Shown here: positions 1 to 64,000 of the stretch, one piece after another
Position numbering within the stretch: the stretch's first letter is position 1
Layout of the letters: each line of letters opens with the position of its first letter
Source of the DNA: Parasitella parasitica NRRL 2501
Taxonomy: Eukaryota; Fungi; Mucoromycota
Assembly: GCA_025201805.1 (NCBI GenBank)
Contig: MU619397.1
Span: forward strand, 1 to 64,000
Direction: 5' to 3'
Length of the DNA stretch: 64,000 nt
Position numbers and translations under genes: made by a program
The notes under the pieces: model-generated
Database searches by the model: none
What the model was told of the DNA's origin: nothing
Seen by the model: only the letters and a program-made list of their open reading frames with translations

Positions 1-479
1 AATTTCAACAAACTTGCTGATGTCTTTCTGAACAAGAAAAGAATATAGGCCTGCCCTCGATGAGGGCTATATTCGGTAAATTCAGAAACTCTATAAAGCT
101 TATTACTATCAGAAACTCATCCTCTTTTTCTTCTATATAATTTTTTTTACAACATAACCATCTCTTTTGTTGGTACGTATGCAATTACTCTTTGCGCTAT
201 TTTTTATTAACGGTCTTGACATTGTGGCTTTCGTTTGGTCTCATAGTTCATTTACTCTATCAGTATATTGATTATTTATTTAGCAAAAGAAGTTATATTT
301 ATGACAGTAAACAGGCACCAAATTTTCAATTACTGCAATTAAAAGAACCCTTAATTAGCTACTTTATCAGGGATAGTGATGTATTACGGTTTTTATCATA
401 TATAAACGCTTTAAGGCTCAAACAATTGAGACAAATATCCATTCCTTTCAATAAATTCATACAGCAAAGTGCTATTGTC

Positions 480-620
480 CGTTGAGCTAGTCATTTGCTT
501 GTCTGGTCCAGAGTGCAGCTGTTGATTCCGATGTTTTCGCTTTGCTAGTGCTTTACCAGATTGTTGAGGGCTTCTACTTTCTTGAGCTCAATGATTGCTA
601 ACTCATTATCACGACCACAA
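480..620 (-). pseudogene. Decayed fragment resembling a repetitive Mucorales PD-(D/E)XK/REase-fold protein family
   Basis: Minus strand reads GCGRDNELAIIELKKVEALNNLVKH*QSENIGINSCTL. This resembles the ELxxIExKK...QQSKNIRINxCIL pattern recalled from multicopy Mucorales hypothetical proteins. In-frame stops are present. Confidence 0.4.
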
Positions 621-1178
621 CCTTAGTTATTCAGTTAAGGAGAAGGCCGTACTCCCATCCTTAAAGGCCGGATGAGCAGCACAGCTACTCCGAGATTCCA
701 TCCCTCTTTTCATTTAGTACTTGTTTCCAAAATACCAAAAACTTGAGTCTGAAGTATCCTTCCATTAAAAGGAATGAAGAGAAGAGTGAAGTTATGGAAA
801 CGTCAGACGGTATATATCATGCTGGAGTATCAACTAGACAGCGTTAATCGATTACACCTACCGTGTACACATTTAACGTTAATACTTGGTACTACCAAGA
901 ACTGACATATATTTATATACTGCAATTAGCACATTTCTCATTCTTTCCTTTTTCTCTTAAAAACAACCACTTTACTTATAACCAACATAGACTAGAATAG
1001 ACTTTGGTAATAACTAAACGATCATACTTTTCTACTCATATAATTTGTGGGGCTATGTTTGATTGAAGCTGTTATAAAATAAAAAATCAACTATTTATTA
1101 ATATTAATAAATGTGAGCGCGGAGAATGCTTTGGGATTTGAATGTGTAGGAGAAGAATATTTATTGATAATGTACAAT

Positions 1179-2639
1179 TTAATACAAAAAGAAAGAAGAT
1201 GTAGTATAACCCTGCTCTTTTAACACCCAGGCTTCGTTTAACCCAGCTATGTATTTGGAAAACGTTGACCGAGGGGTTGTAAATATGCGTCTTGCATGTG
1301 CTGCTACCATAGCATCCACTAGTGGAATTAAAAACGATTTTAATGATTTGTTGGGATTGTACAAGCAATGCATTTTGTCTAATGGATCCAATAATTCAGG
1401 CGGAATATCGCTCAACGTCAATGTGCAGGGAAAATAATCAAACCATTCCAGCAGTCGGCTGTTTTCTCCACGAATGTCTTTGTGATCTGTTGCAATGTAA
1501 ACGACTGCTCTTGATCCTACATTTTCCATTGATACACTAAAATCCGGCGACACATTTTCACAAACATTTGACCATGGCGGTAGCGATAAGTTATACTGTG
1601 GAATCACATCGATAGGTTGTTCTGGTGAGGGAGGAGGCTTTGGTACACTTGTGAGTACGCCAAATTCATCGTACGGTGGAAGTGGGGGTACGGGGATTCC
1701 CGTTGCTATTGACATGTTCCGTTCAAACTGGTGTAGATTCTCAATGGCGTATTTTTTAAACGGAAGGTCCCCCAAGCGAAAATGAACAGCGTTAAAGCTT
1801 GCTTTTCCGCCTAAATGCTGAACTATTCCTGCCACTGTCTCTCCTAACGGGGTATCTAATCGATAATGTAATGTGGACGATATCAACTGTTGTAACTGAA
1901 TATGTTCTGGTTTCACCATGTTCATACGAGTTGACCCAAAAATGCCGCCTAAATGCAGCAGACGCTCTGTTCGTTTTTGCCAGTGTAATGGCGTAAAAAT
2001 CTTGTAAAATTTACGGTCAGTGAAGCTATCAACAAAGTTTGAACCATTTTGGAGAATAGCTCTTGCTTCCTCAATGTCCTCATAAAGCCTCCAATCGTAT
2101 AAGTGCTCATCATAATGAACAAAAGTGTCATTGTCGTAAATATTGAGGGCTTGTTGCAGCTTTGTGAATGACACGGTATCTATAAAGCGCATTTTCACAT
2201 AAGGCTCGAGCATTGAAAAGTCATGTAATTGAGTCCATGGAATTGCAGCAAAATGATGGTATGCAGCACATCTGCTTCTTTGAGTGTAACTGTGAAGATC
2301 GCCTGGTGTAGGTGGTTGACAAATGAGGTCAAAGTCCTTGGGTGTGGTGAGCCAACTGAGGTGATCCAGTAGCTGGTCCATCTGCATCCAACCTGCCACA
2401 TTTCCCAAGAATGCAGGTGGTATAATAAGCGTTCGTTTTAATAAGGCAGCTAATAGCAGAGCATTTGCTAATTCTATACGTTGATTAGATAACCCAGAAT
2501 GGGGTAAATATGCTAGAAATTTTTCTTGTTGAAGATCAATATGTAATGCATTTTGTGTATATAAAAAATAGAAGGACAGTAATATGCTTATAGTGAATGA
2601 AACAGCAATGATAAATGCGGATTTCTTTTGTTTGATCAT
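1179..2639 (-). CDS. O-fucosyltransferase family (CigA-like) type II membrane glycosyltransferase
   Basis: Single-exon 486-aa ORF with an N-terminal TM anchor. Motifs YLPHSGLSNQRIEL, AVHFRLGD, VYIATD and VDAMVAA..TPRSTFS are typical of O-FucT. Confidence 0.85.
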   Translation of the reverse strand: MIKQKKSAFIIAVSFTISILLSFYFLYTQNALHIDLQQEKFLAYLPHSGLSNQRIELANALLLAALLKRTLIIPPAFLGNVAGWMQMDQLLDHLSWLTTPKDFDLICQPPTPGDLHSYTQRSRCAAYHHFAAIPWTQLHDFSMLEPYVKMRFIDTVSFTKLQQALNIYDNDTFVHYDEHLYDWRLYEDIEEARAILQNGSNFVDSFTDRKFYKIFTPLHWQKRTERLLHLGGIFGSTRMNMVKPEHIQLQQLISSTLHYRLDTPLGETVAGIVQHLGGKASFNAVHFRLGDLPFKKYAIENLHQFERNMSIATGIPVPPLPPYDEFGVLTSVPKPPPSPEQPIDVIPQYNLSLPPWSNVCENVSPDFSVSMENVGSRAVVYIATDHKDIRGENSRLLEWFDYFPCTLTLSDIPPELLDPLDKMHCLYNPNKSLKSFLIPLVDAMVAAHARRIFTTPRSTFSKYIAGLNEAWVLKEQGYTTSSFFLY

Positions 2640-2775
2640 TGTGTCGTATATTGTAAAAAGAAGAAAGAGGGCGTGAAAAAAAGTTTTTTTTTTGGCCTAA
2701 ATGTGGGATTACACTAGAGTATAAATATATCATGGCAAGTTACACAGAGAAGGGAGAAATCAATTTGTGTCATAT

Positions 2776-3370
2776 TTATAGACTCTTGACAACATTTTCT
2801 ACCAAGCTAACATTCAAACCTGTAGTGTCAGGTTCGACAAACAGTTTTTTGACTTTGCCATCTTCCAAAATGGCAGCAAATCTCTTGAAACGACGATTGC
2901 CCAAAGCCGCAGATGCATCAAAGTCTAATTCCATAGCTTTTGCTAATTCGCCTTTGGAGTCAGCTAATAGGGTTACTTTATTGTCTGCTTTATGAGCTTT
3001 GCCCCATTCGGCCATGACAAACGCGTCATTAACAGCGACACAAGCGACCAATTCGACGCCTTTCGATTTCAATGCCTCTGCTTCCTTGATATAACCTGGC
3101 AAATGTGTTTTGCTGCATCCAGGTGTGAAAGCACCAGGTACGCCTATACTTTTATTCAGTATAACTGGCGTTTAACCCACCGCTATGCTGCTGCTACTTA
3201 CCAAACAAGATGGACTTTTTGCCCTTGAATAAGTCTTGGGTCTTTACTGTCTCGCCAGGCGATTTCAGTTGAACTTCAATGTTGGGGATAGTATCACCTT
3301 CAGCAATAAGTAAACGACTGTTATTGGTAAAGCTTCTTCGTTGAATTTGAGAAAACGTAGTGCGCAACAT
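2776..3370 (-). CDS. PRX5: Peroxiredoxin-5-like redoxin with mitochondrial-type presequence (2 exons)
   Basis: Exon 1 (3370-3202) encodes MLRTTFSQIQRRSFTNNSRLLIAEGDTIP. A GT-AG intron spans 3201-3144. Exon 2 carries GVPGAFTPGCSKTHLPGY (peroxidatic Cys) and AVNDAFVM. Confidence 0.92.
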
Positions 3371-4082
3371 TTTACGAGGAAGAGAAGCAAAAAGTGCGTA
3401 TTTAGGGCAGGATACGTTTATAGCCAGAATCGCACAATCTCCGGCATAACAACTAATTTAGGCATCAGCCCTAAAAGATGTAAATGCAGACCTAAGGAAA
3501 ATGCGCTAAAGGTCACCTCTGTTCCAACATTTTGCCATCCTTCTATTTATGCCAATACTGGTATGTTTAAGCACGTACCATAGCGCCTCACTGATTTCGG
3601 AACGCCAACAGGGTTTATTGCTGACAAGATATTGCTGACAAGATATAGATTCTCGGCTTTATCAAATATTCTTGATTTGCACTACAAGATATTTGATCTT
3701 TATGTACGAATTTTATGGGGTGTGGATGTTGAGATAAATGAAAAAGCTCGTCATTTTCCAATATATAGCGTATAAATCACGCCAAATCTACACGAAATTG
3801 AACTTGTGAATGTTTCTATAAGGTATAATAGCAACCAATGACAGTAAAAGACTTTTTAACAGAGCTCTAATCACCATTAAAAATGGCAATTATATGCATC
3901 TACTCAATGATACACATGTACAATTGCAGCGTGAGTCAAGAAAAAAAAAAAGCTGGCAGATTGAGCAAGATAAGATATTTTGCTTGATTGTAGTGCGTAT
4001 AGAAATAAAAGTTAGTAATTTCATCGCTTCCATCAGCCTTTTTACTCTCTTTTCTTTCCATAATCTTTGAGGCATCCCCGTC

Positions 4083-5400
4083 ATGAGCTCTCAACAAACT
4101 TTTCCTATCGACAATGAGCTGTTCCAATTCTATATTCATTACCAATTACGCCTAGTCAGGAAAAGCATGTTGTTATGGGGTGATAATAGCGAAAAGGATA
4201 TTATTGTCAATATCTTGAATAATTGTCAGCATGTCGAAGGAAGTACGGCAACATATAAAGCAACACACACAGATAACCTAATTTTACTTTAAAAATAGAC
4301 ACGCTGCGTACAATTATTAACGAAATATTCGATAATTCAATTCTCAAGCGTACTCATCACAAAGACAAAAGTCAAAAAACTACTGACGACGTAGTCGTAT
4401 TCAACGGAAGGAACACAAACACCAAACAATCAGCAGTGTCTACTGATGAAGACGGTGAACCGTTATATCTTGATTCGAGTCATGAAGAGCCTAGAATCAA
4501 AAAAGCCAAAACTTCAATTACAAGTACGCAAACGTCTACCAAATTTAAAATGGAAAATTCAAAAGGTAAAAGAGAAATCTCCAAACTTCTTGAAAGGGTC
4601 TTGAACCAAGATGCTTCCAAAGGTTTGTACATCGAGCCATTAAATCATAAGAAATTTGCCAACTTGACATTTTGAGCCTATTAGAAATAAATTGTATGGT
4701 TAAATATAAAGAAAGAAGCAGATATGTATTCCACACCAGAATGAAAACCTTGCGCGACAGTTTCAAAATCAATTATACATTTCCTGGAGAAAATTCCTCT
4801 CCTAGCACACCCAACTGCACATTTGAGGTGTTCAAATTGTTCGACAATAGAAGCATTTTAGGTCAATGTCAACTTAACCTTACGTCGTATCGACTTGGAA
4901 AGCTAAGAGAAAAAGAGGAGCAAGTGTTGCCAATTACGACAGTTCGAAACAACTATGAAAAGTACCACAGCTCTTTGAGGGGTATGTATCATTTGGAATA
5001 AAATCACTATGTCTATTCAATCTTTGTCTATTGAAGAAAGCTTAGACAATCCGACATTGTCTTACCGCGAATACGCAAGGTATTGTAAAATACTTGTTAA
5101 GGTTGTTGAAAGACTTGGAGCGTACCCGCTTTTCTTCCCAGAGATATTGCCTCCTAGTACCTTCAAAAAGGTAATAATGCAGTGATTAGGGAATGTTTGA
5201 TATAGTCATTAAAATCTGACTAGGTGGCTCAAGATGATTTCAGCAAGATTCAAGACTATTTTGACGAGCTATTTTCAGAATTCAGGGACATTGCAAGATT
5301 TGACGACAACGATGATTTGATCTTGACAGAAAGTGCTGGGTCGAGCAACTACTCTGATGAAAAAGACGCATATCATAGCCGATTCTTGAAAAATGAATGA
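4083..5400 (+). CDS. Hypothetical protein, copy 1 of a tandem family (5 predicted exons)
   Basis: GT-AG introns join ORF pieces sharing IDNELFQFY, ERSxY, YRxGK, YAR, GxYxxFxPExL and SRFL blocks with the gene at 6166-7475, at equivalent intron positions. Confidence 0.7.
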
Positions 5401-5680
5401 AAAAAGAGATGGAAACAATAATATATTGAAGGCAGAGAGGCGTATCCATTCAGATATTTGTATTAGTATGCAAAACGCATCATTGATTTTACAATTTATC
5501 AACAATAAAAACAAAGAGTTATATCGCCTTTATAAAATGCATAGAGACTACTGAGCACCCAATGACCCTATTAAATACTTGAGTGGATTCTGTATTTTTA
5601 ACCTATTCGACCAGAAATCGAAATTTGAAGATGTGCAGTACATCCAAATCCAACATTCCCCTAGCCCCCCCCCTCTTCCT

Positions 5681-5715
<35 letters not shown>

Positions 5716-5725
5716 NNNNNNNNNN
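5716..5725. other. Assembly gap (also 7952-7961 and 13258-13277)
   Basis: Runs of n adjacent to long T/A homopolymers. Confidence 1.
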
Positions 5726-5835
5726 CACTAAGCAACAACTATAGCGCAAATTATACTTCCCTCAGTAATATAACCAAGAAGTTGGTTATCGTCAATATAT
5801 TAAATGAAATTAAAGATGCCAATGAAAGCAAGTAC
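5726..5835 (+). pseudogene. Partial third copy of the exon-1 end of the tandem family, next to an assembly gap
   Basis: Encodes KLVIVNILNEIKDANES, versus DIIVNILNNCQHVEG (copy 1) and AMLTILTEFENVDG (copy 2), and ends at a donor-like site. Confidence 0.35.
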
Positions 5836-6165
5836 CTCAAATCGTAAATAATCAAAAAATTAAGCTGTATTTAAAGCTAAGAGATCAACGCTTAAGAACT
5901 ACAAATGAACCTGATTATTCTGTGTCGTTATCACACTGGTAACATTTGACTTGACTAATAGTACCAGATAACCGCATTTGATTAATAGCGTGTATTCAAT
6001 ATCATTATTTTACGTATCTTGAAAAGCCTTTCTTACAGCTGTATCACATACAGTAAATATAGAACCTTCAGTCATTGTTTATAAACTTGAAATAAGAAAC
6101 GCGCCCCGTCTCCCAAAATCCCCTTTCTTTTTCTCTCTTATACCTTTACACACATTATATTCAAA

Positions 6166-7475
6166 ATGGCAATAAATGTCAAGAAAGAGCCTCCTACAGC
6201 TATTGACAACGAGCTGTTTCAGTTTTATACTCGATATCAAATGTGCCAAATAAAAAAGAGTACCTCTTTGTGGAATAACAGCAAGGAAAAAGAGGCTATG
6301 TTGACTATTCTCACAGAATTTGAAAATGTTGATGGCAGTAAGTTATATATGAATGTCATTCATACTCGTCTAACATTTTCTTATTAGACACTCTTCGTCT
6401 TATTGTAAACCAGATATTTGAGAATTCTATTCAAAAGTTTAATAATTCAGATAAAGAATCAGAAGGAATGAATGTAGACACTACTGTAATCCATTCAGCA
6501 CCAACGAACGAAACTGGAGCAACAAAGATGGAAGCTCTTGAAAGTAAGCAAGATAACTGTGAAGACGAGTTGGAAGAAGCAAGCACAAGCGATAGTCATG
6601 CCAAAAATATGATTTCAGTCGTACCATTAGTAGAGAATGAAGCGCCTATCATTGTTCCCAAGAACATACAAGAGATCTTGTCACTCCCATCAATTGAAGG
6701 TTTGTAGATCAAAATTTAGTTTGAATAATGGGCCTAATATTGCTTCCAGAAATCCAACACATGACAACCCATATTGAGCGAAGCAAATATATACTCTTGA
6801 AAAGAATGAGGGTTGTAGATGAAAGCTTCAAGTTCAAGGCATCAGCTCAAAATGCATCGTATACTGTTCGTGTGTATAACTTGTTAGGCAATTCCCGTAG
6901 TCCCTTATACCAAAGCCAATTGAATCTCATTGCTTATCGGTTTGGGAAAGTGGTTCAACATGAAACGCTTTATTCAAGTCAAAATGTAAAGGAAGTCGAA
7001 CGAAAATTATATGGCGATTTAATTCGTATGCACACTAGCACTATTTCTTGTACACGTTGCTCAAATTTTGTTCGTAGGAGAAATGAAAAAATTCGGAAGA
7101 AAATGGATTGCACCATATGCTAGATTCATCAGATATAGCGAGAAAGTAGTAAAAACTGTCGAAAAAATTGGCGTTTACGCTTGTTTTATTCCAGAAGTAC
7201 TGTCACCCTATGTATTACAAACTGTAAGTTATGCAAAATTTTCATATATGGCCTGACGCTAAATTTTTTATTGTTTTATGTGTACGTAGATTAGTCGAGA
7301 AAGGCTTCCTATTGTTCAGAAATATATTGACATGAGGTTTAGTCAGTTCAAATCTCTTGCTAAATACGAAACTGATGGAAAAATGATATTGACAAACTTG
7401 AAAACTTTGGGTAAAAATGTAAGCAAAAGAAATGAGGACTACAAGGAAAGTCGATTCTTGAATAGTTGCAACTGA
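6166..7475 (+). CDS. Hypothetical protein, copy 2 of a tandem family (5 predicted exons)
   Basis: MAINVKKEPPTAIDNELFQFYTRYQ...ESRFLNSCN*. Paralogous to 4083-5400 with the same intron layout. Confidence 0.7.
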
Positions 7476-8638
7476 AAAAAAAAAAGAATTCCTTTATGAA
7501 CAAGTTTTACATAAATTCTCTCTCTCTTGAATTAAAACAAAAAAAAATCGTGTACAAATATTCTTGATGCTTTACAAATAAATACTCAGATTGTGTAAAT
7601 GGTTTCTAAATGTACAGCTTAAAAAATATTGCATTTAACCTGATAATGCAAAATCCATTCACTTAACGTGCGATTGAGTAAAAGCTAAACGAAGAAACGT
7701 TTTACAGTATATGGCCAAGTATATGAACCCAGGCAACATCATATCAAAAAATTATCGTGGTTATATATGGATCAATTTTTGTTTATTTAAAAATAACAAA
7801 AAATCGAAAAAAATGGAGCGACAGCAAGATGCTGTGAGCAAGAGAGTGGTATTCGGTCCAGACGAGTGGAGCCCGGAGAGTTTTCAATACGAAAACAGCA
7901 AGAATGGTGCACGATGGGATTCTGATCAGAGGGTAACTGTTTTTTTTTTTTNNNNNNNNNNTTTTTCAATTTTCGTTTTTTTTTTATACTGTTTTTTCAA
8001 TTTTTTTTCATGTTGATTTTCTTCGATTTTGTAGAGCGTCGAGGAGCGAGGCAGAGAACGCCACAGCAAAGTTTCCCGAGTGAGAGCCACAAAAAAGCAA
8101 GGATGGAGTACTTGCTGATCTGGATCCGCTTTTTTTTTTTTTATAGAATGAGCAATTTTTTATAGAGGAGATGAGGAGAGCAGCAGCATAAAAAAAGAGA
8201 CAAAGAGAAAACCGAGTATGTTCAGATGCTACAGGAAGGAAATGGATGAAATAGACATAAGGGTATTGAAAGAATAAAATAAAAATGATAATGATGGTGA
8301 GAACAGAGCGTTTAGCCTTTTCTTTACAATGCCACTGTCAAGAAGAGTTTTCCGGGGTCACCAACTGGGAGGTACACTCAAATGATCCCCATATAATAAA
8401 TGTCAGGAAGAATGAGAGATAAAGGGCATAATTGTATACAAAATTATTGAACTGAAAGAGTGCAGGTATATATACTATAATTTAGTGTGAGAGCAAAATC
8501 CTGCTACTCTCATCTGACACCTTATATTTTATGTTTACATTCCATAAATTGCATAATCGTCATTTCATTAGCAAAACAGGGAGAGCTTATGTAAAAAATC
8601 AGGTGTTATTGTTGCTGTTTTGGCGTGTGAATTCGTTT

Positions 8639-9247
8639 TTATTTCTTTTGCTGGAAAGCTGCTAGTTTATCCTTGAACGTTACGTCGACAAGCAGCTTTG
8701 CAAAATCATCAAAGACAGGATCCTGATCTCTTAATAAATCCAAATCTTTTTCAGGCTGATTTGAAGCGTCTAATTTGGCAATGATCTCTCTCAATTGAGA
8801 ATATTCAAGGAACCCATGAACCTGTTTTGAATAAGCGAGCTTTTCTAAATCTTGAGGCGTTAGCCTGCTCGGGTCTACTTCGTCAGGTGCACTTGTGGGC
8901 GTAATCTCCTTTCTCTGTTGCTGCTCTAGATTATCTGATGAGTTTTCGCCGCAACATTGTAGTCGAATAAACAAAACAAATACCTGTTGATACAGCAGAC
9001 ACTGGAGGTTCGCATGATATTTCTACAAATACGCATCAATATGTGTCGACAGTTGTGCATATTGTTGGTAAGTTTCTGTTACCTTTATGTTCTTTATAAC
9101 AAATCAAGGAGCAGCTGCACGATAATGAGGCATAAGTGACAAGAAAAGACGAATAATGAAATGCTACTAGATACTTTACTATGGCGCTCTACATTGTGGG
9201 CATTTGTATTTGGATTCTTCTTTCTCACACACTTTGCAAATTACCAT
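8639..9247 (-). CDS. HIT1: Zinc finger HIT domain protein (ZNHIT3/Hit1-like)
   Basis: Exon 1 encodes MVICKVCEKEESKYKCPQCRAPY and the next exon CSLICYKEH. The last exon carries the C-terminal DPVFDDFAKLLVD helix. Confidence 0.8.
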
Positions 9248-9609
9248 TTTGTTGTGAGGAGCTGCAATTGATGAAATAGGAAACGGAAGAGTTTTCCCTT
9301 GAAAACGAATGCCATGACAAGCCACTTTGGGCGATTTGCATTAACAACAAACAATCTGTTTATGCATGGCAGCTTTTGCAAGAGGACTCGCTGGCTTACA
9401 AGTAAAACAACAATAAAAAATTAGCCTACTGAGCATTGCATAAAGGCGTATCTCGATGAAATAGCAATCATACATGTAATACATTCAAGGTAGGATTATA
9501 GACAATAGCTGACTCTTTAAACTCAGTGATGGAAGAGAAGAGCTTTTCAAAAGAAACCAAGGAGGCTTTTGCTTCTTTTTTTTTTTTACGGAAGCCTACC
9601 ATCTTGAAT

Positions 9610-10369
9610 ATGAGCTTATTGAGACGATTCAAAGCGACTGACTTGTTCGAGTTCAACAACATGTAATTAAATAAAACGCACAGCCCAAAAACTTGACTAA
9701 CTCACAGCGGAATATAGCAATCTTGACCCTTTGACCGAGACGGTAAAGTCTAGGCACATGTATGAAAAAGACACGCGCGCTTACATGGTTTCGAATATAG
9801 TACAACATCTCATTCTATCTTCAATACCTAGCTCGTTGGCCTGATTTATTCAGTGTTCAAGTCTCTCCCCACACTAGATTGATGGGCTATGGTAAGTAGG
9901 TGTTGTCTGCGTGCAACCATACAGAAATACTGACGACAGTGTAGTGATGGGAAAGACTGAAGGCACAGGTAAAAACTGGCATGGTCATGTTACGGCAATC
10001 ACAGTAGCACCAGAATATCGCAGACTAGGTCTTGCTGATGGCATGATGAATCTGCTGGAAGAAGTGTCTGACAAAGCGTACAATGGATGGTTTGTAGACC
10101 TCTATGTTAGAATGTCCAACTCGGTCGCTATAGACATGTATCGTAAATTTGGATATTCGGTTTATCGACGAGTGCGAAACTATTACGCAGGACATACAAA
10201 TGAAGATGCTTATGGTATGCGAATATGGCGATTGCTTGTCACGTGAACTAAACAAACAATTCAATTAGATATGCGAAAGGCTCTACCAAGAGACACGCAG
10301 AGGGAAACAATAAGAGAGAATGGCGAAAAGGTCTTTATTAATCCAGAGGATATAGATTCATGGCGTTAG
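9610..10369 (+). CDS. NAT3: NatB N-terminal acetyltransferase catalytic subunit (NAA20)
   Basis: Motifs LFEFNN-NLDPLTET, GKTEGTGKNWHGHVTAITVAPEYRRLGLA, FVDLYVRMSN and EDAYDMRKAL across several short GT-AG introns. Confidence 0.93.
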
Positions 10370-10421
10370 ATTTCACATTAAAATAAACAAAAAAAAAAAA
10401 AAAAACCCAAAAAACCAGCAA

Positions 10422-13208
<2,787 letters not shown>

Positions 13209-13941
13209 TTAAAACACAAATGAAAAGAACAGAGAGAGAGAGAGAGAAAGAAAAAAANNNNNNNNNNNNNNNNNNNNAAAAAAAAGGACAAGGGGAAAGG
13301 GGTTATATGAGCAGCGAGCAGCGAGCAGCGAGCAACGAATGGATTCATCTTATTTCATGTCTTCCGTATATATCTGTGTTATTGTTTACTTGGATCTTTC
13401 CAAATTAGGATTTGCTCATGATGGATGAAGAGAAACTCTTGTATTGTCTATAGTCTTGTTACATAATGCCGTAATATGATCAAATCAGAATCTTGCTTGA
13501 TTATTTCGTTGTCCTTTAATATAGCGCCATGAGGCTGATATTATATGGCTTCTACTGACCACGGCGACTGGATTGCAATGCCAGTTGCAACCAGCTGTCC
13601 AAGGCCTTATTTTCGTTGCTCTAATGCAAACATCCAAACCCCATCTAAAGATGCTTCACTACTACCAATTGCACCAGATTTGCCTCTATGGAAGGTGTAA
13701 TCCCTTGAGAAATAATGATAAAACATACACAAACCTGTTTTCAGCCAAACAAGACGGGTGTTCAATCCAGCCACCAGTCTTTTTTGACTGACCTTTTTGT
13801 GGCATGAATGGTAAGAGTGCTATAGTTTGCAGGAGGACAATCAGCTTGCCTCTAGCCGTCTAATACCAAACGCTTTTTCATATCCATATATCACTTTCCA
13901 TTTAATCTGTAAATATATATATATATACACGAAAAACTGAT

Positions 13942-15018
13942 ATGGGAGTCCATGGCACATGGTTATTTCTGGAGGAAAAGGGCATACAAGGGACCAAAGT
14001 ATGCAGTGCAAAATCCATCAACTTTTTGCTGGACGATGCCGGTGTGGAAAATGTAATCCATGTAGATGTCGTAAGCGCATTTTACGATATTATTCGAGAC
14101 AACTTTTTGAAATACGCCAGCAAAAGGAACGACGAAACAATGTTACTCACAGCGGCAAATACAGTCATGAAGTATGCGTCTTTAGTGGTCGACAAATCCA
14201 ACTGCATTCTCTACTTTGATGGTAATCCCACAGCTGAGCGCACGTATGGATACACGAACAGCACAAAGCGAAGGCTGAAAAACCAGGACCATTTGGAGAC
14301 TATCATTACAGAATACTTGAAAACTCCCAGCCATCAACAATACCAGAAAATCGTGAGAGATATAACCAAGCTGTTCTTTATCACAACAGAAATAAAAAGC
14401 ATTTTACGTCAGGTGGCAATGAGCCAGGGCTGGAAGGTGTTTACTGCTATCGGTGAGGCAGAAGTAGAAATTGGAATACGAGGCGGTATTGTCATGTCGA
14501 ATGATTCTGATATGCTTTATTATCCCAAGGTTGAAATGGTGATTAGGCCACACATTTTAGGAGAATTTCAAGTGTACCGCAAGTCTGCGATGCTAAAGAA
14601 ACTTGGTCTGACCAGTGAAGCGTTTACCGCCCTTGGTATCATACCTACAAACGATTACGACGAGTTCCAGTACCCTTATTCCACGCTTAAACACGATGGA
14701 CAGACTTACAAACGAGCTTTTCAAGAAATATTCAGCGACATCAAGCACATCCAGTCAGCTCTGCTGAAGAACCCATATATTCACAATACTCTACCCGTTC
14801 ATCATACCGTGAAAGATTATCTCGAATGCTACATTTCTTTAATGAATAGCAAGCATAATATCCAGCAGAGCGAGAAAAATATTAGTATTTATCAAAACTC
14901 GTACAACATCTTTGTGCTCCAGCGACAGCAAATACTGCCAAGATCCTTTGATTTTCGCGAAGATGCCATCAAACGGCCGTCTTATTTTTTTAATAAAATC
15001 CAGGCAGATCGTAGATGA
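13942..15018 (+). CDS. Intronless XPG/FEN1-like PIN-domain nuclease
   Basis: 358-aa ORF with an MGVHG start and HVDV, YFDG, GEAEVE, SNDSD and H3TH-like LGII-PTNDY motifs in the FEN1/XPG order. Confidence 0.75.
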   Translation: MGVHGTWLFLEEKGIQGTKVCSAKSINFLLDDAGVENVIHVDVVSAFYDIIRDNFLKYASKRNDETMLLTAANTVMKYASLVVDKSNCILYFDGNPTAERTYGYTNSTKRRLKNQDHLETIITEYLKTPSHQQYQKIVRDITKLFFITTEIKSILRQVAMSQGWKVFTAIGEAEVEIGIRGGIVMSNDSDMLYYPKVEMVIRPHILGEFQVYRKSAMLKKLGLTSEAFTALGIIPTNDYDEFQYPYSTLKHDGQTYKRAFQEIFSDIKHIQSALLKNPYIHNTLPVHHTVKDYLECYISLMNSKHNIQQSEKNISIYQNSYNIFVLQRQQILPRSFDFREDAIKRPSYFFNKIQADRR

Positions 15019-15649
15019 ATTGTCTGCAGTGAATTAAAACTATCTGTTGATGAACAAGATCTGTGTATATCGTGCTCAACGTCATATTCTTTAGGAACAG
15101 AACCGTTCGTGACAAAATAATATGAAAAGCCTCAAGGCACAGAAATAGAGGCTGTGAGATGACGAGACAAACGGGAGGCAAGTTGTGTAATTTTGCCAGT
15201 TGGTGGCCAATACGCCATAAATAGGAGTGCGAGTTTTCCCATTCATTTGTTTAGTAGGATCAGTAAACTTTTACACCCAAAGCAATCAAAAAGAGCCCAC
15301 GAGTGGCAGCAAAGATGAGACAAATGAGGATAGACCCAACCACATACGGTACACCTCTTCAACAGTCCAAATCAGCAGCTCTTGGTAAAATACCGAGGCT
15401 TTCTTCTTTGCTGGTTCTCTCATGTTTTATGTTTGATTTTTATCCATAGAACCGGCACTTCTTTCCTGGAAGAATGATTTTTTTTGGAGGAGTAGTTTAG
15501 CTAGAAGGCTTTATTATCGTACAATGTCAAGAGGTTAGGAAAAAAAAAAAAGAGAAATACAGGCATAAAAATGTGGTATATGTAGAGAGGACGATTACGT
15601 AAACTTTCGAAATTAGTATGTGTAAATTTGCAAGAACTTGTTGGTGCGA

Positions 15650-18600
15650 TTAATCTGTACCCAAGAGCTTGACGACTGTATCATTGACATCCCAACCCAA
15701 CTTATCAAGCAAGGTGAACGCGTCATTCAAGGTACATCTTTCGTAATCAGCAACGTATCTTGCCTTTTTGTCCCTCACAAATCGATCTAAATGGTCTCGC
15801 CATTCTTCATCCACCTTTATCATCAATTGGTCTCGCTTCTTTGGATCTGTAATCTTGGTTTGGAAACTGAATCCAGCAGCAATAGGGCGATGGTCAGAGC
15901 AGCGAGCTTCATAGCGACGATAATAAAGATTCTGAATACGGTTTCCTTTAAAGAGTACACGATCACACCATGCTGGTACGCGTTTCTTTTCTGATCGGTC
16001 ATAAAAGTCAGTTCCTGGATCATATTTGTATGTCGGATCAAAGTGAATAGGGGCTTCTTCGAATGTCAATAGTTTGAATAACGGATTATTAATTTTCTGG
16101 CGTAATAGCTGGTCTTGTTGCTGCAATTTATCCCAAGACCCAAGCTTATCAGAGCTTGTCAGGGCTTTAAGAACATCGTTGCGGTTCATTTTGATACGAT
16201 AATTAAGGTCGCCGCTCAGGAAGCAAAATTCATGATCGAGTATCATGGAGCCATCGCCGCCATGGCTAAAGACGTCGGCATATTCATGACGGAGAAAACT
16301 AGCACTTTGCAGTATTCCCTCAGCATCAGCATTTCTTTGTTGAACATGAGATTGACCAGCAGCTAAATGACAATTGACAAAACACAGCGAAGAGTGGTCA
16401 TACACAAATCGAATCGCAATACCACCTTTATTACCGTGAATGCTCTTGTTCATTACTTTGAGACCAGTCTTGACCGAGGTTGAGTCCACATCGAAAACAC
16501 GATCAACATCAGTGGTGCGGACAAAAATACAGCTGAATAACCCTACTAATTGATCTGTTTTGATGACTGTATAGCTGTGCGGCCCGTAATTTTCCCCAAT
16601 AATTTTAACCAAGTAATCATGCCACAGCTTGTATCTGTGTGTCAGTACATCCTCTGTTTCGTGAGGGTCTACCTTTTTCTTGAAAAATAGGGATCCTGAA
16701 ACACAAAGCATCAGCTTGTTTTCTCTCTCTCTGTCTCTCGCTCTAAATTACCATATTACTTACGAGCAGTTTGTTTTTTTGATTCCAAATCTACAATCTC
16801 TTGAATACCAACGACAATGATATCGGGGTCTTCCATAGTACCCAGCCATTCACGCACCGCTTTATCGTCCTCACCAAATATCTTTTCCGGCTTATTGGCA
16901 TCAATATTCCACGAGCAAATCATGACACGAGCGTCATCATAAGTACAGTATTCAGAGGCTCTCTTTTGTAAATGATCATCTAAGGCCATCAAGCTTGGGT
17001 TATGTATACAGCTCAATCACAATGCACGTCCTCACTTACCCTTCCAATGCTCCGTCAATAAACCATCCCAAACACCCACAAACCCATTGGAATCGCTGCT
17101 GACAACCTGCAGACGCCCTCTATTTTCATCCAAGAGTAAGCTTGATTCATCCACCACCAAATGAGTTACAGCGCCCGTGTGCGCCTTCCATATCTTGAGC
17201 ACCGCCCATTTTTCAGGCCTAGTATCGTAAACGTAAATCATGCCCGTGTTGTAACCCGCCCAAACATGATATTCGCCGACACTTGCCATTGTACAAATGC
17301 CGTACATGGATACTGTGATAACTTGCAATCGCTCCACAGTACTGGCATCCCACATGCTGATTTTACCGTCATCATGAGAAGCAAATATGCGATAGGGATG
17401 ATAGGGAATTGTGATTAGCTTGGTAATATTACCCATATCATTTGGAATTCGGATAGGGGACTGTGATTTTGTATCGTTGGATCCAACCTGAGAGCCAGCG
17501 ACTGGAATAGTGTGAGCTGATAAAGTCCTTCCCGAGGACATCCATAGTTTTGAACCATAAATTACAGCAGCCACTGCATGTGAAGTGACATGGTATCGTC
17601 GTGGCATCGCTGTGAGCAGAGGGTTTTGCTGACTATAGTAGTCGGCTGAAACCACATCCCAAACGTTCAAAACGCCGCCATCATCAATAGACCAAATCTC
17701 AGAGTTCCCATAGCGTAACAGAAACAAAATCGGCGCCATGTGTACATCGTTACGCTTACCAAGAACCTTATGACCACCAGCCCTTACATCGACTACCGCC
17801 AACATGGTATCTTGCCTTGCAACCCATACATAACGGCCTTCATCCACAGGGACTCGACACGGCGCAACTACGATTGCCCGAAATCGGTCATTGTTTTCTC
17901 CTGCATTATTTTGAGTTGTATTGCTGTTGGTATCCATGACGACGGTACTGATAACTGATCCAGTCTGTGCGTCCCACGTACGAAGCAATCCCGAACCAGT
18001 AAAGATAAGGCTTCTGCTTGCTGCAAGTGCATTCAACGGTGCTTTATGGCCTGTTGAGAAGGGCTTTTCCAATATGATCAAAGGTGCGTTTCGAGTAGCT
18101 CTGGAGAAATCAGGATAGATGGAGCTAGTCATTAACATTTCGCTTCGAGACATGGCCCGCTTGTTGACTGACACTGTATTGGCTCGCTTCAATCCATTGC
18201 GGTTCTCTTCATCGTCATGATCGCTAAACGAGGAGGGTGGGTCAGAGTAGGTTGAGCTAGGGGACATGCTCTTTAAATGGGGAGAATGTGATGCATTGGC
18301 AATTGTATGTGCTCTTGCTAGTGTTGATTGTGAAGGTCGAGGAGGGAGCTGAGGCATTAAAGGACTAGTTCCTCCTACTGGACGAGGTGGTAGTATGGGT
18401 GGCGATACGACAGGGCGGTCACTTGGTGGAGAAACATTCTGCACAGAACGGATGGGTATACTGACTACTGCTGGCGGCGCTGGTGGATGATGGACGATAG
18501 GAGCTGCCGTTGCTGGAGCTGCCGTTGTTGACGGAATAGTTCCGCGAGCTGCACTGTGATACTTTTTGCTCGGAGGCGGAGGAGGGGGCGGCTTCTTGGT

Positions 18601-19338
18601 CAAAGATTTCGCAGGAGACACGACTGATGCTACGTCTCTGCCCTGATTCATCTCTGCAGCAGAAGGTAGCTCGTGGCTTCGAACACCTGGAGCTCCAATG
18701 AACGGCGGTTCTTCTAATTTTGTGTATTTCAGATGTGCTTTGTGAACTTGCTCGATCAAATTGTTGTCTCCTTCACCGCTGCTCGTCGAGTTTTCGTGGG
18801 GTGGCATGTCTATCTGATCCTCCATTTCAGCCTCTTCTATATCGCTGTCTACATCACTAAATTCATCATCTTGAATATCATGTGAAAATGGATCATTATC
18901 AAAACTAGATGCCGAATGAACTATAGGGGATTGAGACTCTGCTAAAGCAATTGACGGTGGTGGTAGTGGGGGCGCCTTCTTGAGGATGGGTTTCGGTGCA
19001 GCAGTCAGCACTGGTGCGACTAGTGGTGATGCAGAAGGTGGAGGTGGAGGTGGAGAAGACGCTCTTGACGACGCATTCGAGAAATTTCCGGGTGTCACGT
19101 CAAGCTTTTGCTTTTCAAATTGTTGCGTTAATAGTGACACTTTCCTGGCAGCTTCCTCTGCGGCTTTCACTTGGTCATCTTCGGCATGCGCTTTATGCAA
19201 TAAAGCTGCAGTCGGTTTAGGTGGAATTGGAGGCGTTGGTGATACAACTTGGGTAGGGATTTGTGGCTGTTCCTGCTTTACTTGTTGCGCCCACTTGCTT
19301 TTCAAAGCTTGAAAAGATTGCTGCTCGTCTTTGTCCAT
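15650..19338 (-). CDS. Inositol polyphosphate 5-phosphatase with Pro-rich N-terminus and WD40-like region
   Basis: CSWNIDA, VGIQEIVDL, GNKGGIAIRF, VNCHLAAGQ, SGDLNYRI, PTYKYD and PAWCDRVL; 3 exons. Confidence 0.93.
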
Positions 19339-19725
19339 TGATGTTGTTGTTGTGTCTAAATCAGGAAAAAAAAAAAAAGAAAAAAAGAAAGCACAAAGTC
19401 TAAAGTGGTGTGGATAAAAAAAGTTCACACTAAAATTAAGTCAAATGCAAAGTCTATGTCTATGTCATCTCTTTGTCAAAAAAGATGTTGTACAACTCTT
19501 CAGTGATAGGCCAAGAGCCTGCAACATTTGATTTTACGTTTCGACGACAAACCAGTAGACAAGGATCTTTACAGCAGTGTGGTCTTTTTGGATGACACAA
19601 CCGAGCAGCTGTCGCAAGGCTCGACATTTACGTGGAAAAACACAATGAGCACAACGCAGGTGTCCATTTAGGAAAAGGTTTCACAGCGACTGCCGGGTGT
19701 GATTGATACAACATATACAGTTATT

Positions 19726-21610
19726 TTATTCAAGCTTAATCTGATCCATAATGTCTTTTAAAACCAAGGGGTATTTTGTATGGCCATCAACATCCACTTT
19801 GATGTTTTCAATTCGCTTACCCAAGCCAGACACAGCCTCTAGTCCTGCCACATTGGTTGCTAATGAATGCAATCTGTACACAAATGCCAATACCCAGTCA
19901 TTTGGCGTATAGCAGTTTACAAAGCGCCCTGACACCACGTTAGCCGCGTTACGCCATTCCCAAGTCTCTTCAGTCGAAATGGGGGCTCCCATTAACACTA
20001 CGTTATCAACAAGCCCGTGCTTTCCTCTTTCATTTAGTTCCTGTAAGCAATTCCAAACAACTAAGCAACCGCAGCTATATGCAACCTATAGAATGCTGGA
20101 ACTTAGCATGTATAAAATGAGCCATTTCGTATGCATTTACAAGATTACATGGTCTGTTTCCCTGCACCCTTTCTTCCAAGACATCAGCAAGCACTACAAG
20201 TACATTGAGTCATTTAGTTGTGTAGACCCTGCCCACATGGCCTTTTGCAATCCATCTTACCGATGCCCGCTTTCCTTGACCGGTCTACTGCCATTTGCCA
20301 AGGGTTGTCAATAACATCAGCGATTTTTAGAATAGTCGCGGGTAGAGCAACAGCAGCTATATATTGTGTAAGCACATGATATAGTAATCGACCCAAAGCC
20401 CACTTACCAAAGAATGCATGGAGTACAGTTGCTTTGGCGACCTCCATTCCCGCATAATTGACAGCAGTGTCTTTCACAAACCTTCTAAATGCATAACCAA
20501 GCTGCAGCAGAGTCTCTGTTTCGTACTCTAAGCAAAATATGTCTGTATGATTTCGTTTACCCTCAAACGTACGCTCCCAAGGTGTCTACGTTTAACGTGT
20601 CAATGTTGTGTTGTGCCATACGCTTGTCACACTAATCTTTATTTTACCCTTGCTTCTTCTTTTCCACCCAGCAGGAATCCAGACATGCAAATTGTGCAAC
20701 GAAGAGCAGGAACAGGAGGCAAATCCGGGTCGTTCAGTATCTGCTTGAACTCAAATTCCTCAATGCCCTTCATGCGTTTGTGCATCTTCCACCCTGCCAA
20801 ACCACCGCCTGTCAATCCAAACAAGCTTGTCACCAAAGCTACGCCTCCTGCTGTTGCAAAGAACGTCGCTCCCGTAACACCTACTAGCAACGGCGCTAAT
20901 AACGGAGCCGCAAGTCCTCCTGTTAAAGCTATATGCAGAGTGGTTTAATGCTTGAGAGCGTTTCCACAAGCCATGAGCCTCTTACCAATAACTGCACCGC
21001 CACCAATGATACCAGCACCGGTGGCTATCCACCGAAATGCCTGCTTCTTTTTGTTTGCATCTTGTATGGCTTTTCGCGCCGATAAATCCATGTTTTGCTG
21101 CGTATTGGGACCTTGATTTTGCTGCTTATTTTCCTGCTGCTCCAGCATCCCATAATACATTTGCTGTGCTACACTTTTTTCGACAGATACTAAATCGCCC
21201 ATGTGAAGATTCAATGCATGTTCCAGCTCCAACAGAAATCGCCTCGATCGAGCGTCGTAGAGCATAACATGCTTTGCTTTGCTCTTTTTGGCATCTTCCT
21301 TCATCGCATTAGGCGTAACATGCAGTGCCAAAGCTAGCAAATCCACCATAACTTTGATGCGAATGTCTCGTGTCTCACCACTCAGCAGCTCCACAGCTTG
21401 TTGGTATGTGATGTAGCGACGTTCAAGTTCCTGCTGAGTCACGTCAAGGTATTTGATTACATCGTCCCACCATTGACTCGACCAAGGCTCGCCTAACAAG
21501 GGTGCGACCTGCGTCAGCGATTGGGCTGCAACGCGAGCAACTGCAATTCGCTGGTCATGATTCCATTCGACGACTGACAGTTTGATGATTGATTCCTCTG
21601 CCATGTCCAT
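19726..21610 (-). CDS. DUF726/TMCO4-like (Mil1-like) alpha/beta-hydrolase-fold membrane protein
   Basis: YDARSR, LFGLTGGGLAGWKM, IDNPW..AVDRS, LMGAP..VVSGRFVNCY..NDWVLAFVYR and VAGL..GHTKY. Confidence 0.88.
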
Positions 21611-21965
21611 TTCAAAAGAAAGAAAGAGCAAGTTGTGTCTTTTGGCAGCAGATGGCTTTTTGAGATCCAGATGCTAATCGATCCAGTTCCGGGCGTAAAA
21701 GATATCAGTGACAATAATAGGTTTACAAGCTGAAACCACTAAAACCACGCTATATGCGGTATATACTATAATCCAGGTGATAATGACAAATGACGATTCC
21801 CTGTCTATTCTCTTTTTTTTATAAATAATATATATAAATTCCAACACAGAGGTTTTGTAGTAATATAGCCAGAGCACGGAGATGGATTGCACCCTACGAG
21901 TAAAAAAAAAAAAAAAAAAAAAAAATTTGTACACACGTTATTGTAATTCTCTTCTTTCTGCAAAT

Positions 21966-23369
21966 ATGAATAAAATGACTGTATCAAACAACAACCATGG
22001 CCTCCAGCGCCAAGACCAGCTTCCATCTATAGCCACAATCCGCCATAGCCATAACAGTGCAACCGACGGCAATGCGACAAAATCAAACCACCATCACCAC
22101 AGCAGATTACTGTACTTTTTAACCGACCCTTCTTCTTCTTTCTCAAAGCTCAACTACACACAGTTCCAGCCTTCACAACCACAACTACAGCCCTCGTTAC
22201 TGCCTATAGCCTCACCTACGTTTATACCTTTCCCCTCTTCCCCGAGCACAACACCCCGACTTTACAGTATACAAAATGACCCTATTGGCATACATAGGCC
22301 CTCCAAGCCAAATGCCATCCTGCCGATTTTACCACCTCCACAGCCTACATCTCAACCAATTGCGGTTGCAGCTGTGGACGATTGCTGTAACGAATGCTGT
22401 CCTGTTATTGCAGCGGAGGCGAACGCAGGTGTAAACGACTTGTCAGATCAAAACCTAACCTTACCATCAATCAAGAAACGTAAACGAGACGACGAGCAAT
22501 CTAAAGATAATGCGGCAGTGGAGAAAGCAAAGGAGCGGCCGACACAATGTAGATGGTCCAGCTGCGCAGCTAGTTTTGACACAGTTGAAGATCTGACTCC
22601 ACATTTATTCAACAGCCATCTAAATAAGCAGCCTTTAAGGGATTGTTATTGGGGATCCTGCGGGCAGCAATTCCTGGATGGGGACACTAGCATCTTGGAC
22701 CATCTCAGCAGTCAACACCTACACAGTGCCTTGTTATTGCATGCTTGTCGATGGGTCAATTGCCAAGAGCGATTCTCAGCATTTGACACACTCACTGTTC
22801 ATCTGTCTCGGGTCCATGTAGGTTCTGGCAAAAGCGAGTACAAATGCCAGTGGACAGCTTGTGAGCGAAACGGCAAGGCTTTTACGCAAAGACAAAAGAT
22901 AATGCGGCATATTCAAACGCACACAGGAGCTAAACCATACCAATGCCATACTTGTAAGCGCAGATTTTCAGAGTCGAATATGGTGGTCCAGCACATGAGA
23001 ATACACACAGGAGAGAGGCCTTTCAAATGCGATCAATGCCCCAAGGAATTTTCGGTTTCCGCAGCCCTGACGATACATAAGAGGGTCCATACAGGCGAAA
23101 AGCCATTGGCGTGTAGATATACTGGCTGTTCAAAGAGGTTCTCAGAAAGCAGCAATTTAACCAAGCATGTAATGTACTTTAAACAGCAGTTGCAAATCAT
23201 GTTTATTAATTTTTTTCTTGTTTTTTTTTGCGATGAATGATATATGTAGATGCGGGTTCATACAGGCGAAAGACCCTTCAAATGTACAGTGAAACCATGC
23301 GAAAAAGCTTTCTCAAGACCTGATCAAGTTACACGCCATTTGAAAACCCACGCTAAAGATGTCTGCTAA
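21966..23369 (+). CDS. C2H2 zinc-finger transcription factor, Zap1/ZafA-like
   Basis: Trp-containing fingers (CRWSSC, CYWGSC, CRWVNC), then [32 protein letters not shown] and further TGE-linked fingers. One intron precedes the last finger; the CDS ends GTC TGC TAA at 23369. Confidence 0.88.
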
Positions 23370-24294
23370 GAAGTAGCAGCAGCAGACGATGAACGGGCAA
23401 TTAATTTGGATAGAATTAGATAGACAAACACTACCAGCACAAATACCCAACGTTTCCCTTGACTGACAGTGCGAGCAATAGGGTGCTTTTGCTGTGCATG
23501 GCCTGTCTGTTGCTGCTGCTGCTGCTGCTGCTGTGCCTGTAGGTTTTGCTGTTGAAAACGTTGCTCATGTGTATCATCGCTTTTACTCTGTGTTCGTTTT
23601 ATTAAACCGCTGTTGGCTGCTGATTTAACTTGACTGCAATTGATTGTGCATAGCTCTGGAAAAACGTCTTTTTTTTTCATACAATGTGTTAGTTTCAGAC
23701 TGATACATCCATATATTATACCTCGCAATACCTCTAAACTTTTGATTTTTGATATTCCACAAGTGAGATCTTGCGGCATGCATTTTCTTTTCATGGTCGC
23801 TCGTCTTTATACTGCCAGTAGTTGCTTCATCAGCGACCATAAAACTCAACAAGCCGTTTAATATAGTAGAAATTGACCAACTTGGATTCCACGAACTAGG
23901 GTGAAAATCACTCATACTTAGACAGAGTCGAGTATCTGGCTGGAATCGTCCTGAAGGTGTAGTCATACGAATAGCTGGTGGTTTGAAAGGATATTCAGCA
24001 GGAAACGTAATTCTGCCGTAGTATTCTCCTCCATCGTAAGGTGTTTCTGGTGGTCCTGTAATTACATAATGCCTATAGATGTCTGTTAATTTTCGAGCGT
24101 CTTGCAGAGACAATAGGTATTACCAGTCTAGAATATTGCTCTCCAAAGGTTTGGCAGTAATGTAAGGAGGGGGACTAGTTGATATAATCAAGATTTGTCA
24201 TGTAATGTTGGTTGATGGCAAAACCAAAAACTTACTTTTTCTGTATAGCCATGTATTCTTTAGTTAAACGCTTGTAAGCACCCTTTGTAGCCAT
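23366..24294 (-). CDS. UBC6: ER tail-anchored ubiquitin-conjugating enzyme E2 J2/Ubc6
   Basis: [56 protein letters not shown], a poly-Q tract and a C-terminal TM helix. Confidence 0.95.
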
Positions 24295-24460
24295 CTTGCA
24301 ATTGCACTTTGTTAAGAAATATAGAATAAGAAGAAAGAAGAAGATGAAGAAGAAGAAAAAAAAAGGGAGACCCAACTTTTGTTGCTCAATCACGTGCAAA
24401 GCGATGGGTTCGGTTCAATTGGCCTGATTCCATTCGAAAGAAATAGTAGAGTGTTTATTA

Positions 24461-25516
24461 TTAACGTTTAACATTAGGGCAGCGTTTCTTTATCCAAGCA
24501 ACGTAGTATTCAGCAACCTGCTGTCTTTGAGGCATCGTCTCATTGTGCAATTCATGATACAATCCAGTCCAGTTCTTTAATTCTTTATCTTGACTACTGG
24601 TGATTTCGAAAGCACTCTTGCAGCCTTTGTATGAATTGATCGGATCCGAATCAGCATGCGAATACAAAATGGGCGTGTTGACAGCTTTAGCTTTGGCCAA
24701 AAGATCAGTTCCAGCGTCAATGAAGCTTCGCAATGTAGCTAGTGTAGCAAAATCATGGACCAATGGGTCATCGAGGTACTTTTGCACTTCCTCTTTGTCA
24801 TGAGACATACCAGCAGAATCCACGCCAGCTTGGATAGTCATGCTAGGTACAATAGCAGCTAAAGCGCGGATTGTATAATACTTTACGGCAGGTATTTGCA
24901 TTGACAATGTGACAAGCGGTGCAGATGCAATAGCGCCAGTCAACAAATCTACTCCCGTATAGATATCACCTCTAGCAAGGTAGTTGAGAATAAGACCGCC
25001 ACCCTATTAACTGCGTCAAATGTTGCCTTTCATACTTAAAAATTCACAATCAAATGTATTACCATGCTATGGCCCATCAGGAAGAGAGGGATGTCTTGGC
25101 GTTTATGCTTTAGCACAGCATTGTCAATGTCTTTTAGAGCCGTGTCGTAGCTATGCGTGCGCAGCGTCAGCATCTAATTTACAAGTGACAAATCTTTCTT
25201 TACCCCTGGTTGTTGCCAAACTGAGAGGTCTTTTTTCCTGTCTCTCCCCATCCACGTTGGTCGTAGCCATGACATTCAATGCCCTGAGTCGCAAAGAATG
25301 AAAATAGCCGGTCGTATCTGCCAATATGTTCTCCAAAGCCATGAATCATTCTAGGATGCAAGAGCGTGAGTTATGACGACGACAGCAAAGCATTAAACTT
25401 GTTTACACTAGATTAGCAATGGGAGCGGCGGTGGTCTTCCATGTCTTGGTATAGATTTCGTTTTTATCAGCGGTCTGGATCCACTCGTTTACAACTGTAA
25501 CAACACCACCAGACAT
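24461..25516 (-). CDS. Monoglyceride lipase/lysophospholipase (Yju3-like alpha/beta hydrolase)
   Basis: HGFGEHIGRY, DQRGWG, LMGHSM-GG nucleophile elbow split by an intron, HADSDPI and YHELHNE. Confidence 0.9.
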
Positions 25517-26988
25517 TTTCTTTCTTGTATAAAAAGGGCGGAAAAGAAAAAAGCAAACAGCATATGATCATACAAAGGTTTGGGTTACACCTTTTTTTTT
25601 TTTTTTATTAAACACCAACAAGTGACGACATTGATGGGTTATGTACAAACTACACTGATACGACGAGGTATACCGTAGCATTTGACAACATGTAAAATCA
25701 CTTGAATTGTCTTTTGCGTCTTCCGTGGTTGGCAGCTTGTGTGCTCAATTCAACCTTTTTGATCCTTGAATTGAGCATTTGGAGGCGGGGGTATGGTATG
25801 TTGTTACAATTTTGAATGGTGTCGGATGCTTCAATAAAATGCCCTCCATTTTGATCCAACAAAATTAGGGCCATACTATGACAGTTGTCAGGAATATAAA
25901 AAACAAAGTTTGTATAAAGTATAAAGTATAAAGTATATATATATATATATATATATAATCATGTCTGCTATACACTTCTTTCATGCTATTATGTGCTTCT
26001 TCGAACCAGTGACCATTCAAGATGTCAGCAACGAGTAAAGATTTATACCAGAATGCCATATTTACAAAAGTACCAAATGAAGGCCCAGACAAATAAGAGA
26101 GGTAAATGGATTTAGAAAGAAATGAAATGATGTCGAAAGTCAGTCGTTGGCATATAGTGTAATCAATAGTGCATTTTCATTCAACACTTTGCATGGGAAA
26201 TGATGGGGTTGCTCAAGATTCAGCAATATGTAGTAACCAAGACAACAATACTTTGACAACAGTTGAAATTTCAACATTTACTGGAGGACGTAGGACAAGG
26301 ACCGAGTGCCTCCACTAGTTTGTCTGCAAGACATGATATGAAATCATGTTTTAATAACAACATTGGGATATCATCAAAAGTCCAAAATTGAAAAAAAAGG
26401 TCAACAAGCATGATGGGCATTTTGGATGGATCAGTGCTTTTTTGTTTTTGTTTTGGTGAAAACCGGTAAATTTAGATGTGTTCCAAATACTACCTGACAA
26501 GTGACCAACTGATTGTTTTTCAAACATATATGAATCATATACTACCTATCATACGAATATGAGAAAAGAGTAGAATTATTCATTCAAAATGAGTTTATTG
26601 ACTACAATCTACGCTTGGAATAATGTTTGTAATAAAGATACAGTGCAAATAAGGACAGTTGATCTGTCAACGATACCTCGAGTCGATTTGTTTTGTTTGG
26701 TATGTGGTCAATTGTGGTCACTATTGGTACTTGAAGGCGTTGTGAAGATTTTCAAAAAGAAGTGATTATTCCCAATATTGATGTATATAGTGAATTCCTA
26801 TTAGAAATGCGTGTATAGTAATATCAAACTTTTCTGTTTCCTCATCATCCGTCATGTTATCAAGGTAACACAACAACAAACCGAGGCCATGATCCCCTTT
26901 TTTATAAAAGCTACTCTTCTGTACATGTAAAAGAACCTTTTTCTTTGTAGCTACTCCTTTTTTTTTATTTTTTGCATAAATACAACTC

Positions 26989-29900
26989 ATGCCGGAAGTG
27001 CGTGTCCAGCCAAGAAGCGTATATGAGCATCATATCAACATCCAAAAGGCAAAGACGACGCTCAGTTGGACATTTTCAACGAGAAAGAACAGTATTTACT
27101 TTGGTTTATACTACAGGCCTCGAACAGCCACTACGACAAACAACAGTACGCGCGCTTCGATGGAAGACGAGCACCTACAACAAGCAAATGCAAACAGCAT
27201 CAAAAAGAGAAACCTCTCGCTCCCGAAATTATCGCATTTACGCACATCGACCAAATCCAACAGTAGTATTAGTAATAATGCGGATGTTGAGGGACCGACA
27301 CCTACTACACCGACTGCCATCAACTACTATTCAGATAATGAGGACAACCATCATAGAAGGGCGCACAGCATGAAGTCAGCACCTTCGCTAAAAGAGGTGT
27401 CTAATGGCATTGCAAACACATCGCCACCTGGGAATTCTCGCAACCGAAGAAAATCATCATCTGCCATTTCTGTCATTAATCTATTGGATAATGACTTTGT
27501 GGAGCTGATACCTATTGATCAAGTGAACTCTTCAAAAGAGGTAATTGCAGGCTCCTATCTTGTCGAAGAGCCTGGAAACTACGTGCTGATATTTGGTAAT
27601 GTTTTTCTCTCAGACTGCGAGATACGATGTGTACTGACTGTTCAGGTAGACAACATGTTTTCAAGAAACACATCCAAATCTTTGACCTTCACTGTAACAA
27701 GCGACGAACCTATTGACGAAGGTTTGGATCTGGATAACAATATGCGTGGCTGGCTACTAAAAAAAAGGAGAAAACGAATGCAAGGCAAGTATTATAAACC
27801 AAGTTGTTGCTTTTTAAGGAGTGTTATAAAACTGTTTGAACGCCATAATATTAGGCTGGGCGAAGCGATGGTTTGAATTGTCGTCTACAGGCGTACTGTC
27901 TTATTCAGTTCGGGAGGGGGACATCAAACGCGGCTCACTCCAAATAATGCTAGCAACGATATCAATTGCGCCAAAGCAGCGCACGATCCACATTGATTCA
28001 GGCACAACAACGTTTCATTTAAGAGCGCTCACTGCTGATAGTTTTGACCAATGGCTAAACTGTATCCGAGCAAGACGGTCGGATACCTCGACTGACCATT
28101 GGAATGATAACGAAATCGCTGCAGGAACTCAGTCTGCAATCAGCCTGGTACCAGAGTTAATTTCTACGCAAGACGACACATTTGAGCGCAACCACCGAGC
28201 CTTTGCTGCTGCGCTGAATGATCTAGAATGTGAAATCAAGACTCTGACGCTCATTGCCAAAGAATTTAGTCACTTGCACAGCGATGCCATGCATGACTCA
28301 GTTGTAGCGCAGCAACAAATGTTAGCACCAGCACCACCAGCACCACCACTTTACTCAAATAACAGCAATGGAAGCAATAATAGCACAAAGATCATCCGGT
28401 TTCCCTTTATACGTGGTTCTTCGTCAAACAGTATACCAGAGGTGCACAAGCACACTTCAACCACATCTACGCACCTGGCTTGTCTAGACAAATTGAACAT
28501 GAGCATCCAAGCATTGATTGAGCAGCGGAACAGACTATCAACAGCGTACTACGACAACTACGAGAGCTGCTCCAACCGGCCAGTAAACCCACTCGAGATG
28601 CCTAGTAGAACAGGCACAGGCTTCCTATCCCACAGATCAGCCAGCTTCTACTCGTATAGTGCTCACTCGGATCAATTCTTTGATGCAGAGGACTTTTTGC
28701 TGAACGAAGACAATGAATCCACTTATGGTTCCATAGTCATTGACTCAGAAGACGAAGAGTATCATGAAAGGGGAGATGAACAGGGCATGACACAGGAATT
28801 ATCGAGCATTCAGCGCAGAACAAAACTACCGCATCCCGTTGCAGTTCGAAATATATCAGTGCTAGGGATTTTGCGAAAGAACATTGGCAAGGATTTGTCG
28901 ACAATATCCATGCCAATCAGCCTCAACGAGCCCATCAATCTGTTGCAACATCTGTGCGAGGAGTTGGAGTATACAGAACTACTAGACAAAGCTTCCACTC
29001 TTTCATCATCAATGGACCGCCTGATGTATGTTACGGCATTTGCTATATCAGGCTATGCGGCTACACAGTATCGTATAGGCCGCAAGCCTTTCAATCCTCT
29101 GATGAGTGAAACGTACGAATGCATTCGGCCTGATAGAGGGTTTCGCTTTATAGCTGAAAAAGTATCACATTATCCCAATGTGATGGCTGTGAGTGTCTAC
29201 ATGAGAACAGCTGTATTTGAGCGCTAATCACTTTCTTTATGTATATCTAGTGCTTTGCAGAATCCAAAACCTTTGCCTTTAGGCAAACATATCTGGGAAA
29301 AACGAAATTTTGGGGCAAGTCCATGGAGCTCATTACAGAGGGACAGAGCCATATATCAATCAAAGGACATCAAGACGAATATACGTATTCCAAGCCATCA
29401 AGCTGGTTGAGAAACCTGGTTACAGGAACAAAGTATCTAGAACACATTGGGGAAATGAAGGTGCAAAATCATGCTACTGGCGAGTATGCTGTTGTCACAT
29501 TCAAAGAGGCCGCTGCTGGATCTACCTCGTTCTTCTCATCCAATAACAATAATGCCATCCACCGCAACAACGTTGTTGCCAAGTTTTTCGACTGCCAAGG
29601 ATCTCTTATCAGAGAAGTTGAAGGTAAATGGAGCGATACTTTATCCGAGGTAGTGGGTCCTGATCAATACTCGGTCGTCTGGCGTTGCAAGCCTCCTGGA
29701 ATACCCGATTACGCAGATTACTACGGACTGACGTCGTTTGCCATGGAGCTCAACGAAATCACATTGCTTGAACAGGGCAAACTACCAATCACTGACACAA
29801 GATGTCGACCTGATCAACGGCTGTTTGAAAATGGTCAAGTGACAGAGGCTGAAGACGAAAAGGTGCGGATCGAGCATTTTCAAAGAGAGCGAAGAAAGCA

Positions 29901-30054
29901 GTTTGAGTCGATTGGGAAAGCATGGAAACCGCTCTGGTTTGACATGTTGCCAGATCAGTATTCACCGACAGGAGAATCATGGCAGTATAAAGGTGGCTAT
30001 TGGGAGGCAAGAGAAGCAGGCCAGTGGCCAAAAGAAATGCTGCAATTGTGGTGA
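26989..30054 (+). CDS. OSH3: Oxysterol-binding protein homolog with GOLD, PH and ORD domains
   Basis: GOLD (WTFST..GNYVLIF-DNMFSRNTSK), PH (GWLLKKRRKRMQG-WAKRWF) and ORD (GKDLSTISMP, KPFNPL, AEKVSHYP, TDTRCRPDQR). One intron needs a GC donor at 27785. Confidence 0.93.
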
Positions 30055-31184
30055 AACGTGTTTTGGGTTTTCTTAGTCCATCGCTGTCTAGCACATGTCG
30101 ATTTGTTTAATAAAATGCAATTACTGGGTTGTGAATAGATATTTGGGTATTTTATTTGTTACACATCGTTCTTCGTTCAGGCTAAATGAGCAATATTTGA
30201 CAGACCCCTATTTGAAACGAACATGCAAATTGGAATAGTTGTAGCCACAGAAAATATTCGATCACGTTAAGTGAATAGTAGAGTAAGGGGTCTGATAACA
30301 GCATATTGTAGTTTAAATTGATAGGCAAAGAACATTCCAAAGTTACCAAATGAACAAACAGTTTAACACAGTATACTATAAGAACATTGCGTTCAAAATA
30401 TGCCATGAAGTATATAAAAAGCGATAAGCAGTGTTGTGAGGGCTCGATAACGGGCTGTAAAATTACCTGTGCTTTAGATATAATACACTTATTCAGTTAT
30501 CATGGGTTCCTTCACGTCAAGTAGTCATTATAATTAATACTACTTGTATGGTGAACAGGACAGAGAATAAAACGGAAAAATAAACTCTAGGAGATAAAAT
30601 TTTTATTGATATTCCATGTGATTTGATACTTATATGTCGCTTGCTTTGTTTGCTTGTTTACTTGATCGCTCACAACAGCAGGATACCGTCAAAGTGTGTT
30701 GTCTATAGACTTGCATAGTAGAAATCAATATCTATTTCAATTATGCCCTATTATTATTGTTAAAATTAAAATGGTTGTTTATTTTATAATTTAAAATTGA
30801 TACTTCTCAATTATTGTAAGTGGTGCCCAGTAGATGCAGGCGCTGTCGAACTCTGGGGGGGGGGGAGATTGCAAGTGAGAAATCAAAAAAAAAGAAGGGG
30901 ATTGGATTTATAAAAAAGATTGGCAGTGAAAAAATCAGACGAACTCATGAGACTACTGCTATACGGACCTTTGCAACCATTTTTTCACTTGAATTTATAT
31001 AATATGGACCTTATTTACTATCAACCTTTTGTCGATAATTATATGTATGATGAGAGCGATGACAATGTCAAAAAGTGCAAATGGTTGATGCCGTAGCAAA
31101 TCTCACTGAAGAAATGGAATTCGTATCAATAAATCAATCAAGGGAATACCATCATTTTGCAGTTTCTAAAAAAAAAGTTCCAGC

Positions 31185-32837
31185 AAATGATAAAAGTCAT
31201 GGTGATTGTAATAATATATATTAGGGTTTCTGGTAACAAAGCTGTTATTTCTGATAAAAGCTGAGAAGCTTCTGAGAGAGGAGAAATGTCTCCCTAAGAA
31301 TATTTCAAGTAGGACTAGAAGTATTAAATGCAATCACATTTTTAGTTTAAAAATGCCCAAGAAAACATTTTGTAATGATATGCGAAATTGCGACGCCTTA
31401 ATTATTTTATTTTTGATCAAACAGCCATTGTGCAGGAGCAATAGGTATTTTGAAATGAATGACCATTTGGGTTTTTTATCATCCCATTTTTCAATACAAT
31501 GAGAATTCTTTATCAACACTTTCGACATATACTTCAGAGCCTGAAACTGAACAATCACCAACGGGCCACAAAACAAAATTGTTTGAATTCCATAATGTTT
31601 AAATGTTGATATATTACTTCAGATATAGCCGTTAGATATTGGACATCTAAATAAGCTCAAATATTTAGACAAGTCTATAGAACTTCAAAGGTATTTAAAC
31701 TAAATTGCAAACCCATCAAAGTATCAAAGTATCAAAGTGCATATACTAGGAAGGCATTAAGTTGTACGTATCCGTCAAATTATGGCATTTACGGTGCTTC
31801 CACTCTCAATTTACTGAATTTTTGAAAAGACTGCCCACTATTTTGAAAAAAATTGCCCACTTGTGCGAGGCTAAATTGCCCATAAAAGTGAGACTAATTT
31901 GACCAAGTGTTTGAAGCTAGTTTGACCAGCTTCTTGACAAATATTTTAACCAAATTTTTGATATTATATTATATGAGCTCTGTAGCAGCTCTTTACCCTT
32001 CAATCGATTATTATACGGCTGAGGTTACTTTTTATTTGTAAAATGATTTGACAAGCAGTGTCAGTTCATTGCAATCAGAATCATGGAATCACAGGAATCC
32101 TTACATTTTTCACTCTCATTTACTCAAATAAACTCTAGATATCTGATTGAGTTCGTCAATAGAGCCAAAGACTCTTCTTTCGTTTTCAAATACTACGAAT
32201 TTTGAGCAGACATTAACAAAGATACTTCTAGCACCTTCAATGTGCAATCTATTAGTGCATGATTATCTATCAGCTAGCCGCAGTTAATAATTATAATGGT
32301 ATATATAGACGATGATTTAACAGTTAGCAATTCTTTATTAATATGAGCACACTTTTTAGAAATAAGTAAATCGCTTTTCTTATTTTGCTATTGTAACTGA
32401 ATTGTGGATTGTTGACGTTGCTGATGTTGTTGTGCCTGTTGATGCTGTTGTGCTTGTTGTTGTACCTGTCTTTTGAGATAAACTTCTTTCATGAAATCAT
32501 TTATTTGCTTCGTTGAACGTATTCTTTAGCGTTTTGTAATTCTTATATCTGGTGAAGTAACCGTCGGCCAACCCATTCTCGTAGCATACTTTCCAGTTCA
32601 TCTGTTTGTGGGTTTTTAGATATTCAATCTTGAATTCTCTGGCATACGTCATGTCATCAAGTGGTTCAGGTGGTATTGTTTGTAAAATGTCAATGTGGTT
32701 CCTTTCTTTTGGCGGTTCAACATTCGGTGGCAGATCCGATGGCGTTGGCATTTCGTCAGAATCAGTGCTGTATTGCCACCGGTACTTATGTAGACATGTC
32801 TCCGTGTACAAAACGCCTGCACTTGCTAGATTTCGGA
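31185..32837. repeat. Left arm of a 1653-bp near-perfect inverted repeat
   Basis: Reverse complement of 33661-35313 (paired coordinates sum to 66498). Identical mirrored ORFs appear in the track. The only mismatches seen on spot-checking are 31204/35294 and 31210/35288. Confidence 0.95.
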
Positions 32838-34001
32838 TTAGTTGGTATGTATAGCTGTAAACTATTGTTGAGTTTCCTACTGATGTTGTTAATTTATATA
32901 GGCCAGCATGCAGTTGATAACTACAAAGTCCAAAGTGGAGAATGGCTGGACGGAAAACGCGTGGATATTCTTCTAATTCCTATCACTACCATCTCTGAAT
33001 CATTACCGCCTGTCCTAATCGAAATACAAAACATTGTCGACAAAGCTTATATACACAGATTGAATCAATATTGCAGTAATATTTATGATGAATACTGTAA
33101 TATAGAGCCGGTTGTTCTCACGATTTGTATCAAAAACACGCGGGCAGAACTATGCAAAAGGTTTTCTTGTAGCTCTAAAGCTCCATATTTAAAACGGCTG
33201 CCAAGTGACTTTTGGGCAAAGGAACACTTAATCATGACCCCTACAACTGTTACAGATTATCTTGATACTCATAGTAATCACAATGGCCCAAATACCAACG
33301 ACCCAAATACCAACGACCCAAATAGCATTGACCCAAATAGCATCGATCCAAGTAGCAACGACCCAAATAGCATTGACCCTAGTAGCAACAACAGTAGCAT
33401 AAATAATGCTGAACCACTTCCTCCTTTGCTCGCGCTAGGTTATGTATTTATGGAACAAAAATGCTCTTTATTCGGATTGCAGTACAAGGAAGATCCGACC
33501 GTGATACTACTTTACAGAATTGCTAAAGAAGCCCTGGATCATCATCTTCAAGACCATCAATCTACTGTCGATAGCTTGGTGGATGTCACTAAAGAGACTC
33601 AAAAGCAGTTCAGAAGAATCCTTGAAGCAACAAACGAAAATGAACCAAACTTGAAAAGAGTCCGAAATCTAGCAAGTGCAGGCGTTTTGTACACGGAGAC
33701 ATGTCTACATAAGTACCGGTGGCAATACAGCACTGATTCTGACGAAATGCCAACGCCATCGGATCTGCCACCGAATGTTGAACCGCCAAAAGAAAGGAAC
33801 CACATTGACATTTTACAAACAATACCACCTGAACCACTTGATGACATGACGTATGCCAGAGAATTCAAGATTGAATATCTAAAAACCCACAAACAGATGA
33901 ACTGGAAAGTATGCTACGAGAATGGGTTGGCCGACGGTTACTTCACCAGATATAAGAATTACAAAACGCTAAAGAATACGTTCAACGAAGCAAATAAATG
34001 A
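32838..34001 (+). CDS. PD-(D/E)XK (restriction-endonuclease fold) nuclease-like protein; native 5' end replaced by the inverted arm
   Basis: EWLDGKRVDILL...PPVLIEIQ...RLNQY resembles the Rpn/PDDEXK D...ExQ core. A GT-AG intron at 32845-32901 is preceded by only 7 unique nt. The frame is open to TGA at 34001. Confidence 0.7.
   Translation, partial: LVGMYSCKLLLSFLLMLLIYIGQHAVDNYKVQSGEWLDGKRVDILLIPITTISESLPPVLIEIQNIVDKAYIHRLNQYCSNIYDEYCNIEPVVLTICIKNTRAELCKRFSCSSKAPYLKRLPSDFWAKEHLIMTPTTVTDYLDTHSNHNGPNTNDPNTNDPNSIDPNSIDPSSNDPNSIDPSSNNSSINNAEPLPPLLALGYVFMEQKCSLFGLQYKEDPTVILLYRIAKEALDHHLQDHQSTVDSLVDVTKETQKQFRRILEATNENEPNLKRVRNLASAGVLYTETCLHKYRWQYSTDSDEMPTPSDLPPNVEPPKERNHIDILQTIPPEPLDDMTYAREFKIEYLKTHKQMNWKVCYENGLADGYFTRYKNYKTLKNTFNEANK
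33285..33389 (+). repeat. 7 x 15-bp coding tandem repeat (GPNTN/DPNTN/DPNSI/DPSSN)
   Basis: Units GACCCAAATACCAAC, GACCCAAATAGCATT and GATCCAAGTAGCAAC read directly. Confidence 0.95.
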
Positions 34002-35313
34002 TTTCATGAAAGAAGTTTATCTCAAAAGACAGGTACAACAACAAGCACAACAGCATCAACAGGCACAACAACATCAGCAACGTCAACAATCCACAATTCA
34101 GTTACAATAGCAAAATAAGAAAAGCGATTTACTTATTTCTAAAAAGTGTGCTCATATTAATAAAGAATTGCTAACTGTTAAATCATCGTCTATATATACC
34201 ATTATAATTATTAACTGCGGCTAGCTGATAGATAATCATGCACTAATAGATTGCACATTGAAGGTGCTAGAAGTATCTTTGTTAATGTCTGCTCAAAATT
34301 CGTAGTATTTGAAAACGAAAGAAGAGTCTTTGGCTCTATTGACGAACTCAATCAGATATCTAGAGTTTATTTGAGTAAATGAGAGTGAAAAATGTAAGGA
34401 TTCCTGTGATTCCATGATTCTGATTGCAATGAACTGACACTGCTTGTCAAATCATTTTACAAATAAAAAGTAACCTCAGCCGTATAATAATCGATTGAAG
34501 GGTAAAGAGCTGCTACAGAGCTCATATAATATAATATCAAAAATTTGGTTAAAATATTTGTCAAGAAGCTGGTCAAACTAGCTTCAAACACTTGGTCAAA
34601 TTAGTCTCACTTTTATGGGCAATTTAGCCTCGCACAAGTGGGCAATTTTTTTCAAAATAGTGGGCAGTCTTTTCAAAAATTCAGTAAATTGAGAGTGGAA
34701 GCACCGTAAATGCCATAATTTGACGGATACGTACAACTTAATGCCTTCCTAGTATATGCACTTTGATACTTTGATACTTTGATGGGTTTGCAATTTAGTT
34801 TAAATACCTTTGAAGTTCTATAGACTTGTCTAAATATTTGAGCTTATTTAGATGTCCAATATCTAACGGCTATATCTGAAGTAATATATCAACATTTAAA
34901 CATTATGGAATTCAAACAATTTTGTTTTGTGGCCCGTTGGTGATTGTTCAGTTTCAGGCTCTGAAGTATATGTCGAAAGTGTTGATAAAGAATTCTCATT
35001 GTATTGAAAAATGGGATGATAAAAAACCCAAATGGTCATTCATTTCAAAATACCTATTGCTCCTGCACAATGGCTGTTTGATCAAAAATAAAATAATTAA
35101 GGCGTCGCAATTTCGCATATCATTACAAAATGTTTTCTTGGGCATTTTTAAACTAAAAATGTGATTGCATTTAATACTTCTAGTCCTACTTGAAATATTC
35201 TTAGGGAGACATTTCTCCTCTCTCAGAAGCTTCTCAGCTTTTATCAGAAATAACAGCTTTGTTACCAGAAACCCTAATATATATTATCACAATTACCATG
35301 ACTTTTATCATTT
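33661..35313. repeat. Right arm of the 1653-bp inverted repeat
   Basis: Mirror of 31185-32837, separated by an 823-bp unique spacer (32838-33660). Confidence 0.95.
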
Positions 35314-35611
35314 TGTTTGAAGCTTTTTTCAGGGATCATAAAAAGACTGTACGTTCAGATAGGGTCTATCAATAATTGTTCATATTTTCTCAATAGACTA
35401 ATAATTTTTTTCTTATTTAGGAAAAGGCATGGGGATGACCGTTTAGGTTAGATAGCTGAACGAAAAAACCGATGTCTTTTATAAATAAATGAGTTTCTCA
35501 AAACCCAGAACTATAAAACCAAGACAGTGACAGGATTCCTTGCAATGAGCGGAATAATATTGTTTAATCACTGGTTTCCCCACACATATCACACTTTTGT
35601 ATACTTGGTGA

Positions 35612-37226
35612 ATGACCCCAAAAGAAGAGAAACAGTTTATAGGAGCAGTAGACCAAGGCACAACTTCATCGAGGTTTTTGATATTTGACCAGCAAGGCAA
35701 CTTGATAACATTTCATCAGGTTGAGCTGCCACAATCACAGCCGCATGCTGGGTATTTCAACGCACAAAATTTTTGTTGTCTTAATTCTTATTGACTTGCC
35801 ATGAATTAGTTGGCTAGAGCATGATCCCATGGATATTCTCAATACAGTTTTAGCATGCATCCACGAAACAATTAAGCGATTCGAGTTGATGGGATACAGC
35901 GTAGAGGACATCAAAGGCATTGGTATAACCAACCAAAGAGAATCCGCTGTATGCTGGAACAAGTCAACTGGAGAACCTTTGAGAAACACCATCGTATGGA
36001 GTGATGTGAGAACAGACGATATCGTGCACCAACTAAAGAAACGTGACAATGCACACATTGTTCTAGAGATTTCAGGTCTTGATATTACATCCTATTTTAC
36101 AGCCGTCAAATTTCGATGGATGCTGGATCATGACGAGGGCGTAAAAAAGGCAGTGAGGGAAGGAAATGCTTGCTTTGGCACTGTGGATAGCTGGCTTATT
36201 TATAAATTAAGTGGTGGAGAAGCCCACGTTACTGATGTGACTAATGCCAGCAGAACGCTGCTCATGAATCTCAAGACGCTCGAGTGGGACCAAGATCTCT
36301 TGAAGTTTTTCGATATCCCAAGAGAATTGCTGCCTACTGTATGCTCTTCATCTGAAATCTATGGTACCATTGCATTCAAGGGCTCCCCTTTGGCAGGAAT
36401 TCCCATCTCTGGCTGTCTGGGTGACCAACAGGCTGCATTATTAGGCCAGAAATGCTTTAGAGAAGGTGAAGCCAAATGCACCTTTGGCACTGGTGCTTTC
36501 ATGCTTTTTAACACTGGCCAAAAAGCTGTCAAATCAACGCATGGACTAATCACAACCATAGCTTTTCAGCTTGGAAAGGATGCCAAGGCGACTTATGCTC
36601 TAGAAGGATCCATGGCTGTTGCTGGATCTTCGCTTCGCTGGCTGCGCGACAACCTGAAGCTGATCAATTCAATGGAGCAAGTCAGCGATCTGGCCGAGCA
36701 TGTCCCTGATACTGGTGGTGTTTATTTTGTCACTGCATTTTCTGGGCTATTTGCGCCTTACTGGAGAGACGATGCACGAGGCACCATGGTAGGCCTTACT
36801 AGTTATACAAACAAGTACCATTTGGCTCGAGCAACGCTGGAATCCATGTCGTTTCAAACACGGGCCATTTTGGAAGCCATGAATCAAGACGCAGGCGTCC
36901 CGTTAAAGGTTCTTAAAGTAGATGGAGGTGTATCTAACTCCAACGTTGCTATGCAGATCCAGGCGGATATTTTAGGCCTTGAAGTGGATCGACCCTCTAT
37001 GCGAGAAACTACCGCATTTGGCACAGCTATTGCAGCAGGGTTGGCTGTTGGGGTTTGGAATAGCATCCATGATTTGGATCAAGTCAATAACGAAGACATC
37101 ACATCCTTTACTCCTAATTTGACGTTGCAAGAAAGAGAAGAAAAGTACAAGATATGGAAAAAAGCGGTTGATAGTTCGCTTCACTGGACAGATGATGTGG
37201 ATAGTACAAGTAGTGATGAGGAATAA
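35612..37226 (+). CDS. GUT1: Glycerol kinase
   Basis: AVDQGTTSSRF, GITNQRES, TDVTNASRT, GDQQAA, KCTFGTG, FSGLFAPYW, LKVDGG and RETTA; one intron at about 35752-35809. Confidence 0.96.
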
Positions 37227-37231
37227 ACATA

Positions 37232-37647
37232 TTAAAATGCACGACTTTCTTTTATTGCGTTTCGACGATCTATGGCAAGCCCATTCAACTTAAATTCTTT
37301 CCCTTCATCTTCTCCTGGTGTTTCGAGATACTTCCAGCCTATTTTACTACTGCAAACTGTACAAAAAATCCTGCATAGTTTATAGATTCCACCAAGCAGC
37401 TCTCTAGCTTCTTGCTCTTCTCCTATTCTTATATTAGTGGCCTCCAAAACGAAATAAGTCTGCCAAATCTAAATTGTTTTCAGTTGCATATATCTTGGAA
37501 TTGAACAATAACACAAAGTCAACTTACTAGGTCCGTGTAGGATCTACACAAGATGTCTTTACGATAAAACAGTTCAGAATGGCATGTTGAGCATACATAA
37601 CAAGCATCTTCTTTCTGGGAGTACTCTGGATGTTGTCTTTTGCTCAT
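37232..37647 (-). CDS. Divergent Yippee/Mis18-family zinc-binding protein
   Basis: Exon 1 carries YVCSTCHSEL. Exon 2 carries IFCTVCSSKIGWKY..EFK, giving the yippee CxxC...CxxC-GWKY signature. Confidence 0.75.
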
Positions 37648-37887
37648 ATTATTAAAGGAAACGATAAAAAGAAATTAATGAACAACTGTAGTTTATATGT
37701 ATTTATACACACTTTTGTTCATGCAATTGCCGATCTGAAATTAAGTTCATTGTTATTATTTTAAAGGCATTCTGTAATGAACGTTCTTTATCATGTCAAC
37801 TTTGATAGATAGATATTGATTGAATGAGTCCTTTTATTATAATTGCCTGATGACTAGTACGTGCACGTTTCATCATCATGTTACTTA

Positions 37888-40800
37888 TCATGGAGTGAAA
37901 ATAGATTCCATAGCAGTGACCAATTCACTGATATCCAAAGCATTTGGGTCCCTGTTGATAAAGTTGGTGTACATCATTTCTAGCTGCTCATATTTTACTT
38001 GTTCTTGCTTAGTTTGTATTCTTTCGATAAGTTCTGAGCTTTTGAATTTACGAGAGAGGTAGGCAGCTAAAGAAATATGAGAATAAATGTTTGTTTGTAA
38101 ACACAAAATCTAAGTTACATACCTCTGTCGAGAGTATGGGCTGGTAGGCCTGCAATACTTGCACACCAAATACCATGGGATTGAGTGTCCCCGCCACCGG
38201 GAACAATACGATACAGAAACACTACCTGATGCTCTTTATGAAGAGCAGATGATTCTGAAGACATGTCTTTACTGTTATTGTGAATATTGACACTGGAGTC
38301 TCCAGCTTGAATGTCCTGGCTCATGATTTCAGTTTGAGACAATGTTATGCCGTCTTGAGCTGTAAGAATGTTCTTGCAAACTAAATCTTGACGCAAAAAA
38401 GTCAAATTTGATGGAGGTGGGTCATTGCAGCTCTTTGTGTTGATTTTTACCATGAAAATGGGTGCTAGCTATAATCTTGGGGCATTGGGTCCCTTTGGAG
38501 AGAAGATAACCTATAACAGAGCAGAACAAGGCTGAGCCATCTGAAATATCAGTTCCCTGGAGATTCTATGTAAATAATGTGGCGATGCAAATGTAGTTGC
38601 ATAATATTATGTACATGCCTTGCCAAATTCATTAATGATGACCAAGCTTTGACATGTTGCATTTTGTAAGGCACGATTGATCTGCTGTAGGTCAAACGCA
38701 AATGCACTTTGAGGCTAAATCGATAGGTGTCAGATATCATAATCAGATCCAACGAAACAGAGGTGGAGTATACTGAATTCCCACCTTCAGCACTGTTTCT
38801 GAAGTCTGGATTCGAGTGAATATTTTGTCTGTGATACCAATGGTGGCCCTTTCCACAGGAACAAAGCTACAAAGACACACGTTGTCATTGTTTGTCTCAA
38901 TTCAAAAACATGTATACATTTACAACATTCTATATACCTTCCTATATGAGCCATGTAGACAATGAGTCCAACCTGTTTCAAGTAGATACTTTTACCAGAG
39001 AAATTGGCTCCCGTAACTATTTGAATGCTATTAGTGTCACCATTCATTGTATTGTTTCTGAATGATGAGTCGTTTTTAAACGAGACAACCGTATTTCTCA
39101 AGCTGTCAAACGCGCTAGAGCGGGTAGTATGTGGGCGGTGATTGTTAAATCCTTGGCCACCTTTGAGATGTGTATGGTTTGGAATAAAAATGTCAACTGA
39201 TAACTCTTGCAACGGGTGTCTATTATATAAATCAAAGTCCATAGGCCCTTTACGTAGTCAATTCAATGCAAATATGTACCTTCCTTTTATAATGTCGAGC
39301 GAGTTATCGAGGGTTAGGTTGGGCTTAACATAGTTGAACCGCATTGCCGCTACAGCCAAAGAAAGTATGCTTGATACAAATTAGTTGTTGCATACAAATG
39401 CTGTTCGTACTCTGGAATCATTATACCAGTCAAGCTCTGACAAGGCATCGGATATATCTAGAAACTGCGTATTGTATTTTAACACTGAAACTGCCAATTC
39501 TTGTACAATCTCTATTTCTCTATCAGCAATCATAGCATGTAAATCACCCAAAGTCGCGTCAAGTTCTAAGGGTGGGTGAGCGTATACCCAATGATGATTG
39601 CACATTTGTCCAATATTTGTACCTTTTGTTTGGTCATTTTTGTAATACAGGTTATCTGCGGTAGAGAACTATGTGTTACAAGTTGAATGTGAATAGCGGT
39701 TAAGGAAAAAAGTCGAAGCAGAAAGATATAAATGTGTTAACCTGTAGTTCAAATCCAGGCAGGTTGCGTTGATAATACTCGGTGATGTTGCTATTGCCAC
39801 AATAACTACTGCCAGCACTGCTCTTGCCAGAGTTGCGCTGCAAATGGTATTGAGGCAAGGTAACCAGATAGCCTAGTTGAGGAAAATACACTACATTCAA
39901 CGCAGCACTTAAACCGACAGGCAATACAGACCCGATTTCTTGCGCTACTTGCAACTGCATTTACAGGATCATGAGTAGGGGCAGAGAATATTTAACTAGG
40001 TTTTTTTTTACCAAGGTATCATTTAGCTTGTCGTATTTTTCTCGCAGGACATCCAATTCACTGTCGACTCCCTGCTTGACTACAACTTGGGCTCCCGCTT
40101 TGCTAGCTCCAAAATCAATCTAATTGCTTTAAATCTCGGTTCCATACGACATGTAACATCAATACATACGACATTATCAACTATGGACCCTACTTGTTGC
40201 ATTTTGTTTGCAACTGGTGCCAATTTCTTGAACTTTTGGATCAAAGAAATCGTAGCGTGTGAGCTGCTGATGGTCGGCCTAAGCGCACTAAAGATGCAAA
40301 TGGTGTAATATGCAAACTATATACGGAAATATAGACATCAGTCTTGTATTTCATTCGTTTATATCGCACAGAAACTGCAGAGATACTTTTAGAATGTACT
40401 GCCAGTCATTAACTTTTGCTTTACTCTCTTGCACTCTTCCTAGAAGCCGATTGATATTCTTGATATGGGAAAGGTGCGCCCTCAAAGCAACGCAGGTATC
40501 ATGCATGTCAGATGTCATGAATAAGCTGATAGACAAGTACCGATCTTCTAATGTCTGTCTATCCCGAAGCGGACGAGATACCCACTCTCTCAGTAGCTGT
40601 TTTCCTGGTGCACTTGTCGTTTTATCTAAAAGGCCTAGGCAGTCAATATTAGCGTAAGCGAATGATGATCACTGACAGTGTGTTGTGGTACCAAACAATG
40701 ACAGACTTTCTTTTTCTCGTTTTTGATGCATGTTGGGATGCCTTTCCAAATCAAAGATACAAAGCGATCTAGTCATATACGGTTTTTTAGTTTGTTTTTT

Positions 40801-41648
40801 GAGGATCAGAGTCGAGGCATATACTCACTGCATGGTGTCTGAATTGACCTGGACATATCTATCACTGCGTATATTATATAAGACACCAGTTCAGAACTTG
40901 CACAATTTAGATACATGTACCAAGAAAAAACGTTTACAACAGTTGGCTGAATTATATCTGGAGCTATACCAGCCTCTTGTCCTTGCATATCATGCTCTTG
41001 CTGCATTTTTTTCAGATACTTTAGAAGTACCCCAGCACATCCAAGCTTGAGCGCGTCAGAGGTGGTATTATGTTCCGCTGTTTATGACAGGTTTGGTAGT
41101 TTTACTTACAGTTAATTGACACTGACCCAATTCAATGAGTCCCTCCATTTGTAAATAAGCATGTGTTTTAATCCCTTCTTCCTGATCTCTAAAGTAAATA
41201 TGTTGGTTTGCTCTTTGGTCATCCTCATCCCCATCCTCATCATTAAAAGTAGCAATATCTTGTTGCTGATTGACACGATCGATATACCAATTTAGCAATG
41301 TAATGCGGCCTTTGTCAAACAGAAAATCATTCCTTGCTATTTTGACCAATGTAACAGATATCCCATGTTCATTTGTCAAAAATTCAATTAGTTTTTCATT
41401 TGAATGATCTGGTATGATAATGATTTGGGGAGAGATTTGCGCAAGTACTACGTATGTTATTGTGCCGCGTTAAAGCATTGATGCATACACGGGATAAAAG
41501 ACATACTCGTGGCAGTGTATTCAAAACTATCAGATTCAATTGCGTCCTCCATCAAGTGTAACTTTAGGCTTGAGCCTGAATAATAAGAACACCCCAATCT
41601 ACAAAGCTGCAGGCTCTGCTTCCATTGAAGACAAACGATAGCTTCCAT
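37888..41648 (-). CDS. MSH5: Meiotic MutS homolog 5 (multi-exon; start approximate)
   Basis: VVYFPQLGYL, ELDATLGDLHAMIADREIEI, IVTGANFSGKSIYLKQVGLIVYMAHIG, DKIFTRIQT, SLVIINEFGK-GT, STHFH and SHGIWCASIAGLP. Confidence 0.88.
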
Positions 41649-42062
41649 ATACAGTTTAACAAAGAAAGATGAAAAAGGCGTGTCATTTGAAAACATGCCA
41701 TTGTATACCAGTTTTCAGAGCTTATGCGGTCATAGGGCCTTACAAATAATTGTCCAAGTGCCGAGGTTGGCCAATTGTGCATTTACTCGGACGCTGCTTA
41801 AACGCTTCAAAATACAACTTGGACATTCAAGGAGATGTTGACAATTTCGAAATGAGTATGCTCCATCAATAAAATAGCAACAGTAAAGAAGTAGGATCTT
41901 TATTAGATGCAAAAGAATCTACTGTACCTGTCAGTATCACACACAATATAGTCAAACTGTTGCATGCATAAGCAGCGTGCGACAAAACACGGCAGCTCCG
42001 CCAGCGCCATTAAAAGCTCGAATCGTTTCGTTTTGTAATTTTTCATCCTTTCTTCCTTAAAT

Positions 42063-44379
42063 ATGGATTATTCTCGTTATGGTGGCCGCTATCGTGATGA
42101 TGAAAAGGAAAACTTGAGCACATTTCAAGTAACTCAGTGCCCCTCTGATAGTGATGCCTTGACAAATCTTGTTTATGTCTCTCGTGGTGTGATTAACTCC
42201 AAAATTCATCATGTTAAATTACAAGGGAAATACGTTTTCTCTGTGTGGTAAAAAGTTAGAATATAACAATGATACTACATAACTGAATTAATCCAAATCA
42301 TACAGCGAAGATGAACGTATCCCAAAATCTCAAATTGGTATTAATGGCCCTTCACGCCGTTGGGCTCAATTCTCTCTGGGTCAATCTGTCACGATAGAGC
42401 CTTATGATATTCACTCTGAAGGGAACAGCATTTACTTGAGCGACTTGAAAATGGAAATCGACTTTTTTCAAAAAAGTCGCAGCGTTCCTACAGAGTTTGC
42501 CGAAGAGGATATTAAAAAGACATTTCTCAACAATTTTGGTGGGCACATATTCAGCAAGGGACAACAACTAGCCTTTGAGTTTTGTGGTGTTAAATTTAAA
42601 GTTACCATAACAGATTTGGATGTTGTTGACTATGTATCAGAAAGGGGAGAAGTGGATGCACATCAAGACAAAAATTCTAGTGCTCAACTTGGTCTTTTGA
42701 TCCAAGGAACCAATGTTGTATTTGACAAGGCCGAAAACTCAATTGTAAACTTGAAACAATCCAAAAAAAGAGCCATGACCGCCAAGGCATTGATCAAGCC
42801 TGATTTCCAGTTTGAGGATCTCGGCATTGGTGGTTTAGACGATGAGTTCAGTGCCATTTTCCGTCGTGCATTTGCTTCGCGTATCTTTCCGCCTGCGCTG
42901 GTAGAGAAATTAGGCGTGCAACATGTCAAAGGCATTTTATTGTATGGTCCTCCAGGCACTGGCAAGACTTTAATGGCTCGACAAATTGGTAAAATGCTGC
43001 AGGCCAAGGAACCCAAGATTGTCAGTGGCCCTGAGGTGCTGTCTAAATTTGTTGGCCAGTCCGAAGAGAATGTGCGCAAGCTATTTGCTGATGCCGAGGA
43101 AGAATATCGTACCAAAGGCGAAGACTCTGGTCTTCATATTATCATTTTTGATGAATTAGATGCTATCTGCAAGTCTCGTGGTAGCCGCAGTGGAGACACT
43201 GGTGTTGGCGATTCTGTCGTGAATCAGCTCCTGGCTAAAATGGACGGTGTTGAGCAATTGAATAACATCTTGATCATCGGTATGACCAACAGAAAAGATA
43301 TGATCGACGAAGCCTTGCTGCGTCCTGGCCGTCTTGAAGTGCACATGGAGATTGGTTTGCCTGATGAAAAGGGGCGTCTTCAAATCCTAAAGATCCATAC
43401 TGGCAAGATGAGGACAAACAACGTTTTGGAGAGCGATGTCAATTTGGATGACTTGGCTGAATTGACCAAGAACTACAGTGGTGCAGAGATTTCTGGCGTT
43501 GTTAAGGCTGCTTCGTCGTATGCGTTCAATAGACATATCAAAGTAGGTACTATGGCTGGTATTGCCACTGACGTGGAAAACATGAAGGTGAGCATGGATG
43601 ACTTTTTGAATGCACTCAAGGAGGTGCAGCCTGCGTTTGGCGTATCTGAAGCCGAGTTGCAGCAATGTGTTCAAAACCATATTATACCATTCAGTCCCTC
43701 TGTTCAGCAAATTTTGACTGATGGTCACCTATATGTTGATCAAGTTCGGCAATCGTCTCGCACACCCTTGGTCAGCGTGCTCTTGAATGGCCCTGCTGGT
43801 AGTGGTAAAACTGCTCTTGCTGCTACAATTGGGATGGAAAGCCAGTTTCCCTTTATCAAATTAATTTCTCCTGAAACTATGGTGGGCATGTCTGAGGCTG
43901 CAAAAGTGACCGAGATCAACAAGATCTTCAACGACTCTTACAAATCACCCCTCAGTGTTATTGTCATTGACGCTATTGAGCGTCTGTTGGACTATGTCCC
44001 AATAGGCCCTCGCTTCTCTAATTCAGTTTTACAAGCGCTCATGGTCCTCTTGAAGAAGAAACCACCAAAGAATCGCCGCCTACTGATTTTGGCTACCACT
44101 ACACAGCGCCAAATCCTGGAGCAAATGGACATGACTGATGAATTCTCGGCTGAAATCTACGTGCCTACCATTACAAGCTTGGATGGTGTAGACGCTGTAT
44201 TGCAGCAATTGGAATTATTCAGCGATGCGGAGAGAGAAAGAGCTTTCTCAATTTTGAAACAGGCTAATATGGACCAAAAACTCACTATTGGTGTCAAAAA
44301 GCTATTGATGATTATTGAAATGGCTAGACAAGATCAAGACAAGATTGAAAAATTTGTTAATGCGATGCTAGCCTTGTAG
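42063..44379 (+). CDS. SEC18: Vesicle-fusing AAA+ ATPase NSF/Sec18
   Basis: GIGGLDDEFSAIFRRAFASR, GPPGTGKT, IIFDELDAICK and D2 GPAGSGKTALAA; one intron near the 5' end. Confidence 0.97.
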
Positions 44380-45043
44380 GAGTAGGAGTAAATAATAAAG
44401 GCGTTGCGATTAAACCACAAAGTTACTCAATGGATAATCTCATGCTTATCGCATGTATTCAGTGTTACAAGAACATCTAATTTTATTATCGAAAGATCAA
44501 ACCTCAGACCCGATGCGCAACAGTGATTCCCAAAGCAGTGACAATAGATTTTGTTTCTTCACCTATATAAGCCAAACTATTGTTCAGTTACTTGGCTTGG
44601 GACGAGTTCAAGATATATAGAGAATATTTAGTTTATCTCGAAGATTGTGTCTGCACGTTGAAGCTTGCTCAACCTTTAGGCAAACATATCTTGTGTAGAT
44701 GTACTGAAAAACCATGCAGACATTCCGTTATTTGAAATTCTTATTTGATGTATCACTTGTCCACACACCCACATCATATTCAGTTGTAAAATATTTTCAA
44801 AATACACGATTCCCGAGTCCACAACTTGAAGTTTAATGATTTTGACCTGAATACCTATACAAGATTTTTTTTTTTTTTTTTTTTTTTTTGCCCTTGGGAA
44901 GTGGTGGTGGGGGGGTTGTTGTTGATGGAAATTCAACATCATCGTGCTTTTAATGTGACTCTTGGAATAGCTCAAGCGATTAGACCGTAAAAATGATGTG
45001 CACTCACAGTAGCAGCGTATAATTTGCGTGTTAAAACATAAAA

Positions 45044-46988
45044 ATGTCTAAAATTGACTCTGCAGTATCGACTTTAACCGAATGGGATCGTCTTTGGCAA
45101 ACAGTTTGCGATACGCCTGATGATTTTACCACTTGGGAGCAGCTCATTCGAGTCACCGAGGAACAAGGCGGCGGATTCTCCAAAGCATCTTCTCCTGAAA
45201 GTATCACTCGCCTGGAAACTGTATATGATCACTTTTTGCAAAAGTTCCCACTTTGCTTTGGATACTGGAAAAAGTATGCCGATTTGCAGCTCGCAATACA
45301 TGGTGAGAAAGGTGCCGAAAAGGTGATTACTAGCAAAGATGCGAAAAGCGAGAAAACTATGCACTGACTACTCTCCAACAGACATTTGAACGAGGCGTGG
45401 TTGCCATCCACAATTCAATCGACCTGTGGAACCATTACATTGATTTTAAAATGAATCATTCAGCCTCCAACCAAGAAATCGAAAGGTATCTTCATATAGC
45501 ATCTCTACTGCATATACTGACCAACTTGTCGCAGCTTACTCGAACGTGCTGCAGTTTGTGTGGGGCTCGACTTTCTCGCTCATCCATTTTGGGATAAATA
45601 CATTGACTTTTTAGAGAATCGCATCTCTGCAGAACTTGGGCAAGTGCTTGCACTGTTGGATCGGATCGTTCTAATCCCAATGCATCAATACGCTCGCTAC
45701 TATGAAAAATGGCGCGGCATTCGCAACAGCTTGAACCCCTCAGACGCATTGGATCCGGTAACTTTGGACGCCTTTTCAAGAGAAATCCGCCAGGTTAAAG
45801 GCGATATCCCTGCCGCCGAATTTGTGGCCTCGCTGAAAGAAAGGTTGGATGCGCAAACAAATTCAGCGTACAGGACTACGCAGGAAGGAACGACCGTGAG
45901 ATGGGTCTACGAGGCAGAAATAAAGCGCTCCTATTTCCATGTAAAGCCTTTGGATAAACCACAATTGACAAATTGGAGCAAATACCTGGATTTCGAAGAG
46001 TCCCAAAATAACCCTGATCGTATCCGAGCTCTTTACGAAAGATGTTTGGTGCCTTGCGTAACTAGATAATTTGATTGTGTGATGTGCCATGTTTTGATTG
46101 TGTACTATAAAATAGGCTCAATATGAAGAGTTTTGGTTGCGATATGGACGATGGCTGAGCGATAACGATCGACTAGAGGATGCCAAGCATGCATACGAGA
46201 GAGCAGCTTTTACATTTTTACCTGCCGATCGACCTAGCATCAAGATTGCACTTGCACTGGTTTTAGAGGAATTGGGTGACATTGATCAAGCAAGGGAAGC
46301 ATTCACGAAAGTATTGGAAGCAAGTGAGTGCATTTAGGCTGATATCTGTAACACGAAAAAACTAACTGTGTAAAAGCACCTAATCATATTGAGACTATAT
46401 TGAACTACATCCATTTTGAAAAAAGACAAGACCCGTCATCATTTGATTCTTTGGTCAACACATATATACAGTCGAATCAATTGGATGAGAACGCCAAGGC
46501 GTTCTTTACTGTCCAACGCATTAAACATTTACAGCAGGTACCTTGCAGACAAGTGCACAGTATAAACGTGCGCATGCTAACGACCCTGTACAGCAAAATA
46601 ATCCTATAGAGAGCACAAGAGAAATATATGCTACTTTAGCAAAGCTGTCTCCTTCGAGCAAATTCTTTTGGATGAATTACATCAATTTTGAGCTTGGTTT
46701 CTATGGTAGGGAATGTATGCACAGTCAGATTTGAATCACCACTCATAACAAGCAGATCATCTGTCAAAGGACCGTATTTTGCAAGTCTTTGACAAAGCCC
46801 GTACAAGCTTACCAGAAGAATCTTTGGCCACAATCAATACACTTTATAAAGATTACATTTTGGAGCGAGGCGACTCCGTGGCAGCATTAAATAGAAAGAC
46901 GCCGTCAGCAAAGAACACACTAAAACGAGCTGCTGCTGTCGAGGCTGGCAATCATGACTCAACAAAACAGGCTCGCTTGGAAGCATAA
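45044..46988 (+). CDS. PRP39: U1 snRNP HAT-repeat splicing factor Prp39
   Basis: FPLCFGYWKKYAD, GLDFLAHPFWDKY, IPMHQYARY, IKRSYFHVKPL and LYERCLVPC; multi-exon. Confidence 0.93.
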
Positions 46989-47053
46989 CAGTAATAATCT
47001 ACAAGGCCAGTTTTTTGGTTTAAATTTATTGATTCATGCATATTATACATATG

Positions 47054-48820
47054 CTACTTTTTATACAATTTGCTCTCCTTCTCATAAGCATTGGCATCTG
47101 GCATGATGTGCTCATTCAAGACCATATGCGCCCTTAATGCTGCTTTTCTGGGCTTTATTTCCTCAATAAATCCTACGTCGTATTCTTCATACACAACTTG
47201 AGGCTCTTCTTCATACAAGTCGTCCTTCCACTTGTCTATAATATCTGGAATCAAATGCGCTTTTGCTATCGTGTCTTCTAATAATGCATTATCTGTTGGT
47301 ATATACGTGTATCTGCGGTCTGAATGAATATCTATGAACCTCCACTGGGCATAACAATCCTCTAGCCAAAGATGATTCACTAATTCAACACTAGGATGTT
47401 CGTGCAGTTTTGCGTATTTGTCTCCGGAACCACCACCGCAGATCAAATGGGTGGTGTCTTTTGCGAGTTCAGCCGAATACTTTGCTCCACAAGCAGCAAT
47501 AAGTATGTTGACGTAAGAGCGATATTGAGCTTTGAATCCTGTCAATGCAATAACACACTTTTGCATACTTGACATGCCTACTTTTGGCACGGGATAGTCA
47601 AACAGAGTATCCAAAGGTGAACACCAGTACCCTCTACAATAGGTATTTGATATCCACCAGAAACTTGCAATGCATTTTTTATCCTGCACTGCCTGCTTGT
47701 ATTCTATCGAGGATCTATATTTTAGAATGACAACAGTTACTTGATGAGGATTGTAGTCTTCTAAGATTCTTGCACCCATCTCTTGGATGTACCACTCTAT
47801 TTTGGGTATAATTTTCTCCTTTTCTTTATCTGATCGCACGTCTTTGCCCAGATATACAACTTGATTATGCAATGGTTTGTTTATAGCAATATCTTGGTTT
47901 GGTGCCAATACTAACGGAGCCTTTGGATATGGATAGATAGCTGCTGGATCAGGCATATTTTGATAATATATAAAAGGCGATGGAAGTCTATAAGAATCGT
48001 ATGGAAACTGATGGTGATATCGAAGACAATCGTCTAGCCATTGGGGAAGTACAACAGGTATGCTCCTTTCCATACATTCATTGTAATGTACCTATGATTC
48101 TATCAGTTTTTGTTTTGTCTTTTTATGTCTGTCACATATTTACCCCTCTGGGCTCGATGCAAATCAAACATGTAACATCTTCACTGAAATCATCTCGGCA
48201 CTGCCCGCCAAACTTTAAAACCTGGTCATGTATTTCTTTGCATTCCTCAGGTAACTGCAATTTGGCATGGTTAACACAGTAAATTCGCATTTCATCTATT
48301 CTACATTTACGTCAAGTAATAACAGCACTTGGCCTGACAAAAATTGATGCTTTCCAGGCTCATAGTATGACATACTATCGTATCCCTAGTTAAACACATG
48401 TCCCAATAGGCTTGTTTTTCACCTACTCGTGTACAAATCCGTTCATAATAGCCTTTTCGACCCATAGTGGCTGTTCATCGTTGTCAAAAAAGAAGTGTCA
48501 ATTTAGTTACCATGGAAATATATCAAACATATACGTTACTGTAACAGACTGTATACTTGGCATTTTCCTGACATCAGACACAAACAGGTTTGGCAGTTGC
48601 TGGTTTGCAGAAACGCCTCCATTGTTAAATAAAATGTTGTTTAGCTATGCAATCACGATCAGATAGAGTCTATGTTTTTGTGGAATAGATATCTCACCCT
48701 TTGTGTTTGCTCTTTGGGAAGTCTATCGTCAATAGAATAGACAACATGTTCAAATAAATTTATGCTCTTTTTGTCATTGATGTGTCTGCCTAGTTTGAGT
48801 GTTTCATAAAATCCGAGCAT
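47054..48820 (-). CDS. Multi-BRCT protein (Brc1/Rtt107-like N-terminal BRCT array)
   Basis: Repeated BRCT signatures VVLPQWLDDC, ASFWWISN, TLFDYP, IALTGF..TTHLIC and LVNHLWLEDCY. Confidence 0.8.
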
Positions 48821-49282
48821 AGACTATTCACAAAATGAGACGAATATAGAGAAAAGGCGTCAAATGTCAAATCACGTTCCAGAAAGGAACGTGCTTTTTT
48901 TTAGGCGACAGGGTGCCATACTTGATCTACCTTTGAGCGACATGAAACATGCATTTTTCATTCGAATGTTCCGTAGCTCATCATTCGAATATAAACTGCT
49001 GACAATTTAGAATAGTGACTTATGCAAACAAAGTATAGTTCTATGAAAAATGCATGCATTGTTTAATATAGAAGGATGAGAATTGGATAAAATAGATTCA
49101 TGTAAATGGGATTTCAAAATGCAACATCGTGCCTTATAGTACAATTTTTGGATGCAAATAGATTCCTATTTAAGGCTGCATTGTACAACTTTTTTTTCTC
49201 TCTCTATCTCTCTCTTTTTTTTTTATCATTATTGATATTATTATTCCTTGGTGCTTCTTTTACCTTCATTACGTTTAGAGAA

Positions 49283-50709
49283 ATGTCTGCTCAGTCACCA
49301 TCTCGTGCATCAAATAACATTGTTGGCATCCATTTCAAAGTCGGTAAAAAGATCGGTCAAGGTAGTTTTGGCATCATATACCAAGGTAACATCAACTACT
49401 TGTACATCACTCGTAAAATATAACAACAACTAAAAAGGCACAAATCTACTGAACAATGAGCAAGTGGCAATAAAATTTGAGCCGAGAAACAGCGATGCGC
49501 CTCAACTAAGGGATGAATACAGAGCATATAAAATAATGGCTGGATCATGTATGTGGTAGTAAGAAATTCATGCATATGGTTTACCTTAACAAATGATAGT
49601 AGCTGGTATCCCCAAGGCCTATTATTTCGGTCAAGAAAGCTTACATAACATTCTAGTGATTGACCTGTTAGGCCCAAGCTTGGAGGATTTGTTTGATTTA
49701 TGTGGCAGGACCTTTAGTGTTAAAACTGTCGCGATGTTGGCTATTCAGATGATTTCAAGAGTAGAATCTATACATGAAAAAGACATGATTTATCGTGATA
49801 TAAAGCCAGATAATTTCTTAATCGGCAGACCAGGATCAACGCAAGAGAATGACATATTCGTTGTCGACTTTGGTATGGCAAAATTATTTCGCGATAAAAG
49901 AACAAAGCAGCATATACCTTACAAAGAAAGAGAAAGCTTATCTGGCACAGCAAGATACATGAGCATCAATACACATCTAGGAAGAGGTTCGTAGTTGTAT
50001 TATTTGTATTGCAACAATAACCCTTTTAATATTCATGCAATTAAACGTAGAGCAATCTCGTCGTGATGATCTCGAGGCACTAGGTCATGTGTTTTTGTAC
50101 TTTCTAAGAGGCTCTTTGCCGTGGCAGGGCATAAGGGTTCGAACGAACAAGCAAAAATATGAAAAAATTGGCGAAAAAAAGCAAACAATTGGCATCAGAT
50201 CATTGTGCGGAGGTTACCCTAGTAAGTATACACGTTTCGCATTCAAATGGGTAGAATTATTCATATCAAAGGCAGATCAATTCGTCAAGTACTTGCAGTA
50301 CTGTAGAAAACTAAGCTTTGACGAAACCCCAGACTACATATGGCTCAAAAAGTTATTTGCAGACTTGATTAAAGAATTAGGTGTTCGAGACGACGGTATT
50401 TATGACTGGACTCTTTTGAACGATGGAAAAGGCTGGAAAACTGTAAAAAAAGAAAAACCACCATCTCCTAAACTGATAATGCCACCACCTCTTCTGCTTC
50501 CTTTGCATTACGATAGCAAAATACAAGGACACTCTAAAGCTTCATCAAAGGCACAATTGAAAAAAAACCATCAAACATTTAAAGACTTCTCGCCAGGGCA
50601 GCCATCTTCTCACAATGATAGCGAACTTAGCTCCCAAGATAAAACAATCTGTTCAAACCTATTGCCAATCAATTGGAAAAAAATCGGAGCGTTTTTAATA
50701 TGTAGATAA
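49283..50709 (+). CDS. Casein kinase I (YCK/Cki-like)
   Basis: [62 protein letters not shown] and EQSRRDDLE; C-terminal Cys. Confidence 0.95.
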
Positions 50710-51005
50710 CATGCAAATTCAGACTTATAAACAAAATACAAAAGCCACAATGCTGATATGTCTAATGATTTCCATCTTTTTTATTTGATAGCTTTATAGG
50801 ATACGAGCTCAACGATAACATTTGGTCTTTTTTTGAGCACTTGAAAAGTCAAGAGATCTTTTGTTTCTCTTACCAAAAAACCTGTGATGTATCCAAACTG
50901 TGCTCAAGCATTTGCTAATTTATACCAATAAAAGCGGAATCTCATGAATATAAAAATAGGGGGTGGTGTACATGTAAATGTCTAAATTGAGTGAGTTTAG
51001 TGCAC

Positions 51006-52130
51006 TTAATACGGATGTTTGAAAACACTGCTCACTTTTTTGATGAAGCTAATTTGCTCAACATTTCGAGAATAAATTGCCCGTATTTCATGTTCAAGTG
51101 CTATTCTGGAGATGTCATACAACATCTGCACTATTGGATCATCCCTGTATTCCAAACTAAGCAGTGAGACTTCTTGTTTTGTTAATACATGTATCCGAGT
51201 GCAACCATTTCTGATAGCGGCGTGATTAAGAAATCCGAGATGAAGGACCGTTGAAGTATTGTTGAACGTCTGTGAAAATAACTAGGATCAATATAAAAGA
51301 ATAATAGAGGCAATTGAAGAGGATGGAAATGATTCAAAACCAAATGATGGCTTGATCTACAATGAAACATGTATACGAAAATACACAAAGCAGCTTTCTA
51401 ATTCATCCATGCCAAAGCCTTTAGCGTTATCACCAACAGTTCAGGCAAGTAGCAGTAGAAAATCCAATCATAAAAGTCCATTGAGAACCACTGCTCCAAA
51501 CCCAAAAATAGACAGATATGGAATGGGTAAAAGAGTTTGTTGAAGAATATAGGACTACAAAAAAGAGAATGAATTGGAAAACGTGCTTTGACGAGGGACG
51601 TAATGCTGGTTATCTGGGAACATATTCAAATCCTCAAAGTCTTAAAAACACCTTTAACAAGCTTAATCCAAAACATTAATTATGTTTTATATCATTTGAG
51701 TTTATTCATACCAACATTCTATCCCCATCCATTTATAATTACAATAGTAGTTGATATACATGTACCAGTTTTTTTTTATTCCTTATTTCTTTTAATATGT
51801 ATAGTAAATAAGATATCTGTAAGAATCTTTATAGGATCTGGAGTTTTGAACGCATATAACTGTATACCTTTCACCTTATTCGTCTGAACTTAACCCTATC
51901 GAGATGGATTGAAAATGTTCAAGAACCGAGTCCGAAGAAGTAAATTGGCAAATGCAGAAACACTTTCTTCAAGACTATTTCTGTTGAACACATACAAGAT
52001 TTCATCCAGCACTTGATCGACGTATCCCTCAAATGCTTGAATAAAAAGTGGGCAATTTATTATCGAAATTAGTTTCAAAAAAGTGAGCGGTGTTTTCAAA
52101 CATTCGGTAAATTGAGGGTGAAAGCATATA
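51006..52130 (+). mobile_element. Internally deleted, degenerate TIR element (copy B) of the PD-(D/E)XK family
   Basis: Imperfect inverted termini at about 51011-51083 (GATGTTTGAAAACACTGCTCACTTTTTTGA...TAAATTGCCC) and 52047-52127 match each other and the terminus at 31792. Confidence 0.7.
51247..51679 (+). pseudogene. C-terminal remnant of the PD-(D/E)XK gene
   Basis: TVEVLLNVCENN*DQYKRIIEA / GLIYNETCIRKY / RMNWKTCFDEG..LKNTFNK align to TVDSLVDVTKETQKQFRRILEA / GVLYTETCLHKY / QMNWKVCYENG..LKNTFNE of copy A. A stop and a frameshift are present. Confidence 0.85.
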
Positions 52131-52557
52131 ACAGTATCAAGATCTACTACACTAAAGAATCTCGGAGTCGTGGTATGAATAGATCTGGATCAGTTTTTTT
52201 TATGGAATTATTGCCAATTACTACAACAGCCGCCTACATTCAGGGAAATTGCTTTAATCATTGCCTAAAAGAGACTAACCGCTAGTAGACTATGAAATCT
52301 AAATACATTCTCATATCTTGTAATGCATCTTGGAGTCAATAATTACGTCGAGTTTGTCGACAACTTGAAATTTCCGGCAAATCAATTGGATTGTTTCTCT
52401 AATTTTGATGGATTTGCTGGTGGAACTATTACATCTGAATCCTCAAGGTATTCTCAGAAAACGCGGGACCTTAACCAATTTGAGTCAAGTTCTTTATAAA
52501 AGGTTCTTTTCTCGCCTATCATTGCTGATCTTTCTTTCGCTTTTTGTGTTGCTCGGA

Positions 52558-54087
52558 ATGGCTGAAAATAACATCAAGGGCATTTTATCTGAGTATGATA
52601 ACGAATCTGTTGTTACCAGGCAAGCAATTCACCGTGGTGGTCGAAAATCCATCTACATGGCCGGTGTTGTTGCTGCTGGAGGTGGATTTGTCGTTGGCTT
52701 TGATACAGGCGCTGTATCCGGTACCATGGTATTGCAGCCATTTATCGACAAATTCCTAAATGTGGATGCCACTTATCGCTCTGCTCTTTTGGTTGCCATG
52801 ATGTTATTAACTGCCACTATTGGTGGTTTAGCTTCCGGCAATGTATGTGGTAAGTATTTTGTGTAGCACACATCATATGTATATCAAACTAAGCTTGCTA
52901 TAGATTACATGGGTCGTAAAAATACAATTCTTCTTGGTACGAGTGTGTTTGGCATCGGCGCTCTTTTTGAAACAATCGGTTATAACTTTGGTTTACTCAT
53001 GGCCGGCCGTCTTTTTGTTGGTCTTGGTGAAGGTTTTTTGACCAATGCTATCCCACTTTACCACACCGAGATCGCTCCTCCCGACATTCGTGGTCGACTG
53101 ATCACTCTATTCAGTGCCATGTCATCTGTGGGCACTATTGTTGGTTATTTCGTCAACTTTGGCACTTCTTACCTTGGCAATGACTGGGCTTGGCGTACTC
53201 CATTTTTGGTTCAACTACTCGTTTGCATCTTTTTGCTGTCTGCGTATTTCTTGCCCTATTCTCCTCGTTGGCTCATCGATAAAGGCCGTAAAGAAGAAGC
53301 TTTGTTGGTCCTTGCTAAGCTCCATGAATCGACAGTTGAAGATCCCGAAGTTCGTAACGAATACCAATGTATTTGTGAAGAGATCCGAGTTGAACGTTCT
53401 TTTGGTACTCGTACCTACGTCGAGTGTTTCCGCGGCACTAATTTGAAGCGTACACTTTTTGCCTTATTCACTGGTAACGGTGCTGCGTTTACTGGTACTT
53501 ATTCCATCACTTACTATGCTCCTTCTATTTTTCAGCAAGCCGGGGTGGGGAGCACTTCCATTTCACTAGCTACGAGCGGCGCGAGCAACATTCTTGTCTT
53601 GATTGTCACCTTGTTGACAGTATTATTCATCGACCGTTTGGGTCGGCGTGGAATTTTTGCTTCTGGTGCTATTGTTATGGGTCTCTCCATGTACATTGTT
53701 GGCGGCCTCTTTCAAGGCTACAGTTTCATTGACGACGAAGGCAATGTTGGGCTATCAAACAAGCATGCTCAAGCTTGCGTTATCGCCTTTGTGTTTATTT
53801 TCCAAGCAGCTTATGCTTACAGTTGGGGGCCTGTTGCCTACATTTATCCTGCTGAAATCTCCAATATGCGTACTCGTGCTAAAGTTATTGCTCTTGCATA
53901 TGGCTTGAACTGGGCGATCGGTATCTTTATGACGTTTGTCATGCCAATCTTTATGAACAACACCATCTATGGCGGCTATTACTTTTTCGGTGCCTGCTGT
54001 AGCATCCTCTCTATCGGCAGTTTCTGGCTCCCAGAAACTAAAGGAAAAACTTTGGAGGAAATTGATCGCATGTTTAATCCTCTCTAG
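52558..54087 (+). CDS. MFS sugar-porter family transporter with atypical binding site; predicted thiamine/precursor transporter
   Basis: GFDTG, GRK, PLYHTEIAPPDIRGRL, PYSPRWL, IDRLGRR and PETKGKTLEEID; one intron at about 52850-52903. The substrate is inferred from the linked TPP riboswitch. Confidence 0.9.
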
Positions 54088-54304
54088 CGTTGAAACGGGT
54101 ATATTTCTTTTATCTCAATCAATCATACTAACCAAACTATCTTTAAAATAAACATTCGCCATAGTTGTCCTGCCCCCCGCCTCTGGTCCTCACCGGGTCT
54201 CTGGTCATTTAGCTGTGGACTACTGCTTACTCTTTTCGGTCTTATGGTGGGGATCCATGCGTTGGGATGGTAACTTGCTATTCTTTCAATTGTACTAAAA
54301 AAAA

Positions 54305-54393
54305 GGACAATCGAGGGGTGCTAGACCTAACGGTCGGCTGAGATTATACCCTTAAGAGCGGACCATGTTAATGCATGCGACGGCCACGAGTTC
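54305..54393 (+). promoter_or_regulatory. TPP (THI-box) riboswitch aptamer in a predicted 3' UTR intron
   Basis: P1 GGAC..TCG/CGAGTTC; P2 AGGG/CCCT; P3 GCT-GACC[TAAC]GGTC-GGC; conserved CTGAGA and ATACCC; P4 CG/CG; P5 CATG[TTAATG]CATG followed by CG. Confidence 0.92.
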
Positions 54394-54720
54394 CCATTTG
54401 TACAATTGCTTTTTTTCTCATTTTTATGCCAGGTAACGTATCATCTTGCTACACATTCTCTCTGCGCTTCCACATATAGTTGGTGGTCTTTGTTTGCTTG
54501 ACCATTGTTTTTGAATTTGGCATTTGGCATTTGACAATTGACATTTGGGCTTGTCCTAATCTCATGCTCTTATGGTATCTCTCGTTGGGATCCTTGTTTA
54601 TAGTTGCTGTTGGTCGTATCAGCATGTGTGTTTGTGTGTGTTTCTCAATAAAAGTTGTGATTTTCCAGTGGTTTTTTTATTATAAATAGTGGTTTATTAA
54701 ATGACGAATAAGTTACTATT

Positions 54721-56450
54721 CTAATTGTTTTTGATGGACGGACAAGAGTTTGTTCGTAAATTGACATTCTTTGGTGCAAAACCTTGCTCCCAAGCCAGTA
54801 AATAATCCCAATGAGGGTTGACATGATCTTCAGTCTTGTAAGTCCAATAAAACCATCCTATACCAGCTTCATAGGCATCCATTTGCTTCTCCATGAATTG
54901 CAACAAGAAATTTTTGTATTCAGGTGTAAACGCTGTCCAGTCGTCGACACCAACACATGAGCATGTTGGACACACAGGCGCTGTTGGTGCTCCTTCTTGC
55001 TCAAGAGTCCCGTCAAATCGAGCGCCCAATCCTACGCCATTCAGATATTTGGCACAATCATTTGTAGCGACAGAAAATTCGCCCACCATCGTAGGACCCA
55101 CATGGATAGACGCTTCCCCAATGTCTTTTTTCCATGCTGTACAGGGAAACTCTGATTGCTGGGTTCTGGGCATCGATACAAGGCCATTATTAAAGATCAT
55201 GTATAAATGAGTTTCCAAAATAACGCGTTCGTATTGCTTTCCAAAAAAGCCATTCCATGCACTAAGAGGGAAGAAACCATCGTGGTAAGTTAACAGGGGG
55301 CCACGACCAGGACCGAGCAATTTGCGGATAGCATTGTAGCTTTTTTGATACCAATTTTTAACCTTGACAGCAGGGATTTTCATCATCGCAGGTTCATTCA
55401 AGACGCCAAATAAAGGGACAACGTTAGACCACTCGGGTTTATCAAAGAATCTTATCATTTCAGTTGCAATTTGAAGAGTTCTATCGCCATTGGACTCGCC
55501 CTCGGTACCGTTCAAGAAGCCGACCATGCCTGATTTACCAGAGTGATTCCAGCCATTTTGTGACCCAGGAGCAGTATGCAATTCTACCATGACACGGAGC
55601 CCATACTTTCTAGCCCACTGAATACCTTGTAGCAAGTATTGCCAGGAGATAAATGGAACATACGGCTCATCAGATAAAACTTGAACTGCCCAATGTCCTG
55701 TAGGGATACGAACATGATTGAATCCCATTTCGGCGATCCTCTTGAAATCGGCTTCCGTTACAAACGTATCATAATGATTTTGTAATTGCCTCTTGGCTTC
55801 CTCGGGTCCCAGTTTCTCGCATAGACTCCATTCGTCGACTACTGTTTGATTTGGACCAAATTGTTCGAATATTTTTGGCGTAATAAAGGGCTCAAGTACA
55901 AGCCATCCGCCTAAATTAATGCCACGGATACGATCCTCGGCGTTGTACCGAAAAGGCTTGTTGAGGGCAGGAGTGAAATTATGGGCTTGAACTGAATCAT
56001 CAAAAGGATCTTTGTAGTCTGGCGATCCAGGTGTAATAAGGTGAGGATTGCTGCCTGGATTGTTACGGGATGATCTTTGCTGATGCTCATCTTTTGCACT
56101 AATGCCAAAGACGACCAGTGGGATGACAATTGCAGCCAAAACGAGCAATGTTATAGACGTTACAAGTAATGCCACTCTAGTTTTGTTTGACTTGAATTTT
56201 CCCCATAATGTGGTGGGAGCAGAAGGAGGATTAACACCGCCAGGAACACTAGAATGTGTTTGATGTGTCGAAGTATTCGCCTTGATTTTCTCATCAATGT
56301 CAATGTGATTGATGCTTGGCTCTCTTGATAAAGCCCAACTCACTGGATCTGCTTGTTGCTTGTAATAGCTCTCTTGTGAGTTTATATCTATGGTGGTAGT
56401 ATTAATGTTTATATTCAGTCCACATATATAAAACTATGCATACTTTGCAT
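54721..56450 (-). CDS. GH5 glucan 1,3-beta-glucosidase with N-terminal TM anchor (ExgD-like)
   Basis: RGINLGGWLVLEPFITP, NHVRIPTGHWA, HTAPGSQNGWNHSG, LNEP (acid/base), VGEFS (nucleophile) and GWFYWTYK. A tiny first exon at 56450 is inferred. Confidence 0.92.
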
Positions 56451-56694
56451 TGCAAACTGAATAATTCTGGAGAAACAAGAGAGAGAGAAACAAGGTAAGG
56501 AATTGAAGATATTGTCTAATTTTCATTTCGACGCCGAAAGAACAGACAGTTTGTTTGTTTTTCATTTTAGAACAGTATAAAATTTTATGTATACAATAGC
56601 AAACAAACTTGATGTCTGTGCACTGTATATTGCGAATGGTGAATTTAGGTGTATTTGTTTATTGAAATTAAAAATTAAGAAAATTAGGCGAAAT

Positions 56695-57479
56695 TTAACA
56701 ACATCCACCAGATTGTTTGGGTTCGAGAGAGGCACCTTGGCCAACCCTGACAGTGGGTTTAGCCTGAGATTGCTGCATAGTTGAACCCATTCTATCCTTG
56801 ATTTGCTTAGCCATAGTCAAGAAAGCTTGTTCAACATTGGTAGCGTCCTTGGCTGAGGTCTCCAAAAGAGATATGTTGATTTGTTCAGCAAAATCTTTTG
56901 CTTCTTCAGAATCAACCATCTTTTTATCAACTAAATCACTTTTGTTACCAACCAATAACTTGTTGACTCCTTCAGCTGCATATCTATCAATCTCTTGCAA
57001 CCATTGCTTCACATTATCGAACGAATCTTTATCAGTAACATCATAAACAACAATGATACCATGTGCTCCTCTATAATAAGATGAAGTGATTGTGCGGAAA
57101 CGTTCTTGCCCAGCAGTATCCCACTAAGAAAAAATTAGATTCTTTCATTTTCATCATTGTTGAAACAAGTAACACTTACAATCTGTAGTTTTACAGTTTT
57201 CCCTTCCAATTCTATAGTTCTGATTTTCTATATTTTTCAAACCTTTTAACAACATAGCACATAAATCCAAATATATAAAAATATTACAAAATCGACACCA
57301 ATAGTAGAAATATAGCTCTCGGTGTATGTATCGTCAGCAAAACGAAGCAAAAGACAGGATTTTCCAACTCCAGAGTCGCCAATGAGCAAAAGTTTAAACA
57401 AATAATCGCTATTTATCATGTCAATACACACAGTTTTTTAACTTTTTTGCTTCTATAATACTTACTACTCGGGGTTCAT
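56695..57479 (-). CDS. YPT1: Rab1 GTPase
   Basis: [65 protein letters not shown] and C-terminal GGCC. Confidence 0.97.
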
Positions 57480-58706
57480 TTCTTTCTTTTATATTGTTTT
57501 GGTATTTTACAAGAAAAGAAAGACTATTTGTATATTATAAAGAACTCGCTCTTTGATAAACGCCTTTGCTTGTGCTTGCACCGGCTACTCAAAAATTTAG
57601 GGCAAAGAGTCACGATACACCCTTTCAAACCAATCATACAAGTGCATGACATGGTTTGTGTTACATTTTTGTTGGATAATATTGCATAGCAGCAAAGAAG
57701 GAAAAGAGATTAGCACACACATTATGTTGCTTTGGAAACAACACTTTGATATAGGGTAGTCATGGAAACAAAAATAGCGGATTCCAGACCTCACTGATTA
57801 ATCAAAGAGATTGTTTAAACGACATGAATATGAAACTAGTCATTTCATTTGGATGTAGACACACAAAATAACCGCTTTTTTTTTCTTTCATAACCTCCCT
57901 CTTCCTCGACTATATTTAGGCTTGGCATCACTGCCATAAAATTCAGATTACAACCAAACTTTTTTCCTATGATCTTAGAGTTTATTTGATAAGAGATAAT
58001 GAAATATACCTCGCTTTTTTTCTAGAATTAAAATTTGATTTGTATCTTGTTTTATGAGGTATGTAAATGATGTATATAATAATATAAACAGAGTTCTGGC
58101 AATATTGCAAATTGGCAAGAGGCAAATTTGTACTACATGTCAACAGGTCGAGGGCCAAAATTTACAACCCTTTTCAACATTTCATCATCATCAACGTTTT
58201 TGTATGAATTACTGTCTCTAATTGCATCGTATGGCACTAATACGAAGCAACACTGTTAGTTATCTTTACGCTAATGCAACAAAAGAAACACATGATAGAC
58301 AAATAATCACGCGTTCACACTCTGACATGAGTAACTTTATTCTATAACAAATTATGAACATGAACACCAGTTCCTCCTTGATTAACCCTAAACACATTCA
58401 AAATGAATTAACGGAGCAAGTACCTAGGCATTTTCAACTACTTGAAGAAACACGTCCCTACGAGATGTAGAGAAGACATGCGCTTTAGCTACAATCTCAT
58501 ACTATGATATAAATACACTTGTACTAAGCAATTTCTTCAAATATCTTATACCACTAAATTAAATTTTCATTAAAAATCCCACTTTTATGCCTTTACTTAT
58601 TTAGATGGGCTCTAAGTCAAACAAATCTGTATGTAAACATATCACATTTTGATTCACTGATATAGTGGAGTATCACATGTCTATTGCTATAAGACAGAAT
58701 TAGATA

Positions 58707-60903
58707 CAGTTGACTGATTAATTTTGTCAGTTTAAAAAAGATGAATGTCGTTTGGCAAAAAACAAATGTCACTAGCCTAAGAAAAAATATCTGTTGGCTC
58801 ATCAATTAGTTTCAAAAGTACGTACCTGCATTAAATAACCAGGGCGTTAACCTTGGTGGAAAGTTTCTGTTTTTGTTGTCTTGAGAAAATTGTCGGTCGT
58901 CTGCCTGTTTCCCTCAAGAATATTAAAATCCTTCTGAAGTTTAATACAGCTGCAAGATCTCGATTCCATAGTCGGTTTTCATTGCTTGAACACATACTGC
59001 TTCGACATCTTGAAGAAGGTCATTTTTCATAATCCAATGTTACGTGAGTTTATATATACTTTTTTGACCTTTTTAGGCCATGACACTTTACAGTGAGCAT
59101 TTCGTGGTGTTGATTTGGCTCTAGGGTTTTGGATTGTTTAAAGCTTGCCGCCACAGCCTGGGCAGTACAAAGATGTCTTGTATTCGCCAATGGGATAAAC
59201 TTTATAACCATTCTTTTGCAGCATCTTGACTGGGGGCTCTTTTCAGGAGGTATCGCAGCTCTGTTTAATGATACTGGCACCAACTCCATCAGTTTCAAGA
59301 GTACCTTTGAAGCTTAAAGATCCTTGACTATAGATCCCCAGTTCTCGAGTTGACTCCTTGGCATCAAAGATTTCCTGCTTTGAATAATATGGTGGTGGAT
59401 AATCTTGTTGTCTAACGTCATGTAGCAAGGAATAAACGTTGTTCTTGACGGGAAACAGAAAAATTGCTTTAGCTGCACCGATTCAAACAATTCAGCAAGT
59501 TTAAGAAAGGCTTTGAAGTGGTTTTCTGGATTAGCCTTTACATCGTAGAAGATTGAGCCCATTTTAAACTTGTAATTTTCTGGGTATGCCGACAAGAAAG
59601 TTTGTACTTTTGATTTTGATGATTCATTCAAAATATCAACGTTGGGCATGCCTTTTTTGGTTACAGCTTGTATAACTTGGGTTACAGGGACTGTAAGCCT
59701 TTTGTCGTATCGCTTCTTTAATAGCTTCTTCACTAAACGCATTGGACGCCATTTCTTTACGGATGGTATCCGCTCTTTCTTTTTTTTCACAGAGCTTATT
59801 TAGTAGAGTTCGCAATCTATTTCCAAAATGGGTCTTTATGTTGTTAAGATAGGCAGTTTGGATCTTGGTGCACTCATATAGTGCTATTTGTTGAGCATTC
59901 ACCAGTTTGATTGGAGTATAATTCGCGTCTTCCAAGTAAGATTGTTGATATTTTGCTATGAACTTCCTTTACTCTGCAGTCGTGTCTTTAAGCTTAACAG
60001 ACCTGCGGGTAGTATTTTGGATCAGAGACAAGAACACTTCCACAAAGAATTCTTTTCGTGGCCAGTTCTTCCAAGAACATGTATTTTGAAAAAGCAAATG
60101 TGTGAGTGATGACTGTATAAGTAGTATTCACTAGATTATACAATGGCTGCAAACATTCTGGTTTCCTCACCTTTTTTCTTGTTTTATCATCAAAGCTTTT
60201 CGTTGTAGAACCAGGTTTGGTAGCAGTAGAGTCAGACTTGGAAGCATTAACATTGGGTACATTCATGAAACTATCTGGTTGTGTAGTCTTGCTTGATTCA
60301 CCTATCATTAAACCTTGAGCATAGGTGTTACCAATTTCGTCTTTGGCCCTCTTTCTTGCAGAATTGTCGCTTTGTTTACCTATGTAATGGGTGTTTAAAA
60401 TGCTTTGACTCTTCAACACTTATGAATATAATGTGATAATACATACTTCTTTTTCTAAAGGTTACTGATAGCTGAAAATCATCGCCTGAATTGTCGGTTA
60501 TAATTTTTTCATATGTGTCTACCATCATAGCTTAAATTAGTAACGTTTTGATCCGCTTCTGTTCTTAAAAGACTTCTCTTCAGAGCAAGGAGTAGAAGTA
60601 TCCTTCCGACTTTACTTCATCTGTACTTTTCTGAAGGGAATAGTTATTTATACATTATGTCTTCAGAAAACTAGTTTAAAAAAGAAACGAATGTGTAGAA
60701 AAAAAACAAGACAAAAAATATTTATGGCGGATGCATTGTAGGTTCTAGTAACGACAATATGTGCTTTTGAATATGACAATTATTTTTGTCGAAATCGACA
60801 TCTAATTTTGAGGAAACACCATTTATTTTTTTCCAATAGACGTTTATATTCCAATAAACGCCATTTGTTTTTTCAAAATGGACAAAATTTACTGGTTGCA
60901 CTG
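58707..60903 (-). mobile_element. Non-autonomous Tc1/mariner-like element enclosing a Fanzor1 remnant
   Basis: Both ends read TA|CAGT inward: CAGTTGACTGATTAATTTTGTCAGTTTAAAAAAG at 58707 and, as reverse complement from 60903, CAGTGCAACCAGTAAATTTTGTCCATTTTGAAAAAAC. The TIRs are diverged but colinear. Confidence 0.55.
58831..60620 (-). pseudogene. Fanzor1 (eukaryotic TnpB-like RNA-guided nuclease) pseudogene
   Basis: TAYLNNIKTHFG, YDVKANPENH, FCFPSRTTFIPCYMTLD, GTLETDGVG, VYPIGEYKTS..CPGC, CHGL-intron-RC and RLWNRDLAAVLNF..RPTIF (RuvC-III). Stops and frameshifts are present and the RuvC-I segment is missing. Confidence 0.88.
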
Positions 60904-62402
60904 TATACAAAGAGTCCATCAGATGGGCATTTAAGTCATCCCAGCAGAATATTTATGCTGTAGTGGTACAATCGACACATAGGGTAACATCACTAGTAAA
61001 AAAAAAAGGGTAGTGGAGTTACTGGATTTTGGGTAACTTGCGACTACACATAACTCTAAAGGACGAAATTATCAATTTTATGGTGGTTCTAGATTGTAGG
61101 TATATCAATTCAGTTTAGTGTATGATAGATGAGGGAGATTGAATCCATTATTTTTTTCACACTGGATATTCAGTGATTGACATGGCGGAAGGTTTTAAAA
61201 AATCAAAGGTTGATGCCGTCGATGATTTTAGCCTGCTTCCCACAAATTAACAAATGAAGCTAAGTTAAACTATACAATACCACAATGTAAGCGAATTAAC
61301 AATTCGAGCCAAGCACCGAGAGTCTGATAAAATAAAGCTGCCAAAGAGTTTCACTTTTACTTGTAACACATCAAAGGATGTATTACACACATTTTTTGCA
61401 TTAGGGTTCTGCTGTCTAAGTGCATAACGTAAATTATGACTATCCATGATAAACCGTAAGACCCTTGGACTGAGACTCTGATGTGAGACCTTGCCATTTT
61501 ATTGATATAACACCACCTCACACCAATATGAGCAGTATGTGATGGAAGTAAAAGCCGTACCCAAAGCTGTAGATCGCTGTAGTAGTAGTTGTGTATAATT
61601 GTGGTAGGTTGACATAACAAAACAAGAACAAAAGGCATGAATTTACCCAAGAGAATTGCAACTTGTTGCTGACCTTGCTTCTTCATACAATAGATAAATT
61701 GCTCTGGTATACATGCAGTTAGTTCGACATGAGCAGTATATTTCGAAGGTAACCATTAAAAACCTCTAGAAATCCTGAAAAACCAGTTTAAAAAGGGATA
61801 CCAAACATTCACAATTCATTTTGTGTTAATGCTCTAGCTCGTTTACGCTTGTTCTTGGACTTCGATTTCTCGCGAGGCAATCTTTCTTGTGCTGTGATCG
61901 CAATAAGATCGTGTAATGATTGACCACTTAATTTGGCAAATGTCATAAAACAACGGCTATGTTCACAATCAGGATCAGAAAATAAAGTGTGAAGTTGGAG
62001 AATTAGTTTGAAACTCAAATACAAGGCAGGTTTTTACGATCAATGTGATTATTATTCAAGGATTGCATGTCAATTAGAAAAATTGCTGTAGATCTTGACC
62101 CACAAATATCACAATTAGGTTTTTTCTGTTCTGATTGATTCTCGGAGCTGGCCTTGGGCTTTTTTTTAGTAGATAAATGCAGTTAGCAATTCGATTTATC
62201 AGGAAAATACAAACTATTTCAGAAAGAGATTGGAAAGTGGATATTTCATAGCATTAAGCAGTGTACCGGTACAATGGATAAAGGAGAATAAAAAATCCGC
62301 TTCGAAACGCAAGGATTTTTTGTTTCAATATTATCTTCTTTTGCCATAGCATTGTCATCAATTATCTTACAACGAATGGAAAAAACGATTGCCACTGAAT
62401 CA

Positions 62403-63305
62403 ATGTCAATGTTATTTACAACAAATATCGCCCAATCTCTCGTTTTGGCACCACCATCACCGTAAATTGATTGCATTATCCATCCCAACGAGCAGGGACC
62501 ACCTACGCAAGTATAAATTGATATTGTGAGGTATACATGGGAACATGTATCTGAGATACTTTTAGATACGGGTGATCCAGCAATATCTGCTCCGTATGCT
62601 TTTTTTTTTTTTTAGCTTTTTACGATGCATTATTTAAATTGGATCCTTCATTAAAACCACTGTTGACAAATATATTTCAACAAGCAAGAGCATTAGCTGG
62701 TATGCTTTCTTATATAGCAAGAGCACCAAGCGTCACAGGGCCAAAGAAAGCTCGATTAAAAACGTTAAAAACTGAAAACTATACCAGTGAATCGGAAAGA
62801 CTGCCAACCATTCGAGAAATTAATGCCAAAAAACGAAAAGAGACCAATGCAACCGCTTTTCCATAGTTAGTTTGTAGTGTAACTACCAATAATGATTCAG
62901 AAGAAAAGAACGATAAAGAAGGAGATCCAGAGAGGCTGGTAAACAAACTTTGAGAATTAGGTGCAATGCATTATTTTTACATTATGGAGCCTAAATATTT
63001 GACATTGATGGGGCAAGCTCTACTCTCGGCTTTGAAACTTAGACTGGGAAAGGAATTTATACCAGAAGTGGCAGAAGCTTGGACAAAAGTAAGTCGCTGA
63101 TTTGAAAATAGACACGTTTAGATTTCGACAGCAGTTTTGAATCGTTGAGGCACATGCTTATGCTGCTAACCAAATAAAAATTGGCTTGAAATCACAAGCA
63201 GTTTCGAAAAAGGAAAACGGAAATCGGCTACAGTAAAGACGAATTTTCCTTCAAAAGATGCTCATCACAAAATTAGTTCGAGATCAAATTGGTTAATTCA
63301 ATAAA
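62403..63305 (+). pseudogene. Globin-like pseudogene (end approximate)
   Basis: IDIVRYTW..FYDALFKLDPSLKPL..QARALAGML..L*ELGAMHYFY..MGQALLSALKLRLGKEFIPEVAEAW follows the globin helix pattern with the proximal His. Several in-frame stops and a poly-T expansion. Confidence 0.8.
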
Positions 63306-64000
63306 TTGTTGTGCCAGTGTCAAAGGGCGCAACAAAATGTTATGTAAATGTTATTTTATAAGAAGTAATAAAGTCTTTTTTGAATAAAACCAAATGCAAA
63401 ACTGAAGACTGATGTATACGCACTGCTACATCTTCACTATATCAATTCCTACAAGTACTACGTTTGCTGGTTTACTGCGAATATATTATATGATTGTATC
63501 AGATACGAATAAGTATAATAAATAAGACTTATCTGACCCCATTAAGCCGAGGACATGCCCGAGGACTCCTGCTTAAAAGTGTCCCGATGACAATAAATAA
63601 CTCCTACAAATAAGGCTATTTAATTGGCCATGATCCATCTTTACTGTCCTGAGTGTGTTTGTTGTGAGTGTTTGTTTAATTTTTGGCATTTTGTGATTCA
63701 AAGTATACATTTCACATTCAAGCTATTAGATATAAGACAAACCTTTGAGTAAGACATCCTTGGCACATTTTTTTTACTGTAATACGCCGGTTTTGACTTA
63801 AAAACATACTCAAGTTCCATCTTCGAATATAAATACTGCTGAATTACACATACAAGTTTAAATATATAGTACCTAAAATTTTAATTATCTCAGTAACAAG
63901 CAAAAATGTATGATCCCAAAAACGCGATTCCCCAATTCCATCCTTCCGGAAATGCTGAAATGGATTTAAGAATGAGAGCATCTCAACAACGAATCCATCA

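Follow-up and report, generated by a model that had tools for sequence, protein, structure and literature searches.

A sugar-porter homologue with a rewired substrate pocket and a downstream TPP aptamer in Parasitella parasitica: a candidate importer of thiamine or its moieties

The porter gene and the aptamer behind it

The window, by which we mean the whole stretch of 64,000 nucleotides of Parasitella parasitica DNA that was analysed, contains a two-exon gene for an MFS sugar porter, followed by a TPP aptamer and then by a gene for a GH5 glycosidase (Table 1). The splice junction in the porter gene is supported by an annotated 491-residue protein from Mucor fragilis (P0001), which is continuous at this place (...GNVCDYIGRK...) and whose identity to the window porter amounts to 96% in exon 2 and 92% in exon 1. 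The two exons were searched separately, and P0001 was used as a full-length stand-in for the fold. Exon 2 matches the Pfam family Sugar_tr (PF00083) with an E-value of 8.7e-82 and 275.8 bits (cut-off 22.3) over profile positions 72-452 of 452, and its homology extends as far as the C-terminal PETKGKTLEEID motif, while exon 1 matches profile positions 3-68 weakly. Sugar_tr and MFS_1 were the only Pfam families matched by the porter.

Table 1 Coordinates of the porter gene, its pocket residues and the elements downstream (positions in the window; residue numbers of STP10).
Feature	Position	Strand	Remarks
Two-exon gene, MFS sugar porter	52558-54087	+	product of about 491 amino acids
Exon 1	52558-52849	+	ATG at 52558; 97 codons and 1 base; TM1-TM2; from translation
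TM1 GFVVGFDTG (exon 1)	52690-52722	+	Val at the TM1 Phe position; proton-site Asp kept
Intron, 54 nt	52850-52903	+	GTAAGT ... CTATAG; read directly from the sequence
Exon 2	52904-54087	+	TM3-TM12; stop TAG at 54085-54087
TM4 mid-helix Glu (GLGEGF)	53029-53031	+	V149 position; 7 residues past the proton-site Arg; specific to clade A
TM5 FSAMSSVGT	53110-53136	+	Ser (53113-53115) for the sugar-binding Gln, Q177
TM7 NGAAFTGTYSITYY	53476-53517	+	Ala-Ala for Q295/Q296; Tyr for N301
TM8 NILV	53587-53598	+	Val (53596-53598) at N332, counted from the STP10 alignment; clade-A-specific Asn 3 residues before
TM10 YAYSWGPVAY	53812-53841	+	Tyr for W410; F401 to Tyr
TM11 NWAIG	53908-53922	+	first Asn kept (N429); Gly for the glucose-contacting N433
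TPP aptamer	54304-54403	+	RF00059, 36.7 bits, E 1.4e-4; 217 nt past the porter stop
GH5 glycosidase gene	54721-56343	minus	convergent; next gene after the aptamer

The AF2 model of the orthologue P0001 (pLDDT 87.8, pTM 0.86) has the 12 transmembrane helices of an MFS protein together with the intracellular helical domain, and the best Foldseek matches of this model were STP10, STP6, GLUT3 and XylE with TM-scores between 0.80 and 0.86. The fold with its intracellular helical bundle and the gating salt-bridge motifs are shared with STP10, XylE and GLUT1/3 (TC 2.A.1.1), to which the window porter is approximately 25-30% identical, while the Lid domain of plant sugar porters is lacking. The initial annotation had described the cytosolic motifs as intact, and this is confirmed for the GRK/GRR, E..R salt-bridge and PETKG motifs by an alignment of 74 relatives, where nine gating residues (R133, E153, R160, R219, D341, R345, E415, R422 and E475 in P0001 numbering) are invariant; the PESPR gating motif reads PYSPR in the window porter. 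In STP10 the proton pair consists of Asp42 and Arg142 (PMC6345825). The equivalents of both residues are retained in the window porter, as in the H+ symporters STP10 and XylE, and the pair is invariant in all aligned rows from every clade described below.

No aptamer was returned when the window was scanned against Rfam at gathering thresholds, and the TPP aptamer behind the porter was seen in E-value mode only, since its score lies below the RF00059 gathering score of 54.3 bits. We accept it despite the sub-threshold score because it is conserved in the orthologues, whose aptamers reach scores of 54.4-57.9 bits. Compared with 11 other aptamers (from ten porter loci and from the THI4 gene of this genome), the blocks GGGGTGC, GCTGAGA, ACCCTT, TAAT and GCG are invariant or nearly so. 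As the GH5 gene is convergent, the porter mRNA is the only same-strand transcript available for the aptamer, and from the strand, the distance to the stop codon and the differing neighbours at other loci we infer that the aptamer is part of the porter 3' UTR. The scan of the window gave no TPP aptamer upstream of the porter.

A substrate pocket without the sugar contacts

In the glucose-bound structure of Arabidopsis STP10 the sugar is contacted by Phe401, Asn332, Gln295, Gln296, Asn301, Asn433, Thr437, Trp410, the backbone of Gly406 and Gln177, together with Phe39 and Leu43 (PMC6345825). When the window porter was mapped onto this structure by a HMMER alignment, seven of the eight polar contacts were found to be replaced (Q177S, Q295A, Q296A, N301Y, N332V, W410Y and N433G), T437 being the sole one retained, and F39 in TM1 was changed to Val. 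The change of F401 to Tyr is conservative, and Gly406 and Asn429 are kept. An Asn in TM8, that of SGASN, is three residues off register with N332. The substitutions in TM5, TM7 and TM10 had been pointed out in the initial annotation and are all reproduced by the translation, in which the DNA positions given there for the motifs proved exact, and by the STP10 alignment, whereas N332V, N433G and F39V are losses beyond those listed there.

It follows that the signature by which sugars are coordinated in this family (Gln in TM5, QQxxGxN in TM7, Asn in TM8, Trp in TM10 and Asn in TM11) reads S, AA..Y, V, Y and G in the window porter. With the signature gone, the porter is a family member by descent and should not be classed as a sugar transporter by function, and we propose that its central cavity is unsuited to hexoses. 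Together with the retained proton pair and gating motifs, and with the fold of the P0001 model, the protein has the appearance of a functional proton symporter of the alternating-access type whose cavity has been changed. The Glu in the middle of TM4 is placed seven residues from the proton-site Arg and therefore, by helix periodicity, on the same face of the helix; it may line the cavity and meet a cationic or amino substrate.

To judge how unusual such a pocket is, 19 sugar-porter paralogues of this genome were surveyed with an alignment-derived profile. Q295, Q296, N301 and W410 are all missing in only three of them, namely the window gene itself and the paralogues on the contigs C48 (57998-59173; 52% identical; clade B below) and C62 (19907-21088; 46% identical; clade C below), while the remaining 16 have kept Q296 in 15 cases, N301 in 14 and W410 in 13. 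The expectation that the substitutions would be uncommon in other sugar porters thus holds for the paralogues in this genome as well as for the solved structures of STP10 and STP6, and judged from these alignments the pocket loss exceeds what chance or the usual drift within the family would explain.

A word-based homologue search produced orthologues of the window porter with 60-96% identity throughout the Mucorales and in Basidiobolus (clade A), followed by further tiers of homologues at approximately 50% and 45% identity. In a maximum-likelihood tree of 83 rows, from which fragments below 440 amino acids were omitted and which was rooted on seven canonical rows bearing QQ and N, all the non-canonical rows form one superclade with 100% support. 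Within it, clade A and clade U (Umbelopsis and one Heterostelium sequence) each have a support of 100, and clades B and C are grouped with a support of 98, the stem of clade C being long. The pocket residues are conserved inside each clade and different between the clades. Across the superclade Q177 has become S or T, Q295 A or T, Q296 A, S or C, N301 Y, S, D or V, N332 V, S or A, and N433 G or S, and W410 is replaced by Tyr in 73 of the 75 rows. Read in the order Q177, Q295/Q296, N301, N332, W410 and N433, the pocket of clade A is S, AA, Y (or S or D), V, Y and G with the additional Asn in TM8, and that of clades B and C is T or S, T followed by S or C, V, S, Y and S; clade U resembles clade B except that N301 is replaced by Asp. 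In clades B, U and C a Gln has been added further along TM5, by one to two turns, where STP10 has I184. The mid-TM4 position is occupied by Glu in 21 and by Gln in five of the 26 clade-A rows, and is never acidic in the other clades or in the other paralogues of this genome.

The Tyr gained at the position of N301 had been stressed in the initial annotation. As a feature of the clade it could not be upheld, since the Tyr is present in 14 of the 26 clade-A rows, confined to the Mucor/Rhizopus-like part, while the others carry S, D, T or A.

Linkage of the aptamer to the rewired porters

For quantification of the linkage between pocket and aptamer we examined 12 loci with verified CDS ends, of which ten come from relatives and two from this genome. 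They represent clade A (the window, Rhizopus delemar, Phycomyces, Absidia, Basidiobolus and Cunninghamella), clade B (C48 of this genome, Phycomyces, R. stolonifer and Absidia) and clade U (Umbelopsis and Heterostelium). A same-strand TPP aptamer was present 103-810 nt past the complete CDS at 12 of the 12 loci, and at none of five control loci (two from clade C, in different species, one canonical porter from Umbelopsis, and two more paralogues from this genome), although the loci are related by descent, so that the counts are not independent and could go back to one or two events. The co-occurrence of rewired porters with TPP aptamers that the initial annotation had suggested is accordingly seen for clades A, B and U, in contrast to clade C and the canonical porters. 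The downstream neighbour genes vary between the loci.

The cores of the porter aptamers are on average 75% identical to each other and 61% identical to the THI4 aptamer of this genome, which indicates joint duplication and inheritance of the gene with its aptamer. When the aptamer-bearing clades were constrained to form one clade without clade C, a group that was defined post hoc from the tree, the AU test gave a marginal rejection (p = 0.036). The history that we favour, though not firmly, is accordingly one in which clade C lost its aptamer on its long stem.

Scanning the whole genome gave three credible TPP aptamers, all in what we take to be 3' UTRs: one approximately 100 nt past the stop codon of THI4, one approximately 270 nt past the stop of the clade-B paralogue C48, and that of the window porter. 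A fourth match (on C8, 21.7 bits, E 0.9) is located inside a kinesin-like coding region and was dismissed as spurious. The idea that the clade-B aptamers belong to the 5' UTR of a downstream PHO4 gene was likewise rejected, as they are found 107-274 nt from the porter stop compared with 783-2300 nt from PHO4, and at the clade-A loci the neighbours are unrelated or convergent. Since the only other credible aptamer in the genome is that of THI4, the porter gene appears to belong to a very small thiamine regulon. A search of the 450-contig assembly gave no match to NMT1/THI5 of the pyrimidine branch or to its type of aptamer, while THI4 was readily found in the same assembly; if this absence is real, uptake of the pyrimidine or of thiamine would be necessary for the fungus, which we regard as suggestive only.

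Proposed function and relation to known systems

Transporters behind TPP riboswitches in bacteria and fungi have repeatedly proved to be carriers of thiamine or its moieties. Among the fungal ones, Dur31 is an example of a riboswitch-linked transporter of thiamine (PMC5997356). We consider it reasonably probable, on the combined evidence of pocket and aptamer, that the window porter is a TPP-repressed H+ symporter importing thiamine and/or its pyrimidine or thiazole moieties; for any one specific substrate our confidence is much lower. In such a scheme a descendant of the sugar porters with a rebuilt cavity would serve as a proton-coupled MFS importer, and would supply the cell with thiamine and/or a moiety, namely HMP, the pyrimidine, or HET, the thiazole. 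When TPP is sufficient, the aptamer in the 3' UTR would reduce the expression of the porter, the likely route being altered splicing or processing of the 3' end, comparable to that of plant THIC, and THI4 and the paralogous porter in this genome would be under the same control. Both the binding of TPP with the resulting repression and the direction and substrate of transport are here predicted from sequence.

Some members of the sugar-porter family with deviant motifs carry non-hexose carbohydrates. This, and the membership of the family seen in sequence and fold alike, speaks for a real sugar or polyol transporter that is merely tuned by TPP status, since TPP-dependent enzymes process imported carbon, and this is also the published interpretation (PMC11683625). 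We nevertheless find it improbable, as nearly all polar glucose contacts and the TM1 Phe have been lost while the 16 other paralogues keep them, clade A has acquired a conserved acidic residue in TM4, the known TPP-riboswitch transporters carry thiamine-related compounds where tested, and the same 3' UTR device is found on THI4. Still less credence, indeed very little, is given to the idea of a sensor that does not transport (transceptor), or of a paralogue in decay, whose aptamer has no regulatory role for the gene. Lost substrate contacts would be equally expected there, but the orthologues have remained 60-96% identical across the Mucorales with gating motifs and proton pair invariant and the new pocket conserved, and the aptamer has stayed in place at every one of the 12 loci and has outlasted an old duplication of the gene. 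A long cytosolic tail like that of the yeast glucose sensors Snf3 and Rgt2 is absent from the protein, which has about 491 residues.

A cargo that is neither a sugar nor thiamine-related in the proposed sense, but tied to TPP status in another way (another product of thiamine degradation or salvage, a 2-oxo acid or a cofactor precursor), or the export of a thiamine-related compound, is unlikely in our opinion, though it deserves more attention than the two possibilities above. Chemically, the pocket is no longer that of a sugar carrier, but it is not committed to another ligand either; the aptamer is shared by clades A, B and U despite clearly different pockets, and clade C has a rewired pocket without TPP control. 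A non-sugar cargo on this fold is also known from GLUT9 (SLC2A9), which carries urate and is among the structural matches of the P0001 model; it differs from the window porter in being an animal facilitator with another pocket solution and no link to a riboswitch. Against such a cargo it can be said that all other TPP aptamers in the genome are found on a thiamine gene or a paralogous porter, that an importer turned down by TPP is what one would normally expect of this switch, and that the genomic context, with its varying neighbours, points to no specific alternative substrate.

Import of thiamine or a moiety, the reading that we favour, must also accommodate some contrary observations, among them the sub-threshold score of the window's own aptamer. 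The variation at the N301 position in clade A (Y, S, D, T or A) is odd for a key ligand contact, unless the substrates differ between lineages. Moreover, the equally rewired pocket of clade C without an aptamer shows that pocket rewiring alone is no sign of a thiamine-related substrate. The uptake of vitamin B1 or its precursors proposed in the initial annotation is consequently supported in part, namely by the co-occurrence with the aptamer and the rarity of the substitutions, while the argument from the gained Tyr falls away and clade C weakens the argument from the pocket.

The difference between the pockets of two clades that lie behind one kind of switch hints at two distinct cargoes, both related to thiamine. 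One could imagine that clade A on one side and clades B and U on the other divide the uptake of HMP and HET (or of thiamine and a moiety) between them, that this underlies the classical pyrimidine and thiazole growth requirements of Phycomyces and 'Mucor ramannianus', and that the gene with its 3' UTR riboswitch has moved as a cassette into Basidiobolus and a dictyostelid amoeba; all of this together is a speculation to which we give a low probability. If the division between HMP and HET is true, these would be the first identified HMP and thiazole transporters of eukaryotes. Our literature search on a characterised member of the superclade (the 'hexose transporter' of Gongronella) and on the uptake of thiamine moieties in Phycomyces found nothing usable.

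Of the thiamine transporters characterised in fungi, Thi7 belongs to NCS1. It is called MFS in PMC5997356, where Dur31/NCU01977 is described as an SSF-domain protein (SSS) and Thi9 as amino-acid-permease-like (APC), and this agrees with the earlier statement that the characterised fungal thiamine transporters are of other families. The window porter would share with Dur31 and Thi9 the import of a thiamine-related compound and the TPP aptamer linked in cis, but Dur31, Thi9 and Thi7 are all from unrelated protein families. Orthology to Neurospora NCU01977 was rejected for the same reason, NCU01977/Dur31 having the SSF domain and the window porter being MFS. In addition, the riboswitches on homologues of Dur31 and Thi9 are reported in the 5' UTR or in introns of the coding region (PMC5997356), unlike the 3' UTR placement proposed here, and the role of Dur31 in thiamine transport rests on genetic evidence, whereas that of the window porter is a prediction.

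Riboswitches for TPP in the 3' UTR are known from plant THIC (and THI1 in lower plants), where splicing of the 3' UTR or processing of the 3' end depends on TPP. The likeness in placement suggests that the mechanism may be alike, although biosynthetic enzymes are controlled in plants and a transporter would be controlled here.

An external supply of thiamine or its halves has long been regarded as a requirement of the Mucorales and their relatives, and Phycomyces was once used as a bioassay for vitamin B1. We know of no thiamine, HMP or thiazole transporter from these fungi, and of essentially no dedicated carriers of HMP or thiazole in eukaryotes. The locus therefore offers concrete candidates for vitamin transporters in a family where nobody would search for them, and illustrates how a sugar porter may be re-tooled by swapping the substrate contacts while retaining the engine and the proton site. 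Several of these fungi cause mucormycosis. As TPP riboswitches have come under discussion as drug targets (PMC11683625), it matters to know what the switch really controls.

Riboswitch-controlled vitamin transporters are already known as a kind, and so is the association of TPP aptamers with these transporters. It was reported as TPPsw-SUGAR, comprising 43 TPP aptamers next to annotated sugar transporters, mostly from Mucoromycota, and was read as TPP control of sugar transport with the aptamers, that of Mucor THI4 included, in 5' UTRs (Type I) (PMC11683625, ACS Omega 2024). The window locus represents the same association, an aptamer adjoining an annotated sugar transporter in Mucoromycota, and what is new here is the family recruited, the rewiring of the pocket and the placement in the 3' UTR. 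The published reading would thereby be corrected on two counts: the 5' UTR position is contradicted by our loci, as all 12 aptamers follow a complete CDS on the same strand, and the claim of control over sugar transport is contradicted by the loss of the sugar contacts in the predicted pocket, the proteins not having been analysed in PMC11683625. Neither sugar nor MFS transporters are mentioned by Mukherjee et al. 2018 (PMC5882874). The supplement of PMC11683625 contains a near-identical aptamer from Mucor irregularis (KK076457.1).

Further rewired porters in the Parasitella genome

A second porter of this genome, belonging to clade B and lying on contig C48, carries its own TPP aptamer (RF00059 match) in the 3' UTR, and its pocket is rewired, but differently from that of the window porter. 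The next gene on the same strand encodes a PHO4 phosphate transporter, and this porter-PHO4 synteny is common to Phycomyces, Rhizopus stolonifer and Absidia. Clade C, which is a third group of putative non-sugar "sugar porters" in the Mucorales, has a pocket rewired in a similar way and sits on a long stem branch in the tree; no TPP aptamer was found at the clade-C loci of the two species examined.

Porter and aptamer loci outside the window (G000, assembly of the same genome; C, its contigs; L, fetched loci)
Feature	Location	Strand	Remarks
Clade-B porter	G000:C48:57998-59173 = L006	-	52% identical to window porter
TPP aptamer of clade-B porter	G000:C48:57606-57729 = L006	-	48.8 bits
THI4 TPP aptamer	G000:C95:9194-9301 = L005:4995-5102	-	50.8 bits
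Clade-C porter	G000:C62:19907-21088 = L019	-	clade-C pocket T/C/V/S/Y/S
Further clade-C locus	L015		second species
Clade-A orthologue, Basidiobolus meristosporus	L011 (MCFE01000400.1)		~70% identity, intron-less
Clade-U porter and TPP aptamer, Heterostelium album	L036:3001-5381 (GL290989.1)		aptamer 37 bits

Relatives outside the Mucorales

Basidiobolus is not a member of the Mucorales, yet its clade-A orthologue, with an aptamer 103 nt 3' of the porter stop, is closer than some Mucorales ones, and may have been gained by horizontal transfer. Heterostelium is a dictyostelid amoeba, and its aptamer lies about 165 nt past the end of true homology (stop near 4747) and is spanned by the annotated 565-aa porter model, which is probably over-extended. 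Either a gene-plus-riboswitch cassette reached Heterostelium by horizontal transfer, or the aptamer is an unrecognised amoebozoan TPP riboswitch.

THI4 and the pyrimidine branch

The THI4 aptamer of this genome is located about 100 nt 3' of the stop codon, that is in the 3' UTR, which resembles the placement in plants; Mucor THI4 aptamers have been assigned to the 5' UTR (PMC11683625). THI4 is present in the assembly, and neither an NMT1/THI5 (PF09084) match nor an NMT1-type aptamer was found across all 450 contigs, which could reflect auxotrophy for the pyrimidine branch or a gap in the assembly.

Splice-like signals behind the window porter

By eye, a possible short 3' UTR intron (GTATAT ... 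TACTAAC ... CATAG, window 54098-54163) follows right behind the stop, and a 5'-splice-like GGTAAC is seen at about 54266-54275, some 35 nt 5' of the aptamer; both may be expression-platform material.

Follow-up and report, generated by a model that had tools for sequence, protein, structure and literature searches.

A sugar-porter gene with a long 3' UTR

The window, a stretch of 64,000 nucleotides from Parasitella parasitica NRRL 2501 (contig MU619397.1), contains a two-exon gene for a sugar porter, followed in its 3' UTR by a TPP aptamer and a series of conserved motifs (Table 1). The porter has 97 + 394 codons (491 aa), the same length as its orthologs. Protein searches were performed using exon 2 alone (window positions 52909-54084), with the exons unjoined, and gave identities of 97% with Parasitella parasitica and 96% with Mucor fragilis. 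The C-terminus, EEIDRMFNP[LIM] immediately before the stop, is kept in the orthologs, which indicates that the stop codon is genuine. Alternative C-termini generated by splicing at the stop codons of paralogs (AA/GTAAYA; here and below a slash within a motif marks the potential splice boundary) were not found, as all database proteins end normally. A 9-codon ORF at 54245-54274 was discarded for want of conservation, and a search of the genome for NMT1 gave only a weak match, elsewhere. No gene on the same strand lies downstream of the aptamer.

Table 1. Features of the porter gene, its 3' UTR and the adjoining gene (window coordinates)
Feature	Position	Strand	Basis
Transporter exon 1, 97 codons, starts MAENNIKG	52558-52848	+	ORF list; RNA contig joins 52848 to 52903
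Sole coding-region intron, 54 nt, GTAAGT...CTAAG...TAG	52849-52902	+	GT..AG joint in RNA contig
Transporter exon 2 and stop codon TAG (54085-54087), Sugar_tr family	52903-54087	+	Pfam PF00083, E 1.8e-81
3' UTR, 581 nt, in one piece with the coding region	54088-54668	+	RNA contig record 1, no joint across 52903-54668
Intron-like stretch after the stop, GTATAT ... TACTAAC (54126) ... AATAAA ... ATAG	54099-54163	+	Motifs; retained in RNA contig
Proximal AATAAA, 60 nt after the stop	54147-54152	+	Motif location
Conserved block CGCCTCTGGTCCTC	54178-54191	+	Cross-species comparison
Proposed masking strand; only the first part, (C/T)ATGCGTTGG, conserved	54256-54271	+	Pairing, species comparison
Candidate 5' splice site GTAACT	54270-54275	+	Present in window; GCAATT in M. 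fragilis; use not observed in RNA contig
Predicted closing helix, 5' strand CAATTGTAC, 9 bp	54287-54295	+	Pairs with 54400-54408
TPP aptamer, P1-P5, without P3a	54304-54403	+	RF00059 full length; covariation across 12 loci
P5 hairpin CATG-TTAATG-CATG, target strand of the proposed helix	54362-54377	+	Motif location, RF00059 alignment
Predicted closing helix, 3' strand GTACAATTG	54400-54408	+	Pairs with 54287-54295
Splice-site-like motif CAG/GTAACGTAT, preceded by a pyrimidine tract	54430-54441	+	Conserved; unspliced in RNA contig
TTGGTGG, downstream stem 3' arm; 5' arm CCACCAAC missing in P. parasitica	54480-54486	+	Species comparison
Distal conserved blocks ACATTTGGGCTTGTCC and CTCGTTGGGATCCTTG, inside a 124-nt AG-free zone	54541-54598	+	Species comparison
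Distal AATAAA; transcript contig ends 16 nt further, at 54668	54647-54652	+	Motif location, RNA contig
Convergent GH5 glycosidase gene	54721-56343	-	ORF list, Pfam; separate RNA contig covers 54735-56387

A full-length TPP aptamer after the stop codon

A sequence-only reading of this DNA had placed a full TPP aptamer on the sense strand about 220 nt after the transporter stop. The RF00059 search bears this out, with a plus-strand match at 54304-54403 that covers model positions 1-105 of 105 (36.7 bits, E 1.7e-5 in a 701-nt search) and begins 216 nt 3' of the end of the stop codon (54087). CTGAGA occupies 54338-54343, ACCCTT begins at 54348 and the P5 loop TTAATG at 54368. Eukaryotic TPP aptamers lack P3a, and the alignment has this eukaryotic form, with no P3a and with CUGAGA, the ACCC of P2 and the GCG after P5. 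The match is full length, but its 36.7 bits fall below the RF00059 gathering score of 54.3 bits. A default Rfam scan of the window reported no match, and the aptamer was recovered only in E-value mode.

The low score is explained in part by an additional G on the 3' side of P4 (54356 or 54357), found in the window and in M. fragilis (CGGC versus CGC in the other orthologs), and by the absence of P3a. Across the 32.8-Mb genome only two other sites outscore the window aptamer, at 50.8 and 48.8 bits; since these best matches of the genome also lie below 54.3 bits, the cut-off is strict for this lineage. A fourth match reaches 21.7 bits, and with this one set aside the three convincing aptamers of the P. 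parasitica genome all lie after stop codons. Other sub-threshold Rfam matches in the window (bxd_4, DUF805b and snoRNAs) were attributed to chance.

Conservation and covariation of the aptamer

DNA was compared for ten porter orthologs (60-96% protein identity) and one paralog. A sense-strand RF00059 match lies 100-810 nt after the stop in nine of the ten, spanning Mucorales and Basidiobolus: M. fragilis, Choanephora, R. stolonifer, Thamnidium, Basidiobolus, Phycomyces, Absidia, Cunninghamella and Halteromyces. The Hesseltinella ortholog has no RF00059 match. The R. stolonifer aptamer scores above the cut-off, at 57.8 bits, and those of the other orthologs range over 32-52 bits, with M. fragilis at 32. 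The aptamer is also present in a paralogous clade, represented by M. circinelloides and by a paralog in the P. parasitica genome itself. M. lusitanicus (M. circinelloides f. lusitanicus) possesses both of the porter paralogs. A metagenome scan for further relatives yielded only proteins of at most 34% identity and one partial match of 47%.

In an alignment of 12 loci, 90% of cells hold standard pairs, versus 27-51% when the partners are slid against each other. Seven pairs have changed on both sides, and none of 500 shuffles reached the observed covariation score. P1, P4 and P5 covary, with P4 pairs going from G-C to A-U and P5 pairs alternating among U-A, G-C and A-U; RNAalifold independently recovers P2, P3, P4 and P5. 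The P1-P5 three-way junction of RF00059 is thus kept by compensatory changes. GGGGTGC, GGCTGAGA, ACCCTT and CTGCG are invariant in all 12 loci including the window, as are the ligand-contact motifs (CUGAGA in J3/2, ACCC of P2 and GCG at P5/P4). Conservation and covariation in Mucorales orthologs had been put forward as a check on the aptamer by the sequence-only reading, and the aptamer holds up on both counts. The comparison of loci shows that it is genuine and under selection.

The aptamer is transcribed as part of the porter mRNA

A single public run contains this DNA, without differences and stored as contigs. In its RNA contig the coding intron (54 nt, GT..AG) is spliced out, which identifies the contig as derived from mRNA; the sequence then runs unbroken through 52903-54668 and ends in Illumina adapter. 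With AATAAA at 54647-54652, polyadenylation at 54668 is plausible. Independent of this contig is a second transcript, a Logan contig (L016) from a M. hiemalis-like paralog with an intron-free 508-aa ORF, in which stop codon, AATAAA and aptamer follow one another contiguously and unspliced. The aptamer is transcribed as part of the porter mRNA. Its earlier placement in the 3' UTR of a sugar-porter transcript is confirmed by mRNA contigs that run from the coding sequence into the aptamer in two species, and in the window the transcript not only reaches the aptamer but passes it, to 54668. A spliced 3'-UTR isoform is absent from both assembled transcripts, although contigs drop rare forms, so that this absence is unproven; contigs do not reveal how strongly the gene is expressed, which rare isoforms exist or whether the proximal poly(A) site is used.

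Were the aptamer part of another transcript, it would belong either to the 5' leader of a downstream gene or to an independent RNA, and the listing of such aptamers as 5'-UTR, Type I elements (PMC11683625) would agree with this. We consider it exceedingly improbable here. The next gene is convergent and on the opposite strand; downstream neighbours vary in identity and strand between species, whereas the porter is always upstream and is the sole constant; and the mRNA contigs link coding region and aptamer in two species. No aptamer precedes the porter, as a search of 50500-53000, covering the 5' region and the coding intron, gave no RF00059 match. Because the aptamer follows the stop codon and the 5' region holds none, the locus does not have the fungal Type I layout of a 5'-UTR intron, a uORF and two 5' splice sites. 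We regard it as very probable that the porter mRNA has a functional TPP riboswitch in its 3' UTR. It is this link to a riboswitch that suggests the substrate of the porter, which presumably imports thiamine or a thiamine precursor.

A helix that could mask a 5' splice site

The sequence-only reading further described pairing between 54256-54271 and aptamer positions 54362-54377 at 15 of 16 positions, three of them G-U, covering the GT at 54270-54271. This description is exact, with G-G as the sole mismatch, and the helix forms part of the MFE structure of 54236-54445. When the upstream UTR was dinucleotide-shuffled 300 times, 12 shuffles (4%) gave a match of at least 15 of 16; the duplex-energy p is ~0.017, and the fold of 54236-54445 as a whole is no more stable than that of shuffles (z 0.03). 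The helix is real as sequence, but it exceeds chance only marginally.

In the mechanism built upon it, 54256-54271 would pair with P5 in the absence of TPP and hide the donor at 54270, and TPP binding would free the donor for removal of an intron at 54270-54432. Besides the helix itself, the pyrimidine tract and CAG at 54430-54432 would suit such an intron, the block YATGCG within the upstream strand is conserved in five related genera, and R. stolonifer has a canonical GC/GTAAGA at that block. The comparison with other species tells against it. In M. fragilis, the closest relative (96% identical protein), GGTAAC has become GGCAAT, so that the donor GT reads GC and only the first 10 helix pairs survive; in Thamnidium a G to A change in the aptamer loop has no compensating upstream change. 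Upstream block and aptamer were folded for eight other loci (M. fragilis, Choanephora, R. stolonifer, Basidiobolus, Absidia, Cunninghamella and both paralogs, together seven other species plus the paralog of the same genome), and these form a canonical aptamer with a long outer helix and no mask. The helix is outside the MFE structure of all other species, with a partial exception in Thamnidium, where the upstream block pairs with the 3' side of the aptamer.

Over 13 loci, a test for donor-adjacent masks was not significant (combined p 0.19), and its own aptamer arm was not preferred over foreign arms at any locus. Lineage-specific P5-complementary segments beside a GT, which had been suggested by eye, failed this formal test. 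Searches for long duplexes between upstream UTR and aptamer arm were dominated by loose GC-rich pairings and were significant only in the window and in Basidiobolus. Pairing of the donor-like GGGTATA (54096-54102) with TATACCC of the aptamer was likewise set aside as chance, as M. fragilis shows no compensation. The spliced form does not appear in the RNA contig. The proposed intron, with its donor at 54270, begins downstream of the conserved AATAAA at 54147 and would leave this signal in place, unlike the THIC intron. In this exact form the masking mechanism is improbable. The broader proposal, a plant-like splicing switch in a 3' UTR, survives in its TPP aptamer and its location; the mask is not conserved and no spliced isoform is present in the contigs.

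Conserved signals around the aptamer and the mode of control

Our preferred reading, held tentatively and at not quite an even chance, is that the element is a 3'-UTR riboswitch acting as an OFF switch on 3'-end maturation of the porter pre-mRNA through TPP-dependent splicing. One or more 3'-UTR introns would be removed upon TPP binding, using splice-like signals that flank the aptamer, of which the conserved one is CAG/GTAACGTAT at 54430-54441. The resulting junction would lie more than 50 nt after the stop and could expose the mRNA to nonsense-mediated decay; alternatively, splicing might change the choice between the conserved poly(A) signals at 54147 and 54647. On this reading, the unspliced form in the RNA assemblies would correspond to the mRNA expressed at low TPP, and decay of the spliced form would also explain why only the unspliced one was assembled. 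Control by splicing as such we rate as possible though still tentative; we lean towards it because the tested eukaryotic TPP riboswitches all act through splicing (PMC3597705) and because splice-like signals and AG-free zones flank the aptamer.

YAG/GTAAKGTAT, the best conserved splice-like signal, occurs 30-100 nt downstream of the aptamer in M. fragilis, Thamnidium and Choanephora; R. stolonifer, M. circinelloides and Basidiobolus have related forms of it. Pyrimidine-tract AG sites are conserved after the aptamer as well. The AG-free zone that follows the motif ends at a pyrimidine-tract YAG, and such long AG-free zones have p values of 0.02-0.09 in three species. In Basidiobolus the aptamer is followed by a canonical GTAAGT...CTAAC...TAG unit. 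A 10-bp stem, CCACCAACC with GGTTGGTGG, encloses the GTAAKG motif in the MFE structures of M. fragilis, R. stolonifer and Thamnidium, and the corresponding downstream stem of the paralog is formed by GGAGCCAA and TTGGCTCC. Upstream of the aptamer, the GTATAY...CTAAC...YAG layout after the stop recurs in M. fragilis and Thamnidium, and in Mucor and Thamnidium the proximal AATAAA sits inside this intron-like GTATAY...TACTAAC...YAG unit. The upstream splice-like signals have no conserved position, which counts against splicing.

Two further upstream elements are shared between species. M. fragilis, R. stolonifer and Thamnidium share the block at 54178-54191 in the form CGCCTCTGG(T/A)TCTC, and Choanephora has a weaker variant, TGCTCTGGTCTG. 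The block (C/T)ATGCGTTGG is preceded by a copy of the P1 5' strand of the aptamer. This copy reads AGGAC in Thamnidium, AGAAC in R. stolonifer, and in both it matches the P1 of the same locus.

Every species is predicted to form a closing helix, 7-20 bp long, outside P1. The sequence of this helix varies from lineage to lineage, with a G(T)ACAAT motif kept in the 3' strand of most orthologs. This helix enters the principal rival explanation, in which TPP would stabilise P1 and the closing helix and so alter access to the 3'-end processing signals without any splicing, shifting the balance between the proximal AATAAA at 54147 (a short, stable mRNA without aptamer) and the distal one at 54647 (a long UTR). 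Nearly all loci have an AATAAA at a distance of 30-130 nt past the stop, and every locus has the order proximal AATAAA, aptamer, and distal AATAAA 190-320 nt later. The 10-mer at the proximal signal, TAATAAATCC, is identical in Choanephora and Basidiobolus, and in Cunninghamella and Halteromyces, two basal genera, an AATAAA falls within the 3' strand of the closing helix. The assemblies, moreover, hold only unspliced transcripts. Against this, no eukaryotic riboswitch is known to act in such a way without splicing, and the proximal signal is 150 nt upstream, which would call for a long-range contact, and no conserved one was found. AATAAA is also common in AT-rich UTRs, and use of the proximal site is not readable from contig depth. 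Overall we consider poly(A)-site choice without splicing rather unlikely, if a serious competitor.

The THI4 gene of the same genome adds to the case for poly(A)-site choice. Its aptamer lies ~100 nt after the stop and ~26 nt before TATATT...AATAAA, has no clear splice sites, and fits a poly(A)-based mechanism better than splicing. Extending this, all TPP riboswitches of Mucorales and Basidiobolus (THI4 and the two sugar-porter paralogs) might lie in 3' UTRs and act without splicing, with P1/P0 closing governing poly(A) use or read-through. We think this general form unlikely. If true, such a splicing-free P1/P0 platform would be an expression platform undescribed for any eukaryotic riboswitch.

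The P. parasitica copy has features that count against the preferred reading and could mark it as a decaying or inert remnant of a family riboswitch that is real elsewhere, with a bulged P4 and a lost stem arm disabling regulation. The lowest RF00059 scores of the family are those of the window (36.7 bits) and M. fragilis (32 bits), P4 carries its extra, bulged G, and ~55 nt present in M. fragilis, including CCACCAAC, the 5' arm of the downstream stem of relatives, are missing. All ligand-contact motifs are nevertheless intact, the closing helix pairs without mismatch over 9 bp, the distal conserved blocks are still present, and the P4 bulge is common to two species and hence has been kept. 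We judge loss of function in this copy to be very unlikely.

Comparison with known TPP riboswitches

To our knowledge, the experimentally studied fungal TPP riboswitches all lie in introns near the 5' end, and placement in a 3' UTR is a feature of plants and algae. The group to which the present aptamer belongs has already been published: a 2024 study in ACS Omega described 'TPPsw-SUGAR', 43 aptamers adjoining sugar transporters, mostly in Mucoromycota (PMC11683625). Like these, the window has a TPP aptamer adjoining a Sugar_tr gene (PF00083) of a member of Mucoromycota, and the R. arrhizus sequence in the supplement of that study is, by eye, nearly identical to the R. stolonifer ortholog. The same study placed TPPsw-SUGAR and the Mucor THI4 aptamers in 5' UTRs, as Type I elements with a uORF and an alternative 5' splice site, and proposed TPPsw-SUGAR as antifungal targets in agents of mucormycosis on the assumption of such control. 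The 5'-UTR placement is contradicted by the loci and transcripts presented here, in which the aptamer is on the sense strand and after the stop in every locus examined, and within the 3' UTR in two transcripts. Our literature searches found no description of a 3'-UTR location for Mucorales TPP aptamers. Mukherjee 2018 (PMC5882874) mentions 3'-UTR matches only for an eIF5B gene in Postia, and the five riboswitch gene groups of Moldovan 2018, as summarised in PMC5997356, include no sugar porter.

The fungal systems studied in detail are NMT1, THI4 and NCU01977 of Neurospora (Cheah 2007; Li & Breaker 2013, PMC3597705). They share with the present locus the aptamer class and a fungal host, and NCU01977/DUR31 also encodes a transporter. 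The upstream AGGAC or AGAAC and YATGCG, in their resemblance to the P1 5' strand of the aptamer, recall the alpha-alpha' long-range pairing of NCU01977. The Neurospora aptamers differ in lying in 5'-proximal introns and acting via uORFs or broken reading frames, whereas the present aptamer leaves the coding sequence intact. In diatoms and other marine algae, TPP aptamers (PMC4260697; bioRxiv 10.1101/2022.01.04.474978) resemble ours in lying in the 3' UTRs of thiamine-related genes, including transporters. They belong to another lineage, and diatom elements were without thiamine regulation when tested, so that placement alone is no proof of function.

The nearest parallel is the 3'-UTR switch of plant THIC and of THI1 in ancient plants (Wachter 2007, via PMC3597705). 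There too the aptamer lies within the 3' UTR of the mRNA, as in the window contig and L016, between a proximal processing signal and distal ends, and an OFF switch would be expected in both. Complementarity of the P4/P5 arm to the GT of a 5' splice site is likewise shared, but in P. parasitica only, the masked donor being unconserved. The gene here is a transporter rather than a biosynthetic enzyme, the proximal AATAAA is outside the proposed intron, and only unspliced contigs were seen.

The 3'-UTR arrangement holds across Mucorales and in Basidiobolus, and corrects the only published description of TPPsw-SUGAR. Two paralogous 'sugar' porters emerge from it as likely transporters related to vitamin B1. 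Mucor can be transformed, and these loci offer a tractable fungal system for riboswitch control from the 3' end.

Conservation of the aptamer among porter orthologs

The porter ortholog of Basidiobolus meristosporus has 71% identity, which is above that of several Mucorales orthologs, and past its stop codon it has a 10-mer, TAATAAATCC, in common with Choanephora. Together with the aptamer kept 3' of the gene, these features suggest conservation that is very deep or, alternatively, transfer of the gene between the two phyla. The aptamer of Phycomyces blakesleeanus is 149 nt long due to an A-rich insertion in P3. The Hesseltinella vesiculosa ortholog (L013, 4196-6696) is the sole ortholog in which no TPP match was found at E ≤10, and its extended C-terminus bears no relation to EEIDRMFNP.

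TPP aptamers and the downstream stem in the porter orthologs, its paralog and the P. parasitica genome (G000)
Feature	Sequence	Position	Strand	Remarks
B. meristosporus porter ortholog	L009 (MCFE01000400.1)	3973-4500		3' aptamer retained, 51.9 bits
P. blakesleeanus region with aptamer	L010	4058-5016		809 nt past annotated stop
Stem 3' of aptamer, M. fragilis ortholog	L005	4366-4500		long-range, 10-12 bp
Stem 3' of aptamer, R. stolonifer ortholog	L007	4301-4382		long-range, 10-12 bp
Stem 3' of aptamer, Thamnidium ortholog	L008	4453-4602		long-range, 10-12 bp
Stem 3' of aptamer, paralog	L015	4423-4561		long-range, 10-12 bp
Paralogous sugar-porter aptamer	L002 (C48:56106-59229)	1501-1624	minus	48.8 bits
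THI4 aptamer	L001 (C95:7694-10801)	1501-1608	minus	50.8 bits
Fourth RF00059 match, weak	L004 (C8:303500-303593)			21.7 bits, E 0.9

Downstream stem and transcript ends

In three orthologs and one paralog, the splice-site-like motif YAG|GTAAKG is enclosed by the downstream stem. Its arms are CCACCAACC/GGTTGGTGG in the orthologs and GGAGCCAA/TTGGCTCC in the paralog, such that the structure is retained despite entirely different arm sequences. In the window, the 5' arm of this stem has been lost.

The porter mRNA contig ends at 54668 and the convergent GH5 contig starts at 54735, leaving a 66-nt gap (54669-54734). The GH5 contig falls 12 nt short of the GH5 stop codon, and thus its end does not mark the true 3' end of this mRNA. 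The porter 5' UTR is long: the contig carries at least 331 nt of sequence ahead of the start codon (52227-52557), and no Rfam match was found within this stretch.

Other TPP aptamers in the genome

The paralogous sugar porter is ~50% identical and has the C-terminus EEMEYVFGAK*. Its aptamer lies 259 nt past the stop codon, and therefore all three convincing TPP aptamers of the genome are situated 3' of stop codons. No recognisable gene adjoins the fourth match. Since Pfam NMT1 gave a single weak match in the genome (23 bits), on contig C65 and away from this locus, a riboswitch-controlled NMT1 may be absent. The third convincing aptamer belongs to THI4 (Pfam Thi4, E 5e-98; C-terminus ...RQAEQEKA*) and is positioned ~100 nt past the stop codon and ~26 nt ahead of TATATT...AATAAA; the THI4 aptamers of Mucor are placed in the 5' UTR by the published survey (PMC11683625).
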